Shown here one piece after another: positions 1 through 64,000 of a stretch of DNA of 64,000 nt. Below the pieces are notes generated by a model, which saw only the letters and a program-made list of their open reading frames with translations, did not search any database and was not told the DNA's origin. The first letter of the stretch is position 1, and each line of letters starts with the position of its first letter. Both the position numbers and the translations under genes were made by a program. Origin of the DNA: Candidatus Omnitrophota bacterium (GTDB taxonomy: Bacteria; Omnitrophota; Gorgyraeia; Pluralincolimonadales; Pluralincolimonadaceae). The stretch lies in the NCBI GenBank assembly GCA_028716565.1, contig JAQUPL010000003.1, positions 66,029 through 130,028 on the forward strand, read 5' to 3'.

Positions 1-117
1 CCCGCTTGCATGGTAAAATAGCTTCTATAGTTAAGATGTAACTCGGATTAGCTCTGGTTTTGTATTTTTTTTCCTCAAGATTGCCCTTGTGGGCAAAATA
101 ACCGAAATTACCGAAAA

Positions 118-780
118 ATGAAAAAGACATATTTTCTCGTATTGATTGTTGGACTGATCTTTTCCCCGGCATCTCCGGCGCACGCCGGCAATTTGCTGGT
201 CAATCCCGATTTTGAGATGTGGGGGCCATGGGGCGCAGGCGGCGCAGAGGTTCCCGCAGCTTGGTGGAGTATGTTCAATGACCCAAGCGTGATCGGAACA
301 AAGGAATCCGCTATCAAGTGGAGCGGATCTTATTCCGCAAAGGCAGAGTTTGCGGGTACTGCCGGCACATGGGGCGGCTGGGGCCAGAGGATACCTTTTA
401 CGGCCGGAAACAAATTATATGTCCGTCAGCCCCTGAATATACCGGCGCCTTTGGGAGGCAACCATTCGCTGGCGACCCTGGAAATAGCGTTTGAAAGCGC
501 GCCTGACGTTACCATAGGCTCTCCGGTTAAGGGATCGGTATCTGAGGCATACGGAAGCGAGTGGGGCGCTTGGTGGTGGGAGACAGTTGCTCCGGCAGGT
601 ACGACTTCTATCAGGTATGCCGTTCTTTTGGAGACATGGGGAAACGGCAGCGGCACTGCGTATTTTGACGATTGTTATGCCGGTGATACTCCATGGGCGC
701 CAATTCCGGAACCGGCGAGCATGTTATTGCTAGGCTCCGGCTTACTAGGATTATTAGGTATCGCAAAAAGGAAAAATTAG
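118..780 (+). CDS. PEP-CTERM sorting-domain secreted protein
   Basis: N-terminal signal peptide (MKKTYFLVLIVGLIFSPASPAHA). C-terminal PIPEPASMLLLGSGLLGLLGIAKRKN matches the PEP + TM helix + basic tail of the exosortase sorting signal. Confidence 0.6.
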   Translation: MKKTYFLVLIVGLIFSPASPAHAGNLLVNPDFEMWGPWGAGGAEVPAAWWSMFNDPSVIGTKESAIKWSGSYSAKAEFAGTAGTWGGWGQRIPFTAGNKLYVRQPLNIPAPLGGNHSLATLEIAFESAPDVTIGSPVKGSVSEAYGSEWGAWWWETVAPAGTTSIRYAVLLETWGNGSGTAYFDDCYAGDTPWAPIPEPASMLLLGSGLLGLLGIAKRKN

Positions 781-925
781 AGCAATAAATAGACTCCCCG
801 CCGGTATCCCCGCCTAAACGGTTCCCGACTCATTGACTTCTCGACGGTAATATCGTAGTATATTAAGATACGGAGAGCTAGAAAGCCGCCCTCGTTTAAC
901 ATCGATTTAAATAAAAGGAGATAAG

Positions 926-2938
926 ATGAAAAAGCCGGTAATTATTGCCTATGTCTTAGCTTTGGTTTTAGCGGCCGTAATAATTTACCAATTAACGGCG
1001 GCCAAACTTCCCGTAGATAATGTCCTTCCCTCCGGCGCAATAGCGTATATCCGGATCACGGATGTGGAAAAACAGATCAATGAGTTCAAGGGCACGCGGC
1101 TTTGGAAGAACATCAAAAATATCGATATAGGGAAGTTGATGGAAAAAAGCGGCGCGAGCAAGAAGGACATGGAGGAATATCAGGACGCGAGGAAATGGCT
1201 CTCAAGCGCCTTCGGCGGCCAGGCGATAAATGAATTCTTCGGAAAAGAGATGGTGCTCGCGGTATATCCGGGCAACATCAAGGAGATAGGCCCCGGGGCG
1301 ATACAGGACGCCGCGTCAAACGCTGTCTTAGTGACGAGGACCAGGCCGGAGGCCGATTTTATCGAATTCGTGTCAAAACTCATAAACAGATCGGAAAAAA
1401 AGGTTGCCTTATCCGAGGAGACCTATAAGGGCAGGAAGATCACGATCGTCAAGATCAACGATAATACCGATCTTGCCTATACGAATATAAAGGACCTGTT
1501 GATAATCGGTGCCGGGAAGAAAGCCGCTGCTTCCTGTATCGATGTCGTCAACAAGGACAGGCCTTCCCTTTCCCAGGACAAGGACTACATCTCTACCATG
1601 TTGAAGCTTTCAAAGAACGCGAGCGTCGCTGTCTATGGCAATATCGGATCACTTGTTTCCCATGTCAAACAACCCGCTGCGGCAAACGAGCAGATCAGCA
1701 AGATGCTCGGGTTGTACTCGGGTTTCAAGACGATGGGTTATGCCTATTTCGCGGGGAATAAAAAATTAGAAGCCGTATTTTTTTACGATAGAGCGAAGAT
1801 GATCCCCCTCTATGCAAAATTATACTCCCTTGCGCCCCGGAAGGACGAAACCGTCAAGTTTGCTCCGGAAAATGCCATCAGCTACCAATGGGGAACTTTC
1901 GACTTTAAGTCGTATTGGGAATACATCAGCTCCGAAATGGAGCGGCAGTCCGCCCAGGCCGGCCAACCCGATAAGGCATTTCCGCTAAAAGGCCTTGTCT
2001 CCGGGTTGGAAGCTAAGATCGGGATGAGCCTTGATAATGATTTGATCCCCGCGCTGGGCGATGAAGCCGCTTTTATCCTTATGGACATCAACGTAGAAGG
2101 CCTGCTCCCCATGATGGAATTCGTCGCTTGTTTCAAAGTGAAAAACAAGGCGACCATCGAAAAGGCCCTGGATTCCCTGTTGAAAGACGGCGAAATCTCC
2201 CTTCAATCGGAAGGATATAAAGGCGTCGACCTGAAATATATCAATCTGCCCTTCGGAACGGACCTGCAGCCGTCATACTGTTATATGGGGGATTATCTGC
2301 TTGTATCGCTGGGGCGAAAACCCATAAAAGCGTCGATAGACACGTCGAAGGGCGACTTAAAGTCTCTCCTGGAGAATGAGGATTTCAAGGCCGTTAATCA
2401 CGGTCTTACAGGAGAGTGCAATTCAGTATATTTCCTTAAGGCCGACGTCTTGATGTTGAGGGCCAAAAGCATATGCGAATGGCTCTACGGATGGATGGTG
2501 ATCGCGGAGAAGCAAGCCGAGAAATACAAGGAAATGGCAAAGGCCAAATCCGGCGCTTTGGCATCCGATATAGCCGAGGGCGAGGCGGACTTGGAAAAAT
2601 CGGCAGCGATCCTTCAGGCGCTTGAAAAGGAGATAGAAGGCCTTAAAGCGCAAGGGGCTGATACGGCTGCGAAGCAAGCCGAATCGGACAACCTGAAAGA
2701 AGATATCGCGCTGAAGCGGAATATGCTCGATGAGGATAAGAAGAATCTTGAACAGATGCGGGCATCGGCTGAACGCAAGCCTTCGCAGAAGATGGACCTC
2801 CCGCTGGTAAAGCTTTATCTGGATGAGTTGGTTTACCCTGTCATGGACGGCCTGCAGTCCGTGAAGGCCGTGGGGTCAAGGGCCACTTTCGGGAATGATG
2901 TTACGTGCTCGGAGACCTTTTCTAAAGTAGTAGATTGA
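926..2938 (+). CDS. hypothetical membrane-anchored protein with C-terminal coiled-coil
   Basis: 670-aa ORF with N-terminal TM helix; C-terminal third is Lys/Glu/Ala-rich and heptad-like; RBS AAGGAG upstream. Confidence 0.45.
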   Translation: MKKPVIIAYVLALVLAAVIIYQLTAAKLPVDNVLPSGAIAYIRITDVEKQINEFKGTRLWKNIKNIDIGKLMEKSGASKKDMEEYQDARKWLSSAFGGQAINEFFGKEMVLAVYPGNIKEIGPGAIQDAASNAVLVTRTRPEADFIEFVSKLINRSEKKVALSEETYKGRKITIVKINDNTDLAYTNIKDLLIIGAGKKAAASCIDVVNKDRPSLSQDKDYISTMLKLSKNASVAVYGNIGSLVSHVKQPAAANEQISKMLGLYSGFKTMGYAYFAGNKKLEAVFFYDRAKMIPLYAKLYSLAPRKDETVKFAPENAISYQWGTFDFKSYWEYISSEMERQSAQAGQPDKAFPLKGLVSGLEAKIGMSLDNDLIPALGDEAAFILMDINVEGLLPMMEFVACFKVKNKATIEKALDSLLKDGEISLQSEGYKGVDLKYINLPFGTDLQPSYCYMGDYLLVSLGRKPIKASIDTSKGDLKSLLENEDFKAVNHGLTGECNSVYFLKADVLMLRAKSICEWLYGWMVIAEKQAEKYKEMAKAKSGALASDIAEGEADLEKSAAILQALEKEIEGLKAQGADTAAKQAESDNLKEDIALKRNMLDEDKKNLEQMRASAERKPSQKMDLPLVKLYLDELVYPVMDGLQSVKAVGSRATFGNDVTCSETFSKVVD

Positions 2939-2982
2939 CCCTATTGATTTCCCGTCGGGAATAATGTAATATATTGCTTCAC

Positions 2983-3072
2983 GGAGAGGTGTGAGAGCGG
3001 TTGAATCAGCACGCTTGGAAGGCGTGTAGGTCCGTAAGGGCCTCCAGGGTTCAAATCCCTGCCTCTCCGCCA
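2983..3072 (+). tRNA. tRNA-Ser(GGA)
   Basis: Folds by hand: acceptor GGAGAGG/CCTCTCC, anticodon stem CACGC/GCGTG, loop TTGGAAG (anticodon GGA), long variable arm, T-arm CAGGG-TTCAAAT-CCCTG, encoded CCA. Confidence 0.85.
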
Positions 3073-3080
3073 TTTATTTT

Positions 3081-4526
3081 ATGGCATATCGCGAAAAGAG
3101 CTTCCCTATGAAGAGAGTCCTGCTGGTCAATCCTCCTGAAAGCGGCATGGGAGAGCATTCTTCCGCCCCCGCAGGCCTTTTGTATATCGCGGGGGTATTG
3201 CAAAAACATGATATCCCGGTAAAGGTCGTCGACGGGTTTTTAGAAGGATGGAAAGGCGTAGAGGAGACGATCAGGGATTACCGGCCCGATATCATAGGTA
3301 TCACCTGCCATACTTATGCCAGGGCCAGGGCGTTAAAGATCGCCAAACTGGCGAAAGATATCCTCCCTGAAGCAACGGTAGTTGTCGGCGGGGCGCATCC
3401 TACGGTAATGCCCAGGCAGATGCTCGAGAATTACCCCTTCATAGACATAGCGGCTATAGGCGAAGCGGATTATGTCCTGCGGGATGTATGCGAAAATAAA
3501 AGCTATTCGACTATCCCCGGGATAGCGTACCGCGAGAACGGCCGCGTTGTCATAAATCCGAGGTCAGACGTTATCGCGGACCTGGACACCCTGCCGTTCC
3601 CGGCTTGGAACCTCCTCGACCTGAAACGCTACCCTCCGGACGGCCAAGGCGTCTACCGCGGCATAGACCTCGCTAAAGAGCCGCGCATCTCCGTGGTATT
3701 TTCAAGAGGATGCGTAGGCGACTGTAATTTTTGTTCCAACAGGCTGATGTGGAAAAGATGGAGGCACCGTTCCCCGGAAAACATGCTCGGGGAGTTGGAG
3801 CTTTTGAATAAGACCTTCGGCATAAAGCACATCCATTTCAATGACGACTGCTTTTCAGTGGATAAGAAAGCGGCTATAGGCCTGTGCCGCGGCATCGCGG
3901 ACAGGAAACTGGATATAGTCTTTGACATCGTTACGCGCACGGATTGTGTCGATGCCGAAATATTACAGGCATTGAAAGACGCCGGCTGCTATAGTATCAG
4001 TTACGGCGTGGAGACGGCCTCTCCGATCCTGCTTAAGATCATGGGAAAACCGATAAATACAAAAAAACAGGAAGAGGCCATAAAATTAACAAATTCGTTC
4101 GGGATAAGGACCCTGGTCCTCCTCATTGCCGGCTGCGTCGGAGAGACGTGGGAGACGATCAACGAGACCGTGGATTCCATGGACCGGGCGCAGCCCTCGG
4201 CGGTCGGCATAGCTAACGGACTGATGATATTCCCCGGCACAAAGGTCTACGATATAGCCAAGAAGAACGGCGTGATCGATGACAGTTTTTGGCTGACAGA
4301 TTATGCCTGGAAGATGTATACTTTTGAAAACTCCCCTTTATGGCTGGATATCTTCAGCCGCGCGCTTGAGACGAGGCGGAGGTTGTCCCGGTCCCGGATC
4401 GTTAATTTGATCAGGAACCACAGGTTCGTCTCGCGCCGGATCGGGCGCAGGATAAAGGACCTTCTTATGGGATTCGGACTGGCGAAACAGGGAACGGCAG
4501 GCGGCAAATACAAGGTGGTCCGGTAG
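3081..4526 (+). CDS. B12-binding domain radical SAM protein
   Basis: N-terminal Rossmann-like B12-binding region followed by CxxxCxxC (GCVGDCNFCSN) radical SAM core. Confidence 0.7.
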   Translation: MAYREKSFPMKRVLLVNPPESGMGEHSSAPAGLLYIAGVLQKHDIPVKVVDGFLEGWKGVEETIRDYRPDIIGITCHTYARARALKIAKLAKDILPEATVVVGGAHPTVMPRQMLENYPFIDIAAIGEADYVLRDVCENKSYSTIPGIAYRENGRVVINPRSDVIADLDTLPFPAWNLLDLKRYPPDGQGVYRGIDLAKEPRISVVFSRGCVGDCNFCSNRLMWKRWRHRSPENMLGELELLNKTFGIKHIHFNDDCFSVDKKAAIGLCRGIADRKLDIVFDIVTRTDCVDAEILQALKDAGCYSISYGVETASPILLKIMGKPINTKKQEEAIKLTNSFGIRTLVLLIAGCVGETWETINETVDSMDRAQPSAVGIANGLMIFPGTKVYDIAKKNGVIDDSFWLTDYAWKMYTFENSPLWLDIFSRALETRRRLSRSRIVNLIRNHRFVSRRIGRRIKDLLMGFGLAKQGTAGGKYKVVR

Positions 4527-4558
4527 AAGCCGCCAATCGCTTACTAAACGGAGGATAC

Positions 4559-5548
4559 ATGAGATATATCAAGGTCGTGATGGTTTTCCTGGCGATAACG
4601 GTCCTGGCGGCAAATATCTCTTATGCCGCAGGCGCGAACAAAAAAATAAAAGTCGGCGTAAGCGTCGCTACGATGAAAGAGGCGGTATATTCTTTTATGA
4701 AGAAGGCGATGATGGATAATAAGGATAAATATAACGCGGAGATCTACTGGGTCGCGGCAAATAACGACGAGATGGCCCAGGTTGCCAATGTCGAAGACCT
4801 TCTGGCGCAGGGCATCGACGTCCTGATCCTGCACCCGGTCAATACGGTCGCGGCCGGGAGCCTCGTTGAGAAGGCGAGAAAAGAGAACGTGCCGGTAATC
4901 TCGATGGACAGGCTGCCGGTCAACGCCAACGTAAATTGCCACGTCACCGCTAACAGCTTCCTCGTCGGGCAGACGCAGGCTAAGTATCTCGCGGAAAAGC
5001 TTAACGGGAGGGGGAACGTCGTCATCCTCGAGGGAGAGTCGGGTAACGATGTTGCGAAGGAGATAACCGCCGGAAATAAAGATATCCTGAAGAATTATCC
5101 GGGCATGAAGATAGTCGTGGACCAGACGCATAAGGCGTGGTCGAGGAACCTGGCGATGGCTACAACCGAGAACGCGCTGACGAATTACAATAACGATATA
5201 CAGGGTATATCGGCCAACAACAGCGGAATGATAATGGGCGCGGTCCAGGCTATCCTCGCCGAGGGCCTGAAAGGCAAGATAATCACGGTCGGCTCGGACG
5301 CGGACAAGGACAGCTGCCAGGCGATAATCGACGGCACGAACAGCGCCGATGTCGACAAGATGCCCTATCATCTGGGGTTGATCAGTTTTCAGGTTGCCAT
5401 CAGCATCGCCAAAGGGGCAGAGATTGAATCCGATGCGATGGTCCAGAACGGAAAATATAAAGTGCCGGTAAAATTCACGCCGGTCCGCCTCATCACAAAA
5501 GAGAACGTCAAAGAGATGAAAGACCGCTGGCCCGATCTGAAATTTTAA
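4559..5548 (+). CDS. sugar ABC transporter substrate-binding protein (ribose/xylose type)
   Basis: Signal peptide; periplasmic-binding-protein type I fold pattern; first gene of an SBP-ATPase-permease operon. Confidence 0.7.
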   Translation: MRYIKVVMVFLAITVLAANISYAAGANKKIKVGVSVATMKEAVYSFMKKAMMDNKDKYNAEIYWVAANNDEMAQVANVEDLLAQGIDVLILHPVNTVAAGSLVEKARKENVPVISMDRLPVNANVNCHVTANSFLVGQTQAKYLAEKLNGRGNVVILEGESGNDVAKEITAGNKDILKNYPGMKIVVDQTHKAWSRNLAMATTENALTNYNNDIQGISANNSGMIMGAVQAILAEGLKGKIITVGSDADKDSCQAIIDGTNSADVDKMPYHLGLISFQVAISIAKGAEIESDAMVQNGKYKVPVKFTPVRLITKENVKEMKDRWPDLKF

Positions 5549-5558
5549 GGTCATCAAA

Positions 5559-7085
5559 TTGGAAAACCCGGTTATTTTAGAGACTAAGAACATCACGAAA
5601 GACTTTCCCGGCGTCCGCGCCCTGGACAGCGTCTCTTTCCAGCTTAAGAAAGGCGAAGTCCTGGGATTGGTCGGCGAGAACGGTGCCGGTAAATCTACCC
5701 TCATGAAGATATTCAGCGGCGCGTATCCCGCCAACACTTACGACGGCGAGATCTCCATAGAGGGCAAGCGCTGCATTTTCAACGGCCCGAAAGATTCCCA
5801 GGGCGCCGGCATAGCCATCATCTACCAGGAATTGAACCTCATCCCCGAGCTTACGGTCGCGGAAAATATATTTTTAGCCCGCGAGCCGACGGTCGGAAAG
5901 ACAGACATCGTCGACCGTAAAAAACTTTTCAGCCAGGCAAAAGACCTGCTCGACCTGCTGAATATCCCCATACCCGCCCAAGAACAAATAAAGAACCTGA
6001 GTATCGGCAAGCAGCAGATGGTCGAGATAGCAAAGGCCCTCTCCTACCAGGCGAAGATCCTTATCCTCGATGAGCCGACGAGCGCCCTGACCGAGCAGGA
6101 AGTCGAAGTCCTCTTGAAATTGATAGATTCGCTGCGCGCCCGCGGCGTCAGCATGATATATATCTCACATAAACTCGACGAGATATTCAAGATCACCGAC
6201 ACCGTGACCGTGATGCGCGACGGAAAGACCGTTGCCTCCAGGCGCACCCCTGAATTGGGCCGGCAGGAGATGGTCGCGCTCATGGTCGGCCGGAACATAG
6301 AAGATATGTATCCCAAGAAAGCTGCCGCGGAAGGCGATGTAGTCCTGGAAGTGAAAAATCTGTTTGTTTCCCACCCATTCCTTGCCGGGGAAAAAGTGGT
6401 CAAAGATGTGAGTTTTAAAGTGAGAAAAGGGGAGATACTCGGGATATCCGGCCTGATGGGCTCGGGCAGGTCTGAATTGGTCACTTCGATCTTCGGCGCA
6501 TTCCCCGCGGATTCAACCGGAGAGGTGCATATCGGGGGCAAACAAGTCAAGATACGCTCCCCGTATGAGGCGATAAATTACGGCCTCGGGCTGGTGACCG
6601 AAGACCGCAAGTTATTCGGCCTCGTCCTCGGAATGCAGGTAGGGGAGAATATCACGCTCTCCTGCCTGGAAAAATTAAGCTGGCGCCAGATAATAATGCG
6701 GCGCCGGGAAAATGAGTTGATAAACAAATATATAGGCGCCTTGAGGGTAAAGACGCGCAGTTCGGAGACGGTAGTCAATACGTTGAGCGGCGGCAACCAG
6801 CAGAAAGTCGTCATCGCCAAATGGCTCGCCACCAATCCCAAAATTCTTTTACTGGACGAGCCGACGCGCGGCGTGGATGTCGCCGCGAAAGCCGAGATAT
6901 ACCAATTGATGACCAATCTTGCCGGCGAAGGATTGGGTATAGTCATGGTCTCCTCCGACCTTCCCGAAGTAGTGAGCATGAGCGACAGGATACTGATAAT
7001 GCACGAGGGCCGGATGGTAAAGGAACTGCAAAAAAATGAAGCCACGCAGGAGAAGATAATGTTCTACGCGACGGGGGGCAAATGA
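5559..7085 (+). CDS. sugar ABC transporter ATP-binding protein (duplicated ATPase, RbsA/MglA type)
   Basis: Two Walker A motifs (GENGAGKST; GLMGSGRSE), two ABC signatures (LSIGKQQ; LSGGNQQ), two Walker B (ILILDEPT; ILLLDEPT). Confidence 0.85.
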   Translation: MENPVILETKNITKDFPGVRALDSVSFQLKKGEVLGLVGENGAGKSTLMKIFSGAYPANTYDGEISIEGKRCIFNGPKDSQGAGIAIIYQELNLIPELTVAENIFLAREPTVGKTDIVDRKKLFSQAKDLLDLLNIPIPAQEQIKNLSIGKQQMVEIAKALSYQAKILILDEPTSALTEQEVEVLLKLIDSLRARGVSMIYISHKLDEIFKITDTVTVMRDGKTVASRRTPELGRQEMVALMVGRNIEDMYPKKAAAEGDVVLEVKNLFVSHPFLAGEKVVKDVSFKVRKGEILGISGLMGSGRSELVTSIFGAFPADSTGEVHIGGKQVKIRSPYEAINYGLGLVTEDRKLFGLVLGMQVGENITLSCLEKLSWRQIIMRRRENELINKYIGALRVKTRSSETVVNTLSGGNQQKVVIAKWLATNPKILLLDEPTRGVDVAAKAEIYQLMTNLAGEGLGIVMVSSDLPEVVSMSDRILIMHEGRMVKELQKNEATQEKIMFYATGGK

Positions 7086-8203
7086 AAAACCAGGGTAAAA
7101 GCGGCATCGGCCGGGTCATCATCGGGAAATACGGCAATTTAATAGGCCTTGTTGTTTTGATAGTCCTGACGACGATATTGACGAACGGCATGTTCTTTAC
7201 CCAGAGGAACCTTATTAATGTCCTGCGCCAGGTATCGGTGAACGGCATACTTGCCGTCGGCATGACGCTGGTCATCATCACCGGCGGCATCGACCTGTCT
7301 GTAGGTTCTGTGGTGGCCCTGACCGGCATCATCGCGGCGTTGCTGCAGCCGCAAGGGACCGCGGCGGCGATCGTCCTTACCCTGTTGGCAGGAGCGGCGA
7401 TCGGAGGATGTAATGGTTTCTTCGTAACGAAATTCAGGATACCCTCATTTATCATTACCCTGGGCATGATGACGATCGCCAGGGGCCTTGCCTTGGTATT
7501 TTCAAAGGGCGAGGCGATATCAGGGCTTAACGACAGCTTCTCGGCTATAAGTGAAAGTTATATTTCTCCGTCCGTCTCCCTTACGGTCTTTGCCTTTCTA
7601 GCTCTCCTTACCGTATTCTTATTTGTTAAAGAAAGAAAAAGCTCAGGATACGAAAGAAAAATATTTACTTTCAATTTTATCGGCGCGATGAGCATCCTGT
7701 TTATTGCGGCTGCCGTCGCCGTCCTGGTATGGCTGATAGGGTTCCGCGGCATGCCCGCCGGTGTCGCGGTGTTTTTAGGTATAGCGTTCCTCGGCGCTTA
7801 TACGCTTAACCAGACGAGGTTCGGCCGTTATGTATATGCTATCGGAGGCAATGAAGAGGCGTCGCGGCTCTCCGGCATAAACGTCAAACTGGTCAAGTTC
7901 CTGGTCTTTCTCATCATGGGCGTCCTGGCCGCGGTCTCGGGCATGGTCCTGGCCGCGCGCCTTAATTCCGGCGTCCCGACTTCGGGAGTGATGTTCGAAT
8001 TGGACGCCATCGCCTCGGTCGTCATAGGCGGGACAAGCCTCTCCGGCGGTTACGGCAGCGTCGGCGGCTCGATAATAGGCGCTTTTATAATCGGGACGCT
8101 GAATAACGGGATGCAGCTATTGCACATAGATCCTTTTTACCAGGAGATCGCCAAGGGCGTCATAATCATAGGCGCGGTCCTGATGGACAGGAAAAAGAAG
8201 TAA
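7082..8203 (+). CDS. sugar ABC transporter permease (RbsC family)
   Basis: Multi-TM protein translationally coupled (ATGA overlap) to the ATPase gene; carries an extra AT-rich internal segment near 7560-7700. Confidence 0.75.
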   Translation: MKNQGKSGIGRVIIGKYGNLIGLVVLIVLTTILTNGMFFTQRNLINVLRQVSVNGILAVGMTLVIITGGIDLSVGSVVALTGIIAALLQPQGTAAAIVLTLLAGAAIGGCNGFFVTKFRIPSFIITLGMMTIARGLALVFSKGEAISGLNDSFSAISESYISPSVSLTVFAFLALLTVFLFVKERKSSGYERKIFTFNFIGAMSILFIAAAVAVLVWLIGFRGMPAGVAVFLGIAFLGAYTLNQTRFGRYVYAIGGNEEASRLSGINVKLVKFLVFLIMGVLAAVSGMVLAARLNSGVPTSGVMFELDAIASVVIGGTSLSGGYGSVGGSIIGAFIIGTLNNGMQLLHIDPFYQEIAKGVIIIGAVLMDRKKK

Positions 8204-8276
8204 ACCTTTTGTTCCGCCCCGCGTCTAATTTAGCAGGAAAAGGGAAGATTACCACACCTGCTAAAAGGAGGCGGAG

Positions 8277-8711
8277 ATGAAGAGCATAGCGATAGCGTTA
8301 GCGGCAGCGGCACTTTTAAGTTTTTCGGCGACGTCGTTCGCGAGCAGCTGGGATATGGTCGGGAAGGTCCTGACCGGCATCGAAGGGGCGAGGATATTAA
8401 CGGGCGGAAAGTTCGATGTCATCGGCAGCGTTATGGATGTTACCAACATCAGGCAGGACCGCGGCGCGACCGTTGTCGAAAAGCGCGTTTATGTGGTCGA
8501 GCAGCAAGCCCCATGCAAACGTGTCTGGGTACCGACGTATTCTTGCAGGGAAGAGTGGGTCCCGGCCCATTGGGAGCGCGACACGAGAAAAGGAAAAATC
8601 TTCATCGAAGGCCACTATGTGACGTATAAAGTCGAGAACGGCGGGTATTGGGTGAATGAATACCCCCGGCAGGAGAGGTACGCGAGACAGGGCAGCAGGG
8701 GCTGCCGTTAA
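8277..8711 (+). CDS. hypothetical small secreted protein
   Basis: Signal peptide MKSIAIALAAAALLSFSATSFA; RBS AAAGGAGG; Trp/Tyr-rich C-terminal half. Confidence 0.4.
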   Translation: MKSIAIALAAAALLSFSATSFASSWDMVGKVLTGIEGARILTGGKFDVIGSVMDVTNIRQDRGATVVEKRVYVVEQQAPCKRVWVPTYSCREEWVPAHWERDTRKGKIFIEGHYVTYKVENGGYWVNEYPRQERYARQGSRGCR

Positions 8712-8733
8712 GAAAAAGCATATATAGTTCTGC

Positions 8734-8767
8734 AACGGGCCGGATCTAACCATCCGGCCCGTTTTGT
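8734..8767 (+). terminator. Rho-independent terminator
   Basis: AACGGGCCGGAT-CTAACC-ATCCGGCCCGTT hairpin followed by TTGTT. Confidence 0.5.
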
Positions 8768-8841
8768 TAAGGCCCATAAAAAGCTGGATATGGCCGGAAA
8801 AATAAGGTATAATCTGTGCTCTTCTAGCCAAAGGTGAACCC

Positions 8842-9585
8842 ATGGGCGTTTTATCCAATATATTAATAAGTGTTTTTATCGTAAGCGCTATTTCGCTTAT
8901 AGGTATATTTACGCTGCTGTTCAAGAACAAGTCGCTCGACAAGTTATTCTTCGTGCTGGTGAGTTTTGCTACCGGCTCGATGCTCGGTGCGGCTTTTTTG
9001 GACATTCTTCCGGAGGCGGTGGAGAAGGCCTCGCCGGAAATGGTATTCGGGAGCGTGCTTCTCGGCATAATGGTCTTTTTTTTGATGGAGAAGTTCCTCT
9101 ATTGGTATCACTGCCACGAAGGGGAATGTGATGTCCACCAGTTCACGTATTTGAATCTTGTGGGCGACAGCATACATAATTTCCTCGACGGCGTGATCAT
9201 AGCAGCGGCCTTCTTAACGAGCACGTCGGTCGGCGTCATAGCGACAATAGCGATAGTGATGCATGAGATACCGCAGGAGCTGGGGGATTTCGGTATACTC
9301 GTCTACGGCGGCTTCAGCAAAGTCAAAGCGCTGATATATAATTTCATCACCGCCCTTACCGCAGTCGTCGGGGCGGTAATAGCGTATTTTTTCCTGGACA
9401 AGATAACGGGCTTTACGCCTTTCATGCTTGGGATCGCCGCGGGAGGCTTTATCTATATCTCCTGCACGGACCTTATCCCGGAACTTAACAAAGAAAGAAA
9501 GGTTACCAAGTCTGCACAGCAATTCGTCTTAATGCTGCTCGGAATGGGACTTATACTGGCCGGTAAGATATTCTTCAAAGAATAG
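8842..9585 (+). CDS. ZIP family metal (Zn/Fe) transporter
   Basis: Multi-TM protein with the ZIP signature HEIPQELGDFGIL and a His-containing segment. Confidence 0.75.
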   Translation: MGVLSNILISVFIVSAISLIGIFTLLFKNKSLDKLFFVLVSFATGSMLGAAFLDILPEAVEKASPEMVFGSVLLGIMVFFLMEKFLYWYHCHEGECDVHQFTYLNLVGDSIHNFLDGVIIAAAFLTSTSVGVIATIAIVMHEIPQELGDFGILVYGGFSKVKALIYNFITALTAVVGAVIAYFFLDKITGFTPFMLGIAAGGFIYISCTDLIPELNKERKVTKSAQQFVLMLLGMGLILAGKIFFKE

Positions 9586-9609
9586 CCTCCGCCTTAACCC
9601 AATAAAAAT

Positions 9610-11436
9610 ATGATAAAACAGGAAAACATAAGGAACATAGCCATCATTGCGCACGTCGACCACGGTAAGACTACGCTTGTCGACGCCATATTGAGGCAGA
9701 CGCACGTCCAGCGCAACATCGAGGAGATGGGCGAGTGCATCATGGACTCGATGGACCTGGAGCGCGAACGCGGCATCACGATACGCGCGAAGAACGCGAG
9801 CGTCACCTATAAGGGAGTGAAGATCAACATAGTCGATACTCCGGGCCACGCGGATTTCGGCGGGGAGGTCGAGAGGATCCTGCGCATGGTCGACGGCGTC
9901 CTGCTCCTGGTCGACGCGAAAGACGGCCCTATGCCGCAGACGCGTTTTGTCCTTCGCAAGGCCCTGGAGCTCGGCCTTAAGGCGATAGTGGTCATCAATA
10001 AAGTCGACCTTGCCGACGCGCAGATAGATGACGTGCTCAACAGGACATTCGACCTTTTTGTGGAACTTAACGCGAGCGACAAGCAATTGGATTTCCCGAT
10101 AATTTACGCTTCCGCCATAAGGGGCACCGCGACCGTCGACATGAGGCTCCCCTCGGAAAATATTTCTCCGCTTCTCGATACAATAATCAAGAAGGTAGAC
10201 CCCCCGAGTGTCGATCCGAAGGCGCCTTTACAGATATTGATCCTGGCCCTGCTGGGAGACTTTTATAAAGGGAAGATGGGGATAGGAAAGATCACCGGCG
10301 GCTCGTTAAAGGTCGGCAGCAATGCCGCGCTGATCCGCAAGGACGGCAGTAAAACAGTATCCAAGATCACGGCGATCCTGACATACGAGGGCCTCGAACG
10401 CATCGAACGCGAATCCGCCATAGCCGGAGAGATCGTGGCCGTCGCGGGTTTTAACGATATAGGGATAGGAGATACGATCACCGACCCGGAGAACCCCGTG
10501 CCGCTTACCCCTCCGGAGATAGACGAACCGACGGTCCAGATGACCTTCGGTGTAAATAAAAGCCCGTTCGCCGGAAGGGAAGGCAAGTTCGTCACTTCCC
10601 GCGCGATACGCGACAGGCTTTTCAAGGAGACCGAGACGAATGTCTCGCTCAGGATCAATGAGACTGAGGCCTCGGACACTTTTCTTGTATCCGGGCGCGG
10701 GGAGTTGCATCTCGCGATCCTGGTCGAGCAGATGCGCCGCGAAGGATTCGAGCTCCAGGTATCGCAGCCCGAGGTCATTTACCATGAAAAAGGCGGCATA
10801 AAACAGGAACCCTTCGAATTTTTGGCCATTGAAGTACCTGCGGAGTACCAGGGTTCGGTGATAGAAGAGGTCGGCCGCAGGAAAGGGAAATTAAAGCATG
10901 TCTCGCAGAGCGCGACCGGTTCGCTCCATCTAGAATACCAGATATCCACGCGCGGGATCATAGGGCTCAAGGGCGCGCTTATGACCAAGACACGCGGCAT
11001 GGCGGTCATAAACCACGTCTTCGACGAATATAAACCAGTAGAAGAGGGAGCGTTCAATACGGGCTCGCGCGGCTCGCTGGTCGCTATCGAACCGGGCGTA
11101 TCCACGGCTTATGCTCTGGAGAACGCGCAGCAGCGGGGCGAATTATTTATCGGTCCCAATGTAGAGGTCTATGAGGGGATGATAGTGGGAGAGAACCCGC
11201 GCGGCGAGGACATGCCGCTCAGCCCCTGCAAAATGAAAAAACTTACGAACATGAGGTCTTCCACCTCCGATATCGCGGTCGTGCTTACGCCGCCGAGGGA
11301 GTTGACCCTTGAGCTGGCTATAGAGTATATCGGGCCTGATGAACTTGTTGAAGTCACCCCGAAGAGCATACGCCTGCGCAAGAAGATACTGGATACGCTG
11401 GCCAGGAAACGCGCCGGCAGGGACAATAAGGAGTAG
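9610..11436 (+). CDS. typA: translational GTPase TypA/BipA
   Basis: N-terminus [27 protein letters not shown] and NKVD G-motifs; ~600-aa EF-G-like architecture. Confidence 0.9.
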
Positions 11437-11440
11437 AGAG

Positions 11441-11938
11441 ATGGCCGCGAATTTTTCTTTTGATATCGTCTCGGAGATAGACCTGCAGGAAGTCGATAAC
11501 GCCGTAAATCAGGCGAAAAAGGAGCTCTCCCAGAGGTTTGATTTCAGGGGCAGCAAATCCTCCATCGATTATAACCGCGAAGAGAAGAAGATAACCCTTA
11601 TCGCGGACGACGACTTTAAACTGCGCTCCCTCCAGGATATACTTAACGGCAGGATGATAAAACGCAACATCTCGATCAAGGCCCTTACCTATAAGGAGCC
11701 GGAGAAGGCGTTCGAGGGGACGTTCCGCCAGGTGATCGAGCTTGTGAGCGGGTTGGAGCGCGAGAAACAGAAGGAACTGGTGAAAATAATCAGGGACTTA
11801 AACTCCAAGATCCAGACCCAGATAGAAGGCGAAAAGATAAAGGTCTCTTCCCCGAAAAAGGACGACCTTCAGACAGTGATAAGCCACCTGCGCAGCATCG
11901 ATTTTCCCGTCGCCCTGCAATTTACCAATTATCGGTAG
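11441..11938 (+). CDS. yajQ: YajQ family (UPF0234) nucleotide-binding protein
   Basis: MAANFSFDIVSEIDLQEVDNAVNQAKKEL...RFDFRG matches the YajQ N-terminus; the track ORF 11339 is an upstream extension and the true start is the ATG at 11441. Confidence 0.8.
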   Translation: MAANFSFDIVSEIDLQEVDNAVNQAKKELSQRFDFRGSKSSIDYNREEKKITLIADDDFKLRSLQDILNGRMIKRNISIKALTYKEPEKAFEGTFRQVIELVSGLEREKQKELVKIIRDLNSKIQTQIEGEKIKVSSPKKDDLQTVISHLRSIDFPVALQFTNYR

Positions 11939-11981
11939 TGGCAGACAACCCTGTTTTTGTGATATAATTTCATATTACGAC

Positions 11982-12058
11982 GCGCCCGTAGCTCAACTGG
12001 ATAGAGCGTTGGTCTACGGAACCAAAGGTTGGGCGTTCGACCCGCCCCGGGCGCGCCA
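11982..12058 (+). tRNA. tRNA-Arg(ACG)
   Basis: Acceptor GCGCCCG/CGGGCGC, D-arm GCTC-AACTGGATA-GAGC, anticodon loop CTACGGA (ACG), T-arm GGGCG-TTCGACC-CGCCC, encoded CCA. Confidence 0.85.
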
Positions 12059-12071
12059 TTCTTATTTAAAA

Positions 12072-12539
12072 ATGAGCAAGATCGACGAAATATACATGTC
12101 CGAAGCCCTCAAGCAGGCCTACGAGGCGTTCGAGGCCGACGAAGTGCCTGTCGGCGCCGTCATAGTCCACGAGGGGCGGATAATCGCGCGCGCCCACAAC
12201 CAGATAGAGATGCTCAAGGATCCCACCGCGCACGCGGAGATGATAGCCATTACACAGGCCGCCGCGTATCTCAAAAGCGTGCGGTTGCCCGGATGTTCCA
12301 TATATGCTACAATTGAACCGTGTTCGATGTGCGCCGGAGCGCTCGTGCTCGCGCGCGTGAAACATATATATTACGGCGCGAAGGACCCTAAGACAGGGGC
12401 TTGCGGCTCGGTCTTCAATATCGCAGGGGGCAAGAAACTGAACCACAGGGTCAAGGCTACCGGCGGGATCTTGGCCGAGGACTGCGGGTCATTATTGACG
12501 GAATTTTTCAGGAAACAAAGGAAAAAAGGGAAGAAATAG
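12072..12539 (+). CDS. tadA: tRNA adenosine(34) deaminase TadA
   Basis: CDA motifs HAEMIAI and PCSMCAGAL; start chosen at the ATG at 12072 because the longer ORF overlaps the tRNA. Confidence 0.85.
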   Translation: MSKIDEIYMSEALKQAYEAFEADEVPVGAVIVHEGRIIARAHNQIEMLKDPTAHAEMIAITQAAAYLKSVRLPGCSIYATIEPCSMCAGALVLARVKHIYYGAKDPKTGACGSVFNIAGGKKLNHRVKATGGILAEDCGSLLTEFFRKQRKKGKK

Positions 12540-12602
12540 CTTGCGCTATCCCTCGGGACATACCCTCGGGATCCGCTGCGCTTCCTCCAAAATTTAGCTT
12601 GC

Positions 12603-12694
12603 GGAGAGGTGGCTGAGTGGCCGAAAGCAGTCGCCTGCTAAGCGATTGACCCGCGAAAGTGGGTCCCTGGGTTCGAATCCCAGCCTCTCCGCCA
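12603..12694 (+). tRNA. tRNA-Ser(GCU)
   Basis: Acceptor GGAGAGG/CCTCTCC, anticodon loop CTGCTAA (GCT), long variable arm, T-arm CTGGG-TTCGAAT-CCCAG, encoded CCA. Confidence 0.85.
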
Positions 12695-12784
12695 GTTTTT
12701 GAAGTGAACCGTCCGACGAGAACAGGTGGCGGTTTTGATCTGAGTTGTCATGGACGCGAACCCTAAAGATAATAGGAATCAGCG

Positions 12785-13546
12785 ATGAAGCAGTGGTACG
12801 AGTCATTATTTGAAAATTACGCCAAGAAATACGACAAGGAATGCTTTGTCCAGGGGACTGTTGGCGAATGTGATTTTATCGAGCAGGAAATAAGCCGGGA
12901 TAAATCGCTAAAGATCATCGACATCGGTTGCGGCACTGGTCGCCATTCGATCGAATTGACAAAAAGAGGATATAGCGTAACTGGTGTTGATTTATCCGAG
13001 TCACAGCTTATAAGGGCAAAGGAAAAAGCAAAAGAACTTGATCTGAACATTGATTTTCAGAAACATGACGCCAGAAACCTTCCCTTTGAAGGCGAGTTCG
13101 ATCTGGCGATCATGCTCTGCGAGGGTGGTTTTTCTTTAATGGAAACGGATGAGATGAATTTTGAAATATTAAAGAACGCGACAAAGGCGTTAAAAGATAA
13201 AGGCAAGTTTATATTCACGACATTGAACGGGTTATTTCCGCTTTTTCATTCCGTCAAAGAATTTTATGAGTCCGAGGCCAAAGAAGGCAATTCAGCGTGT
13301 AAAAATTGTTCTTTCGATCTGATGACGTTCCGGGACCACAACACCGTCGTGTTCGAGGACGATGCGGGAGCTAAAAAGGAATTAACCTGTAACGAGCGCT
13401 ACTATGTGCCAAGTGAACTCACATGGCTTTTAAAGACGCTGGGGTATAAAAAGATCGATATTTTCGGCGCCAAGCTCGGGGCGTACTCAAGAAACGACAA
13501 GCTGACGACAGGGGATTTTGAGATGCTTGTTATTTCTCAAAAGTAG
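12785..13546 (+). CDS. class I SAM-dependent methyltransferase
   Basis: Motif I IIDIGCGTGRHSIEL; acidic residue after beta-2 (VTGVDLS). Confidence 0.65.
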   Translation: MKQWYESLFENYAKKYDKECFVQGTVGECDFIEQEISRDKSLKIIDIGCGTGRHSIELTKRGYSVTGVDLSESQLIRAKEKAKELDLNIDFQKHDARNLPFEGEFDLAIMLCEGGFSLMETDEMNFEILKNATKALKDKGKFIFTTLNGLFPLFHSVKEFYESEAKEGNSACKNCSFDLMTFRDHNTVVFEDDAGAKKELTCNERYYVPSELTWLLKTLGYKKIDIFGAKLGAYSRNDKLTTGDFEMLVISQK

Positions 13547-13752
13547 AGATTATTGTTCCGTAAGCATCAATGAAAAGAAGCAAAACAAGAGGCATTTAAG
13601 ATATTTCTTTGGAAATTAATTATTGATGGGGCAGTCTAATGATATTTTCCAGCCCATGCTTCGCTTGCGGTAGATTTTTATAAGTAACTGTATTTCAGGT
13701 AGTTGTAGGGTTCGCATTTCGTCCACGACTACCCGCCAGTTTTGAGGATCAA

Positions 13753-15231
13753 ATGAAAAATTACGCATTCTGCAACACCTGCAAGGATGTAGTTCCGGTA
13801 GAGCACGTCGAAAAGGACGGCAAGGTCTACCTCCGGAAAAGCTGCCCCAAGTGCGGCACCGAAGAATACCTTATCTCCAGCGACGCAGGCCTCTATAACA
13901 AAAAACGCGATTTCATGAGCATCGAATGCGGCGCCTGCGCGCTCAATTGCCCGTCATGCAACAAGCACAAAGAACCGGACATCGTATTCATAGACACGAC
14001 CAACCGCTGCAACATGAATTGCCATATCTGCCTAAACAACGTCCTTTCGATGGGGTTCAAGTTCGAGCCGAGGATGGAATATTTCGACAGGATATTCAAG
14101 CATTACGCCCACCGCGACCCGAAACCCTACATACAATTATTCGGCGGCGAGCCGACGATGAGGAACGACCTCTTCGATATAATAAAGCTCGGCAAGTCAT
14201 ACGGCTACTCGATGAGGGTGGTCACCAACGGGCTCAAGCTTGCCGACGAGGAATATTGCAACAAGCTTGCCGACCTCGGCGCGATGATAAACATCGCTTT
14301 TGACGGCCTCAACCGCGAGATGTACACGAAACTGCGCGGGCATCCCGAGGCGCTCGACCTGAAATTAAAGGCTCTTGGGAACCTCGCCAAGCGAAAGAAG
14401 GCCAAGGTCGTCCTGATGAGCGTCGTAGATAAAGAACTGAACAAGAACGACATGGGCGAGTTCCTCAGTTACAGTCTTAAGAACCAGCATGTCATCAGGG
14501 GCATATATTTTATGCCTTTGATACACATGTGGGACGCTAAACAGCTCGATTACGACCCGGAGAGGACAACGCACGAGGATGTCGAGCATATGGTCGAGGA
14601 CGCGGTCGCCGGAGGTAATGTCGAGTTCGTGCCGCTCGGCTCGCTCTTCCTGACGAACCTCTACAAGATCTACGGTATCAAGAATATGCCTTTCCTCGGG
14701 GTCCATCCGAACTGCGAAAGCATAACTTATCTTATATCGGACGGCGAGAAATACGTATCTTTCTCGAAGTATCTCAAGACGTCGCTCTTCGCCCTCATAA
14801 ACGACCTCAGGGCGCTTGAGAAGTTCGCCGCGGGAAAATATAAAGGCGGCAAAGCCGGCTTCTCCGGGAAACTGGCCCTGGACATGAAACTTTTTAATAT
14901 TTTCAGGAAACACCTTAATTTCGGCGCTATCGTAGGGAAAAAGGGCCCGGCGGCTTATATCAAATGGGCCGGGATGATAGGGAAGCTGCTGACAGGGAAG
15001 AAGGCGAAAGAGGTATTAAAGAACGACACCAAACTAAAAGGCGTCCTGCAGATAATGATCCTGCCGTTCGAGGATTCCAAGACGACAGAATCGGAGAGGC
15101 TCTCGATGTGTTCCTCGTGTTTTGTTTATGTCGACCCGGACACAGATAAGATCAGGACACTGCCCACCTGCACGTGGGAAAAATACAAGAAACCCATCAT
15201 GAAGAAGGTCGCCGAGAAGTTCAATGTTTAA
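13753..15231 (+). CDS. radical SAM protein with N-terminal Cys4 zinc-ribbon (paralog 1)
   Basis: CNTCKD...CPKCG zinc ribbon, a second Cys cluster (CGACALNCPSC), radical SAM CNMNCHIC and a glycine-rich SAM motif (LFGGEPT). Confidence 0.65.
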   Translation: MKNYAFCNTCKDVVPVEHVEKDGKVYLRKSCPKCGTEEYLISSDAGLYNKKRDFMSIECGACALNCPSCNKHKEPDIVFIDTTNRCNMNCHICLNNVLSMGFKFEPRMEYFDRIFKHYAHRDPKPYIQLFGGEPTMRNDLFDIIKLGKSYGYSMRVVTNGLKLADEEYCNKLADLGAMINIAFDGLNREMYTKLRGHPEALDLKLKALGNLAKRKKAKVVLMSVVDKELNKNDMGEFLSYSLKNQHVIRGIYFMPLIHMWDAKQLDYDPERTTHEDVEHMVEDAVAGGNVEFVPLGSLFLTNLYKIYGIKNMPFLGVHPNCESITYLISDGEKYVSFSKYLKTSLFALINDLRALEKFAAGKYKGGKAGFSGKLALDMKLFNIFRKHLNFGAIVGKKGPAAYIKWAGMIGKLLTGKKAKEVLKNDTKLKGVLQIMILPFEDSKTTESERLSMCSSCFVYVDPDTDKIRTLPTCTWEKYKKPIMKKVAEKFNV

Positions 15232-16690
15232 TAGGACCGTAAAGACTATATGCCCCGCCTGCAACAAGGACCTCGACGGGAAGTATTACGAGGAGGACGG
15301 CAAGATCCTTCTCGAAAAGATATGCAGCGAACACGGTAAGGTGGTCGACCTCGTCTCTTCCGACGCAGAGATCTTCAAGGATAAGATCAGCCTCTTCGAC
15401 CATCTTAAAGATTACGGCTGCGGCATCCCCAAATGCCGCGAGGGTGTCTTTAAATGCGCGGTCCACCAAATGCGCAAATCCGAGCTGTCATTCATCGAGA
15501 TAACCACCCGCTGTAACATGAAGTGCCCGGTCTGTTACGCCGATGCCGATTCCAAAGGCAAAGACGTCCCGTATGACGACATCGTGCGCATGCTCGAGAC
15601 GATAGCGAAAGAAGACAAGGATACCCACGTCATACTGACAGGCGGCGAGCCGACGATACATCCGGATTTTTTTAAGATAGTCCAAAAAGTGACAGAGCTC
15701 GGGCTCCTGAGGCGTACCTTCATTGCTACAAATTGCATAACAATTGCTAATAAAGATTTTTGTAAAAAGGTATACGACGCCGGAATAAGGAAATTCTACT
15801 TAGCCTTCGACGGGACCGACCCGGAGGCCTGTATAAAATTAAGGGGAAGCCTTATCGCGTACGAATCCGTGCGCAAGGCGCTGCAGAATATCCGCGAGTT
15901 GGGCAAGGCATGGATAATACTTTCGTTTACCACATCGAAAGAATGGAACCTTAACAATCTTCCGGAAGCGATAAAGTTCGCGATGGACAACCAGGACGTC
16001 GTCAAGCGCGTTATGGTGACGACCGAGTGTTATTCCGGCCGCGTTACTGATATAAAGGACCTGGTCAATAAAAGGCTTACCGGCGACTGCGTGGAAAAAT
16101 TCCTCTGCGAAAAGATCGGAGCGAAGGCGATCACTTTTCCGCTCGCTGCCATTTATATTTTGATGAAACCGCTTAAATACGCGGGACTAATAGATGCGGG
16201 TAAATCGGCCTCATCGAATTTCAGCCCGATGTGCGGGCAGATGGGCATGATAATTTCGGAAAAAGGCAAATTATATTCGATGGTCGACCTCGTGGTGAAC
16301 GACCCGCGCAAAAATATTTACAAATGCGGAAGGGAGATAGACGCGCTCGCGGAAAAGATGGAAAAAGCAAACCGCCTGGCGGTATTCCTCTGGTACCTGC
16401 CGGCATATTTCTTCACTTTATTAAAATACATCAACAAGAAATTCCTTTTAAAGGCGATCGGGGCTTCGATCGCGTGCGGATTCAACTCCAAGAAGATCGC
16501 GAAGGCCATCCTCGGGGAAAAAAGAGTGGAACTTTATTACCTTTTGGGTTCGGATAAATATAATTTCGTTTGGGACAGGATGCCGTACTGCGCGACCCAC
16601 CATTACCGCATCCACCCGACGACAAAAGAGATCATAAAAGTCCCCGGATGCCTTGTTTTCGCCTTCAGGGAAGAGCTCCAAAATTATTAA
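15224..16690 (+). CDS. radical SAM protein with N-terminal Cys4 zinc-ribbon (paralog 2)
   Basis: CPACNK...CSEHG zinc ribbon, radical SAM CNMKCPVC and LTGGEPT; same architecture as the upstream gene and overlaps its end by 8 nt. Confidence 0.65.
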   Translation: MFNRTVKTICPACNKDLDGKYYEEDGKILLEKICSEHGKVVDLVSSDAEIFKDKISLFDHLKDYGCGIPKCREGVFKCAVHQMRKSELSFIEITTRCNMKCPVCYADADSKGKDVPYDDIVRMLETIAKEDKDTHVILTGGEPTIHPDFFKIVQKVTELGLLRRTFIATNCITIANKDFCKKVYDAGIRKFYLAFDGTDPEACIKLRGSLIAYESVRKALQNIRELGKAWIILSFTTSKEWNLNNLPEAIKFAMDNQDVVKRVMVTTECYSGRVTDIKDLVNKRLTGDCVEKFLCEKIGAKAITFPLAAIYILMKPLKYAGLIDAGKSASSNFSPMCGQMGMIISEKGKLYSMVDLVVNDPRKNIYKCGREIDALAEKMEKANRLAVFLWYLPAYFFTLLKYINKKFLLKAIGASIACGFNSKKIAKAILGEKRVELYYLLGSDKYNFVWDRMPYCATHHYRIHPTTKEIIKVPGCLVFAFREELQNY

Positions 16691-16756
16691 TTGACTAATC
16701 TATTTATTAGGATTACAATTTAGGCTGTTACTTGTCATCATAAGGAAATTATTTTA

Positions 16757-18424
16757 ATGTCTTATATAGTCTTCGCACGCAAATGGCGGCCGAAAGACTT
16801 CGATAGCGTCCTTGGTCAAGAGCATGTCACGACCACCCTCAGGAACGCGATAGCCCAGAACAGGGTCGCCCACGCGTACATCTTTTCCGGCCCTCGAGGT
16901 GTAGGAAAAACTACTACCGCGCGCATATTCGCCATGGCCCTGAACTGCAAGAACGGGCCCACGAAGGAGCCGTGCGGCGCCTGCGACTCCTGCAAGGAGA
17001 TATCGAACGGCACGAACCTCGATGTCATCGAGATAGACGGCGCCTCGAACCGCGGCATCGACGAGGTCCGCGCCCTGCGCGAAAATATCAAGTTTGCCCC
17101 GACCCGCGGCAAATATAAAGTCTACATCATCGACGAAGTCCATATGCTCACCGAGGAGGCCTTCAACGCCCTGTTGAAGACGCTCGAGGAGCCGCCGGCG
17201 CACGCGATATTCATCTTCGCGACGACGCGCCCGTATAAAGTCCCCTCGACGATATTGTCACGCTGCCAGAGATTTGACTTCAAGCGCCTTACCGTAAACG
17301 AGATCACAGGAAAACTTAAAGAGATAGCAAAGAGCGAGAAGCTCGAGATAGAGGAAGAGGCGCTTTACACTGTTGCGCGCGCCGCCGAAGGCGCAATGCG
17401 CGACGCGGAATCGATGCTCGACCAGCTCGTATCTTTCTGCGGGAAGAAGATAGACGCGGAGAGCGCCACCGCCGTATCCGGGACGGTGGGCCATGAGGTC
17501 CTCTTCGATTTCACCGAGAAGGTGATAAATAAAGATACGGCCGGGATATTGAAACTCGTAGACAGCGTGATCGCCAGCGGCAAAGATATCCCGCAGTTCG
17601 TGAATTCCCTGGTCGTGCATTTCAGGAATATATTGATCGCCAGGACTTCCGACGACCCTGAGGGGCTTATAGACCTCCCTAAAGAGATGATCGGCAGGCT
17701 GGCCGTCCAGGCGAAGTCTTTTTCCAACGAGACGCTGCTTTACATCCTCACGGTCCTGATGGGCGCGCAGGATTCGGTAAGGCGCGCGATATCGCAGAGG
17801 ATCCCGCTCGAACTCGCGGCGATCCGCCTTACCCGTCGCGACGACCTGGTCTCGCTTACCTCGATGCTGGACAGGATCGAACAACTTGAGAAGAAGCTGG
17901 GGAGCGGGGCCGGTAAACCCGAATCGAAAGCAGCGCCGCAGCCGCAGCATAAAGGCGAAAAGATATCCGAACCGGCCAAAGACGCGGAAAAGAAAGAGCA
18001 TTTTGATGTAGAAGTAGAGGTCGAGGCCACGGGACTTTCATTCGAAAGGATATGTGAAGTCTGGCCGAACCTCCTGCGCGAGATCCTTTCGAAGAAGATG
18101 TCGCTCGCCTTATTCCTCCAGCCCGGACAGCCGCTGAAACTCCAGGACAGCGTCCTTACAATAGCTTTTTCCAGGGAACACGTGTTCCACAAGGAGGCGC
18201 TTGAGACGAACGGCAACAGGAAGATGATAGAGAACGCCTTGAGCGGTATCCTGAAGCATAATGTGAGGATCGACATGAAGGTAGTCGAGGCGCTTGAGAA
18301 GAAAGTTTCGGTAGAAGACCTCCTGCAGGAAGAGCGCCAGGAAGAGACCCACGAAGTCGTGAAGTCCGCGCTCGAGATATTCGGCGGAAACCTCAAAAGA
18401 AACGATGCGTCACACCTGACATAA
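16757..18424 (+). CDS. dnaX: DNA polymerase III subunit gamma/tau
   Basis: MSYIVFARKWRPKDFDSVLGQEHV, Walker A GPRGVGKTT, zinc module CGACDSC, DEVHML. Confidence 0.85.
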   Translation: MSYIVFARKWRPKDFDSVLGQEHVTTTLRNAIAQNRVAHAYIFSGPRGVGKTTTARIFAMALNCKNGPTKEPCGACDSCKEISNGTNLDVIEIDGASNRGIDEVRALRENIKFAPTRGKYKVYIIDEVHMLTEEAFNALLKTLEEPPAHAIFIFATTRPYKVPSTILSRCQRFDFKRLTVNEITGKLKEIAKSEKLEIEEEALYTVARAAEGAMRDAESMLDQLVSFCGKKIDAESATAVSGTVGHEVLFDFTEKVINKDTAGILKLVDSVIASGKDIPQFVNSLVVHFRNILIARTSDDPEGLIDLPKEMIGRLAVQAKSFSNETLLYILTVLMGAQDSVRRAISQRIPLELAAIRLTRRDDLVSLTSMLDRIEQLEKKLGSGAGKPESKAAPQPQHKGEKISEPAKDAEKKEHFDVEVEVEATGLSFERICEVWPNLLREILSKKMSLALFLQPGQPLKLQDSVLTIAFSREHVFHKEALETNGNRKMIENALSGILKHNVRIDMKVVEALEKKVSVEDLLQEERQEETHEVVKSALEIFGGNLKRNDASHLT

Positions 18425-18456
18425 TCTAACGCATCCCGCTAAATCAAGGTAATCAC

Positions 18457-19059
18457 ATGCCCGGTTACACCAGGACTATGGAAAAATTGATATCCGAGTT
18501 TACTAAACTGCCCGGTATCGGCCAGAAATCCGCGGAACGCATCGTCATGCATATCCTCAAATCCCCCCGCGAGAACGCGGCCGCCCTCTCCGAAGCGATA
18601 ATAAAACTCAAAGATACCATCGTTTTCTGCAAAAGCTGTTTTAATTTAAGCGAAAGCGATACCTGCCACATCTGCGGCGACCCGATGCGCGATAAAACGA
18701 AGATACTGGTGGTGGAAAGCCCCAAGGACATCCTCGCCATAGAAAAGAGCGGGGCATACAGGGGCCTATACCACGTCCTCCTGGGAGCTATCTCGCCCCT
18801 GGACGGGATAGGGCCGGATGAGCTTAAAATAAAGGAGCTTATGCGCCGCGTAAAGTCGGATAAGATAAAGGAAGTGATCCTCGCGACCGATGCCGATACC
18901 GAGGGCGAGACGACAGCCCTGTATATTTCGCAACTCCTTAGGAATCAAGGCGTTAAGACGACTCGCATAGCCTACGGCCTGCCTGTGGGATCCCATCTCG
19001 AATACGCCGACCAGGCGACCCTCGCCAGGGCGCTCGAAGGCCGGAATCAAATTTCTTGA
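18457..19059 (+). CDS. recR: recombination protein RecR
   Basis: HhH KLPGIGQKSAERI, zinc finger C-x2-C...C-x2-C, Toprim region; a start at 18478 is an alternative. Confidence 0.9.
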   Translation: MPGYTRTMEKLISEFTKLPGIGQKSAERIVMHILKSPRENAAALSEAIIKLKDTIVFCKSCFNLSESDTCHICGDPMRDKTKILVVESPKDILAIEKSGAYRGLYHVLLGAISPLDGIGPDELKIKELMRRVKSDKIKEVILATDADTEGETTALYISQLLRNQGVKTTRIAYGLPVGSHLEYADQATLARALEGRNQIS

Positions 19060-19126
19060 CACAAACCCCCGCCTCTGGTAAAATTTAGTCCTAACCTACC
19101 CGTTTTCATCCAATAAGGAGGCCTTT

Positions 19127-19927
19127 TTGAGGGTCATTAGGGCGGTTGGCCAGGGTTTAAGCATAACCCACAGGGGATGGCCTATAATAGCGGTTATTTT
19201 TATCTTTTACGCAGCCGTTAGGTTCTTTGCGGCCCCGAACGACGCCATCCCTCCTTATATGAAAAAAATGGGGGATTGGGGAGCTACCGTAGTCATCTTC
19301 GCGGCGCTGGTGCTGGGCTTCAACTATCTTCTCGCGGGCGCGCAGATATTCGCGAGGGACGCGATAAGAGAGAGGCGTTTCGGGTTTAATGGGTTCTTCG
19401 GGAATTGCAGCAGGTTTTTCCTGGGGCAACTCGGCGTAAGCGCGGTCCTATGGATACCGGCGTGGATATTGGCGCTCGTGATGGCCGTCCTGATGGGCGG
19501 GGCCATGATGGAATCGAAGCTATATCCGTTGACCGCGGCAGTCCTCGGGGCCTTCTCGGCCGTCGTGGCGCTCCTGCTCGCGGTATTTTACGCCCTTATC
19601 TGCTTGTCGTGGGCGATAACCGCGGCTGACGGCAGGGGCATTTTCAGGAGCATATGGAGGAGCGTCATCTTCTGCGGAGAAAGATTTTTCAGCGTATTCG
19701 GCCTCCTGATACTGTTCTTTGTTTTGATGATCGTTATCTCCCTGGTCGTATGGATAGCTTACGCGTTCGTGGTACAGGGCCTCAGGCGTTTGGGGCTTGA
19801 CGGCCATATAATAATTTTACGCGAGGTCACCGGCTGCATGCTGAACGCCTATTTTTTCTTGTTCCTGACCTCGACGTTAATGTCGTATTACTTAAACAAC
19901 AGGAAGGAAGATGAAAGGTATAACTGA
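19127..19927 (+). CDS. hypothetical polytopic membrane protein
   Basis: TTG start with AAGGAGG RBS; five to six predicted TM helices; possible TTGACA-N17-TAAAAT promoter at 19056-19090. Confidence 0.4.
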   Translation: MRVIRAVGQGLSITHRGWPIIAVIFIFYAAVRFFAAPNDAIPPYMKKMGDWGATVVIFAALVLGFNYLLAGAQIFARDAIRERRFGFNGFFGNCSRFFLGQLGVSAVLWIPAWILALVMAVLMGGAMMESKLYPLTAAVLGAFSAVVALLLAVFYALICLSWAITAADGRGIFRSIWRSVIFCGERFFSVFGLLILFFVLMIVISLVVWIAYAFVVQGLRRLGLDGHIIILREVTGCMLNAYFFLFLTSTLMSYYLNNRKEDERYN

Positions 19928-20483
19928 AGTAGTCTGGCACGGAAGAGGCGGGCAGGGCGCCGTTACCGCGGCAAAGCTGCTGGGTGAAGCGGCCCTCCGC
20001 GAGGGGAAGAATCTCCAGGCGTTCCCGGAGTTCGGCGCTGAACGTACCGGCGCGCCTGTAAGGAGTTTTACGAGGTTAAGCGATAAGCCCATCACGATCC
20101 ACTGCTCGATAACGGCGGCGGATTGCATCGTGGTGCTCGACCCGACGCTCATAGATGTCGTCGACATCACCGAAGGGATGAAGGACGATACGTCGATAGT
20201 CATCAACACCGTCTTCTCGCCGAAAGAGATACGTTCAAAGCTCGGCATAAAGGGCGGAAAGATATTCACGGTTGACGCGACGTCGATATCGGTCGCGAAG
20301 CTCGGACGGAACATCCCGAACATGCCGATGGTCGGGGCGCTGATCAAGGCGACCGGGGTCATTAAGCTCGAGAACCTGACCGAGACGTTCAAAGAAAGTT
20401 TCGCGGCAAAGTTCACGCCTGAGGTCATCAAGGGCAACCTTGAGGCGATCGAGCAGGCGTATAAAGAGGTAAAGGCGGAATAA
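19911..20483 (+). CDS. porG: 2-oxoacid:ferredoxin oxidoreductase gamma subunit
   Basis: VWHGRGGQGAVTAAKLLGEAA gamma-subunit N-terminus; first gene of a gamma-delta-alpha-beta operon. Confidence 0.8.
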   Translation: MKGITEVVWHGRGGQGAVTAAKLLGEAALREGKNLQAFPEFGAERTGAPVRSFTRLSDKPITIHCSITAADCIVVLDPTLIDVVDITEGMKDDTSIVINTVFSPKEIRSKLGIKGGKIFTVDATSISVAKLGRNIPNMPMVGALIKATGVIKLENLTETFKESFAAKFTPEVIKGNLEAIEQAYKEVKAE

Positions 20484-20484
20484 A

Positions 20485-20793
20485 ATGGCAAAAACGGAAA
20501 AAGTAAAAGCACCCAGTTGGAAAGAAGTGGTCATAGGCGGAATAAATCCGGACGCCGGCAGCGCGATGAAGTACAACAGCGGCACATGGCGCACGTTCAA
20601 GCCGGTCTGGTCGGAGGAAAAATGCATCCAGTGCAGCCTGTGCTGGATAAATTGCCCGGATTCATCGATCATGATAAAGGATGGCAAGGTCTGCGGGATG
20701 GACCTGGTTCATTGCAAGGGCTGCGGGATCTGCGCTGCGATCTGCCCGGTGAAACCGAAGAAAGCCATAGAAATGGTCAAGGAAGAAAAATGA
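20485..20793 (+). CDS. porD: 2-oxoacid:ferredoxin oxidoreductase delta subunit (2x[4Fe-4S] ferredoxin)
   Basis: Two CxxCxxCxxxCP motifs (CIQCSLCWINCP; CKGCGICAAICP). Confidence 0.8.
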   Translation: MAKTEKVKAPSWKEVVIGGINPDAGSAMKYNSGTWRTFKPVWSEEKCIQCSLCWINCPDSSIMIKDGKVCGMDLVHCKGCGICAAICPVKPKKAIEMVKEEK

Positions 20794-21971
20794 GCAAAAA
20801 ACTATTAGCTTTGACAGGTAACGACGCGGCAGCGTACGCTATGAAACAGATAAACCCGGATGTCGTTGCGGCATATCCGATCACGCCGCAAACGTCGCTG
20901 ATGGAGAAGTTCGCGCAGTTCGTGGCCGACGGTGAGTTAGATACCGAAATAGTATTGGTAGAGTCCGAACACTCCGCGATGTCGGCATGCGTCGGCGCAT
21001 CGTGCGCGGGAGCGCGCGTGATGACAGCTACATCATCGCAGGGCCTGGCGCTCATGTGGGAGATAGTCTATATCGCCTCGAGCTACCGCCTGCCGATAGT
21101 GATGCCGTTGGTGAACAGGGCGCTTTCAGGCCCCATTAATATACATTGCGACCATTCTGACGCGATGGGCATCCGCGATTCGGGCTGGATACAGCTCTGG
21201 GCCGAGAACGCGCAGGAAGTCTATGATAACCTCTTGCAGGCGATAAGGATAGCCGAGAATTCCGATATCCTCCTGCCTGTAGCAGTAAATTACGACGGCT
21301 TCATCATCAGCCATGCGATAGAGAACATGTATCTATATGACGACGCAGAGGTCAAGAAATTCGTCGGAGAGTACAAACCGAAATACACGCTGCTCGACCC
21401 GAAGAAGCCGACGACATTCGGAGGTTTCGACCTCCCGGATTATTATTTCGAGCACAGACGCCAGATGGCTGACGCGATGTCAAAATCGGCGAAGGTAATA
21501 GCCGATACGGCTAAGGAATTCTCGAAAATATGCGGCCGCGAGTATAAATTCATCGAGGGATACAAGCTCGAGGACGCGGAAGTCGCTATAGTCGCGCTCG
21601 GGTCGACGGTCGGGACGGCGCGCGCCGTCGTCGACGAACTCCGCGAGAAAGGCGTCAAGGCGGGCCTGTTGAAGATCCGCATGTTCAGGCCGTTCCCGGA
21701 GAACGAAATAGCGGATGCCTTAAAACACCTTAAGGCGATAGCGATCCTGGACCGCGCTGACGCGTTGAACGCGGTCGGCGGGCCTTTATTCGATGAGATA
21801 AGGGCTGCGCTTTACAAGAAGTCGACAATGCCGGTCGTCAATTACGTATACGGCCTCGGCGGGCGCGACATGGGCCTCGTCGAGATAAATAAGGTATATT
21901 CGGACCTGGCTGAGATAGCCAAGACCGGCAAGGCCAAAGACCTTGTGACATACCTGGGGGTAAGGGAATAA
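20790..21971 (+). CDS. porA: 2-oxoacid:ferredoxin oxidoreductase alpha subunit
   Basis: Real start is the ATG at 20790, overlapping the porD stop (ATGA); the 91-aa Arg-rich N-terminal extension of track ORF 20517 is in another gene's frame and lacks an RBS. Confidence 0.8.
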   Translation: MSKKLLALTGNDAAAYAMKQINPDVVAAYPITPQTSLMEKFAQFVADGELDTEIVLVESEHSAMSACVGASCAGARVMTATSSQGLALMWEIVYIASSYRLPIVMPLVNRALSGPINIHCDHSDAMGIRDSGWIQLWAENAQEVYDNLLQAIRIAENSDILLPVAVNYDGFIISHAIENMYLYDDAEVKKFVGEYKPKYTLLDPKKPTTFGGFDLPDYYFEHRRQMADAMSKSAKVIADTAKEFSKICGREYKFIEGYKLEDAEVAIVALGSTVGTARAVVDELREKGVKAGLLKIRMFRPFPENEIADALKHLKAIAILDRADALNAVGGPLFDEIRAALYKKSTMPVVNYVYGLGGRDMGLVEINKVYSDLAEIAKTGKAKDLVTYLGVRE

Positions 21972-22901
21972 ATGGCAAACTTAAAAGAACTTAATAAGAG
22001 AAAAGAGCTACTCTCCGGCGGGCACAGGATGTGTGCGGGCTGCGCATCTCCCATAATCGTAAGGCAGATGGGCCTGTCACAGGAGATGCCGTTAGTTGTG
22101 GGAAGCGCTACGGGCTGCCTCGAAGTCTCGACGACGCCGAATCCTTTTACGGCATGGAACTCGAGCTTTGTGCATTGCGCTTTCGAAAATTCCGCCGCCA
22201 CCGTTTCAGGAGCTGAAGCGGCATACAGGTCGTTAAGGCGCCGCGGCAAGGTAAAGGAAGAGATGAGGTTTGTCGCGCTCGGCGGCGACGGCGGCACGTA
22301 TGATATCGGACTGCAGTCGCTTTCGGGCATGCTTGAGCGCGGCCAAAGGATCTTGTATCTTTGCTACAATAACGAAGCTTATATGAATACAGGCGTCCAA
22401 CGTTCAAGCGCCACGCCTATGGGAACCCAGACGACAACAGCGCCGGTCGGCAAGCAATCCATCGGGAAAAAACAGTTCCCGAAGGACTTGACAGGCATAG
22501 CGGTAGCGCATAGAATACCCTTTGTCGCGACGGCGAGCCCCAGCCACTGGAACGACCTTATAACAAAGTCGCAGAAGGCGCTTTCGGTAGACGGGCCCGC
22601 TTTCATGAACGTCATATCGCCGTGCCCGTTAGGGTGGGCTTATCCGTCGGATAAGACGATAGAGATAGCGAAACTCGCGGTCGATACATGCTTCTGGCCG
22701 CTCTACGAGGTTGAGAACGGCAATGCCTGGAAGCTGAGCTATAAGCCGGCCGCCAAGAAGCCGATCACGGATTACCTCAAAGCGCAGGGCCGTTTCCGCC
22801 ACCTGTTAAGGCCGGAGAACGCTTCTGTGGTCGAGGAGATCCAGAAGAGGATAGACGACGATTGGGCCGCGCTGTTGAAACGCTGCGGCGCTGAGGCATA
22901 A
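21972..22901 (+). CDS. porB: 2-oxoacid:ferredoxin oxidoreductase beta subunit (TPP-binding)
   Basis: Cys motif near the N-terminus (CAGCASP...) and the TPP-binding GDG-x-TYDIG region. Confidence 0.8.
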   Translation: MANLKELNKRKELLSGGHRMCAGCASPIIVRQMGLSQEMPLVVGSATGCLEVSTTPNPFTAWNSSFVHCAFENSAATVSGAEAAYRSLRRRGKVKEEMRFVALGGDGGTYDIGLQSLSGMLERGQRILYLCYNNEAYMNTGVQRSSATPMGTQTTTAPVGKQSIGKKQFPKDLTGIAVAHRIPFVATASPSHWNDLITKSQKALSVDGPAFMNVISPCPLGWAYPSDKTIEIAKLAVDTCFWPLYEVENGNAWKLSYKPAAKKPITDYLKAQGRFRHLLRPENASVVEEIQKRIDDDWAALLKRCGAEA

Positions 22902-22925
22902 TATAGAGCAGCACCGTTCTTTGTG

Positions 22926-22942
22926 AAATATCCGCTCCCCTG
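22926..22942 (+). repeat. direct repeat copy 1 (AAATATCCGCTCCCCTG) = duplicated upstream/5' end of tRNA-Asn
   Basis: Identical 17-mer recurs at 23286-23302, where it forms the tRNA-Asn 5' end; a second shared block TAGCTCAGTTGG sits at 23020-23031. Confidence 0.7.
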
Positions 22943-23044
22943 CCCCGAATGTAGTGTTTCGTGGTAGAATATCTTCGGGGTGCCGAAGCGAGAACATCTA
23001 TGAGCTACTTCATTCGGCATAGCTCAGTTGGGATCATTGGAAAT

Positions 23045-23305
23045 ATGCATTATGTTTACATATTAAAAAGTAACAGCTCTGGAAGATATTATATTGGTGA
23101 AACAAGTAATATCGATAGAAGATTATCAGAGCACAAAGAGAAGAAGAGTAGTTTTGGTAAAAGAAATTGCGATTTAGTTCTTGTCTATAGCAGAGAATTT
23201 CACAACAGGACAGAAGCTCGTAAGTTTGAGAATTTCCTGAAACGGCAAAAGAGCCGGACGTTCATTGAAAGATTAGTTTCAAATAAAATATCCGCTCCCC
23301 TGTAG
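23045..23305 (+). CDS. small GIY-YIG nuclease family protein (COG2827-like)
   Basis: YVYILKSNSSGRYYIGETSNIDRRLSEHKEK...RTEARKFENFLKRQK is a GIY-YIG core; the last 7 codons and the stop are encoded by the tRNA-Asn 5' sequence. Confidence 0.6.
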   Translation: MHYVYILKSNSSGRYYIGETSNIDRRLSEHKEKKSSFGKRNCDLVLVYSREFHNRTEARKFENFLKRQKSRTFIERLVSNKISAPL

Positions 23306-23604
23306 CTCAGTTGGTAGAGCAGTGGACTGTGCAAGGCGCAGCTTCTACAGGAAACTGTAGTTGAAAAAGCAGGAGAATTGTCCGCAGCGTAGTATTAGCT
23401 GACGGAGCGCCGCAGATGTGGCGTCTGGAAGCCCCTCTGGGGTAATCAGCAGCCGAGCCCTTTAGAAATAAAGGGAAGGTTCAGAGACTATGCACCTGCC
23501 TCCTAAACGTAAAGCCGTAGGAGATGATATAGTCCAAGTCCGGTAGCAATACCGGGTCACTTGTAATCCACGTGTCCCTGGTTCGAGTCCAGGCGGGGGA
23601 GCCA
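23296..23604 (+). tRNA. tRNA-Asn(GUU) interrupted by a 233-nt intron-like insertion in the anticodon loop
   Basis: 5' exon 23296-23330 is TCCCCTG-TA-GCTC-AGTTGGTA-GAGC-A-GTGGA-CTGT. 3' exon 23564-23604 is TAA-TCCAC-GTGTC-CCTGG-TTCGAGT-CCAGG-CGGGGGA-G-CCA. The joined exons closely resemble canonical bacterial tRNA-Asn. Confidence 0.6.
23331..23563 (+). ncRNA. putative group I intron within tRNA-Asn
   Basis: Insertion after a U of the anticodon loop and ending in G; possible P1 pairing exon CUGU with intron GCAG (U-G at the splice site); no ORF inside. Confidence 0.5.
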
Positions 23605-23613
23605 GTTTGAAGA

Positions 23614-23649
23614 CCCTCTGCAATTAAACATTGCGGAGGGTTTTTGTTT
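23614..23649 (+). terminator. Rho-independent terminator after tRNA-Asn
   Basis: CCCTCTGCAA-loop-TTGCGGAGGG followed by TTTTTGTTT. Confidence 0.55.
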
Positions 23650-23725
23650 ATTAGGCGCGATTTTAGAGTAGAAATGATATAATAGTAAAAAGTGAAGTCG
23701 TTTTTTGTTTATAGGGAGAGAAGCA

Positions 23726-24271
23726 ATGAATCAGCAGACAAGAAGAATAGATTATGCTTGGGCTAGATTTTGGGCGAGATTCATAGACTACTTTCTTTTC
23801 GTTTTCATATTAATTGGGATATTTTATTTTATTAATGATTCTATCTATGGTTTTCCAAGCACTAAACCAGGATTTAGATTTGCAGAGCTATTCGTATGGG
23901 TTTTTATAGAATCTCTCTTGCTTTCGACGTGGGGCGCTACGCCTGGCAAATGGCTCTTAAATATAACCGTCAGAGATTCAAATGGACAAAAACTTAGATA
24001 TTTAGCTGCATTAAAAAGAAGTTTAAAGGTTTGGATAATTGGGCTTCTAACGGGATTTAGCTTTCCACTCAGTTTTTTAGCAATGTTTTTTAACAATCAA
24101 GCGATTAGCAATAAGGGAGTTACAATTTGGGATCGTGAGGGGCAATTTGTGATCTTGCATAGAAAGTTTAGCCCATTTAAGTTTTTCCTGGTAGCCGTAT
24201 TTATAGTTATAGCCGTTTTAATTTATTTGTTTCTGTTTCTTTGTGACAATTGGTCAATGAGGATTACATAG
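23726..24271 (+). CDS. RDD family membrane protein
   Basis: N-terminal R...AxxxD pattern (RFWARFIDYF) and multiple TM helices; strong RBS AGGGAGAG; AT-rich gene. Confidence 0.5.
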   Translation: MNQQTRRIDYAWARFWARFIDYFLFVFILIGIFYFINDSIYGFPSTKPGFRFAELFVWVFIESLLLSTWGATPGKWLLNITVRDSNGQKLRYLAALKRSLKVWIIGLLTGFSFPLSFLAMFFNNQAISNKGVTIWDREGQFVILHRKFSPFKFFLVAVFIVIAVLIYLFLFLCDNWSMRIT

Positions 24272-24330
24272 CTTCATCAGAGTGTAACCAGTTGCGAAAT
24301 TCGTCCAACACAGGGAGCCATCTTTGAAGA

Positions 24331-24360
24331 AAAACCCATCCATTAAGGATGGGTTTTTTA
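24331..24360 (+). terminator. Rho-independent terminator
   Basis: ACCCATCC-ATTAA-GGATGGGT followed by TTTTTT. Confidence 0.55.
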
Positions 24361-24520
24361 TTGTCGAGCCCCCGCTTTCGCAGAGAAGCTGCAGTTAACC
24401 ATTGAAACTCGGCAATCCAAAGCGTATAATTTAAGCCAGTAAAGTGCCCCCTTTTAGGACGGCACTAAAATGGTATAAAGTTTATGATCGGAAATCAATA
24501 AGGGGCAAGTTTAAACAAAC

Positions 24521-25888
24521 ATGAAAAGCGATTTTAAATCCCAGATCCTGAAAGAAATCGAAGACTGGCAAAAAGAAGGTTTGATTTCGGCTGAACAAGA
24601 AAAAAATTTAACTTCAAGATATAGCCTTCCGGAAATAGCGTCGGAAAAATCCGCTTTGGCGAAGATCATTACTTTTTTGTCTATTTTCGGTTCAATTTTA
24701 GTGGGGATAGGGGTAATTTTATTTTTTGCTTCAAACTGGCGGGGGATTTCCAAGCCGGTAAAATTATTACTGATCTTATCAAGTATTTTTGCAGCTTATT
24801 CAATAGGTTACACCTTAAGCTACATCAGGGAAACTTATTCAAAAACCGGAAAAGCGATTATTTTATTAGGCTCGATCCTTTTCGGGTCCGGGATATACTT
24901 AGTGGCCCAGATCTATCATTTTCCGGCCAATTATCCCGCCGGCGTGTTATTTTGGTCCTTGGGCATATTGCCGCTCGCCTATATCTTAAGATTAAACCCG
25001 ATTTTATTTTTGAGCAGTATTTTATTGATACTGTGGAATATTTTACGTTTAACGGGACTAGATCAACCGAATTATTTTTACCTGATATTTCTTGGTTTAA
25101 TTTTCTATCTTACTTATAAAGCAAAGTCCAGCCGCATAATCTTTACCAACCTCGTGGGTTTTATAATTTGGTTGATGTCTTACCTTTATTTTTGGAATCG
25201 CGGATTTGATACACATGCCAGCGTTGTAGTGCTTCTAAATCTTGGAATTTTATTTTATATTTTAGGCAGAGTCCATGAAACAAATCTTAACCTAGGCAGG
25301 CTTAAATATTCTTATAAGTTCTTAGGGATCGCTCTTATGTTTTTCAATACTTACCTTCTGACGTATGATAATGTTTATGAGGCCCATTACTCGATTCTTG
25401 GCCGTGAGTTCCCTGGAATTATGGTCGTCAATTTTGCCATCGTAAGTTTAACTTTCACGGTCTTAGCGGTATTTTCTTTTAAGAACTGGGGAAAAAATAA
25501 AATCGTCCGTTATGAATCCTGCGCCCTTTTGATCGTTATATTACTAAGCATGACGACTTTAATCTTTCCCGAAGCCTCGATGAGACACAATCATTACAGA
25601 AGCGAGGAATTTTTATTCTATCCTTTTATCTTTAATCTTGTTTTATTATTAGAAATAATCGGGGTGATCGTATTGGGTTATTTGTTTAAAGAAATCAGTT
25701 TAGTAAATTTAGGCATTTTATTTTTTGTTATTCAAATATTAACACTCTATTTTAGCGTTTTTTGGAAATTGATGCCGCGGTCGCTATTCTTTATTTGCGG
25801 AGGTTTAATCCTTTTATTGGGCGGCGGCTATTTAGAAAAGAAACGGAAAGATATCATTATTAAGATTAAATCCGGAGAAGCATCATAA
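24521..25888 (+). CDS. DUF2157/DUF4401-like polytopic membrane protein
   Basis: Soluble N-terminus LKEIEDWQKEGLISAEQ followed by ~12 TM helices; AT-rich; immediately followed by a GDYXXLXY-type gene, the usual partner. Confidence 0.5.
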   Translation: MKSDFKSQILKEIEDWQKEGLISAEQEKNLTSRYSLPEIASEKSALAKIITFLSIFGSILVGIGVILFFASNWRGISKPVKLLLILSSIFAAYSIGYTLSYIRETYSKTGKAIILLGSILFGSGIYLVAQIYHFPANYPAGVLFWSLGILPLAYILRLNPILFLSSILLILWNILRLTGLDQPNYFYLIFLGLIFYLTYKAKSSRIIFTNLVGFIIWLMSYLYFWNRGFDTHASVVVLLNLGILFYILGRVHETNLNLGRLKYSYKFLGIALMFFNTYLLTYDNVYEAHYSILGREFPGIMVVNFAIVSLTFTVLAVFSFKNWGKNKIVRYESCALLIVILLSMTTLIFPEASMRHNHYRSEEFLFYPFIFNLVLLLEIIGVIVLGYLFKEISLVNLGILFFVIQILTLYFSVFWKLMPRSLFFICGGLILLLGGGYLEKKRKDIIIKIKSGEAS

Positions 25889-26638
25889 ATGAGCCAGAAA
25901 CTTAAATTCTATATTGTTGTTGCTATGCAGATCAGTTTTATTCTAGGAATGGTTATTTTCCATCAGTTAACAATAGTATCAGGCCAAAAAATATTTTTAA
26001 AGGCTACCCCTGTAGATCCTCTGGACTTATTTCGCGGATATTATGCGCATATTAATTATGATATCTCCAGGGTTTTAATAAGCCAGATAAATATAGATAG
26101 GGAAGATCTTAGGAACGGGGAATATATTTATGCTATTTTAACTAAAAACCCGGAAGAGAAATTTTACAAAGTTAGCGCTATAAGTCATAAGAAACCTTCG
26201 CTAAAAGCAAGTGAAGTCATTGTGAGGGGCAGGATCCAATATTTTCATAATAAAACCACAAGCAAGATTTGGATGCAAACAGAAGAAGGAAAAGTAAGGG
26301 AACGCGAGGAACCATGGAAGTCATACCTTAGACCCGGTGATGAGGTAGTGATCTTTTTAGCTGAAGACGGACAAATTAGATATGTTTCCCGCAAAGAAAA
26401 AAATTTTGTACCTCCTAAGAACCAGAAAGTCGAATACGGTAAAGTAATAAGAATCGAAGAAAAGAAAGACATGGAGTTAAATATTAAATACGGTATTGAA
26501 AGTTATTTTGCCGAAGAAACAAAAACGTTGGAAATCTCGCGGGCACGAAGAGAAGCAGATCTTTATGCGGAGATTTCCTTGAGTAAAGAAGGCCGCGCCT
26601 TGATCAGTCGCATTTTCTTAAACGGCGAACCCCTCTAA
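25889..26638 (+). CDS. GDYXXLXY-like domain protein
   Basis: N-terminal TM anchor, then PVDPLDLFRGYYAHINY resembling the DP-x-DLFRGDYxxLxY signature; ATGA-coupled to the upstream membrane protein. Confidence 0.45.
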   Translation: MSQKLKFYIVVAMQISFILGMVIFHQLTIVSGQKIFLKATPVDPLDLFRGYYAHINYDISRVLISQINIDREDLRNGEYIYAILTKNPEEKFYKVSAISHKKPSLKASEVIVRGRIQYFHNKTTSKIWMQTEEGKVREREEPWKSYLRPGDEVVIFLAEDGQIRYVSRKEKNFVPPKNQKVEYGKVIRIEEKKDMELNIKYGIESYFAEETKTLEISRARREADLYAEISLSKEGRALISRIFLNGEPL

Positions 26639-26682
26639 ATATTGTGCGTCAATGGTTATCGTCTAAACAGAAAGGACCAGCC

Positions 26683-27255
26683 ATGGCAAAGAAAGTACTA
26701 TTTTTCGTATTATTGGTAATGTTGTTAATGCCGCAATTAGCGAAGGCCGAAGGAGAGAAACCTATCCAGATAGCGGTATTCGACCCTATCCAGCTCGTCC
26801 CGGAGGATGAGTCGATAAAAGGCCTGAGCCTTAGCCTTATCTATGGCGCCAACCAGGATGTCGGCGGCATAAGCCTCGGCCTCATCAACCGCACCAAAGG
26901 GCGCGGTGTCGGCCTGCAGTGGGGCGCCGCGAATATCACGGAAGGCGATTTCAGCGGAGTGCAGTTGGGTTTTGTGAACTGGGATGAAGGATTTATGCAC
27001 GGCCTCCAGTACGGGTTCCTGAACGTTTCGAAAGGCCAGTCCGCAGGAATGGAGCTGGGTATGGTTAATTATAACGAAGGATCGTTCAAGGGCCTCCAGT
27101 TCGGCGGATTTAATTATGCCAAAGAAATGCACGGCCTCCAGTTCGGATTTGTCAATTATACGAAATCCCTCGACGGCCTCCAGATAGGCCTCGCCAACTA
27201 CAACGGCAATAAGAAGCCGATGGAGTTTATGGTCCTTGTCAACTGGTCCTTCTGA
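26683..27255 (+). CDS. secreted protein with ~9 tandem 15-aa G-[LV]-Q-x-G-x-x-N-[YW] repeats
   Basis: Signal peptide MAKKVLFFVLLVMLLMPQLAKA; repeats GLQWGAANITEGDFS / GVQLGFVNWDEGFMH / GLQYGFLNVSKGQSA / GLQFGGFNYAKEMH / GLQFGFVNYTKSLD / GLQIGLANYNGNK. Confidence 0.5.
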   Translation: MAKKVLFFVLLVMLLMPQLAKAEGEKPIQIAVFDPIQLVPEDESIKGLSLSLIYGANQDVGGISLGLINRTKGRGVGLQWGAANITEGDFSGVQLGFVNWDEGFMHGLQYGFLNVSKGQSAGMELGMVNYNEGSFKGLQFGGFNYAKEMHGLQFGFVNYTKSLDGLQIGLANYNGNKKPMEFMVLVNWSF

Positions 27256-27264
27256 CACGCGGTT

Positions 27265-27885
27265 ATGTGGTATATTTATATATTGAAGTGCAGGGGAGGG
27301 ACTTTATACACGGGCATGACCAAAGATCCGGAACGCCGCTTCAAAGAACATCTGAGCGGGAAAAGCCGTTACACCAGCTACAACCGGCCCGTATGTTTAG
27401 TATATAAAGAGGAATATCCGACCAGGTCCGCGGCGGCGAAACGCGAGGTCGAGATCAAGACCTGGCCGCGCAAGAGGAAGCTCGCGCTCATTAATAAGGA
27501 TAAGGATCTCAAGGAGGCAGGGATGAAAAAAATAATGGCAGCGGCCGCGATATTATGCCTCACGGCGAGTTGTTTCGCGGTAACCCCTTCCCAGCAAAAA
27601 ATGGAACGTGAAGCTTTGGTGGGAGATGATCAGTCGGCAGGGCTTTCCGGGGAAGAGGCGCCCCTCGTGACATTGGCCGGTGAAATAGTCTCGATCAAGA
27701 GGTCGCTCAATAAGATCACGGTCAAGGACCAGAATACGAGCACCGAGAAGGAATTTACCGTAAAGTCTGAAGATATCAAGTCGTTCAAGCTCGGAGATAC
27801 TGTCGAGGTCAAATACAGGCCCGGCTCAGGCGTTGCCGAGAGTATTACGGCCGCGAAACCCTTGCAGCCGTTACCGGCGTACTAA
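27265..27885 (+). CDS. GIY-YIG nuclease domain (27265-27522) in frame with a downstream lipoprotein module (27523-27885)
   Basis: YIYILKCRGGTLYTGMTKDPERRFKEHL...RSAAAKREVEIKTWPRK is a GIY-YIG core with no stop codon before MKKIMAAAAILCLTASC (lipobox); the lipoprotein has its own AAGGAGG RBS and ATG at 27523. Confidence 0.45.
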   Translation: MWYIYILKCRGGTLYTGMTKDPERRFKEHLSGKSRYTSYNRPVCLVYKEEYPTRSAAAKREVEIKTWPRKRKLALINKDKDLKEAGMKKIMAAAAILCLTASCFAVTPSQQKMEREALVGDDQSAGLSGEEAPLVTLAGEIVSIKRSLNKITVKDQNTSTEKEFTVKSEDIKSFKLGDTVEVKYRPGSGVAESITAAKPLQPLPAY

Positions 27886-27959
27886 TAAAATATGTTGCGT
27901 TGGGTTTTAATTTAAGGTAAAATTACATCAAAGGTGGTTGTTAATAAAAAGGAGGTAAC

Positions 27960-28133
27960 ATGGGGTATCAAGGTGGTGGTGGCGGTGGTGGGTTCGGCGG
28001 CGCGCCGAGAGAGATGCATAAAGCGACTTGCGCGGATTGTAAGAAGGAATGCGAAGTCCCCTTCAAACCGAGAGATGACCGTCCCGTATATTGCAAGGAC
28101 TGTTTTTCGAAGCGCAAGAACGAAGGACGTTAA
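27960..28133 (+). CDS. small Gly-rich CxxC-x17-CxxC zinc-ribbon protein (57 aa; below the ORF-track length cutoff)
   Basis: AAAGGAGGT SD 6 nt before the ATG; MGYQGGGGGGGFGGAPREMHKATCADCKKECEVPFKPRDDRPVYCKDCFSKRKNEGR with exact C-x2-C-x17-C-x2-C; terminator immediately downstream. Confidence 0.65.
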   Translation: MGYQGGGGGGGFGGAPREMHKATCADCKKECEVPFKPRDDRPVYCKDCFSKRKNEGR

Positions 28134-28159
28134 AGAGACTCGATAGAAAGATCAAAGGT

Positions 28160-28194
28160 CCCCTGCAATTTATCTTGCAGGGGATTTTTGTTTG
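28160..28194 (+). terminator. Rho-independent terminator
   Basis: CCCCTGCAA-TTTATC-TTGCAGGGG followed by ATTTTTGTTTG. Confidence 0.6.
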
Positions 28195-28209
28195 CCGTAG
28201 AATAACACC

Positions 28210-28800
28210 ATGCCAAAAAAGATACTGGTTCTCAACGGAAGCCCTAAAAAGAACGGGAACACCGCAAAGCTTTCCGGCTGGTTCGCGGCCGGCGCGCGCT
28301 CTAAAGGCGCCGATGTCGAGGTCGTAAACGTCGCTTTCCTCAAGTACAAGTCCAGCGGCTGTACATCCTGCAGGACGTGCCAGAAGATCAAGGAATATGA
28401 GTGCGTGATAAACGACGGCGCTAAGGCCGTCCTCAAGAAAATGGCCAAAGCGGACGTCATTGTTTTTGCGACGCCGCTCTATTTCTACGGCCCCAGCGCG
28501 CAGCTGAAGGTCATCATCGACAGGATGTTCTCCCTATACAAATGGGATAATACGACCGATACGTTCGAATCGCCGCTGAAGGGGAAGACGATGGCCCTGC
28601 TGCTGAGCGCTTACGAGGATATAGGGCTGGATAACGTTGAAAGATCTTTCAGGATCATAGCCGATTACAGCGAAACGAAATTCAGGTCCTTCCTTGTCCC
28701 TAATGCCCGCGAATCCGGGGAGATCGTAAAGCTGAAGGGCATCCGCAAGAAAGCGGCCGCGTTCGGCAAAAAAATAGCTTTTATTGCTTTAAAAGAGTAA
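28210..28800 (+). CDS. flavodoxin-like NAD(P)H-dependent FMN reductase / iron-sulfur flavoprotein-like
   Basis: ILVLNGSPKKNGNT flavodoxin-like N-terminus plus Cys cluster CTSCRTCQK. Confidence 0.55.
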   Translation: MPKKILVLNGSPKKNGNTAKLSGWFAAGARSKGADVEVVNVAFLKYKSSGCTSCRTCQKIKEYECVINDGAKAVLKKMAKADVIVFATPLYFYGPSAQLKVIIDRMFSLYKWDNTTDTFESPLKGKTMALLLSAYEDIGLDNVERSFRIIADYSETKFRSFLVPNARESGEIVKLKGIRKKAAAFGKKIAFIALKE

Positions 28801-28849
28801 GATAATTTTCCGCAGAGTATGGTAAAATAACCAAAAAGGAGACGGGACA

Positions 28850-29410
28850 ATGAAGAGGATTTTTGCCTTAATTGCCGTTCTATTTTTTGCAATAACCGGC
28901 ACTAACATCAACGGAGGCCTTTTTGCCATGGACGACCAGGTCGTTGTATTAGAGACTAACCAGGGGACTATCGAGATAAAACTTATGCCCGAGGTAGCGC
29001 CGAAGGCTTGTGAGAATTTCACCACGCTGGCCGGGAAAGGGTATTATAACGGCCTGATATTCCACAGGGTCATAAAAGGTTTCATGATACAGGGCGGAGA
29101 CCCGACAGGGACGGGCACGGGCGGGCAATCGTGCTGGGGAAAACCGTTCGCGGACGAGACCGACCCGAAAGTCCAGTTTGACAGCCCGGGGCTGCTGGCC
29201 ATGGCGAACGCCGGGCCCGGCACTAACGGGAGCCAGTTCTTTATTACTACCGCCAAGACCCCATGGCTGAACGGGAAACACACCATATTCGGCAAAGTGG
29301 TATCCGGCTATGACGTGGTCGAAAAGATAGAGAACTCGCCCATAGGCAGGAACGACAAGCCTAAGACCGAGCAAAAGATCATCAAGGCATATCTGAAGGC
29401 CGCCAAATAA
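28850..29410 (+). CDS. peptidyl-prolyl cis-trans isomerase, cyclophilin type (secreted)
   Basis: Signal peptide; cyclophilin motifs [15 protein letters not shown] and GSQFFIT. Confidence 0.8.
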
Positions 29411-29477
29411 AAGCTTAATTAACGGCCGTAAATTTTTCCTCGGGAGCGGCACAGATAGGGCAGACCAAAGGTAAAAT

Positions 29478-30401
29478 ATGACTATGGCTAAGACCTTCCC
29501 TGAGATAACGGAAAAAGAAAGCGAGCGCAGGCAGTTATCCGCCGCGAGCGTATCATTCTGGGGTTCGATAGCGCTGTTCGCCATTTCGGCGTCGGCGGGT
29601 ATTGCGGTAGATTCCATAACCCTTATATTGGACGCCTCCGCAAGCCTTGTCATACTGGTCGTGGCCTTCCTCATGAACTCCACCATAAAGAAGATACACA
29701 GCCCGCCCGACGAGATCTTCAATTTCGGTTACGAAAAATACGAGCCGTTCACGGTCGTATTGCAGGGCGCCCTTATAATCATGACCTGCCTGATAAGCGT
29801 TAAATTCGCGATCCAGGACATCATCCATTCGGAAGATATAGAGAATTACCAGATACCTGTTCTCGCGGCATGCCTGTCAGTCGCGATAGGGATATTTGTA
29901 AGCATATTCATCAAGGCCGCCGCGCGCAAGACACACTCATCGATGATGCATACGGCGAGCATGCATTGGTTCATAGATACAGGCATGTCGGTCGGCATAC
30001 TCGGCGGGTTTTGCGCGGGCTGGGTACTGAAAGAGAAGGGGTACACCAATATCACGCGTTTCGTCGACCCGGCCATGGCCATCATACTGGCGCTGGTCTT
30101 CATTATACCTCCCGCGAGGACGATAAAAAGACATTTTATGGAGCTTTTGGATGCCGTCCCGTCAAAAGAGATAAGGGACAAGGTAAGGAAGGTAGTGGAT
30201 GAATATAAACCCAGGATGTTCGGTGTCAGCAGGGTCAGGACAAGGAAAGCCGGGGATAAGATCTTCGTAGATATCTGTTTTGTCGTGAAGGAAGATATGA
30301 CCGTCAGGGAGGCCGAAGCGGTTGCCGTGGATTTCGAGAAGGACCTTAAGACCCATTTGCACCATCTTGACATAGTGGTATATTTTAGGCCTATGAAATA
30401 A
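29478..30401 (+). CDS. cation diffusion facilitator (CDF) family transporter
   Basis: Six TM helices, CDF signature FGYEKYEPF, C-terminal cytoplasmic domain. Confidence 0.65.
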   Translation: MTMAKTFPEITEKESERRQLSAASVSFWGSIALFAISASAGIAVDSITLILDASASLVILVVAFLMNSTIKKIHSPPDEIFNFGYEKYEPFTVVLQGALIIMTCLISVKFAIQDIIHSEDIENYQIPVLAACLSVAIGIFVSIFIKAAARKTHSSMMHTASMHWFIDTGMSVGILGGFCAGWVLKEKGYTNITRFVDPAMAIILALVFIIPPARTIKRHFMELLDAVPSKEIRDKVRKVVDEYKPRMFGVSRVRTRKAGDKIFVDICFVVKEDMTVREAEAVAVDFEKDLKTHLHHLDIVVYFRPMK

Positions 30402-30405
30402 TCCC

Positions 30406-30801
30406 ATGTCAAAAAGCCGGCTTGAAAAGAAGATTTATTACCATGACACGGATTGCGGCGGCGTCGTTTATCACGCCTCGTATTTAAACCATCTTGAAGA
30501 AGGCAGGACCGAACTTCTTCGCGAAAAAGGTGTCGATGTCGGAGAACTCGCCTGCAAGGGGACGATCTTTCCGGTCGTCCACGTCGAAATCGACTACAAA
30601 TACCCCGCCGTATACGGTGACACCATCGAAGTGCTCACCTCGATCGAGAAGGTCGGCCACGCCTCCATAAATTTCGACCAGGAGATAATGAAGGGCGGCA
30701 CCCTGCTGCTGAAGGCGAAGGTCGTATGCGCGTGCGTGGATACGGACCTGAAGGCAAAGCCTATCCCTGAAGCGGAACTTTCCAAACTGAAGATTGTCTA
30801 A
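30406..30801 (+). CDS. YbgC/4HBT-family acyl-CoA thioesterase
   Basis: YHDTDCGGVVYHASYLNHLEEGRTE hot-dog fold signature. Confidence 0.7.
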   Translation: MSKSRLEKKIYYHDTDCGGVVYHASYLNHLEEGRTELLREKGVDVGELACKGTIFPVVHVEIDYKYPAVYGDTIEVLTSIEKVGHASINFDQEIMKGGTLLLKAKVVCACVDTDLKAKPIPEAELSKLKIV

Positions 30802-31344
30802 ATGAGTGAAAAGAGCATAAATTTCGACGAGCTGGTCCTGGAGCATAAGGACAAGGTGTTCAATTTATGCTATCGTTTCATGGGCGATCACGGCGAGGCC
30901 GACGACTGCGCGCAGGAGACTTTCGTCAAGGTATACCGGTCGCTGAAGGATTTCAGGCGCGAGTCATCAGTATCGACGTGGATCTACAGGATAGCGGTAA
31001 ACACGTGCAAGAACAGGCTCTCTTCCGCGCAATACCGCAGGAACAGGTATATGGTGCGGCTCGACGAGCCAAAAGATACAGGGGAAGGCGAGCAGCCGGT
31101 CGAGATAGGCGGCAAGGCCCTTTCCCCGTCGGCGGAGCTGGACAGGAAAGAAAAGGGAGAGACGATACAGGAGGCGATAAATTCACTTACCGGCGACCAC
31201 AGGTCGGTTGTCGTGCTCCGCGATATCGAAGGGCTCTCATACGAGGAGATATCTGAAATTATGGGTTATAACCTCGGCACAGTGAAATCGAAACTGGCGA
31301 GGGCAAGGCAGGAATTAAGGGAGAAGCTAAAGGGGCTGGTCTAG
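30802..31344 (+). CDS. ECF-subfamily RNA polymerase sigma-70 factor
   Basis: Region 2 ETFVKVYRSL and region 4 HTH VLRDIEGLSYEEISEIMG. Confidence 0.8.
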   Translation: MSEKSINFDELVLEHKDKVFNLCYRFMGDHGEADDCAQETFVKVYRSLKDFRRESSVSTWIYRIAVNTCKNRLSSAQYRRNRYMVRLDEPKDTGEGEQPVEIGGKALSPSAELDRKEKGETIQEAINSLTGDHRSVVVLRDIEGLSYEEISEIMGYNLGTVKSKLARARQELREKLKGLV

Positions 31345-32163
31345 ATGGAACGCGAAGACAAGAAAGACATGATGCCGGAAGAAGAATACTTAAAGCAGAT
31401 GAGTTCCCTGCCTAAGGTAAAGGCGCCCGGGAATTTTCTTCAGAAGGTGCGCGAGCGCATCGAAAGTCGTTCGGCCTTCGAGAAGATAATGCGCGCCTTG
31501 TTCGTGCCGGTAAAGATCAAAGTCCCGCTGGAACTTGCGGCGATGGCCGCGGCGGTCATACTGATCGTCTCTACGGCAGGCATAAAGAAGCCCATGGAAC
31601 AACTTGCGTATGCACCGAAGGCAAAAATGGCGACCGGAACAGGGGTCATTATGAAAAGTGAATTGTCTGCCGGCAGCGGGTCGGCAGTAGCCGAAGAGGA
31701 CAAGAAGACAGGCGGGCTCTTTATTAACAAAGGATTAAACGATTCCGATAGCAAGCCTATTGAGATCGCTCTTCTCATCAGGACAGAAGAGCCGGTCAAG
31801 GCGCGCGATGCGCAAAAATCCGCAGAGATGGACAGTTTTGACTCGAGTAAATTTAAAGAAGCGTATGCCCGGGAAGAAAAAGCCGTCCGTCACGAAGCGG
31901 AAACGGCCATAGGCCTGAAACCGTATTTGACCGAAGCCCTTTCGAAGGTAAAGAACCAGGTAGAGCTGGCGCAGGGCAAAATCACAAAGACCGAGGTAAA
32001 TAAAGATACCGGTATGCCCCAATATGTCGATGTCGAGATACCCACGGCCGGTTATGCGAAATTCGTAGAGAGCCTGTCAGGCATCGGCACCCTCCGGGAA
32101 CCCATCCTTAAAGAAGCGCCCCAGGGCCGGGATATCGTCCGGGTCCGCATCAAGCTACTATAG
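31345..32163 (+). CDS. putative anti-sigma factor / membrane-anchored protein
   Basis: ATGA-coupled to the sigma-factor gene; single TM helix (LELAAMAAAVILIVS). Confidence 0.4.
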   Translation: MEREDKKDMMPEEEYLKQMSSLPKVKAPGNFLQKVRERIESRSAFEKIMRALFVPVKIKVPLELAAMAAAVILIVSTAGIKKPMEQLAYAPKAKMATGTGVIMKSELSAGSGSAVAEEDKKTGGLFINKGLNDSDSKPIEIALLIRTEEPVKARDAQKSAEMDSFDSSKFKEAYAREEKAVRHEAETAIGLKPYLTEALSKVKNQVELAQGKITKTEVNKDTGMPQYVDVEIPTAGYAKFVESLSGIGTLREPILKEAPQGRDIVRVRIKLL

Positions 32164-32270
32164 GATATGTTGTCTTTTTTGAGGCGTCCCCGAATTTTTA
32201 CTGGATAATTCGAGGGGCGCAATATATACTTAATGTTGTGCCCCTTTTGTATAAATGAGGAGGAAAAATA

Positions 32271-32852
32271 ATGAGGGTTTCTTTTTGTTTGGCGGTCATG
32301 CTGGTCCTGTCGCTGGCCGCGGCCGTCTTCGCGGTGGACTTTTCGGCCGATGTAGTCACCACCCAGTCGGGCAAAACCTTCAACGCCAAGGTTTTTGTCA
32401 GCGGAGAAAAGAGCAGGATGGAAGCCCCCGAGAGCATATCCATATCGAGAGTGGACAAGAAAGTCGTCTGGGTGCTGATCCCCGGGCAAAAGATGTATAT
32501 GGAGCAGGCTTTTGACGCCAAGAAGATGATGGCCGCCTCGGATAAGGTAGAAGGCGAGCTTGAGCGCACTCCTCTCGGGAAGGACACGGTGGACGGCAAG
32601 ACGGCGGACAAATATAAGGTAACCTACGAAATAGAGGGTATCAAGAACGAGATGTTCCAATGGGTAGAGAGCGGTTCAAACCTCCCGCTTAAGTCTGCCG
32701 CTTTGGACGGAAGCTGGAGCGTAGAATACAGGAATATCAAGACCGGACCGCAGCCTGATTCGTTGTTCGAGGTGCCGTCCGATTACAAGAAATTCTCCAT
32801 GGAGATGCCTGACATAGGCAAAATGATGAAAGGAATGGAAAAAAATGAATAG
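32271..32852 (+). CDS. hypothetical secreted protein
   Basis: Signal peptide MRVSFCLAVMLVLSLAAAVFA; RBS GAGGAGGAAAAA. Confidence 0.4.
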   Translation: MRVSFCLAVMLVLSLAAAVFAVDFSADVVTTQSGKTFNAKVFVSGEKSRMEAPESISISRVDKKVVWVLIPGQKMYMEQAFDAKKMMAASDKVEGELERTPLGKDTVDGKTADKYKVTYEIEGIKNEMFQWVESGSNLPLKSAALDGSWSVEYRNIKTGPQPDSLFEVPSDYKKFSMEMPDIGKMMKGMEKNE

Positions 32853-35355
32853 GCCCGGGATCTTTCTGCTCTCACTTGCCTTATTTCTTTTGTTTTCGGC
32901 TGCGGCTGTTTACGGCGAGGACCAACAGGCGGAAAAGAAGATCGATGAATTGATAAAAAAGATGACGCTCAGCGAGAAGGTGACCCTTATCGCGGGAAAC
33001 GAGATGGAGACGTATCCCATCGACAGGTTGGGTATCCCGAAATTGAAGTGTTGCGACGGCCCGGTCGGCGTCGCCAGGAGCGGCCCGGTGACGGCATTCC
33101 CGTCGTCCATATGCATGGCCGCGACATGGGACCCGGACCTGATCTATAAAGTGTCGGCGGCGCTTGCCGAAGAAGTCAAGGGAAAGGACAGGAATATGTC
33201 CCTCGCGCCGTGCGTGAATATCCACAGGGTCCCGATGGGCGGAAGGAATTTCGAGAGTTTCGGAGAAGACCCGTATCTCTCGTCGCGGCTGGCTGTAGTA
33301 TATGTGAAGGGCCTTCAGGACAATAAAGTCGTCGCGACAGTAAAACATTACGCCTGCAACAACCAGGAATGGGAACGCGGCACGATAGATGTGGTCATCG
33401 ACGAGCGGGCGCTCAGGGAGATATACCTGCCGGCATTTGAGGCGGCGGTGAAAGAAGGCGGTTCATGGTCCGTAATGGCCTCCTACAATAAAGTGAACGG
33501 CTATCATTCGAGCGAGAACGACCGCCTGCTAAATGAGATTCTTAAGAAAGAATGGGGATTCAAAGGGTTTGTCGTCTCGGACTGGGGGGGAACGCACAGC
33601 ACGGTCAACGCGGCGAATTACGGCCTCGATCTCGAGATGCCGAGAGGGGATAATTTTAACTCGAAATTGGTGAGCGCGGTCAATAACGGCCAGGTAAAGG
33701 AAGCCGTGATAGACGACAAGGTAAGGCGGATCCTAAGGGCGATGTTCTGGCTCGGCCTCTTCGACGCCAACCCGGCGCCGAACCGCGGGTCCCTTAATAC
33801 GGCGGCACACAAAGAGGCGGCCTTCCTGACGTCCAAGGAAGGGATAGTCCTGCTCAAGAATACCGGCGGTGTCCTGCCTATCGACATAACCAAGATAAAA
33901 TCGATCGCGGTCATAGGCCCCAATGCCGCTGTCAACAGGTTCGGCGGCGGAGGCAGTTCAGAGGTGACGCCTGCCTATAACGTGAGCCCGCTCGACGGAC
34001 TGAAGAAGAGACTCGGCAATAAAGTCGCAATAAATTACGCGTTGGGATGCAAACTTGAAGGCGAAGTAGTGCCGATCGAGACGTCGGCTGTCCAGACCGT
34101 CTTCAACGGGAAAAAAGTAAACGGTTTTCTGGGGGAATATTTCAATAACCAAAGGCTCGAGGGCACTCCGGCCGTGAAAAGGGTCGACAAGAATATAGAC
34201 TTCTCATGGGGCGATGGGCCGCCGGCAGACGGCATACAGAAAGACCATTTCTCCGCCAGGTGGACGGCGAAACTCACGCCGCCGAAGACCGGCGAGTACG
34301 AGGTGAACCTGCGGAGCGACGACGGTTCCCGCCTCTTCATAGACGGCAGGGAGATCATAGACAGCTGGAAAGACCACGGCGAAGAGACTAAAAGCACTAC
34401 GATGAAGTTTGAGGCGGGCAAGGAGTACGACCTGCGCGTCGAATTCTATGAGAACGGCGGAGGAGCGGTTGTTAAGTTGGGATGGGATATTCCCCGGGAA
34501 TTGGCCGCAGAGGCCGCCGAGGTCGCGAAGAAATCCGATATTGCGATCGTATTTATCGGTCTCTCCGGGCGCTTTGAGTCAGAAAATTTCGACAGGAAAG
34601 ATATAAACCTTCCTGATAGCCAGAACGATCTCGTCAAGAAGGTCGTCGCGGCGAATAAAAATACGGTCGTCGTATTGAATTCCGGGGCCGCGGTCATTAT
34701 GAATGAATGGGTAAATGACGTCCCTGCGATCCTCGAGATGTGGTATCCTGGACAGGAAGGCGGCAATGCTATCGCGGATGTGCTGCTCGGATATTACAAT
34801 CCGTCGGGCAAACTGCCCACAACCTTCCCGATCAAATGGGAAGATTGTTCGGCGTATTCCACTTATCCGGGCAAGAACGGCAAGGTATATTATTCGGACG
34901 GCGTCTTCGTAGGCTACCGCTACTTCGACAAGCAGGGGACAAAGGTCCTCTTCCCGTTCGGCCATGGCCTTTCTTATACCACCTTTGAATACAGCAACCT
35001 TACGATAACGCCCGGCGCGGTGTCGGACGGTAAGATCGATATCACGGCCTCTTTCGACCTCAAGAACACCGGCAGGAGGGAAGGCGCCGAGGTCGCCCAG
35101 TTGTATGTAAGGGAGGTCGCTCCGGGCGTCGAGAGGCCCGTAAGGGAGCTTAAGGGATTCAAGAGGGTGAATCTTAAGCCCGGCGAAACGCTAAAGGTGA
35201 CATTCAAGCTCGATAAGAGGTCCCTCGCGTTCTATGATGTCGATAAGAAGGATTGGACCGCCAAGCCCGGAGAATTCGAGATCGAGGTGGGCAGTTCGTC
35301 CAGGGATATCAAGCTCAAGGGTACCTTTAGTCTGCAAAAGGGCAAAATGCTCTGA
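32845..35355 (+). CDS. glycoside hydrolase family 3 beta-glucosidase with PA14 domain
   Basis: GH3 N-domain (KHYACNNQE, catalytic VVSDW), PA14 insert (GEYFNN...DFSWGDGPP), GH3 C-domain and fibronectin-like tail. Confidence 0.8.
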   Translation: MNRPGIFLLSLALFLLFSAAAVYGEDQQAEKKIDELIKKMTLSEKVTLIAGNEMETYPIDRLGIPKLKCCDGPVGVARSGPVTAFPSSICMAATWDPDLIYKVSAALAEEVKGKDRNMSLAPCVNIHRVPMGGRNFESFGEDPYLSSRLAVVYVKGLQDNKVVATVKHYACNNQEWERGTIDVVIDERALREIYLPAFEAAVKEGGSWSVMASYNKVNGYHSSENDRLLNEILKKEWGFKGFVVSDWGGTHSTVNAANYGLDLEMPRGDNFNSKLVSAVNNGQVKEAVIDDKVRRILRAMFWLGLFDANPAPNRGSLNTAAHKEAAFLTSKEGIVLLKNTGGVLPIDITKIKSIAVIGPNAAVNRFGGGGSSEVTPAYNVSPLDGLKKRLGNKVAINYALGCKLEGEVVPIETSAVQTVFNGKKVNGFLGEYFNNQRLEGTPAVKRVDKNIDFSWGDGPPADGIQKDHFSARWTAKLTPPKTGEYEVNLRSDDGSRLFIDGREIIDSWKDHGEETKSTTMKFEAGKEYDLRVEFYENGGGAVVKLGWDIPRELAAEAAEVAKKSDIAIVFIGLSGRFESENFDRKDINLPDSQNDLVKKVVAANKNTVVVLNSGAAVIMNEWVNDVPAILEMWYPGQEGGNAIADVLLGYYNPSGKLPTTFPIKWEDCSAYSTYPGKNGKVYYSDGVFVGYRYFDKQGTKVLFPFGHGLSYTTFEYSNLTITPGAVSDGKIDITASFDLKNTGRREGAEVAQLYVREVAPGVERPVRELKGFKRVNLKPGETLKVTFKLDKRSLAFYDVDKKDWTAKPGEFEIEVGSSSRDIKLKGTFSLQKGKML

Positions 35356-36308
35356 TGCTGATCCGGGAATTCGTTTCGCTCGGCGTTTTTCTCGCGTTTG
35401 TTCTCGCCGTATACATAAAAGAGGGCCAGCTGATATCCGGGCTGGTCCTCCATAAATTACGGCGCAAGGAAGGGCCTTCCGGTTTCCTGTCCAAGCCGGC
35501 GATAGCCGTCCATATCCTGGCGGCGGCCGGTATCCTTTGCTTCCTCTACGGCCTTTTAATAGAACCGCATTGGATAGAAGTCAAGAGAGTGGAGATAGAG
35601 AGCAGCAAATTATCCCGCGCCAGTCTCCGTATAGTCCAGTTATCAGACCTGCATACCGACCCCAAAGGCACGAACGAGAAAAAAGTTATAGAGGCGGTGA
35701 ACGCGCTGAAACCCGACATCATCGTCTTCACGGGGGACGCGGTAAATTCCCCGAAGGCGCTGCCCGTCTTTAAAAAGACCCTGAAGAGCCTTAAGGCTAA
35801 TATAGGAAAATATGCCGTGACAGGGAACTTCGATTACTGGTTCCTGCGCGGGCTCGACCTGTTCGGGGGGACCGGTTTCGATCCCCTGGACGCGAAGATC
35901 GAGAGGATAAACAAAGACGGGGATATTTTTTTCATCTCAGGCCTTAATTTCGAGCATGGCGGGTATTGGTTTCCGTTACTGAAGAATGTGCCGCGAGGGT
36001 ATTACAGCATATTTTTGTACCATAAGCCCGACCTCATCGAGGACCTGAAAGGCGTAAATGTCGACCTGTATCTAGCCGGACATACCCACGGCGGACAGGT
36101 GGCGCTCCCGTTTTACGGCGCGATAATCACCCTTTCGAAATACGGCAAGAGATATGAAGCAGGGGAATACAAGGTCGGGAACACCGTCCTTTACGTGAAC
36201 CGCGGCATAGGGACCGAAGGGAAGGCCGGTGTGAGGGTCAGGTTCATGGTGAGGCCGGAGATAACCGTATTCGACATCAGGCCCCCGCGTCCCGTCGCAA
36301 AAAAATGA
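35355..36308 (+). CDS. membrane-anchored metallophosphoesterase (calcineurin-like)
   Basis: Two N-terminal TM helices; metal-binding motifs DLH, GD, GNFD and GHTHGGQ. Confidence 0.65.
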   Translation: MLIREFVSLGVFLAFVLAVYIKEGQLISGLVLHKLRRKEGPSGFLSKPAIAVHILAAAGILCFLYGLLIEPHWIEVKRVEIESSKLSRASLRIVQLSDLHTDPKGTNEKKVIEAVNALKPDIIVFTGDAVNSPKALPVFKKTLKSLKANIGKYAVTGNFDYWFLRGLDLFGGTGFDPLDAKIERINKDGDIFFISGLNFEHGGYWFPLLKNVPRGYYSIFLYHKPDLIEDLKGVNVDLYLAGHTHGGQVALPFYGAIITLSKYGKRYEAGEYKVGNTVLYVNRGIGTEGKAGVRVRFMVRPEITVFDIRPPRPVAKK

Positions 36309-36375
36309 AATTGGCCGTTGAAAAATCCCCCCGTTTGTGGTATATATAGTCATCTTTCCAAGGAGGAAAATCAAA

Positions 36376-36954
36376 ATGGATAAATCATTGAAGGGCACGA
36401 AGACCGAAAAGAACCTGCTTGCCTCGTTCGCGGGCGAATCCCAGGCGAGGAACAGGTATACGTATTTCGCCAGCGCCGCGCGAAAAGAAGGCTATGAGCA
36501 GATAGCGAATATATTCACCGAGACCGCGGAGAACGAAAAGGAGCACGCCAAGGTATTTTTCAAGTATCTTGAAGGCGGAGATGTCGAGATAACGGCCGCT
36601 TACCCGGCCGGTAAGATAAATAATACGAAGGCGAACCTTGAAGCCGCGGCCGCAGGAGAGAAGCTGGAGTGGACTACGCTGTATTCCGATTTTGGAAGGA
36701 TAGCCAAGGATGAAGGATTTCCCGAAGTCGCCAGCTCCTTCGAGCAGATAGCGAAAGTTGAAAGATTCCACGAGTCTAGATACAGGAGGCTCATCAACAA
36801 CATAGCTAACGGCGAAGTATTCAAGAAGAAGGCGCCGGTCAAGTGGCATTGCATAAACTGCGGCTATGTGTTCGAAGGGGCAGAGGCCCCAAAAGAATGC
36901 CCGGCCTGCAAACACCCCCAGGCATTTTACGAGATCCTCTCCGAGAATTTTTAG
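36376..36954 (+). CDS. rbr: rubrerythrin
   Basis: Ferritin-like di-iron E-x-x-H pairs (ENEKEHAK; EVE; ERFHESRY) and C-terminal rubredoxin CINCG...CPACKHP; AAGGAGG RBS; TTGAAA-N17-TATATA promoter at 36318-36346. Confidence 0.85.
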   Translation: MDKSLKGTKTEKNLLASFAGESQARNRYTYFASAARKEGYEQIANIFTETAENEKEHAKVFFKYLEGGDVEITAAYPAGKINNTKANLEAAAAGEKLEWTTLYSDFGRIAKDEGFPEVASSFEQIAKVERFHESRYRRLINNIANGEVFKKKAPVKWHCINCGYVFEGAEAPKECPACKHPQAFYEILSENF

Positions 36955-36985
36955 GGGTCCTGCTCCAGCCTGAAGAGATGCCGCC

Positions 36986-39538
36986 ATGACACAGAAAGCG
37001 CAATACCCGTCTTTTGATTATATCGGCAGCCCGATCGAGGAGATATTTTCCAAGCTTAAGACCTCCCCGAAGGGCCTCTCTGAGAAAGAAGCGCAGAAGC
37101 GGCTCGAATATTACGGTTTCAACGAACCCGCCAAAAAGAAGAAGAGGACCGTATTAACCGAGATCCTCTCCAAATTCCTGAATCCCCTTGTTATCGTCCT
37201 GGTCATCATCGGGTCGTTTTCCCTTTATTTCGGCTCGCAAATAAGCGCGCTGCTTGTCTTCATGATGATAATATTGAGCGTATTCCTTTCGTTCATACAG
37301 GAACACCGCTCCGAGAAAGCCGCGGAAAAACTGAGCGAGATGGTCCGTACGACCGCGACCGTTTACAGGAACGGCAGGCCCAAAGAAATAAATATCCGCG
37401 AGATAGCGCCGGGCGATATCGTCGACTTGTTCGCGGGCGACATGATACCGGCCGACTTGAGGATAATCTCCTGCAAGGACCTCTTTATTAACCAGGCCTC
37501 GCTGACCGGCGAATCTTTCCCTATAGAAAAAGTCTCGGGGGCGGTCCAGGTAAAATCAGCCTCGATCTCGGAATTGCGCAACATCGCTTTCATGGGCTCA
37601 AGCGTGGTAAGCGGGACTGCGCTCGGCGTAGTCGTAAAGACAGGCATCGCGACGCAATTCGGCGAGATCTCGCGCAAGCTCGCCAACATGAGGATCGAGA
37701 CGAGTTTCGACAGGGGAGTTAACAGCTTTGTCTGGCTTATGATCCGGGTGATGTTGATAATGGTGATGGCCATCTTCGCGATAAACGCGATGCGCGGGCG
37801 CCATTTTATCGATGCGCTCCTTTTCTCCCTAAGCGTCGCGGTCGGCCTTACGCCTGAGATGCTGCCGATGCTTATCACCATCAACCTCTCAAAAGGCGCC
37901 ATAGCGATGTCGAAGAAAGAGGTGATAGTCAAGCGCCTGAACTCCATCCAAAACTTCGGCGCGATGGATGTCATCTGCACCGACAAGACCGGCACGCTGA
38001 CCATGGACCAGATCATACTCGAGAAGCATTGCGATGTGGTGAGGAAAGAGGACCAGGACGTCCTTAAATATGCCTATATAAACAGCTATTACCAGACGGG
38101 CCTGAAGAACCTGCTCGATAAGGCCATACTCAAGCACGAAAAGATAGCGGTTAAGAAGTTCAGGAAAATAGACGAGATGCCTTTCGATTTTTCAAGGAAG
38201 ATCATGTCTGTCGTCGTCGATATGGACAATAGGCACGCACTCATCTCGAAAGGGGCCCCGGAGGAGATATTCAAGCGCTGCACGCATTACGAGCTCGACG
38301 GGGAGATATTCGAGATGGAGCAATGGCTCCTGGCCGACTTGCGGGAGGAGTATGACAGGTTAAGCGCCGACGGTTTCAGGGTCCTGGCCATCGCGTATAA
38401 GGATAGCGACGCGAAGAAAGAGGTATATTCGAAAGACGATGAGCAAGGGTTGGTGCTTAAGGGCTATGTCGCTTTCCTCGACCCGCCGAAGGCGGACGCG
38501 AAAGAGGCCATCGAGGCGCTGACAAAACAAGGCATACAATTCAAGGTCCTGACCGGGGACAACGAGCTCGTCACCCAGAAGATATGCAGCGAGGTAGGCC
38601 TTGGGATAACCGGTCTCGTGCTTGGCGAGCAATTGGAAAAGATGCCTGACGCCGGGCTTCAGGCTGCGGTGGAGACGGCGAACGTCTTTGCCCGCATGTC
38701 GCCCCTCCAGAAGGAAAGGGTGATCAGGGCGCTCCATAAGAATAACCATATAGTCGGTTACCTCGGCGACGGTATAAATGACGCCCCGGCGCTGAAGGCG
38801 TCGGATGTCGGCATCTCCGTGGATAACGCGGTAGATATCGCGAAAGAATCGGCGGATATAATCCTGTTGAGGAAAAACCTCCTCGTCCTCGAAGACGGCG
38901 TGATCGAAGGCAGGAAGACATTCGGGAATATCATCAAATATATAAAGATGGGCTCTAGCTCGAATTTCGGGAACATGTTCAGCATGACAGGGGGAAGCAT
39001 CTTTTTGCCTTTCCTCCCTATGCTTCCCATACAGATACTCCTCAATAATTTCCTCTATGACGTATCGCAGGTGGCGATACCCACCGATGAGGTCGACGGG
39101 GAATATCTCATGAAACCGCGCCCGTGGAACATAAAGGCCGTGAGGAATTTCATGGTGATGATCGGGCCGATAAGCTCGATCTTTGATTTCCTCACGTTCG
39201 GCGTCATGTTGTATGTCTTCAATACCTGGAATAACCCCGCATTGTTCCGCACCGGGTGGTTCATCGAATCGCTTTGCACCCAGACGCTGGTAATACACGT
39301 GATACGCACCGGAAAAATCCCTTTTATAGAAAGCCGCCCGAGCAAGCCGCTGGTATTTATGTCGCTGTTCATAGTCGCGGCAGGCATTTTAATAGCGCTT
39401 TCCCCGGTGGGAAGCCATTTCGGGTTTACCGCGCCGCCGCCTTTATATTTCTTTTTACTCGCGGGGATGGTCCCGGCTTACCTGTTGTCGGTGCAGGCCG
39501 TGAAAACACTATTCGTAAAGAAATTCGGATATGATTAG
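36986..39538 (+). CDS. mgtA: magnesium-translocating P-type ATPase
   Basis: DKTGTLT phosphorylation motif, TGES, GDGINDAPAL, 10-TM topology, ~850 aa. Confidence 0.85.
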   Translation: MTQKAQYPSFDYIGSPIEEIFSKLKTSPKGLSEKEAQKRLEYYGFNEPAKKKKRTVLTEILSKFLNPLVIVLVIIGSFSLYFGSQISALLVFMMIILSVFLSFIQEHRSEKAAEKLSEMVRTTATVYRNGRPKEINIREIAPGDIVDLFAGDMIPADLRIISCKDLFINQASLTGESFPIEKVSGAVQVKSASISELRNIAFMGSSVVSGTALGVVVKTGIATQFGEISRKLANMRIETSFDRGVNSFVWLMIRVMLIMVMAIFAINAMRGRHFIDALLFSLSVAVGLTPEMLPMLITINLSKGAIAMSKKEVIVKRLNSIQNFGAMDVICTDKTGTLTMDQIILEKHCDVVRKEDQDVLKYAYINSYYQTGLKNLLDKAILKHEKIAVKKFRKIDEMPFDFSRKIMSVVVDMDNRHALISKGAPEEIFKRCTHYELDGEIFEMEQWLLADLREEYDRLSADGFRVLAIAYKDSDAKKEVYSKDDEQGLVLKGYVAFLDPPKADAKEAIEALTKQGIQFKVLTGDNELVTQKICSEVGLGITGLVLGEQLEKMPDAGLQAAVETANVFARMSPLQKERVIRALHKNNHIVGYLGDGINDAPALKASDVGISVDNAVDIAKESADIILLRKNLLVLEDGVIEGRKTFGNIIKYIKMGSSSNFGNMFSMTGGSIFLPFLPMLPIQILLNNFLYDVSQVAIPTDEVDGEYLMKPRPWNIKAVRNFMVMIGPISSIFDFLTFGVMLYVFNTWNNPALFRTGWFIESLCTQTLVIHVIRTGKIPFIESRPSKPLVFMSLFIVAAGILIALSPVGSHFGFTAPPPLYFFLLAGMVPAYLLSVQAVKTLFVKKFGYD

Positions 39539-39546
39539 GAGTAGAT

Positions 39547-40284
39547 ATGCAAAAGATTAAAAGATACCTCGGGATCTCGGCGGTGCTCATCATTGTTGCG
39601 GCCACGGCGATAACGCTCTTTTGCGTCTTTTTTGACCAGGCGGTCTTCGTGCGAAAATCCACCGTCTTCCGCGTCAAGACCGATGAGAAGGTCGTGGCCC
39701 TGACTTTCGACGACGGCCCTTCGCCGGCATGGACGCCGCTGATCCTCGACGAGCTTAAAAAAGCCGGCATCAAAGCGACCTTTTTTATGGTGGGAAAACA
39801 CGTGGAGCGGTATCCTGAGATCGCCAAGCGCGTCGCTCGCGAGGGGCACGATATAGAGAACCACGGATACGACCATAGGGTCATGATCTATTATAAAATG
39901 GACGAACTTAAGAAAGAGATAGACGAGACGGAGAAGATCATTAAGGACGTAACCGGCCAGACGACAAGATATTTCAGGCCTCCCAAGGCCTGGCTTAACG
40001 ATACGGAAAAACAAAAGATCAAGGAGATGGGATACGGGATCGTGCTGTGGTCCTTGAACTCCAAGGACTGGGTGACGTTCCACGATAAGCAGATCACATC
40101 ATATATTTCAAGGCATATCAGGCCGGGAGACATCATCCTGTTCCATGACAGCGGAGGGGTATTCAGCACCGAGGGAGGGGACCGCAGGCAGACCGTCAAG
40201 ACCATTCCGCGGCTGGTAAGGAAACTGCAGGAAAAAGGCTACAGGTTCGTGACCGTATCGGAATTATTAAGCGGCAAATTCTAG
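39547..40284 (+). CDS. polysaccharide deacetylase family protein (NodB-type)
   Basis: NodB motifs TFDDGP and HGYDH; N-terminal membrane anchor. Confidence 0.75.
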   Translation: MQKIKRYLGISAVLIIVAATAITLFCVFFDQAVFVRKSTVFRVKTDEKVVALTFDDGPSPAWTPLILDELKKAGIKATFFMVGKHVERYPEIAKRVAREGHDIENHGYDHRVMIYYKMDELKKEIDETEKIIKDVTGQTTRYFRPPKAWLNDTEKQKIKEMGYGIVLWSLNSKDWVTFHDKQITSYISRHIRPGDIILFHDSGGVFSTEGGDRRQTVKTIPRLVRKLQEKGYRFVTVSELLSGKF

Positions 40285-41093
40285 AATTTGTAGCAGCTTT
40301 TCAACTGGAAAAAATGGCCTTTTGGCGCATTTTCGGTGAAGGCGTCATAAAGATAACTGAAGTCAAAACTCATCCCCGAGAACTTCGTGTAGAATTCCGC
40401 CCCGACCGAAAGCGTCTGGCGGGCGCTGTCAGGTACCCTTACTCCGTCCACACTCTTGTCCCGGCTTAGCATCCAGTTTACCGACGGCCCGAGCTTTATG
40501 TCTTTCGTGACGTTGTAGCCGAGAAGATATTGGAGGTGCAACTCGTCGCCGGGCGCGATGTTCTTGTCGTTCTCCAGCCTGAAAAAATATTTCGCTGCGG
40601 CGTCCATGCTGAAATCCTTTACTGTCTTGTGGAAAAAGACGACGGGCCTTATGTCAACCTGGTGCGTGCCGTAGTTGGTGCTCTTGTCCGAGGCGTATTC
40701 ACCGGTAGGCGCCTTCACGAAGAGCATCGGCAGGATATCGACTTCCTTGACCGGCAGGAACCACCCGCCGCCTATCGAGGCGTCGCCAAGGCCGAAGGAA
40801 TTCTTGTCCGTCGACCCGACGTGGACGCCTCCCGCGGGCAGGAGCGCCGTGAACACGAAATCGGGCGAATAGTAGCAAAAACGCAGCAGCTCCTCGACCT
40901 TAAGCAGGTCGTAATCCTTTATGGCCGTCCTGCCCTTGGAGTCGGTCACCTTGTCGGCGGCATAGACGGTGGAGTAGGTGAGGAAGTAGAGCCCCTTGGC
41001 CGCCCGCACCCCGTCATAGAAGTTTACCGCAGCCGCGGTATTTGGTATCATGATAAGTGAGGCAAAGGCCAGGGCCGGGAGCAGTGAACGCAT
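40281..41093 (-). CDS. outer-membrane beta-barrel protein
   Basis: Signal peptide; alternating hydrophobic pattern; C-terminal aromatic residue (…KSCYKF); the only sizeable minus-strand gene in this stretch. Confidence 0.5.
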   Translation of the reverse strand: MRSLLPALAFASLIMIPNTAAAVNFYDGVRAAKGLYFLTYSTVYAADKVTDSKGRTAIKDYDLLKVEELLRFCYYSPDFVFTALLPAGGVHVGSTDKNSFGLGDASIGGGWFLPVKEVDILPMLFVKAPTGEYASDKSTNYGTHQVDIRPVVFFHKTVKDFSMDAAAKYFFRLENDKNIAPGDELHLQYLLGYNVTKDIKLGPSVNWMLSRDKSVDGVRVPDSARQTLSVGAEFYTKFSGMSFDFSYLYDAFTENAPKGHFFQLKSCYKF

Positions 41094-41131
41094 TGTAAAC
41101 CTCCATTAGATTTTATGGTTTACAATTATAT

Positions 41132-42289
41132 ATGAAATATAATATAATGCAAGAGAAAAATAAAATGACGCCTTCATTGTATATACACATACCTTTTTGC
41201 GCGAAAAAGTGCGGTTACTGCGATTTTTACAGCATCAATTATAAAAGAGGCCCGGCGTCCGTTTACGTTGACGTTTTGGGCGGCCAGATGGAAGCTATCC
41301 GCGGCCCGGTCTCGACGATATTCATAGGCGGCGGCACCCCTACGGCGATGGATACGCCGTTATTGAGGAAGCTTTTGCGCGGCGCAAGGAGATTGGCCGC
41401 TGAAGATGCCGAGTTCACGATTGAGGCGAATCCGGAGAGCCTTGACGCCGGAAAACTCGACCTCTTTTTGGATGAAGGGGTCAACAGGTTGAGCATAGGC
41501 GTCCAGTCCTTCAACGACGCGAAATTAAAAAGGCTGGGCAGGATCCACAGCGCAAAGAAAGCGGTGGATGCGGTCATGCTGTCGAGGAAGAGAGGTTTCA
41601 AGAACATCGGCATAGATCTTATATTCGGCGCCCCGGGAGAGACGCCCGAAGACTGTTCCGCCGAAATGGCGCGGGCGGTAAAATTGCCGGTTACTCATGT
41701 TTCATGTTACGGCCTGACCTACGAAAAGGGGACGCCGCTTTACAAGGCGAGAAAAAAAGGCGAGGTCATCCCGGCCGATGAAGGATCTTCGGCGCGGATG
41801 TATTCCCTGGCGCTCGAATATCTTCCCGCGCACGGTTTCCGGCATTACGAGGTATCGAACTTCGCAAAAAAAGGCTTTGAATGCAGGCACAACCTCAATT
41901 ATTGGCGTAACGGCGAGTATATAGGCCTCGGGCCGTCGGCGGTCTCGTATATCGGAGGGGTCAGAAAAAGACATCTGGCCGATGTCCGGGAATATGTCAA
42001 AAGGGCCGAAGCAGGGAAAAGCACGGTAACCTCTTCCGAACGGCTTACCCGGGACCGTAAGGCGAAAGAGACCGCGGCGGTGAAGATAAGGACGGCCGAG
42101 GGGATAGATTTCGGCTGGTTTAAGGAGAAGACCGGGTTCGATCTCAGGGAGCTCGAGGCGGATGCCCTGCGGAAACTTTCCGGCACAGGACTCATTAAAT
42201 ATAAGAAGTTCGCAGGCAAGGGCGCCGGCGTAGCCCTGACGAAAAAAGGGTTCCTCTTTTGCGATACGGTTTCAAGTGAGTTGATATAG
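41132..42289 (+). CDS. hemW: radical SAM heme chaperone HemW / HemN-like
   Basis: LYIHIPFCAKKCGYCDFY (CxxxCxxC) plus a HemN C-terminal domain; the start may be the ATG at 41165. Confidence 0.75.
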   Translation: MKYNIMQEKNKMTPSLYIHIPFCAKKCGYCDFYSINYKRGPASVYVDVLGGQMEAIRGPVSTIFIGGGTPTAMDTPLLRKLLRGARRLAAEDAEFTIEANPESLDAGKLDLFLDEGVNRLSIGVQSFNDAKLKRLGRIHSAKKAVDAVMLSRKRGFKNIGIDLIFGAPGETPEDCSAEMARAVKLPVTHVSCYGLTYEKGTPLYKARKKGEVIPADEGSSARMYSLALEYLPAHGFRHYEVSNFAKKGFECRHNLNYWRNGEYIGLGPSAVSYIGGVRKRHLADVREYVKRAEAGKSTVTSSERLTRDRKAKETAAVKIRTAEGIDFGWFKEKTGFDLRELEADALRKLSGTGLIKYKKFAGKGAGVALTKKGFLFCDTVSSELI

Positions 42290-42364
42290 GGGACACTTTT
42301 CCGATTGTCTCAAGAACCGTCCCTGTGTTATAATTGTAAACAACAAAATAAACGGAGGTAGACG

Positions 42365-42988
42365 ATGAGTGCGATAACTTTGGGCGAAAGATACGCAAAG
42401 ACAAGATACGAGATATTCAAGTGGAGATACCACCTGGCCGAGGCCGAAAAACTGACACTTGCCTTTTTGATGGTCGGCCTTATGGCGGTCCTCGCGCAGG
42501 TGAGGATACCATTGCCGTGGACGCCGGTCCCGATAACGGGCTCGACGTTCGCCGCGCTATTCGCAGGGGTCCTGCTCGGCAATGTCTGGGGCGGGATAAG
42601 TATGCTCTTATATATCGCCCTCGGCGCGGCAGGCCTGCCGGTATTCACCGGTTTTAAAGGCGGCGCGGCCGTCCTGCTGGGGCCGACAGCCGGATATCTG
42701 CTCGGCTATGCGGTGGTCTCGTTTTCTATCGGCTATATTATGGATAATTACGCGAAGGCAAGAAAGTTCCTGCCTCTATTCAACATAATGCTCGTCTCAA
42801 GCGCCGTCATCCTCGCGTTCGGCTCGGCATATCTCGCGATATGGCTGGGCGCGGTAAAAGGGCAGGGCGCCTCTTTAAGCGAGGTCCTCTGGATGGGTTT
42901 CATTCCGTTCATCCCGGGAGACATATTCAAGTCCCTCATCGCGGCACTCATCGCGACCTCGATCATGCCAAAAGAAAATTATAAGTAA
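42365..42988 (+). CDS. bioY: biotin transporter BioY
   Basis: ~200 aa, six TM helices, PITGSTFAALFAGVLLG BioY pattern. Confidence 0.75.
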   Translation: MSAITLGERYAKTRYEIFKWRYHLAEAEKLTLAFLMVGLMAVLAQVRIPLPWTPVPITGSTFAALFAGVLLGNVWGGISMLLYIALGAAGLPVFTGFKGGAAVLLGPTAGYLLGYAVVSFSIGYIMDNYAKARKFLPLFNIMLVSSAVILAFGSAYLAIWLGAVKGQGASLSEVLWMGFIPFIPGDIFKSLIAALIATSIMPKENYK

Positions 42989-43160
42989 TCAAGCATATCC
43001 TCCGCAATTAAATTGCTATAGGACAAGCTGTCACCATAAGTAAGAAGGGCGGTCCGAAAAGGACGGCCCTCTTTTTTTATTGACAAGGTATTGTGATTAT
43101 GATAAGTTTGATAACAAGCATAAATATTATAGTTATTGTAACTATGATAAGTGGGGGTTT

Positions 43161-43427
43161 ATGAAGAAGGATCTCATATCCGCTAAGGAGATAGCCCGGA
43201 AACACAACCTTACCTACCAGACCGTCAACCATTATACTAATTTCGGCTTGATAAACGTCGTCTCGAAGAAGGGGAATGTCCGTCTTTATGCCGAGGAGGA
43301 TACCGCCAGCCGCCTGGCCAGGATAACCCAGCTTATAAACGCGGGCCTTCCTCTGCGCGTTATCCGGAAGGCCCTGGATGAGGAGCTAAGCGTAAAGGTC
43401 TTGAATAACGATACGGGTGCCGCATGA
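43161..43427 (+). CDS. MerR-like helix-turn-helix transcriptional regulator (short)
   Basis: ISAKEIARKHNLTYQTVNHYTNFGLI HTH; upstream TTGACA, two TATGATAAGT direct repeats and a 17-bp palindrome. Confidence 0.45.
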   Translation: MKKDLISAKEIARKHNLTYQTVNHYTNFGLINVVSKKGNVRLYAEEDTASRLARITQLINAGLPLRVIRKALDEELSVKVLNNDTGAA

Positions 43428-43670
43428 CCCGCTGTAGGATTTTGGAGCGCTTTCGTCTTGTTTCAATCGGGGAGATGAAGGCGCTCCTACGTTTTTCCCG
43501 GGTGGAAGGGAAGGATCCGGCTCCGGTGGTGGAGTTTCAATTTGTTACTTCTTCGGTTTTCTGAAACTCCACCTCGGCGCTTATAAGACCGCTCGCCATC
43601 ATTGACATTTTGGATGTTTCCTAGTATACTTGTCAACAATTCGGGTAGGGAGCCATACTAGGGAGAATCG

Positions 43671-44594
43671 ATGGCTAACGAGACAGTTTTCAAGCGTTAC
43701 AGAGGCAATCCTATTATAACGGCGAAAGCCGTTCCCCGCGCTAATTCCATCCATAATAGCGCTATCGTCCGTTTCGGTGATGAATACAGGGGCATATTCC
43801 GGGTCGACGAGATCGACCTGAACTATACCCTTCATCTGGGCAGGAGCAGGGACGGGGTCAAGTGGGATATAGAAGCCGATCCCATAAAGATGAAGAGCGG
43901 CGATCCCGAGGTCTTCGTTACCGACCACAGCTATGACCCGCGCGTCACGAAGCTCGGTGATACCTATTACGTCACATGGTGCAATGCCGGCGCCCAGGGG
44001 CCGTGCATCGGACTTGCCACCACCAAAGATTTCAAGGCGTTCAAGCAGCTGGAGAACCCTCTTCCCCCGGCCAACCGCAACTGCGTCATCTTCCCGGAGA
44101 AGATAGACGGCAAGTTCGCGATGCTCCACAGGCCGAGCGACAGGGGGCACACGCCGTTCGGCGACGTATTTTACGCCGAAAGCCCTGACCTGGTCCACTG
44201 GGGCCACCACAGGTTCGTATTAGGGCCCAAAGGCGGCTGGCAGTCGACCAAGGTAGGCCCGGGGCCGCATCCCATAAGGACTAAAGACGGTTGGCTGCTC
44301 ATATACCACGGCGTATGGACGAGCTGTAACGGCTATATCTACTCGGCCGGCGGCGCGCTCCTCGACCTTAAAAAGCCGTGGAAGGTGCTTTACAGGACGC
44401 GCGATTACCTGATGTACCCGTCCGAGATCTACGAGCGAGTAGGCGATGTGCCGAACGTCCTCTTTCCGAGCTCTGCCGTGGTCGAGGGCGACCGGCTCAG
44501 GCTTTATTACGGGTGCGCCGATACCTGCATAGGCATGGCAGAGGCGAGCGTTTCCGAGATCGTGAAGTTCATAAAGAAACACAGTTTCAAATAA
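43671..44594 (+). CDS. GH130 family glycosidase / mannoside phosphorylase-like
   Basis: YRGNPIIT...NSAIVRFGDEYRGIFRVDE and later beta-propeller blades typical of GH130. Confidence 0.7.
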   Translation: MANETVFKRYRGNPIITAKAVPRANSIHNSAIVRFGDEYRGIFRVDEIDLNYTLHLGRSRDGVKWDIEADPIKMKSGDPEVFVTDHSYDPRVTKLGDTYYVTWCNAGAQGPCIGLATTKDFKAFKQLENPLPPANRNCVIFPEKIDGKFAMLHRPSDRGHTPFGDVFYAESPDLVHWGHHRFVLGPKGGWQSTKVGPGPHPIRTKDGWLLIYHGVWTSCNGYIYSAGGALLDLKKPWKVLYRTRDYLMYPSEIYERVGDVPNVLFPSSAVVEGDRLRLYYGCADTCIGMAEASVSEIVKFIKKHSFK

Positions 44595-44633
44595 TCGGTT
44601 GACAAAAAACGGAAGTTAAGGTATTATTACATA

Positions 44634-44730
44634 GTCATGGTTTCAGGGTTAAGAAGCGTTTTAAGAGCGAGTGAGGGTATAGAAAGATTGAGCCGTAAGG
44701 CAAGATAGTCTAACCTTACGGCTTTTTTTT
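44634..44730 (+). ncRNA. candidate small RNA or attenuated leader
   Basis: TTGACA (44599-44604)-N17-TATTAT (44622-44627) promoter, then ~95 nt ending in a perfect 9-bp GC-rich hairpin GCCGTAAGG/CCTTACGGC plus T8; no plausible ORF. Confidence 0.4.
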
Positions 44731-44773
44731 GTTCTGCCCTTATCTACAATTTTTATCGAAAGGAGGTAATGCA

Positions 44774-44974
44774 GTGGCGACAGGCAAGGTGAAGTGGTTC
44801 AGCAACCAGAAGGGTTATGGTTTCATAACCCCTGAATCGGGTAATGATGTGTTCGTGCATTATAGCGCTATCCAGGGCGACGGTTATAAGACTCTGGAAG
44901 AGGGCCAGGCAGTCAATTTCGACATCGAAAAAGGCGACAAAGGCGAACAAGCTAAAAATGTAACAAAGGCGTAA
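44774..44974 (+). CDS. cspA: cold-shock protein (CspA family)
   Basis: GTG start 6 nt after AGGAGGT; [29 protein letters not shown] contains RNP1/RNP2. Confidence 0.85.
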
Positions 44975-44988
44975 GACCCGAAAACAAC

Positions 44989-45020
44989 GGGCCCGCGTCC
45001 AAAGCGCGGGCCCTTTTCTA
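44989..45020 (+). terminator. Rho-independent terminator
   Basis: GGGCCCGCG-TCCAAA-GCGCGGGCCC followed by TTTTCTATTT. Confidence 0.6.
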
Positions 45021-45046
45021 TTTCGGGCGGAAGGAATAGGAGTAAG

Positions 45047-46336
45047 ATGAAGATAGTATTTATTGAACCGCGCTCGACAGAAGCGAATGTATACAGCAGG
45101 ATATCCATGCCCCTTTTGGGACCGATATATCTGGGTACCATACTTAAAGCCCGCGGGCATGAGGTCGAGATATATAACGAGGACATATTCAAGCCGGATT
45201 ACTCCAAATTGGAGGCGGACCTGGTAGGGATCTCGATCCTGACCTCGACCGCGAAACGCGGCTACGAGATAGCTGCCCAATTTCCCAGGGAAAAAGTGAT
45301 AATGGGCGGAGTGCACGCCAGCCTTGTCCCGGAAGAGGCCATAAAATACGCAAGGCAGGTGGTCATCGGCGAGGCCGAAGAGGTCATCGTTGATATCGCC
45401 GAAGGCAGGACCACGGAGCCGATCGTGAAGGGGAGGCCCGTAAAGGACCTCGACGCCCTCCCATACCCGGATTTTTCGTTGATAAAGGGCGACAGGTCGC
45501 GCTGCCTGGCGACGCCCATTTCTACCTCGAGGGGCTGTCCTTACGACTGCAGTTTCTGCTCGGTCACGAAGATGTTCGGGCGCGAATACCGTTTCAGGAG
45601 CGCCAAGAACGTGATGGGAGAGTTAAAGGATAACAAGAAGTCGATATTTTTCTGTGATGACAATTTCGCGGCCAAGCCTTCGCGCACATACGAATTGCTA
45701 AGCCTCCTGATCAAGGACAAAATAAGGGGTTGGTCGTGCCAGGTCCGCTGTGATGTCACCAGGGACGACAAAATACTTGAACTCATGTCCAGGGCCGGCT
45801 GCGGCTCCGTATGCGTCGGTATCGAGTCGGTGAACGAGAAGACCCTTGCCGCCTACGACAAAAAGCAGACGGTGGCCCAGATAATAAACGCGATCAGAGC
45901 GTTCCATAAAAACAGGATCAAGGTCCACGGGATGTTCGTCATCGGCGGCGATGACGACAATATAGCGACCGTATGGGAGACGCTCAAATTCGCGATAAAA
46001 CAGAAGATCGACACCATACAGATGATGGCGCTGACACCGTTCCCGGGGACAAAGGTCTACAAAGACCTCGAATCCCAGAAAAGGATATTCACCAAGGACT
46101 GGAGCCTCTATGACGGGCAGCATTTCGTATTCAAGCCCAAGCTCATATCCGCGAAAGAGCTGCAGTTAAGCGTACTTAAGGCGTACACGGAATTCTACTC
46201 GCTTTCCAGGGCGTTCTCCCTGCTGTTAGGGTTGCACATCAGGAATGCCTTGCACTGCCTAATGGGTTATTCCATCGTCAAAGAGTGGAAAAGGAACAAC
46301 CGCAAGTTTTCGTGGTTGTCTTCCGCGCCGGTTTAA
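45047..46336 (+). CDS. B12-binding domain radical SAM protein (second copy)
   Basis: N-terminal B12-binding fold and CPYDCSFCS radical SAM motif. Confidence 0.7.
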   Translation: MKIVFIEPRSTEANVYSRISMPLLGPIYLGTILKARGHEVEIYNEDIFKPDYSKLEADLVGISILTSTAKRGYEIAAQFPREKVIMGGVHASLVPEEAIKYARQVVIGEAEEVIVDIAEGRTTEPIVKGRPVKDLDALPYPDFSLIKGDRSRCLATPISTSRGCPYDCSFCSVTKMFGREYRFRSAKNVMGELKDNKKSIFFCDDNFAAKPSRTYELLSLLIKDKIRGWSCQVRCDVTRDDKILELMSRAGCGSVCVGIESVNEKTLAAYDKKQTVAQIINAIRAFHKNRIKVHGMFVIGGDDDNIATVWETLKFAIKQKIDTIQMMALTPFPGTKVYKDLESQKRIFTKDWSLYDGQHFVFKPKLISAKELQLSVLKAYTEFYSLSRAFSLLLGLHIRNALHCLMGYSIVKEWKRNNRKFSWLSSAPV

Positions 46337-46352
46337 GATATAATCCCTATCT

Positions 46353-47426
46353 ATGAAGATCGGTATTATAGGCCTGCCCCAGACCGGCAAGAAGACCTTA
46401 TTCGAACTGCTGACAAACCACAAGATCTCGGAGAAGGACCTTGCCTCAGGCAAGAACATCAAGAGTATAGCCGAGATCAAGGACCCCCGCTACGACAAGC
46501 TCGTCGCGCTCTATAAGCCCAAAAAACAGGTAAGGGCAAGGATAGATATAGAGCTCCTCCCCAAGATAGAAAAAGACGCCATAACCAAGGGCGACATCTT
46601 CAAGGACATCGCAGAGACCGACGCCATATGCCATGTGGTAAGGGCCTTTAAGGACGATTCGGTCTACCACATAAACGGCACGGTCGATCCCAAACGCGAT
46701 ATAGACAGCGTCAATTCCGAACTCATCCTCCACGACCTGATATTCGCGGAGAAACGCCTCGAGAAGCTGGACCTGGACCTCAGGAAAGCCAAAGACGAGG
46801 CCAAGTCGAAGGAGAGGGAGGTCGTGGCGCGCGTAAAAACCCACATAGAAAAAGAACTGCCCCTCAGGCTGCTAGAGCTTAAGCCCGAGGAGAAGAGGGT
46901 AATCGCCAGTTATCCTTTCGTGACATTAAAGGAGATGATACTGGCGGTAAATGTCTCGGAAGACGACCTTAAAAACAAGGCGCTCCTGGACGACCTCAAG
47001 AAAAAATATGAACATTTAAAAATAGAAGTGATGCTCGTCTCGGCCAAGGTCGAGTCGGAGATCGCCTCCCTCGAGACGGAGAAGGAGCAGCAGGAGTTCC
47101 TTTCCGCGCTCGGGATAGAGGAGCCGGCGATAAATGTGCTCAGCCGCCTCTGCATACAGGCGCTAAACCTCATATCGTTCTTCACGGTGGGCGAAGACGA
47201 GGTCCGGCAGTGGCCGGTAAAACGCAACTCATCGGCGCCGGAAGCGGCAGGAGCGATACACTCAGACCTGCAGAAAGGCTTTATCCGCGCCGAGGTCATC
47301 AAATTCGCGGACCTCGAAAGGCTCGGCAGCGAGGAGAAGGTCAAAGAAGCCGGCAAACTCTACCTCAAGGGCAAAGATTACATAGTAGAGGACGGCGATA
47401 TAATAAACATAAGATTTAACGTCTAG
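46353..47426 (+). CDS. ychF: redox-regulated ATPase YchF
   Basis: MKIGIIGLPQTGKKTLFELLT G1 motif, OBG-type GTPase fold, C-terminal TGS domain. Confidence 0.9.
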   Translation: MKIGIIGLPQTGKKTLFELLTNHKISEKDLASGKNIKSIAEIKDPRYDKLVALYKPKKQVRARIDIELLPKIEKDAITKGDIFKDIAETDAICHVVRAFKDDSVYHINGTVDPKRDIDSVNSELILHDLIFAEKRLEKLDLDLRKAKDEAKSKEREVVARVKTHIEKELPLRLLELKPEEKRVIASYPFVTLKEMILAVNVSEDDLKNKALLDDLKKKYEHLKIEVMLVSAKVESEIASLETEKEQQEFLSALGIEEPAINVLSRLCIQALNLISFFTVGEDEVRQWPVKRNSSAPEAAGAIHSDLQKGFIRAEVIKFADLERLGSEEKVKEAGKLYLKGKDYIVEDGDIINIRFNV

Positions 47427-47503
47427 GCCGGTCCCGCAGCAGTTCCCCTCCTTATCAAATAATTTTCGTGACATTCCGCGGTTTTATGGTATAATTAATT
47501 AGA

Positions 47504-47521
47504 TTGTGAAAATCGTAACAA
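47504..47521 (+). promoter_or_regulatory. putative Rex operator (TTGTGAAAATCGTAACAA) downstream of a GTGACA-N16-TATAAT promoter (47468-47495)
   Basis: Matches TTGTGAA-N4-TTCACAA with two mismatches in the right half; sits 8 nt upstream of the rex start codon. Confidence 0.5.
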
Positions 47522-47529
47522 ACTAAGTA

Positions 47530-48168
47530 ATGCCCAAAACTAAAAAGTACATTCCCCAGGATACAGCAAGCCGTTTAAGCCTATACCTCAGAAGCTTAAG
47601 GATGCTTGAGAAGAAGAGGGTGGACGTCGCCTCATCAGAGGACATCACCGAGTTCCTCAATGTCTCGTCAGTCCAGTTCAGGAAGGACCTCTCTTATTTC
47701 GGCGGCTTCGGAAAGCGCGGTGTCGGCTATGGCACAAGCGCGCTTAAAAAAGAGATAGAAAAGATCCTCGGCACCGACATGGAGTGGAAGATCGCCATCG
47801 TTGGGACCGGCAAGCTCGGCTCAGCCCTCCTGGGATACCCCGGTTTCACGGAATTCAACCTACGGATCGCCGCCGCATTCGATAATGACCCCGAAAGGAT
47901 AGGCAAGGTCCGCAAGGGCATAAAGATAGAGGATGCCAAGGTGATGAAAGGCATATTGAAGGAGAAGGGGATAAAGATAGCCATCCTCGCGGTCCCTGCC
48001 GATAAAGCGCAGGAAGTCGGCGAGGAACTCGCCGCTTGCGGCGTAAAAGCGATATTGAACTTCGCGCCTGTAAACCTCATGTTGCCCAAAAGGATCCCGG
48101 TCTCGAACGTAGATATGGCCTCAGAGCTTCAGGGCCTGATATATAAATTAAAAGGAGAACATGCATGA
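47530..48168 (+). CDS. rex: redox-sensing transcriptional repressor Rex
   Basis: N-terminal winged helix (RLSLYLRSLRML) and Rossmann NAD(H)-binding IAIVGTGKLG. Confidence 0.85.
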   Translation: MPKTKKYIPQDTASRLSLYLRSLRMLEKKRVDVASSEDITEFLNVSSVQFRKDLSYFGGFGKRGVGYGTSALKKEIEKILGTDMEWKIAIVGTGKLGSALLGYPGFTEFNLRIAAAFDNDPERIGKVRKGIKIEDAKVMKGILKEKGIKIAILAVPADKAQEVGEELAACGVKAILNFAPVNLMLPKRIPVSNVDMASELQGLIYKLKGEHA

Positions 48169-48686
48169 AAGCAGCTTTGGAGAGGGATGTAGATACGAAG
48201 TCGTTGGACAGGATAATCGAAAAATATAAGGGCGGGCCGGGCGATGTCCTCTGTATCCTCGAGGAGGCGCAGGAGCTCCACAGGCATAAATTCCTCCCGA
48301 GAGAGACGCTCCAATACATAGCCGAGAACCTCGACCTGCCGGCCTCGAAGATCTACAGCGTCGCCACTTTTTACGCATTTTTTAACCTTAAGCCGCAGGG
48401 CGAGCATTCGATAATAGTATGCAGGGGAACGGCCTGCCACACTAAGGGTTCGAAGGCGCTATTAGAGCACCTCGAAGGCATATTGAAGATAAGAGGGGTT
48501 TTTGACGAAGGCGAGTCGTTCTATACCACGCCCGACAACAAGTTCACGGTGAGGACGGTCGCCTGCTTCGGCCAGTGCGCGCTCGCGCCGGTCGTAGTCA
48601 TTGACGGCAAAATATATGTCCATATGGACACGGGAAGATTATCAAGGATGATAAAAGAGCTCAGCCGGGAAGGAAAGAAGAAATGA
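48165..48686 (+). CDS. NuoE-like [2Fe-2S] thioredoxin-fold subunit (hydrogenase HydC-type)
   Basis: C-x4-C...C-x3-C pattern (CRGTAC...CFGQC); ATGA-coupled to rex. Confidence 0.8.
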   Translation: MKAALERDVDTKSLDRIIEKYKGGPGDVLCILEEAQELHRHKFLPRETLQYIAENLDLPASKIYSVATFYAFFNLKPQGEHSIIVCRGTACHTKGSKALLEHLEGILKIRGVFDEGESFYTTPDNKFTVRTVACFGQCALAPVVVIDGKIYVHMDTGRLSRMIKELSREGKKK

Positions 48687-51600
48687 TAATAGCTGATCTG
48701 GAACATTTAAACAATGAAAGGGATAAAAGGTTAAGGCAGATATTGTCGCACAGGCCGCGGATCTCCGTGGGCATGGGCACCTGCGGCATCGGGAACGGCG
48801 CCGACGAGGTATATAAAGAACTCGAGAAGTCACTGCACAGGAAGAAGGCTGAGATATCACTCGGAAAGGTCGGCTGTTTCGGTTTCTGCGCCGACGAGCC
48901 GGTGGTAAATATTTATATGCCCGGGAAGCCGCTTATCGTACTCTCTAAAGTCAAGCCGAAGGACGCCGCGAAGATTGTCGAAAAGACGATGAAGGGTGAT
49001 ATATACAGGGAAAGGGTCTTATGCAAGATCGAGGAATGGGACCACATCACTGGAAAGGTGATATACGGGCGCGGTTTTCCCGGAGTCCCGGTTTGGAACG
49101 AGGTGCCGTTCTTCAGGGGCCAGAAGAAGATAGTCCTTAGGGATTGCGGCCTCATAGACCCCGAGAACATAGACGATTACATAGCGGTCGGCGGATACCA
49201 GTCATTATATAAGGCCATTACGAGCATGACCCCGGAGAAGATCATAGAAGAGCTCAAGATCTCGAAGTTGAGGGGCAGGGGCGGCGCGGGTTTCCCGCCG
49301 TGGAGGAAATGGGAGATCATGCGCGGCATAAAGGCCGACAAGAAATTCGTGGTATGCAACGCTGACGAAGGCGACCCCGGCGCTTACATGAACCGCAATG
49401 AGATAGAGAGCGACCCGCACATGCTGATAGAAGGCATAGCGATAGCCGCCTATACGATGGGTGCTACCGGCGGGATAATCTACGTCCGCGCGGAATATCC
49501 GTTGGCGGTCCAGAGGATAAAGAAGGCGCTTGTCCAGGCCGAGGAGTGGGGTTTCCTCGGGAAGAATATCATGGGGACAAATTTTAATTTTGACATCCAG
49601 ATAGTCGAGGGCGCGGGCGCGTTCGTCTGCGGCGAGGAGACGGCCCTTATATTCTCGCTCGAGGGCAAGCCGGGCCGTCCGAGGCCCAGGCCTCCTTTCC
49701 CTGCGGAAAGGGGATTATGGGACAAGCCCACGACCATAAATAACGTCGAAACATTAAGCAACGTCCCGGCGATAATCGCCAGGGGCGGCCAGTGGTTCGC
49801 GCAGACAGGCACGTCGGCGAGCGCCGGCACAAAAGTCTTTTCGCTCGTCGGCAAGGTAAAGAATACCGGCCTGGTCGAGCTTCCGTTCGGTTCTCCCGTG
49901 CTTTCGCTCATCTACCAGATGGGCGAGGGGAGCGGCAAGAACAAGGTCATTAAATCGGTCCAGTCAGGCGGCCCGTCCGGCGGATGCATCCCGGCGTCGC
50001 TTTTCAATTCCAAGATAGATTACGAGAACCTCGCCCAGCTCGGCGCGATACTCGGCTCCGGCGGTATGGTCGTGATGGACCAGGACAACTGCATGGTCGA
50101 TGTCGCGCGCTATTTCATAGAATTTACCACGGCCGAGTCGTGCGGCAAATGCACGCCGTGCCGCGAGGGGCTCCAACAGGCGTTAAAGATCCTCAAGGAC
50201 ATAACCGAGGGTAAGGGCAAGATGGAGGATATTAAGACGCTCGAAGACCTCGGCAAGGTCATAAAGGACACGGCGATATGCGGCCTCGGCCAGACAGCGC
50301 CGAACCCGGTCCTTACGACGCTCAAATATTTCAGGGACGAATACGAGGAGCATATAAGGGATAAGAGATGCGACGCGGGCGTATGCCAGTCGTTGTTCCT
50401 CTCGCCGTGCGAGAACAGCTGTCCGCTCCACATGAACATCCCGGGTTTCCTCGAATTGGTAAACGAGAAACAGATGGACGACGCATACGACCTCATCCTG
50501 CGCGACAATCCGTTCCCGGCGAGCTCGGGAAGGATATGCCATTTCCATTGCAAGATGCGCTGCAGGAGGGAGGATATCGACGATCCGGTATCCCAGGGAG
50601 AGATACACCGCTTCGTCGCCGATAATATGCACAAATACGGCAAGGATAAAGCCGTGATGCGCAGGTTGTTAAAAGAGAAGCTTCCTCCGACCGGGAAAAA
50701 GATCGCCGTAGTCGGCGGCGGCCCGGCAGGACTCACCGCGGCGTATTATCTCGCGCGGCTAGGACATTCGGTCACTGTGTACGAGGAGAAACCGAAAGCC
50801 GGCGGCGTCCTGATGTACGGCATACCGTCATACAGGCTGCCTAAGGATGTCCTTGAAAGGGAGATAAAATTCATCAAGGACTTCGGCGTGAAATTTATCT
50901 TTAACTCTAAAGTCAGCGAGCAGAAATTGAGAGAGCTTGAGAGATCCTTCGATTCAGTTTTCCTCGCGACCGGCGCATATAAAGAGATGGATCTCGACAT
51001 CCCGGGCAGGGACCTTAAGGGCGTCCTGCGCGGGACCGAATACCTCGAGCAGGTCGCGACAGGCAAGAAGCCCGCGACAGGCAAGAAGGTGGCCATAATC
51101 GGCGCCGGTAACGTCGCGATAGACGCGGCCAGGACCGCTTTCAGGTCCGGCAGCGACGTCACGGTAGTTTACCGCCGCGAGAAAGAGGATATGCCGGCGA
51201 ATAAAGAAGAGATCAAAGAGGCCCAGCACGAAGGCATCAAATTCGTCTTCCTTGCCGCCCCGAAATCGATCATCGGCGAAAAAGGAAAAGTGAAAGGCAT
51301 CGAGATAAGCAAGATGAAGCCGGGGGAGTTCGACCTATCGGGCAGGAGGAGGCCGGTAGCCACAGACGTATACGAGGCGATTACCTGCAACTCGGTCATC
51401 CTCGCCATAGGCGAGCGCGTCGATTCCGGTTTTATACGCAACGTCGGCATCGACGCGAACGAGGACGGGACGATAAAAGTGGACAGGTCCACGCTCCAGA
51501 CCGTCACCCCTAAAGTATACGCGGGCGGCGACCTCGTCATGGGGCCTGCGACCGCGGTCGAGGCGATGGCGCAGGGCAGGAAGGCCGCTGAGGCGATGGA

Positions 51601-51826
51601 CCGCGAGCTGATGGGCGAAGAACGGCTGTCATTGTTGTCCAAGAAATTCAAATATAAGAACGAAGTCCCGCTCGAGCCGAGCCCCGAGGGCAGGAGATAT
51701 CCGAAGACGCTTTCGGTAAAAGCGAGGAGGAGGAATTTCAAAGAGGTCTCGCTCGGATTGTGCTGGGACGACGTAAAGACCGAGACTACCCGCTGCTTGA
51801 GATGCGATGTGAAGGAGGCGATCTAA
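48683..51826 (+). CDS. NuoF-like flavoprotein (HydB-type) fused to a GltD/NfnB-like NAD(P)H oxidoreductase module
   Basis: N-half has GRGGAGFPPWRKWE (FMN/NADH) and ESCGKCTPCREG; the middle has 2x[4Fe-4S] ferredoxin; the C-half has two Rossmann motifs (VVGGGPAGLTAAYYL; IIGAGNVAID) and GltD-type Cys clusters. Confidence 0.75.
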   Translation: MIIADLEHLNNERDKRLRQILSHRPRISVGMGTCGIGNGADEVYKELEKSLHRKKAEISLGKVGCFGFCADEPVVNIYMPGKPLIVLSKVKPKDAAKIVEKTMKGDIYRERVLCKIEEWDHITGKVIYGRGFPGVPVWNEVPFFRGQKKIVLRDCGLIDPENIDDYIAVGGYQSLYKAITSMTPEKIIEELKISKLRGRGGAGFPPWRKWEIMRGIKADKKFVVCNADEGDPGAYMNRNEIESDPHMLIEGIAIAAYTMGATGGIIYVRAEYPLAVQRIKKALVQAEEWGFLGKNIMGTNFNFDIQIVEGAGAFVCGEETALIFSLEGKPGRPRPRPPFPAERGLWDKPTTINNVETLSNVPAIIARGGQWFAQTGTSASAGTKVFSLVGKVKNTGLVELPFGSPVLSLIYQMGEGSGKNKVIKSVQSGGPSGGCIPASLFNSKIDYENLAQLGAILGSGGMVVMDQDNCMVDVARYFIEFTTAESCGKCTPCREGLQQALKILKDITEGKGKMEDIKTLEDLGKVIKDTAICGLGQTAPNPVLTTLKYFRDEYEEHIRDKRCDAGVCQSLFLSPCENSCPLHMNIPGFLELVNEKQMDDAYDLILRDNPFPASSGRICHFHCKMRCRREDIDDPVSQGEIHRFVADNMHKYGKDKAVMRRLLKEKLPPTGKKIAVVGGGPAGLTAAYYLARLGHSVTVYEEKPKAGGVLMYGIPSYRLPKDVLEREIKFIKDFGVKFIFNSKVSEQKLRELERSFDSVFLATGAYKEMDLDIPGRDLKGVLRGTEYLEQVATGKKPATGKKVAIIGAGNVAIDAARTAFRSGSDVTVVYRREKEDMPANKEEIKEAQHEGIKFVFLAAPKSIIGEKGKVKGIEISKMKPGEFDLSGRRRPVATDVYEAITCNSVILAIGERVDSGFIRNVGIDANEDGTIKVDRSTLQTVTPKVYAGGDLVMGPATAVEAMAQGRKAAEAMDRELMGEERLSLLSKKFKYKNEVPLEPSPEGRRYPKTLSVKARRRNFKEVSLGLCWDDVKTETTRCLRCDVKEAI

Positions 51827-53607
51827 TGGCCGGCAAAATAATGAACATAAAGATAGACGGTAAAGAATACAAAGCAGAAGAAGGAACGACGATACTCAAG
51901 GCAGCCAGGCAGGCGGGCATAGAGATACCGACCCTCTGTTATCTCGAGGGGATATCCGAGAACGCCTCGTGCGGTGTCTGCTGCGTCGAGGTCAGGAACG
52001 CTAAGAGTCTTTTGAGGGCGTGCATAACAAAGGTCTCCGAAGGGATGGAGATATACACGAACACGCCGGCTGTCCGCGGCGCGCGCAGGATGAACGTCGA
52101 GCTCCTTTTGGCGGGCCATCCGAAAGAGTGCCCGACCTGCGACAAGAACGAGACCTGCGAATTGCGGATCCTGGCTTCGGACCTCGGCATAAGGGATGTG
52201 AGGTTTGCGAAGACGAGGAAGCGTGACTTCGACATCGACCTGAGCTCGCCCTCGATCATACGCGACCCTAACAAATGTATACTTTGCGGACGCTGCATCG
52301 CGGTCTGCTCGCAGGTCCAGTCCGTAAACGCGATAGATTTTGTGAACAGGGGCGCCAAGACCATCGTCTCGACTTTTTTTAACGAAGGGCTCGGGAAGGT
52401 CGAATGCGCCAACTGCGGCCAGTGCGTCCTCGTCTGTCCGACGGGCGCGCTGACCGAGAAGAGCTCGATAGACGACGTATGGAAGGCGATACACGACCCG
52501 AAGAAGACCGTAGTCGTCCAGACGGCGCCGGCGGTAAGGGCCGCGATAGGCGAGGAGTTCGGCCTGCCCGCGGGAACGCTCGTTACAGGGAAGATGACCG
52601 CTGCGCTCCGCAGGCTCGGGTATAACAAAGTCTTCGACACGCAGTTTACCGCGGACCTCACCATCATGGAGGAAGGCTTTGAGCTCATCGACAGGATAAA
52701 GAATAAAGGCATCCTTCCTTTAATAACCTCCTGCTCGCCGGGCTGGATAAAGTTCAGCGAGCATTTCTTCCCGGAGGTCCTCGACCATCTTTCGACCTGC
52801 AAATCGCCCCAGCAGATGTTCGGCGCGGTCGCGAAGACATATTACGCGGAGAAGGCCGGCGTAGACCCGAAGGATATGGTGGTAGTCTCGATAATGCCTT
52901 GCACCGCGAAGAAATTCGAGGCTAAGCGCCCGGAGATGGACGGCGCATTCGAATATTGGAAAGACAAAAAAGCATATAAGGATAGCGACAAATTCCCGGA
53001 CGTCGATCATGTCCTTACGACGAGGGAAGCCGCCCAGATGATAAAAGAGGCGGGCATCGATTTCAATAAGCTTCCCGATGAGGATTTCGACAATCCGCTC
53101 GGCGAATCGACAGGCGCGGCCGTCATATTCGGCGCGACCGGAGGCGTCATGGAGGCCGCGTTAAGGACCGCCTATGAAGTCATCACCAAGAAGAAACTCG
53201 ACAAGCTTGATTTCAACGATGTCCGCGGTTTTGAAGGGATAAAATCCGCCGAGGTAGACGTCGACGGGTTGAAAGTAAAGGTCGCGGTCGCGAGCGGGCT
53301 CTCGAACGCGCGTAAGTTGCTGGACGAGGTCAAGGCGGGTAAGTCGCCTTACCATTTCATTGAGATAATGTGCTGCCCGGGCGGATGCCTCGGCGGCGGC
53401 GGCCAGCCCATCCCCACGAATACCGAGACCAGGAAGAAGAGGGCTGAGGCGATATATAGGGAAGACCTGGGCAAGCCGATAAGGAAATCGCACGAGAACC
53501 CTTCGATCACGGCTATCTACAAGGAGTTCCTCGTCGAACCGCTCGGCGAGAAGTCGCATCATCTCTTACATACGACATACACCAAGCGCGGACTTGTAAA
53601 AAAATGA
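51826..53607 (+). CDS. hydA: [FeFe] hydrogenase catalytic subunit HydA with variant H-cluster motifs
   Basis: N-terminal 2Fe-2S and 2x[4Fe-4S] domains; L2 MPCTAKKFE is canonical; L1 reads TSCSPGW (not TSCCPxW) and L3 reads MCCPGGCLGGGGQP (not MACPGGC); start is the ATG at 51826 with GAAGGAGG RBS. Confidence 0.8.
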   Translation: MAGKIMNIKIDGKEYKAEEGTTILKAARQAGIEIPTLCYLEGISENASCGVCCVEVRNAKSLLRACITKVSEGMEIYTNTPAVRGARRMNVELLLAGHPKECPTCDKNETCELRILASDLGIRDVRFAKTRKRDFDIDLSSPSIIRDPNKCILCGRCIAVCSQVQSVNAIDFVNRGAKTIVSTFFNEGLGKVECANCGQCVLVCPTGALTEKSSIDDVWKAIHDPKKTVVVQTAPAVRAAIGEEFGLPAGTLVTGKMTAALRRLGYNKVFDTQFTADLTIMEEGFELIDRIKNKGILPLITSCSPGWIKFSEHFFPEVLDHLSTCKSPQQMFGAVAKTYYAEKAGVDPKDMVVVSIMPCTAKKFEAKRPEMDGAFEYWKDKKAYKDSDKFPDVDHVLTTREAAQMIKEAGIDFNKLPDEDFDNPLGESTGAAVIFGATGGVMEAALRTAYEVITKKKLDKLDFNDVRGFEGIKSAEVDVDGLKVKVAVASGLSNARKLLDEVKAGKSPYHFIEIMCCPGGCLGGGGQPIPTNTETRKKRAEAIYREDLGKPIRKSHENPSITAIYKEFLVEPLGEKSHHLLHTTYTKRGLVKK

Positions 53608-54500
53608 AGAAATTCGCGTTCTTCCCGGCGCTTTGCGTGGTATTGTTTCTTACAGTACCATCATACGCATTAGGATTGAACGAACGGCCGAAAGATATAG
53701 TACTCATCGGCTGGGACGGGGCGCAATTGAACCACGTTAAAGAATGCCTCGGCCGCGGCGAGCTGCCGAACCTCAAGAAATTATCGTCCGAGGGCTCGTT
53801 CGTCGAGATAGAGGTCCGGGGCCACCAGACCGAGACCGAACCGGGATTCGCGCAAATATTGACCGGTTACGACGATGAGACCTCGGGTGTCCGCTCTAAC
53901 GATAAATATCAAGCGATACCCAAAGGGTACACGATATTCGAGCGGCTCGAGGACCGCTTCGGCCATGACAAATTCGTTACGGTCGCCCTTGTCAGTAAAG
54001 GCCACCGCCTCAATTACGGCACTCCGGAGAAACCTTATTACAACGCGGCCAAGGCCGCCGACATTTTCATCAACGGCCTCAACGAGGACCGGAAGGTCGC
54101 GAGTGAGGCCGAGAGGCTCCTAGAGGAATATAAAGGAAGGCCGTTCTTCTTTTTCCTGCAGTTCGCCGCGGCGGACAAGAACGGCCACGAATTCGGCGAG
54201 AATTCGAAAGAATACAACGACGCGCTCATCTCCTGCGATAAATTGACCGGCGATATCGTCAAGAAACTCAAAGAGCTGAAATTATACGATACGACGGTGA
54301 TCTACGTGACCTCCGACCACGGCTTTGACGAGGGTCAGAAGGGGCACGGTTACGCCCCGTATGTCTTTATGGCCGCTAACGACCCGCGGGGGATAAGGCA
54401 GGGCTTCCAATCAGACGTCACCCCGACTATCCTCGACAGGTTTGGCGTGGACGTCGGGAAGATCAGCCCGCCGCTTGACGGAAAACCGCTCACTAATTAG
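53604..54500 (+). CDS. secreted alkaline-phosphatase-superfamily protein (phosphodiesterase/pyrophosphatase-like)
   Basis: Signal peptide; IGWDGAQ and DHGFDEGQKGHG metal-ligand-like motifs. Confidence 0.45.
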   Translation: MKKFAFFPALCVVLFLTVPSYALGLNERPKDIVLIGWDGAQLNHVKECLGRGELPNLKKLSSEGSFVEIEVRGHQTETEPGFAQILTGYDDETSGVRSNDKYQAIPKGYTIFERLEDRFGHDKFVTVALVSKGHRLNYGTPEKPYYNAAKAADIFINGLNEDRKVASEAERLLEEYKGRPFFFFLQFAAADKNGHEFGENSKEYNDALISCDKLTGDIVKKLKELKLYDTTVIYVTSDHGFDEGQKGHGYAPYVFMAANDPRGIRQGFQSDVTPTILDRFGVDVGKISPPLDGKPLTN

Positions 54501-54508
54501 GAGGAAAA

Positions 54509-55066
54509 ATGCTGGGATTCGGATCGGTCGGATTACTGCTCGCAATAGGGCTTGCAATATGGTCTATCTTCACCTATAACCTCCTTATCAAATACAAGAA
54601 CCTGATGAAAGAAGCCTGGAGCGGGATCGACGTCCAACTCAAGCGCCGCGCCGACCTCATACCGAACCTCGTCGAGGCCGTCAAGGGATATAAGCAATTC
54701 GAAGGGAAGACCCTCGAAGAAGTCACCGCGCTGCGTTCCAAAAGCATGACGGCGGAAGGGCCGCAGGACAAAGCCGGGCCGGAGAACGCCATCTCCCGTT
54801 CGTTAAAATCTATTTTCGCCGTAGTGGAGGCATACCCGGAACTAAAGGCGAGCCGAAGTTTCCTCGACCTGCACAAGAACCTCGTCGAGATAGAGGAGAA
54901 CCTGCAGATGGCCCGCCGTTATTACAACGGCGCGGCCCGCGATTATAATATTTTATCGCAGACCTTTCCCAGCAGCATCATCGCCGGCAGTTTCCATTTC
55001 GATAAGGCCGGGTTCTTCGAGATAGAACTGGCTACCGAAAGGCAAGCCCCCGAAGTAAAATTATAA
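54509..55066 (+). CDS. lemA: LemA family protein
   Basis: N-terminal TM helix then [26 protein letters not shown] LemA signature. Confidence 0.85.
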
Positions 55067-55076
55067 AGGAACTTAC

Positions 55077-57056
55077 ATGCCCTTGAAAAGGACCCTTTTC
55101 ACAGCACCTTTCCTTATAGCGCTGCTTTTTATCCTGCCCGCGTCCCGCGCCTCCGAAAGGATACTCTCCTTTGACAGCCGCATCGCCGTCCATCCGGACT
55201 CGACGATGACCGTCACCGAAACGATAAAAGTAAATGCCGAGGGCAGCCGGATAAAGCGGGGGATCTACCGCGATTTTCCCACTATGTACAGAGGCGGTTA
55301 TAGGGTCGGGTTCAATATTAAAGAAGTAAAGAGGGACGGCGCCCCGGACGGCTACCATACGGAGAACCTCCCGAACGGCGTGCGCGTTTATATCGGGAAG
55401 AGCGGCGTATTTATCTCCCGGGGCGAACATACCTATGAATTGACTTATAATACCGACAGGCAGCTCGGTTTCTTCGAAGACCACGACGAGCTTTACTGGA
55501 ATGTCACGGGTAATGGGTGGATATTCCCCATAGACCGGGCGTCAGCCACCGTCATCCTGCCCGGCGGCATCCCGGAGGACCGGATAAGGACCGAGGCGTA
55601 TACAGGACCCCAAGGATCAAAAGCGAAAGAATTTAATGTTTCCCGGCGTGACGGAAATCCTTACTTTTTAACGACGAGGCCATTAAGGCCTTACGAGGGC
55701 CTCACGATAGTTGCCGGCTGGCCCAAGGGTTACATAACCCAGCCGCAGGCTGTTTCGAGGCCGAAAGAAGCCGAGGACCTGCCGCCGCCGTCCGGCTCGA
55801 CGAGCGGGACTTTTCGTTTTCTTATGCCGTCCCCCGGCAAGATGATCCTGGGCGAGGCGCTCATATTAGTGATCGTAATATATTATATTTTAGTCTGGGC
55901 GAAGGTCGGCAGAGACCCGGAGAAGGGCGTCATCGTTCCGCTCTTCGCGCCGCCCAAAGGCATATCTCCGGCCGCATGCCGTTATATTTCTAAGATGTCC
56001 TATGACAACAAAGCTTTCGCCGCCTCGCTCATAGATATGGCCGTAAAGGGCAATATCGAGATAATCGAGGAGGTGAAGGGCAAGTATGAGATCAAGCGGA
56101 AGGGCGCAGACCTTTCCGGGCTTACGAACGACGAGAAGAAGGTGTTCGACATCCTCCTTAAGGGTTCAGAACACCTTGATCTGGACCAGGAGAACCACGT
56201 AAAGATAAAAGGCGCAATAACCTCACTCAAGGATGCCCTTAAGACGGCATACGAAAAGGTATACTTCCTCACCAATACGCAATATTTCGTCCCGGGCGCG
56301 GTCCTATCGTTCGTCATCCTGGCGCTGTGCGCCTTCGTGACATCGCCGTCGATCACGCCGGAAAGGATAGCCGCGATGGTCTTCATGTGCGTATGGCTCT
56401 CCCTGTGGACCGTGGGCGTCATAGCGCTGCTTATGGCCACGATAACGGCCTGGAAGAAACTCTTTTCAAGCGGCAGGTTCTATTATATAGGCGAGCCGCT
56501 CTTCCTTTCGCTCTTTTCGGCGCCGTTCATATTCTTCGAGATAATGGGCCTGGGTTTCTTAACCGCGGCGTCTTCATTGTTGATGCCGGTTGCGCTCTTC
56601 GAGATCATATTCATCAATGTCCTTTTTTACCACTTGCTCAAGGCGCGGACGCTTGCCGGCAGGAGCGTAATGGATTCGATAGAGGGATTCAAGATGTACC
56701 TCGGCACGGCGGAAAAAGACGAGATAAGGAGCATGGGCGCCCCTGCCCGGACCCCGCAGATCTTCGAAAGATATCTTCCTTATGCCATCGCGCTGGATGT
56801 CGAGAATGCATGGGCGGAATATTTCACCGACGTACTTTCAAAGGCGAGCGTGGACGGGAAAGGGTATTCTCCGGGCTGGTATTCGGGCACGTCTTATAGC
56901 ACGTTTAGCGCCGCGGGCTTCGCGTCGGCGATGGGGACGTCGCTTTCCGGCGCCATATCGTCTTCTTCAGCCGCCCCGGGTTCAAGTTCCGGTTTTAGCG
57001 GAGGTGGCGGAGGCGGAGGAGGAGGCGGCGGCGGTGGTGGGGGAGGAGGCTGGTAA
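55077..57056 (+). CDS. DUF2207 domain membrane protein with C-terminal poly-Gly tail
   Basis: Signal peptide, extracytoplasmic domain, 3-4 TM helices, C-terminal [19 protein letters not shown]; gene immediately follows lemA. Confidence 0.75.
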
Positions 57057-58108
57057 TGATGGAGATACTGACAGGCTTAATAAAAGAGATCTGGCACACA
57101 TTCAGCACGGCCGCGCCATATATTATTTTCGGCACTTTTATGGCGGGGTTCATCCATATTTTCTTTGACCGCGAAAAAGTGGTAAAGCACCTCGGCAAGC
57201 CGGGGCTCAAGTCGGTATTTTTGGCGGCCCTGTTCGGCATACCTTTGCCGCTCTGCTCGTGCGGCGTCCTGCCGACGGCGATGTCGTTGCGCAAGAGCGG
57301 CGCCTCGAAGGGAGCGACACTTTCATTCTTGATATCTACGCCCGAGACAGGCATCGACTCGATATTCCTCACATACGCGTTGCTCGACCCGCTGATGACC
57401 GTATTCCGGCCTTTCGCGGCGCTTATTACCGCCCTGGTGGCCGGCATATCGGAAAACCTCTTCGGGAAGAAAGAAAAACCCGCGGCCGCGCCGAAGGAAG
57501 AAAAATGCGTCTTCTGCGAAGAGAACGGGCACGAACACGCGCACGCGCATTCCTTCTTCAGCAAATTCGCGCACTCGATGGAATACGCTTTTGTGGACCT
57601 GCTCGGGGATATTGCCCTCTGGCTCACCCTGGGCATAATAGCCGGAGGCGTGATATCGTATTTCGTGCCGGCGAGTTTGATCGAGAATTACCTCGGCTAC
57701 GACTTGCGCGCGATGTTCATAATGCTTTTGATAGGGATACCTTTGTATATCTGCGCGTCGGCCTCGACGCCTATCGCGGCGGCGCTCATCGCGAAGGGGA
57801 TGAGCCCGGGCGTGGCGCTCGTATTTTTGCTCGCCGGGCCGGCGACGAATACCGCCGGGATAATCACTATAGCGAAGTTTTTAGGGAAGAGGACGGTCGT
57901 TATCTATCTTTTGGCAATATCGGCATGCACGATCGGCATGGGGCTCCTCCTGAATTATATCTACAAGACTTTCCATATCGACATAATGGCTGTCCTCGGC
58001 AAGGGCTCACATATGCATCTCGCGCAGGACGCGGGCCTTGTCGCAGGACCACTGCTCATCATCCTCATGATAAACGCCCTGCGCAGAAAGATTGCTTGCC
58101 CGGCATGA
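57056..58108 (+). CDS. DUF318/ArsP-type permease
   Basis: Polytopic; LPLCSCGVLP motif and a central His-rich cytoplasmic loop (ENGHEHAHAHS). Confidence 0.6.
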   Translation: MMEILTGLIKEIWHTFSTAAPYIIFGTFMAGFIHIFFDREKVVKHLGKPGLKSVFLAALFGIPLPLCSCGVLPTAMSLRKSGASKGATLSFLISTPETGIDSIFLTYALLDPLMTVFRPFAALITALVAGISENLFGKKEKPAAAPKEEKCVFCEENGHEHAHAHSFFSKFAHSMEYAFVDLLGDIALWLTLGIIAGGVISYFVPASLIENYLGYDLRAMFIMLLIGIPLYICASASTPIAAALIAKGMSPGVALVFLLAGPATNTAGIITIAKFLGKRTVVIYLLAISACTIGMGLLLNYIYKTFHIDIMAVLGKGSHMHLAQDAGLVAGPLLIILMINALRRKIACPA

Positions 58109-58113
58109 ATTAC

Positions 58114-58166
58114 GGTGACAGTATACTTAATTATTGGACGAATGGGGAATTAAGTATACTGTCACT
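58114..58166. repeat. palindromic element A1 (GGTGACAGTATACTTAATT...AATTAAGTATACTGTCAC)
   Basis: Perfect 17-bp inverted arms at 58116-58132 and 58148-58164 around a 15-nt spacer; member of the GGTGACAG family. Confidence 0.8.
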
Positions 58167-58205
58167 ATAATTATTTGTATAATATAAGCAAGAAAGCGTT
58201 AAAGT

Positions 58206-59144
58206 ATGATCAAATTCATAAAAAACCTTAAAACGAACGATACGATCGAGGATGTGTATTTCCTTAAGAAGAAGGAGCTCGCGCTAACGCAAGGCGGCAA
58301 ACCTTACCTCAAGCTGACCCTCTCGGACAAATCCGGCCGGATGGAAGCGAAGATGTGGGAGAATGCCGAGGCCGCCGACGAGATGGTCGCCACAGGCGCG
58401 GCGGTCTTTGTCCAGGGCCGCGTCGATTCGTTCAAGGGCGACCTGCAGATACGCGTCGACCAGATCCGGATCGCCGACCCGAAAGAATATAAATTCGAAG
58501 ACCTCGTCCGCTCGGTCGAGAAGCCTGACGAAATATTCAAGAATATCAAGGGGATGCTCGACGGGATCTCCGAAAAATGGCTCGCGGAGCTGGCGAAAGA
58601 ATTTCTCGCAGACGAAGAGCTCATGGCGAAATTCAAAAAATCGCCGGGCGCGCAGAGCTGGCACAATGCATACATCGGCGGGCTGATGGAACACACGTAT
58701 GAAGTGATGCGCATCAGCGGCGTGGTCTGCGACCTCTATACCGAGGCGGACCGCGACATCGTGATGATCGGCGCGTTTGCCCACGACATCGGCAAGACGG
58801 TCGAGCTTGACATCAACACCTTCGAATATACGGTCGACGGCGGGCTGATCGGCCACTTGACGCTCGGCTACGAGATGGTGTCCGGGAAGATAAAAGATAT
58901 CAAGGGTTTCCCCAGGGAGCTCGCCCTGCGCCTCAAACACATCATCCTAAGCCACCACGGTGAATACGAACAGCAGTCGCCGATACTGCCGAAGACACTC
59001 GAGGCGACGATCGTCTACCAGGCCGACGAGCTCGTCTCGCAGGCGAACGCGGTCAAGGAGATCATCACCCAGCAGTCCGGCGGCGACAAAGTCTGGTCGT
59101 CGTTCGTAAGCCTCAAGAGCCGCAAATATCTGCTAAAGAAATAA
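58206..59144 (+). CDS. YhaM-like 3'-5' exoribonuclease (OB-fold + HD domain)
   Basis: N-terminal OB-fold; HD-domain residues H…HD…H (HNAYIGGLMEHT; AFAHDIGK). Confidence 0.7.
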   Translation: MIKFIKNLKTNDTIEDVYFLKKKELALTQGGKPYLKLTLSDKSGRMEAKMWENAEAADEMVATGAAVFVQGRVDSFKGDLQIRVDQIRIADPKEYKFEDLVRSVEKPDEIFKNIKGMLDGISEKWLAELAKEFLADEELMAKFKKSPGAQSWHNAYIGGLMEHTYEVMRISGVVCDLYTEADRDIVMIGAFAHDIGKTVELDINTFEYTVDGGLIGHLTLGYEMVSGKIKDIKGFPRELALRLKHIILSHHGEYEQQSPILPKTLEATIVYQADELVSQANAVKEIITQQSGGDKVWSSFVSLKSRKYLLKK

Positions 59145-59169
59145 TTAAGGTGACAGTATACTTAATTAT
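59143..59169. repeat. palindromic element A2 (AATTAAGGTGACAGTATACTTAATTAT)
   Basis: Overlaps the yhaM-like stop codon and lies immediately 5' of the osmC RBS. Confidence 0.8.
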
Positions 59170-59180
59170 GAGGAGGAAAA

Positions 59181-59561
59181 ATGTATCACGTAGACGTATT
59201 GTGCAAGGAAGACAGCGTTTTTAACGTCAAGGCGGGCACGGCGGGCATTACGATAGACATGAGCGAGAAGAACCTGTCCCCGCTGCATGCGCTCCTCGGG
59301 GCGTTCGGCTCGTGCGTAGGCGTTTTTGTCAGGAAGTATGCCGACAACCTGAAACTCCCCATCAAGGAATTCAGCGTCTGCGTAGAGTCCGACCTCGTGA
59401 AAGAGAATCCGATGGGTTTCCGCTATATAAGCGTCTCAATAGACTTAAAAGGCGTGGAACTGGACGATACAAAGAGGGAAGGCCTGATGCGCTTCATAGG
59501 GAATTGCCCGGTGGGTAACACGCTGCGCGGCAACCCGGAAATAAACGTTGTCCTTAAATAA
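59181..59561 (+). CDS. OsmC/Ohr family peroxiredoxin-like protein
   Basis: Two conserved Cys regions (LGAFGSCVGV; IGNCPVG) in the OsmC fold; GAGGAGG RBS. Confidence 0.75.
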   Translation: MYHVDVLCKEDSVFNVKAGTAGITIDMSEKNLSPLHALLGAFGSCVGVFVRKYADNLKLPIKEFSVCVESDLVKENPMGFRYISVSIDLKGVELDDTKREGLMRFIGNCPVGNTLRGNPEINVVLK

Positions 59562-59584
59562 TTAAGTATACTGTCACCTTAATT
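59558..59584. repeat. palindromic element A3 = exact reverse complement of A2
   Basis: ATAATTAAGTATACTGTCACCTTAATT; overlaps the osmC stop, so osmC is bracketed by perfect 27-bp inverted repeats. Confidence 0.8.
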
Positions 59585-59918
59585 ATTTCAATATTCTTAT
59601 CGAAGTCGCCGAGCCGATATTTTCCGTTATGGCGGTGCCTGTCGCGTTCACGTGGCAGCCCCTCTTTATCGCCTCTAAGGTGACCGGTTTATAATCGATC
59701 CCATAGAACTGGGTATCGGGAGTGATCTCGAATAAAACCCTCTCGCCGTTGTCGTCAGTGACCGCGATCGTCGGTTTCAGCCCCCTGGACGGGTCGGCCG
59801 ATTTCGCGGAAGTCACCTTACCCGTAATGCTCTGCGTCTTGACCTTTGCCTCTGCCGGCGCGGCGGAAAAAGAAACCACAACCGCACCAAGCAATACCGC
59901 TAACATTATTTTTTTCAT
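59583..59918 (-). CDS. hypothetical small secreted protein
   Basis: Signal peptide MKKIMLAVLLGAVVVSFSAAPAEA; AAGGAG RBS on the minus strand. Confidence 0.4.
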   Translation of the reverse strand: MKKIMLAVLLGAVVVSFSAAPAEAKVKTQSITGKVTSAKSADPSRGLKPTIAVTDDNGERVLFEITPDTQFYGIDYKPVTLEAIKRGCHVNATGTAITENIGSATSIRILK

Positions 59919-59928
59919 TCCGCTCCTT

Positions 59929-59961
59929 GAATAATTAAGTGAGCTGTTACCATAATTATTC
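59929..59961. repeat. palindromic element A4 (degenerate: GAATAATTAAGTGAGCTGTTACCATAATTATTC)
   Basis: Same AATTAAG...TAATTAT arms around a diverged GGTAACAGCTCACT core; overlaps the stop of the gene at 59956. Confidence 0.55.
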
Positions 59962-60288
59962 GGTGAGTTTGACGGATTTCGCCAGCCCGACCCCGCCCTC
60001 TAGGTTATCGTATTCTATCTCGACCGGGTCGTTCTGGTTGATATTGCCGAGGCTTATCGGCTCGCCTATCGGGCCGGAGATGACGGTTGCGGCTGTCACG
60101 TAGAAGAGTATAGTGACGCCGGACTCATCTACGACTGAAATAGTGGAATCCTCGCCCTCTACCTGCGCCACCGTGACCGTATCTACCTGCGCGGCGAGAG
60201 TTCCGCTGGTGCCGTCGGCCTGGACAGTCCCCAAACCCGCAAAAAGGGTAAAAGAGACAACCGATAACATAATAATAGCAGTTTTCAT
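59956..60288 (-). CDS. hypothetical small secreted protein
   Basis: Signal peptide MKTAIIMLSVVSFTLFAGLGTVQA; AAGGAGG RBS; Thr/Val-rich beta-type composition. Confidence 0.4.
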   Translation of the reverse strand: MKTAIIMLSVVSFTLFAGLGTVQADGTSGTLAAQVDTVTVAQVEGEDSTISVVDESGVTILFYVTAATVISGPIGEPISLGNINQNDPVEIEYDNLEGGVGLAKSVKLTE

Positions 60289-60335
60289 TGCGCCCTCCTT
60301 GGAGTATAATTATACCATCCAATTATAGCACAAAT

Positions 60336-63300
60336 ATGATCAATCTGAACACCCAGCAAAAATTAGCCGCCGAGACCCTCGACGGCCCCGTATTAGTCCT
60401 TGCCGGACCCGGAACAGGAAAGACCGAGCTGCTTTCCGTCCGTGCGGCGAACATAATCAAGGCAAAGAAGGCCCGCCCCGAGAATATCCTCATCCTCACA
60501 TACACAAATGCCGCCGCGAAGGCGATGAAAGAGCGCCTCGTCAATCTCTTGGGCGCCGACGCGTATAATATCGAGACCGCGACGTTCCACAGCTTCGCGA
60601 ATTCAGTCGTCCTCGAGTCCGAGGAAGCCGCCGAATACATCCAGGAACGCGTCCAGATAACCGACATCGAGCAGATAAAGCTCCTCGAATACATTTTGGA
60701 TAATACAGACGGTATCGACAAGATCCGGCCGTTCCGCGCGCCGTACGCTTTTGAGCGCGAGATAAGCCAGCGCATAACCGAGCTTAAACGTGAAGGCGTT
60801 TCGCCGGCGCAGTTCGCCAAGATAATAGAAAAAACCGAGCCTGACGGGGCCTATATCGAAGAAAAACATATAGAACGGCTCAAGGCCCTGGCTACCGTAT
60901 ATAAGCTGTATGAAGAGTACAAAGCGGGCAAAAATAAGGCACTTTTCGATGACCGGGGCAGGTACGATTACGATGATATGATACTTTTCGCGGTCGAGGC
61001 GATCCGCAATGAACCCGAACTTAAAGCGGCCCTCCAAAAACAATATACCTACATCATGGTCGACGAGTTCCAGGACACCAACGGTGCCCAGATGGACCTG
61101 TTGTTTGAGTTGGTAGGAGATTTTGGTGACAGTTTCTCTAATTCCCGTACCAAGGGGTCTGAATTAGGTAACTGTCACCAAAATCTCTGTTGCGTCGGCG
61201 ATGACGACCAGTCAATATTCCGCTTCCAGGGTGCATCGGTCGCGAATTTCCGCGAACTCAAAAAAAGATTTCCGAAATTAAAAGAGATCCCGCTCGAGAA
61301 AAACTATCGCTCGACCAAAGAGATAATCTCGCTCGCCGGGCGCATAATAAATAACCTTCCGGTAAAAGAGCGCGTCCACGCCAAAGAGCTCGCGCCTGAG
61401 ACAGATTTTAAGAAAAAGACGATCGAATACGACGAATTCACGACCGAGACCGAGGAACTGCTCTTCATCGCGCGCCGCATAAAGGAGATAGCGAATAAAG
61501 AGGAGGTTCCTCTGGATGAAGTCGCCGTTCTCGTGCGCCAGCGTGATGATATCCTCAAGATCGTAGACACTTTCCTGCGCGCAGGCATCCCGTACGCCAC
61601 CGACGGCAAGGAGGATATCGCCGGCGAGAAACGCGTCCGCCAGATGCTCGACGTGCTCTATTTCGCGCACACGCCTGACCTCGACATCGAGCAGAAGGAC
61701 GCCTATCTTTACCGCATTTTGACCGCCGATTATATGCAGATCCCGATGAACGACGTCCTGCGCTTCATCGCCGGCGTCCGGGTGAAAAAATATGAACAGC
61801 GCAAGAAGGGCGAAGCACCGACGGTTTCAATGTTCAGTGAAATCATGAATTCGGTGACAGCTTCTAAGATTGGTGACAAGAATTTGGTGACTGCTTCTCT
61901 AATTCCCGCTAAAAGTGGTAATGAATTAGGTAGCTGTCACCAAATTCTTTCTAGTTTGCTTTTCGAAGCCGAATCTCGCCCCGTCCACGCCATGCTCATG
62001 CAATACATCAAAGACGCCGGCGTCATGAAATTTATCCTCGATAAGTATAATAAAAACGACCTCCTTCGTATCCGCGACCTGCGCGCGCTCACGTCATTCG
62101 TCAACATGGTCAAGGAATCCGACATCGCGCGCCCGGGCATCACGCTCAAGGAATTCATCGACGAGCTGGAGACGCGCAAGGCCCACGGCATGTCCCTGCA
62201 GGGCGAGCTCGTCACGGCGACACAGGAAGGCGTGCGCATCTACACGGCCCACGGCTCAAAAGGCCTCGAATTCCACACGGTATTCATCCCGTTCTGCCTC
62301 GAGAAGAAGCGCTGGCCGAAGCGGCCGCAGGGCGTCTCGATCCCGCTCCCGCCCGAGGTCTACAAGTCGAAGGAGGTCCCGACCGACAAGGATATCTTAA
62401 AACAGCTCGATTATTACGACGAGACGCGCCTCTTCTACGTCGCCTCGACGCGCGCCAAGGCGAACCTCATCTACACCGCCAGCCCGACCGAGAGCGCGAT
62501 CCCGAGCTCGTACCTTACGGGCGTGGCCGATGGGGGAGCCGCCGCCAAGAAAGAAGAGGACCTGCTCAAAGCCGCGCTCGAGATAACCGACGCAGAAGAC
62601 CCGTTCATCGGCACCGACAAGATATTGAAAGATCTTGTCGCCGGCATCTCGCTCAACCCCACATCGCTCAACAATTATATAAATTGCCCGCGCAAATATC
62701 TCTATGATAACGCCCTGATGCTGCCGTCGGGCAAGAAGCAGCCGCTCGTCTTCGGTAACTGCACCCACAAGGCGCTGGAAAATACCTATGATAAATTCAT
62801 GAAGACCGGCAAATTCCCGGATTTTGCGTTCTTTAAGGAGGCGTTCGCCAAAGAGTTAAACCACGAAGCCCCGGAAGCGGCGATAAAGACCGCCTGCCTG
62901 CGCCAGGTCGAGACGTTCAAGGCCTGGTTCAAGGAAGAGTCGCGCCTGCCGGTCAAGCCGCTCGGCCTCGAGAAACGGCTCGTGGTTATGCTTGAAGACG
63001 ACCTTAAATTTTCCGGAAAGTATGATAAAACCGAGCCCGTTGGCACCGCCGCCGTTCGTGTGATAGATTACAAGACCGGCGAGCCGGACAAGCACGTCAA
63101 GGGCATAAACAGTTCGCTCTCGAAAGAGATCCCGGTTGCAAGCGATGAGTTCGAAGGATATTTGCGCCAGCTCATCGCGTACAAACTACTCTTCGACCGC
63201 GATAAGAATGAATCGCAGGGCCGCAAGGTAAAGGAGGGGGTGCTCGTCTTCCTCGACCCGGCCAAAGAGTCGGTTGCCAAGCACGACCTCAAGGCGGGCG

Positions 63301-63485
63301 GATTCGTCAAGAAGAAGGTCGAGCTGACCGAGGATATGGTCGCCGAGCTCGAGTCGGCCATCAAGGACGTCCGTCACCGCATCAAGAAGCTCGACTTCGC
63401 CAAACTGCCGGAGATCGACGAGAAACCCGGCAAATGCGGCCAGGGCAACAATAAATGCGATTTTTACGATATCTGCTGGGGATAG
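60336..63485 (+). CDS. UvrD/PcrA-family SF1 helicase fused to a C-terminal PD-(D/E)xK nuclease with Cas4/AddB-like Cys cluster
   Basis: Motif I AGPGTGKT, motif II DEFQDTN, motif III VGDDDQSIFRFQGA; C-terminus has YINCPRKY...DYKTGEP...KCGQGNNKCDFYDIC (C-x6-C-x5-C); contains two in-frame palindromic-element insertions. Confidence 0.75.
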   Translation: MINLNTQQKLAAETLDGPVLVLAGPGTGKTELLSVRAANIIKAKKARPENILILTYTNAAAKAMKERLVNLLGADAYNIETATFHSFANSVVLESEEAAEYIQERVQITDIEQIKLLEYILDNTDGIDKIRPFRAPYAFEREISQRITELKREGVSPAQFAKIIEKTEPDGAYIEEKHIERLKALATVYKLYEEYKAGKNKALFDDRGRYDYDDMILFAVEAIRNEPELKAALQKQYTYIMVDEFQDTNGAQMDLLFELVGDFGDSFSNSRTKGSELGNCHQNLCCVGDDDQSIFRFQGASVANFRELKKRFPKLKEIPLEKNYRSTKEIISLAGRIINNLPVKERVHAKELAPETDFKKKTIEYDEFTTETEELLFIARRIKEIANKEEVPLDEVAVLVRQRDDILKIVDTFLRAGIPYATDGKEDIAGEKRVRQMLDVLYFAHTPDLDIEQKDAYLYRILTADYMQIPMNDVLRFIAGVRVKKYEQRKKGEAPTVSMFSEIMNSVTASKIGDKNLVTASLIPAKSGNELGSCHQILSSLLFEAESRPVHAMLMQYIKDAGVMKFILDKYNKNDLLRIRDLRALTSFVNMVKESDIARPGITLKEFIDELETRKAHGMSLQGELVTATQEGVRIYTAHGSKGLEFHTVFIPFCLEKKRWPKRPQGVSIPLPPEVYKSKEVPTDKDILKQLDYYDETRLFYVASTRAKANLIYTASPTESAIPSSYLTGVADGGAAAKKEEDLLKAALEITDAEDPFIGTDKILKDLVAGISLNPTSLNNYINCPRKYLYDNALMLPSGKKQPLVFGNCTHKALENTYDKFMKTGKFPDFAFFKEAFAKELNHEAPEAAIKTACLRQVETFKAWFKEESRLPVKPLGLEKRLVVMLEDDLKFSGKYDKTEPVGTAAVRVIDYKTGEPDKHVKGINSSLSKEIPVASDEFEGYLRQLIAYKLLFDRDKNESQGRKVKEGVLVFLDPAKESVAKHDLKAGGFVKKKVELTEDMVAELESAIKDVRHRIKKLDFAKLPEIDEKPGKCGQGNNKCDFYDICWG
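61119..61185. repeat. palindromic element B1, in frame inside the helicase gene
   Basis: GATTTTGGTGACAGTT...AACTGTCACCAAAATC with perfect 16-bp arms plus inner CTAATTC/GAATTAG pairing; encodes ~22 extra residues between helicase motifs II and III. Confidence 0.8.
61847..61947. repeat. palindromic element B2 (composite, three left half-sites), in frame inside the helicase gene
   Basis: GAATTCGGTGACAGCT / TTGGTGACAAG / GAATTTGGTGACTGCT...AGCTGTCACCAAATTC; encodes ~33 residues (NSVTASKIGDKNLVTASLIPAKSGNELGSCHQI). Confidence 0.75.
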
Positions 63486-63491
63486 AAAGGT

Positions 63492-63561
63492 GAATTTTGG
63501 TGACTGCTCCTTAATTCCCCTATATACTTATTGTGAATTAAGGTAGCTGTCACCAAAATTC
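63492..63561. repeat. palindromic element B3 between the helicase gene and the NYN gene
   Basis: GAATTTTGGTGACTGCT...AGCTGTCACCAAAATTC; starts 7 nt after the helicase stop and ends 12 nt before the NYN start. Confidence 0.8.
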
Positions 63562-63573
63562 TTGGTTTATAAT

Positions 63574-63945
63574 ATGCCCATACTCATCGACGGCTGGAAC
63601 ATGGTTCGCCACGAAGGTTCAGGGATAGATCATGACGACGCCTTGGCCGGCGCAATGCACCTGATCGCCATCCTGGAGAAGTTCCAGGAGACCCACGCCG
63701 ACCCCATCACCCTTGTATTCGACAGCAAGAATGAATATCTCGATATACCGAACAGGAGCACGGCGAAACTGCATATCGTCGCGGCCCGGAACGCCGATTC
63801 TTACATAAAGAAACACATCGACCAGATCCCGCCGCGCCAGCGCCGCAACCTTCGCGTCGTCTCCTCCGACCGCTCGCTGTATTTTTATGCGAAGGATGCG
63901 CGGGCTACGCCGATGAAATGTGAGGAGTTTTGGGGTAAGGTATGA
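63574..63945 (+). CDS. NYN-domain (YacP/Rae1-like) putative ribonuclease
   Basis: MPILIDGWNMVRH resembles the LIDGYN signature of YacP/NYN PIN-like nucleases; acidic residues spaced as in PIN folds. Confidence 0.55.
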   Translation: MPILIDGWNMVRHEGSGIDHDDALAGAMHLIAILEKFQETHADPITLVFDSKNEYLDIPNRSTAKLHIVAARNADSYIKKHIDQIPPRQRRNLRVVSSDRSLYFYAKDARATPMKCEEFWGKV

Positions 63946-64000
63946 AAATTTCTGAAAGAAATTTTAACTTTTTGTCGTCTATATACTAGAGGATTATTAT

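Follow-up and report, generated by a model that had tools for sequence, protein, structure and literature searches.

How does a conserved helicase gene come to carry palindromic repeats inside its coding sequence, and what does its product do with the additional residues? This question is raised by a gene on a contig of a Candidatus Omnitrophota bacterium, of which we analysed a window of 64,000 nucleotides. The gene (60336-63485, forward strand) is intact and encodes a 1049-aa SF1 helicase of the UvrD/PcrA type with a C-terminal PD-(D/E)XK nuclease of the AddB/Cas4-like, four-cysteine type. The Pfam domains UvrD-helicase, UvrD_C and PDDEXK_1 were detected in the protein, which is 100% identical to a Candidatus Omnitrophica MAG protein and has thousands of orthologues. 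In an alignment of 104 of these, the SF1 helicase motifs, the nuclease motifs and the four cysteines all fall into invariant columns, and the top structural matches of the helicase model in Foldseek were PcrA, UvrD, AddA and AdnB. PADLOC and NCBIfam returned generic UvrD/GajB-type similarity only, with every NCBIfam match under the curated cut-offs; a role as defence protein was therefore dropped, and a more precise helicase name would be equally unfounded. As far as can be read from the sequence, the gene is intact and not disrupted, being uninterrupted over 1049 codons with conserved catalytic motifs.

Three copies of one roughly 70-nt palindromic repeat, all on the forward strand, were found where the original prediction had placed them, with inverted arms and fold z-scores beyond those of shuffled sequences. 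B1 (61117-61187) is a complete element at site 1, between helicase motifs II and III, and its 18-nt arms (61117-61134 and 61170-61187) are perfectly complementary. At site 2 in the 2B-domain region (61847-61949) an inserted element, B2, had been proposed. The in-frame insert was confirmed there, but it is not a single element: its outer part (B2a, 61847-61877) is a left arm of the B type standing alone, GAATTCGGTGACAGCTTCT, plus a partial GGTGACA core, and one complete palindromic element follows (B2b, 61878-61949; 18-nt arms at 61878-61895 and 61932-61949, 94% complementary). The extra outer left half-arm (61847-61862) pairs with the B2 right arm. B2a shows 84% identity to the left arm of B1 over 19 nt and matches the adjacent B2b arm at 17/19 positions, read by eye from the sequence. 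An origin of B2a from the type of element present in the related locus L001 was dropped, as its identity to the L001 arm is about 64% versus the 84% to the B1 left arm. B3 (63492-63561; 33-nt arms at 63492-63524 and 63529-63561) is an intergenic copy in the same orientation as B1 and B2, with 71% identity to B2 over 62 nt. It lies between the helicase stop codon, six bases away (63486-63491), and the YacP start codon, 12 nt beyond its end.

The unit comprises about 65-72 nt, with two inverted arms of about 28 nt containing the core AATTTGGTGACWG and a loop of about 14 nt. Overall, element lengths range from 65 to 105 nt and the inverted repeat spans nearly everything. The arms read GAATTTTGGTGACWGCTYCTCTAATTC. 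With at most one mismatch, the core TTTGGTGACAG occurs 8 times compared to 0.55 expected, a number reached in 0 of 100 shuffles. Folded as single-stranded DNA, B1, B2b, B3 and the related element A1 described below give z-scores of -7.5 to -12.3 against shuffles (B1: -23.2 kcal/mol, z = -8.6; B2b: z = -7.5; B3: z = -12.3).

Translation of the open reading frame gave exactly the peptides quoted earlier for the two intragenic insertions. B1 is read as DFGDSFSNSRTKGSELGNCHQ (residues 262-282) and B2a together with B2b as NSVTASKIGDKNLVTASLIPAKSGNELGSCHQI (residues 505-537). Only one of the six frames is free of stop codons in B1, and likewise only one in B2, each being the frame in use. The common ending G(N/S)CHQ had been attributed to the right arm being read in the same frame each time; this holds and is explained further by the other two frames of the right arm, which hit TAG. 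The spacer between motifs II and III counts 37 aa in the window (N249 to V287), as had been stated, whereas orthologues free of inserts have about 17 aa and PcrA has 19 aa. A gain of about 22 residues through B1 was slightly overestimated: the segment comprises 27 aa where the nearest relatives have 7 aa, so the net gain is 20 codons.

Clean in-frame gaps in orthologues had been expected at both sites. At site 1, B1 corresponds to a clean in-frame gap of 60 nt in L001, and the gap is clean, too, in P0002, P0005, P0008-10, P0013, P0014 and others. All more distant orthologues resolved by pattern search have a site 1 segment of 7 or 10 aa, and PcrA shows an 18-residue gap exactly at B1. No close relative, in contrast, shows a clean gap at site 2, because another palindrome or a remnant of one is present there in nearly all of the close orthologues; more distant orthologues carry an ordinary peptide segment. 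Insertion in frame within a functional gene, as originally predicted, is thereby supported by the clean gap at B1 in orthologues of 85-93% identity together with the invariant motifs. The two objections foreseen at the outset find no counterpart: the B peptides occur in no orthologue, and the gene is uninterrupted.

From the sequence we infer that the inserts are translated with the host protein. We consider it probable that B1 and B2 are copies of a non-autonomous palindromic repeat which reside in indel-tolerant loops of a conserved, functional gene and become part of its product. That the gene is instead a decaying pseudogene or an assembly artefact, or that an intervening sequence is removed before or during translation, seems very improbable. 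Metagenome assemblies may be chimeric at repeats, as is conceivable for the L041/L048 mosaic discussed below, and a hairpin as strong as that of the B1 segment (about -37 kcal/mol as RNA) could impede ribosomes within the ORF. Yet the frame is continuous over all 1049 codons with every catalytic motif conserved, the inserts keep it by using their only open frame, and comparable inserts are present in independent assemblies from NCBI, JGI and ENA. Moreover, no intron- or intein-like feature was seen. For the 66-105-nt hairpins Rfam gave no family above threshold, only weak, sub-threshold matches to microRNA-precursor-like or generic hairpins, and inserts of 20-33 aa are far too short for an intein.

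The predicted structure agrees with a loop position of the inserts. The AlphaFold model used (m58e1c4c49326) was calculated from a 104-sequence alignment and replaced a run with 27 close sequences (pLDDT 62, pTM 0.34); it reached a pLDDT of 85.2 and a pTM of 0.83. Values of pLDDT below 50 occur only within residues 265-279, inside B1, and 516-527, inside B2. Both stretches are modelled as coil between confident secondary-structure elements, and the peptide of the B2b right arm is modelled as the start of helix 530-542. Together with the PcrA gap at B1, the model supports the original suggestion that the inserts are probably tolerated as loops.

Elements related to B are found at the stop codons of neighbouring genes. 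A1 (58107-58175, forward strand) is a complete element of a second family, A, consisting of AATTACGGTGACAGTATACTTAATT and its inverted copy, and overlaps the TGA stop of an ArsP-type permease gene. Its 25-nt arms are 92% complementary and its fold has a z-score of -9.0; in the syntenic locus L001 the A1 site is empty, with a spacer of 18 nt. Two lone A-family arms follow on the same strand. A2L (59143-59167), 96% identical to the A1 arm, overlaps the TAA stop of an HD-domain gene. A2R (59560-59584) is inverted, shares 93-96% identity with the A1 arms and overlaps two stop codons, that of the OsmC gene (forward strand) and that of a convergent ORF (59583-59918, reverse strand). Since A2L lies on the stop of the HD-domain gene and A2R on that of OsmC, both arms bracket the OsmC gene. 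The core GGTGACAG is common to A1 and the B family, and judging by sequence homology A is a sister family of B. B1, B2b, B3 and A1 occur as dimers and A2L, A2R and B2a as single arms. The architecture is that of a MITE or a REP doublet.

All six A/B copies lie within 5.5 kb of the contig, while none was detected in the other 58 kb of the window; this clustering is more in keeping with local spread or a variable region than with insertion distributed evenly over the genome. Searching 185,579 representative genomes and the JGI metagenome contigs with a two-armed pattern (gaps up to 55 nt) revealed no further B copy, so that the mobility of the B family rests on these six copies. The pattern did match 4 sites in representative genomes and 34 in JGI contigs, which were rejected as B copies because they are other palindromes or operator-like repeats sharing only the TTTGGTGACAG core. 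By a rough estimate about as many matches are expected, palindromes being common, and they are therefore no evidence of homology. A search of 1.84 billion representatives with the 35-aa B2 peptide gave no match at E <= 0.001, and a 50-aa peptide concatenate retrieved one candidate that scored nothing, but both negatives say little since the searches are ill-suited to such short queries. None of the 58 ORFs in the 64-kb window matched a transposase or Y1_Tnp (E <= 1e-8; 1e-6 for the last seven ORFs). Compared to the empty sites in L001, L048 and L049, the ends of the elements can be placed only to within several nucleotides, and a few native codons appear to have been lost to the insertions; no target-site duplication was resolved against these comparators, which are too diverged at the junctions.

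Beyond what the earlier reader could see, the comparison of orthologous sequences reveals a recurrence of insertions at the same two loops with different families. In the 12 genomes examined at DNA level, at least five palindrome families, which look unrelated to each other, fill the same two helicase sites. Wherever both sites are filled (window, L041, L042, L046 and L050), the same family is present at both, and it is that genome's own. The site 1 and site 2 copies are identical at 71/71 positions in L041 and at 76/77 in L042. Most orthologues have nothing inserted at site 1, and at least three to four independent gains took place there. At site 2, 8 of the 12 genomes have a palindrome belonging to one family or another and 2 more retain decayed remnants, while L044 and L045 have no palindrome. 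Decayed half-elements and remnants resembling footprints are common, e.g. in L047 and L048. Elements are also found outside these two sites: a half-element lies in frame in the alpha3-beta4 loop of a response regulator of L001, the helicase of L041 contains a third hairpin in frame elsewhere in the gene, and in a related genome the helicase neighbourhood holds about one element per 3 kb.

An element encoding GDVPFGDT occupies site 1 in four scattered lineages of the tree (P0025, P0030, P0020 and P0007), the sister lineages of which retain a short site 1, in three cases with the ancestral 10-aa sequence. A single ancient insertion at site 1 followed by concerted evolution was dropped as the whole story, because the bearers nest among sisters with this ancestral sequence, which excision could not restore.

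Insertions probably occur frequently, and purifying selection would purge all copies except those that have an open frame and a length divisible by three and that lie in loops able to absorb 20-35 hydrophilic residues. Such a filter, possibly combined with a target preference, would explain why the same two loops carry each lineage's own palindrome family. One observation is not predicted by a pure model of random insertion and filter, namely that all six copies of the GGGGAC family in helicase genes share one orientation and one frame, though three to six frames are open.

This uniformity lends some weight to an alternative that we regard as possible but rather unlikely: the two loops might be specific landing sites, recognised by sequence, DNA structure or a pre-existing palindrome, or insert-bearing alleles might spread in a homing-like manner through conserved flanking motifs (II and III at site 1). 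Selection alone could favour the preferred frame, however, since it encodes the most hydrophilic peptide, rich in glycine, proline and serine. The scattered distribution of the GDVPFGDT element among short sisters would fit the alternative as well, and so would its DNA, which is far better conserved among L042, L044 and L045 than the host genes (about 60-65% protein identity). But in these three genomes synonymous divergence is as high beside the element as elsewhere in the gene, which leaves no visible sign of a shared recombination tract, and the left junction differs by 3-12 nt between lineages. The presence of one family at both sites in five genomes likewise speaks for specific landing sites, although a target motif common to the two was not found. 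Between L041 and L048, identity is 87-89% in the 5' 1.8 kb and 98-100% in the 3' 1.4 kb, with the switch just after site 2; this suggests recombination inside the gene, but the mosaic could also be a metagenome-assembly chimera. Finally, in L043, L046 and L047 no other intact palindrome of the own family was detected in about 20 kb flanking the helicase gene, as expected for specific sites. Since spacers and another gene of L001 carry elements, too, the elements are not helicase-specific.

In its strongest form, which we put forward tentatively and hold to be doubtful, an Omnitrophota super-family with the terminal core (A)ATTTGG(G/T)GAC would treat the two helicase loops as preferred landing pads, the active family entering both sites in fixed orientation and frame. 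If true, insertion or gene conversion directed by site or structure would follow, or else alleles with inserts would spread in a homing-like manner through the conserved helicase motifs. A functional link between a hairpin element and a hairpin-processing enzyme might follow as well, including a variation of the regulatory 2B domain.

The frequent occupancy of site 2, with palindromes in 8 of 12 genomes and remnants in 2 more, might alternatively indicate that the hairpins are kept for a use in cis, the peptide being a by-product. As mRNA or DNA hairpins they could tune expression, pause translation between domains or serve as substrate of the helicase-nuclease. The arms of the A/B elements co-vary with retention of complementarity (two-sided changes in 6/24 pairs), and those of the GGGGAC family do so in 4/27 pairs. 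Furthermore, A/B elements lie on or directly after the stop codons of neighbouring genes, where REP-like hairpins affect transcript ends. Complementarity would be equally expected, though, if one transposase must recognise both ends. The empty site 1 of most orthologues, the missing palindrome at site 2 of L044 and L045, the ordinary peptide in distant orthologues, the common decayed half-elements and footprint-like remnants and the lack of an Rfam family above threshold all argue against a conserved function, making this explanation improbable.

With these repeats accommodated in loops of a functional helicase, the Omnitrophota, a poorly studied uncultivated phylum, join the short list of organisms with selfish palindromic DNA written into proteins. 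The case is a clean example, as the element-derived residues are the sole poorly modelled part of the predicted structure. Because two fixed sites are filled repeatedly, each time by the genome's own family, the gene offers a tractable natural experiment, setting a permissive loop under heavy insertion pressure against target preference or gene conversion. In practice, helicase alignments with such inserts show exaggerated divergence and too many indels, and breakpoints of recombination or assembly may start from the inserts.

Among known systems, homing elements such as inteins and group I introns resemble the inserts in the repeated occupancy of positions beside conserved motifs of a DNA-metabolism gene. 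This is an analogy only, as the A/B elements have neither splicing capacity nor endonuclease and the insert would stay in the mature protein.

Closer counterparts are the MITEs inserted in frame in bacterial genes, e.g. the QMITEs of Coxiella (PMC5896051) and the intragenic ERIC/RU elements of enterobacteria (PMC2759123; reviews PMC3184786, PMC2229807). Like these, the A/B elements are small (65-105 nt), multicopy inverted repeats without own coding capacity, of which B1 and B2 are fused to a host ORF, and the inverted repeats are terminal. In the named MITEs the terminal inverted repeats are defined, and there are target-site duplications and, in many cases, a parent IS (PMC5896051, PMC2759123, PMC3184786, PMC2229807); the latter two have no established counterpart in the A/B elements.

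A REP unit consists of an 8-9-bp (or longer) stem with a 4-5-nt loop and an unpaired GTAG or CGTC tag at one end; most copies are located at gene ends and a minority in frame inside ORFs, and the CGTC class has no dedicated transposase nearby (PMC3733652). The A/B elements share with REPs and REPINs the head-to-head dimers forming a long hairpin, the additional singletons, the genome-specific families and the location mostly at gene ends with a minority in frame inside ORFs. They differ in that their arms lack the 8-9-bp stem-loop unit with the terminal unpaired GTAG/CGTC tag. No RAYT gene was found among the ORFs of the 64-kb window. GTAG does occur inside the right arm of B2 and B3, not of B1, with no hairpin after it.

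The original prediction compared the inserts to Rickettsia palindromic elements (RPEs). The in-frame insertion bears this out, but precedent was understated, as REPs and MITEs lying in frame inside genes have been reported from many bacteria and not only from Rickettsia (PMC3733652, PMC10969869, PMC5896051, PMC2759123). According to the summary of Ogata et al. (2000, Science 290:347) given in PMC10969869, RPEs are short, belong to many families, are inserted in frame in unrelated housekeeping genes and are translated as part of the host protein, reportedly in a manner compatible with its fold and function; 44 in-frame insertions are listed for R. conorii (PMC10969869). The B elements are likewise palindromic, multicopy and, by their sequence, translated in frame inside an intact gene. 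Judged by host and length they are not members of RPE-1 to RPE-10: the host belongs to the Omnitrophota and not to the Rickettsiales or any Alphaproteobacteria, and with 65-72 nt the elements have about half the roughly 100-150 nt of RPEs, for which PMC10969869 gives roughly 150 bp. In-frame insertion of a palindrome is thus a known kind of event. What the Omnitrophota add is that relatives carry different hairpin repeats at the same spots, with families differing by genome at the same two codon-level sites.

The product of the helicase-nuclease ORF at 60336-63485 (plus strand) is 1049 aa long, carries UvrD-helicase, UvrD_C and PD-(D/E)XK domains and is 100% identical to an annotated protein of a Candidatus Omnitrophica MAG (136,835-bp contig). 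Its orthologues number thousands in Omnitrophota, and when 104 of them are compared, every helicase motif, the nuclease motifs and four cysteines fall in invariant columns. B1 and B2, two copies of one palindromic repeat, are in-frame insertions in this live gene. B1 has 18-nt arms of perfect complementarity at 61117-61134 and 61170-61187. The arms of B2 lie at 61878-61895 and 61932-61949, with an additional outer left arm at 61847-61862, so that B2 is a composite in which a complete element follows a solo left arm and a partial core. B3 (63492-63561) lies six bases away from the helicase stop codon. The core TTTGGTGACAG occurs 8 times with at most one mismatch (0.55 expected; none of 100 shuffles reached 8), and the folding of the elements as single-stranded DNA is far stronger than that of shuffled sequences (z = -7.5 to -12.3). 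These values confirm the three palindromic copies described in the original prediction.

A sister family, A, absent from that prediction, has the arm AATTA(A/C)GGTGACAGTATACTTAATT. The full copy A1 (58107-58175) overlaps the TGA stop of ArsP, and the single arm A2L (59143-59167) the TAA stop of an HD gene. A second single arm, A2R (59560-59584), overlaps both the TAA of OsmC and that of the convergent minus-strand ORF 59583-59918, bringing the stop codons overlapped to those of four genes. The AATTAA/TTAATT ends of these arms are rich in stop codons. The OsmC gene is bracketed by the two inverted single arms, which resemble terminal repeats, and keeps the same position in relatives without them. 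All six A and B copies fall within 5.5 kb, with none in the remaining 58 kb of the window.

Six-frame translation left exactly one of six frames free of stops in B1 and likewise in B2, in each case the frame in use. The right arm meets TAG in the other two frames (AAT TAG; ATT AGG TAG) and the left arm TGA in one; the left arms of B1 and B2 differ in reading frame, in keeping with their different centres. The G(N/S)CHQ ending common to both, correctly ascribed to a right arm read in the same frame, is explained by this single open frame and is thus a survivorship signature, not a designed peptide.

At site 1, the position of B1 between helicase motifs II and III, the nearest orthologues (85-93% identity, 27-sequence alignment) read ELGG(A/T)NI where the window has ELVG-DFGDSFSNSRTKGSELGNCHQ-NL. 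The DNA shows a single 60-nt gap against the syntenic locus L001, and PcrA (1pjr) an 18-residue gap. B1 therefore adds 20 residues, so that the predicted in-frame addition stands while its size of about 22 residues does not. In a pattern search of 120 orthologues the segment measured 7 or 10 aa in each more distant orthologue resolved, longer forms being confined to a clade with at least 58% identity. The clean gap expected in orthologues was found at site 1 but not at site 2, the position of B2, a hypervariable stretch of the 2B-domain region for which no clean empty form occurred among close orthologues. The "empty" site 1 of the window's sub-clade (L048, L043, L001) has 7-9 aa, 1-3 codons below the ancestral 10 aa. 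Such sequences are G-rich, e.g. GCAGGGGGGACGCCGAAT in L048, which looks as if the two ends of a GGGGAC...GTCCCC element had been joined; these short forms could be excision footprints rather than never-occupied sites.

An AlphaFold model from 27 close sequences was too poor for use (pLDDT 62), and 104 sequences gave pLDDT 85.2 and pTM 0.83, with PcrA, UvrD, Rep, AddA and AdnB as Foldseek neighbours. The only segments below pLDDT 50 in this model, both coil, lie within residues 265-279 (B1, between helix 250-260 and strand 283-288) and 516-527 (B2, between helices 499-511 and 530-542). ELGSCHQIL, the right-arm peptide of B2, is modelled as the beginning of the next helix. The proposal that the inserts are tolerated as surface loops is well supported by this prediction.

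What goes beyond the original prediction is the recurrent, family-independent occupation of these two fixed loops. We retrieved the DNA of eleven orthologous loci and extracted both sites from each. Besides B in the window, both sites carry the GGGGACGTCCCATTCGGGGACAC family in L041 and L042 (copies identical at 71/71 and 76/77 positions, respectively), the GGGGGCCATACAC family in L050, the GGGGACGTGTC family in L046 (half-element at site 1, full element at site 2) and decayed remnants in L047. Site 1 is empty in L001, L043 and L049, where site 2 holds a TTGGGGACGTTTCAAAAAGGG palindrome, a GGGGCCATCCCGCTCGGAGCCACCCT palindrome and a further palindrome, respectively. L044 and L045 have the GGGGAC family at site 1 and no palindrome at site 2; L048 has a footprint-like GGGGGGACGCC at site 1 and a solo right arm at site 2. 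The same two codon-level positions are thus home to at least five families, which have the core (A)ATTTGG(G/T)GAC in common at or near their ends. Wherever both sites are filled the family is the same at each, with near-identical copies where measured (L041, L042). In a neighbour-joining tree with both sites masked, the GDVPFGDT-encoding element of the GGGGAC family appears at site 1 in four scattered lineages, whose sisters have a short, insert-free site 1 (the conserved ancestral 10-aa sequence for three of four), so that the element must have been gained independently at least three to four times. Among L042, L044 and L045 the DNA of this element is far better conserved than the host genes. 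Two-sided changes preserving arm complementarity affect 4 of 27 pairs in this family and 6 of 24 in A/B. This recurrence deserves a genome-scale test before stronger claims are made.

The helicase gene is special as an insertion target only in part. The roughly 20 kb flanking it in L043, L046 and L047 contained no further intact palindrome of the respective genome's family. In L001, two spacers hold half-elements, and two spacers in the variable region downstream hold elements of another family. Furthermore, a half-element at L001 9300-9360 (GGGGTGTCCCCCAATGGGACGTCCCC) is read in frame as MGCPPMGRP in the receiver domain of an OmpR-type response regulator (minus-strand gene 8880-9590; alpha3-beta4 loop, HE-MGCPPMGRP-PVLILTA), showing that the helicase is not the only gene with in-frame inserts. 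A second copy of the half-element lies at the annotated 5' end of that gene. The L041 helicase gene has a third in-frame hairpin of 33 nt (gene position 673-705; perfect 10-bp stem, 5-nt loop, CCCGCACTTT CTGAC AAAGTGCGGG), unrelated to the site 1 and 2 elements, encoding PALSDKSAGQV between AIRN and EPEL; the close relative L048 lacks it. It has a REP-like shape and represents yet another family. Insertion is thus a general behaviour, with a local density of up to about one element per 3 kb, and heavy insertion pressure together with strict filtering can account for much of the recurrence at the two loops.

Three points are not predicted by such a filter alone. The family is always the same at both sites, and all six GGGGAC-family helicase copies share one orientation and one frame, though three to six frames are open. 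In the helicase genes of L041 (2445-5627) and L048 (88-3138), which come from sister samples, identity is 87-89% over the 5' 1.8 kb and switches just past site 2 to 98-100% for the 3' 1.4 kb and the genes that follow, a mosaic due either to recombination at the palindrome or to a chimeric assembly. The three points are consistent with a preferred target, gene conversion among copies or homing-like recombinational spread of insert-bearing alleles, readings that we nevertheless regard as rather improbable. The clustering of elements at the window's right-hand end may reflect that the window stops short of a variable region. This region borders the helicase gene downstream in L001, L043, L046, L047, L048 and L050, differs in content by genome and is rich in defence/toxin genes (Fic, AbiEii, type I restriction-modification, DpnI, TIR-domain, Gp49/HTH pairs).

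No target-site duplication was resolved at the element junctions against the comparator loci, and none of 58 window ORFs matched a transposase family at E <= 1e-8 (1e-6 for the last seven). Rfam gave no family above threshold for the elements. A marginal group I catalytic intron match (RF00028, 52.5 bits, cut-off 50) at 23320-23556 lies directly 3' of a 114-aa GIY-YIG ORF (22961-23305), apparently intergenic and not within a gene; a second GIY-YIG ORF is at 27265-27885. Two large collections (185,579 representative genomes; JGI metagenome contigs) contained no further B copies, the matches being rejected as other palindromes with only the pattern-required core in common. A palindrome family of about 95-100 nt (ATGTCATACAGGTTTGGTGACAGCTTGCGAGCAGGATCAGGACGGAAC...), which has only a GGTGACAG core in common with the elements of the window, was found on about 13 contigs, apparently from related JGI samples to judge by their names (L008, L010, L011, L013, L018, L020, L022, L026, L029, L034, L037, L038, L040). 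Thirteen metagenome contigs (L009, L012, L015-L017, L019, L021, L024, L031, L033, L035, L036, L039) share a conserved segment, about 75 nt long and not palindromic, in which three TTTGGTGACA/TGTCACCAAA boxes occur (one inverted, two direct in most copies). It resembles an operator or a small structured element more than a mobile repeat.

Overall, the original finding is correct and its interpretation supported; the event is of a known kind, and the lineage and families are new. In a full-text literature search, the papers that combined Omnitroph* and "palindromic" all dealt with unrelated topics. REPs and MITEs lying in frame within genes are known well outside Rickettsia (PMC3733652, PMC5896051, PMC2759123, PMC3184786). 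The architecture resembles REP doublets with singletons (PMC3733652); however, REPs are defined by a tagged stem-loop unit, which the window's arms lack, and no RAYT was seen. In size and inverted repeats the elements agree with MITEs, a class for which target-site duplication and a parent IS are further criteria. Functionally, the phenomenon is the same as that of the Rickettsia palindromic elements (Ogata 2000, as summarised in PMC10969869).
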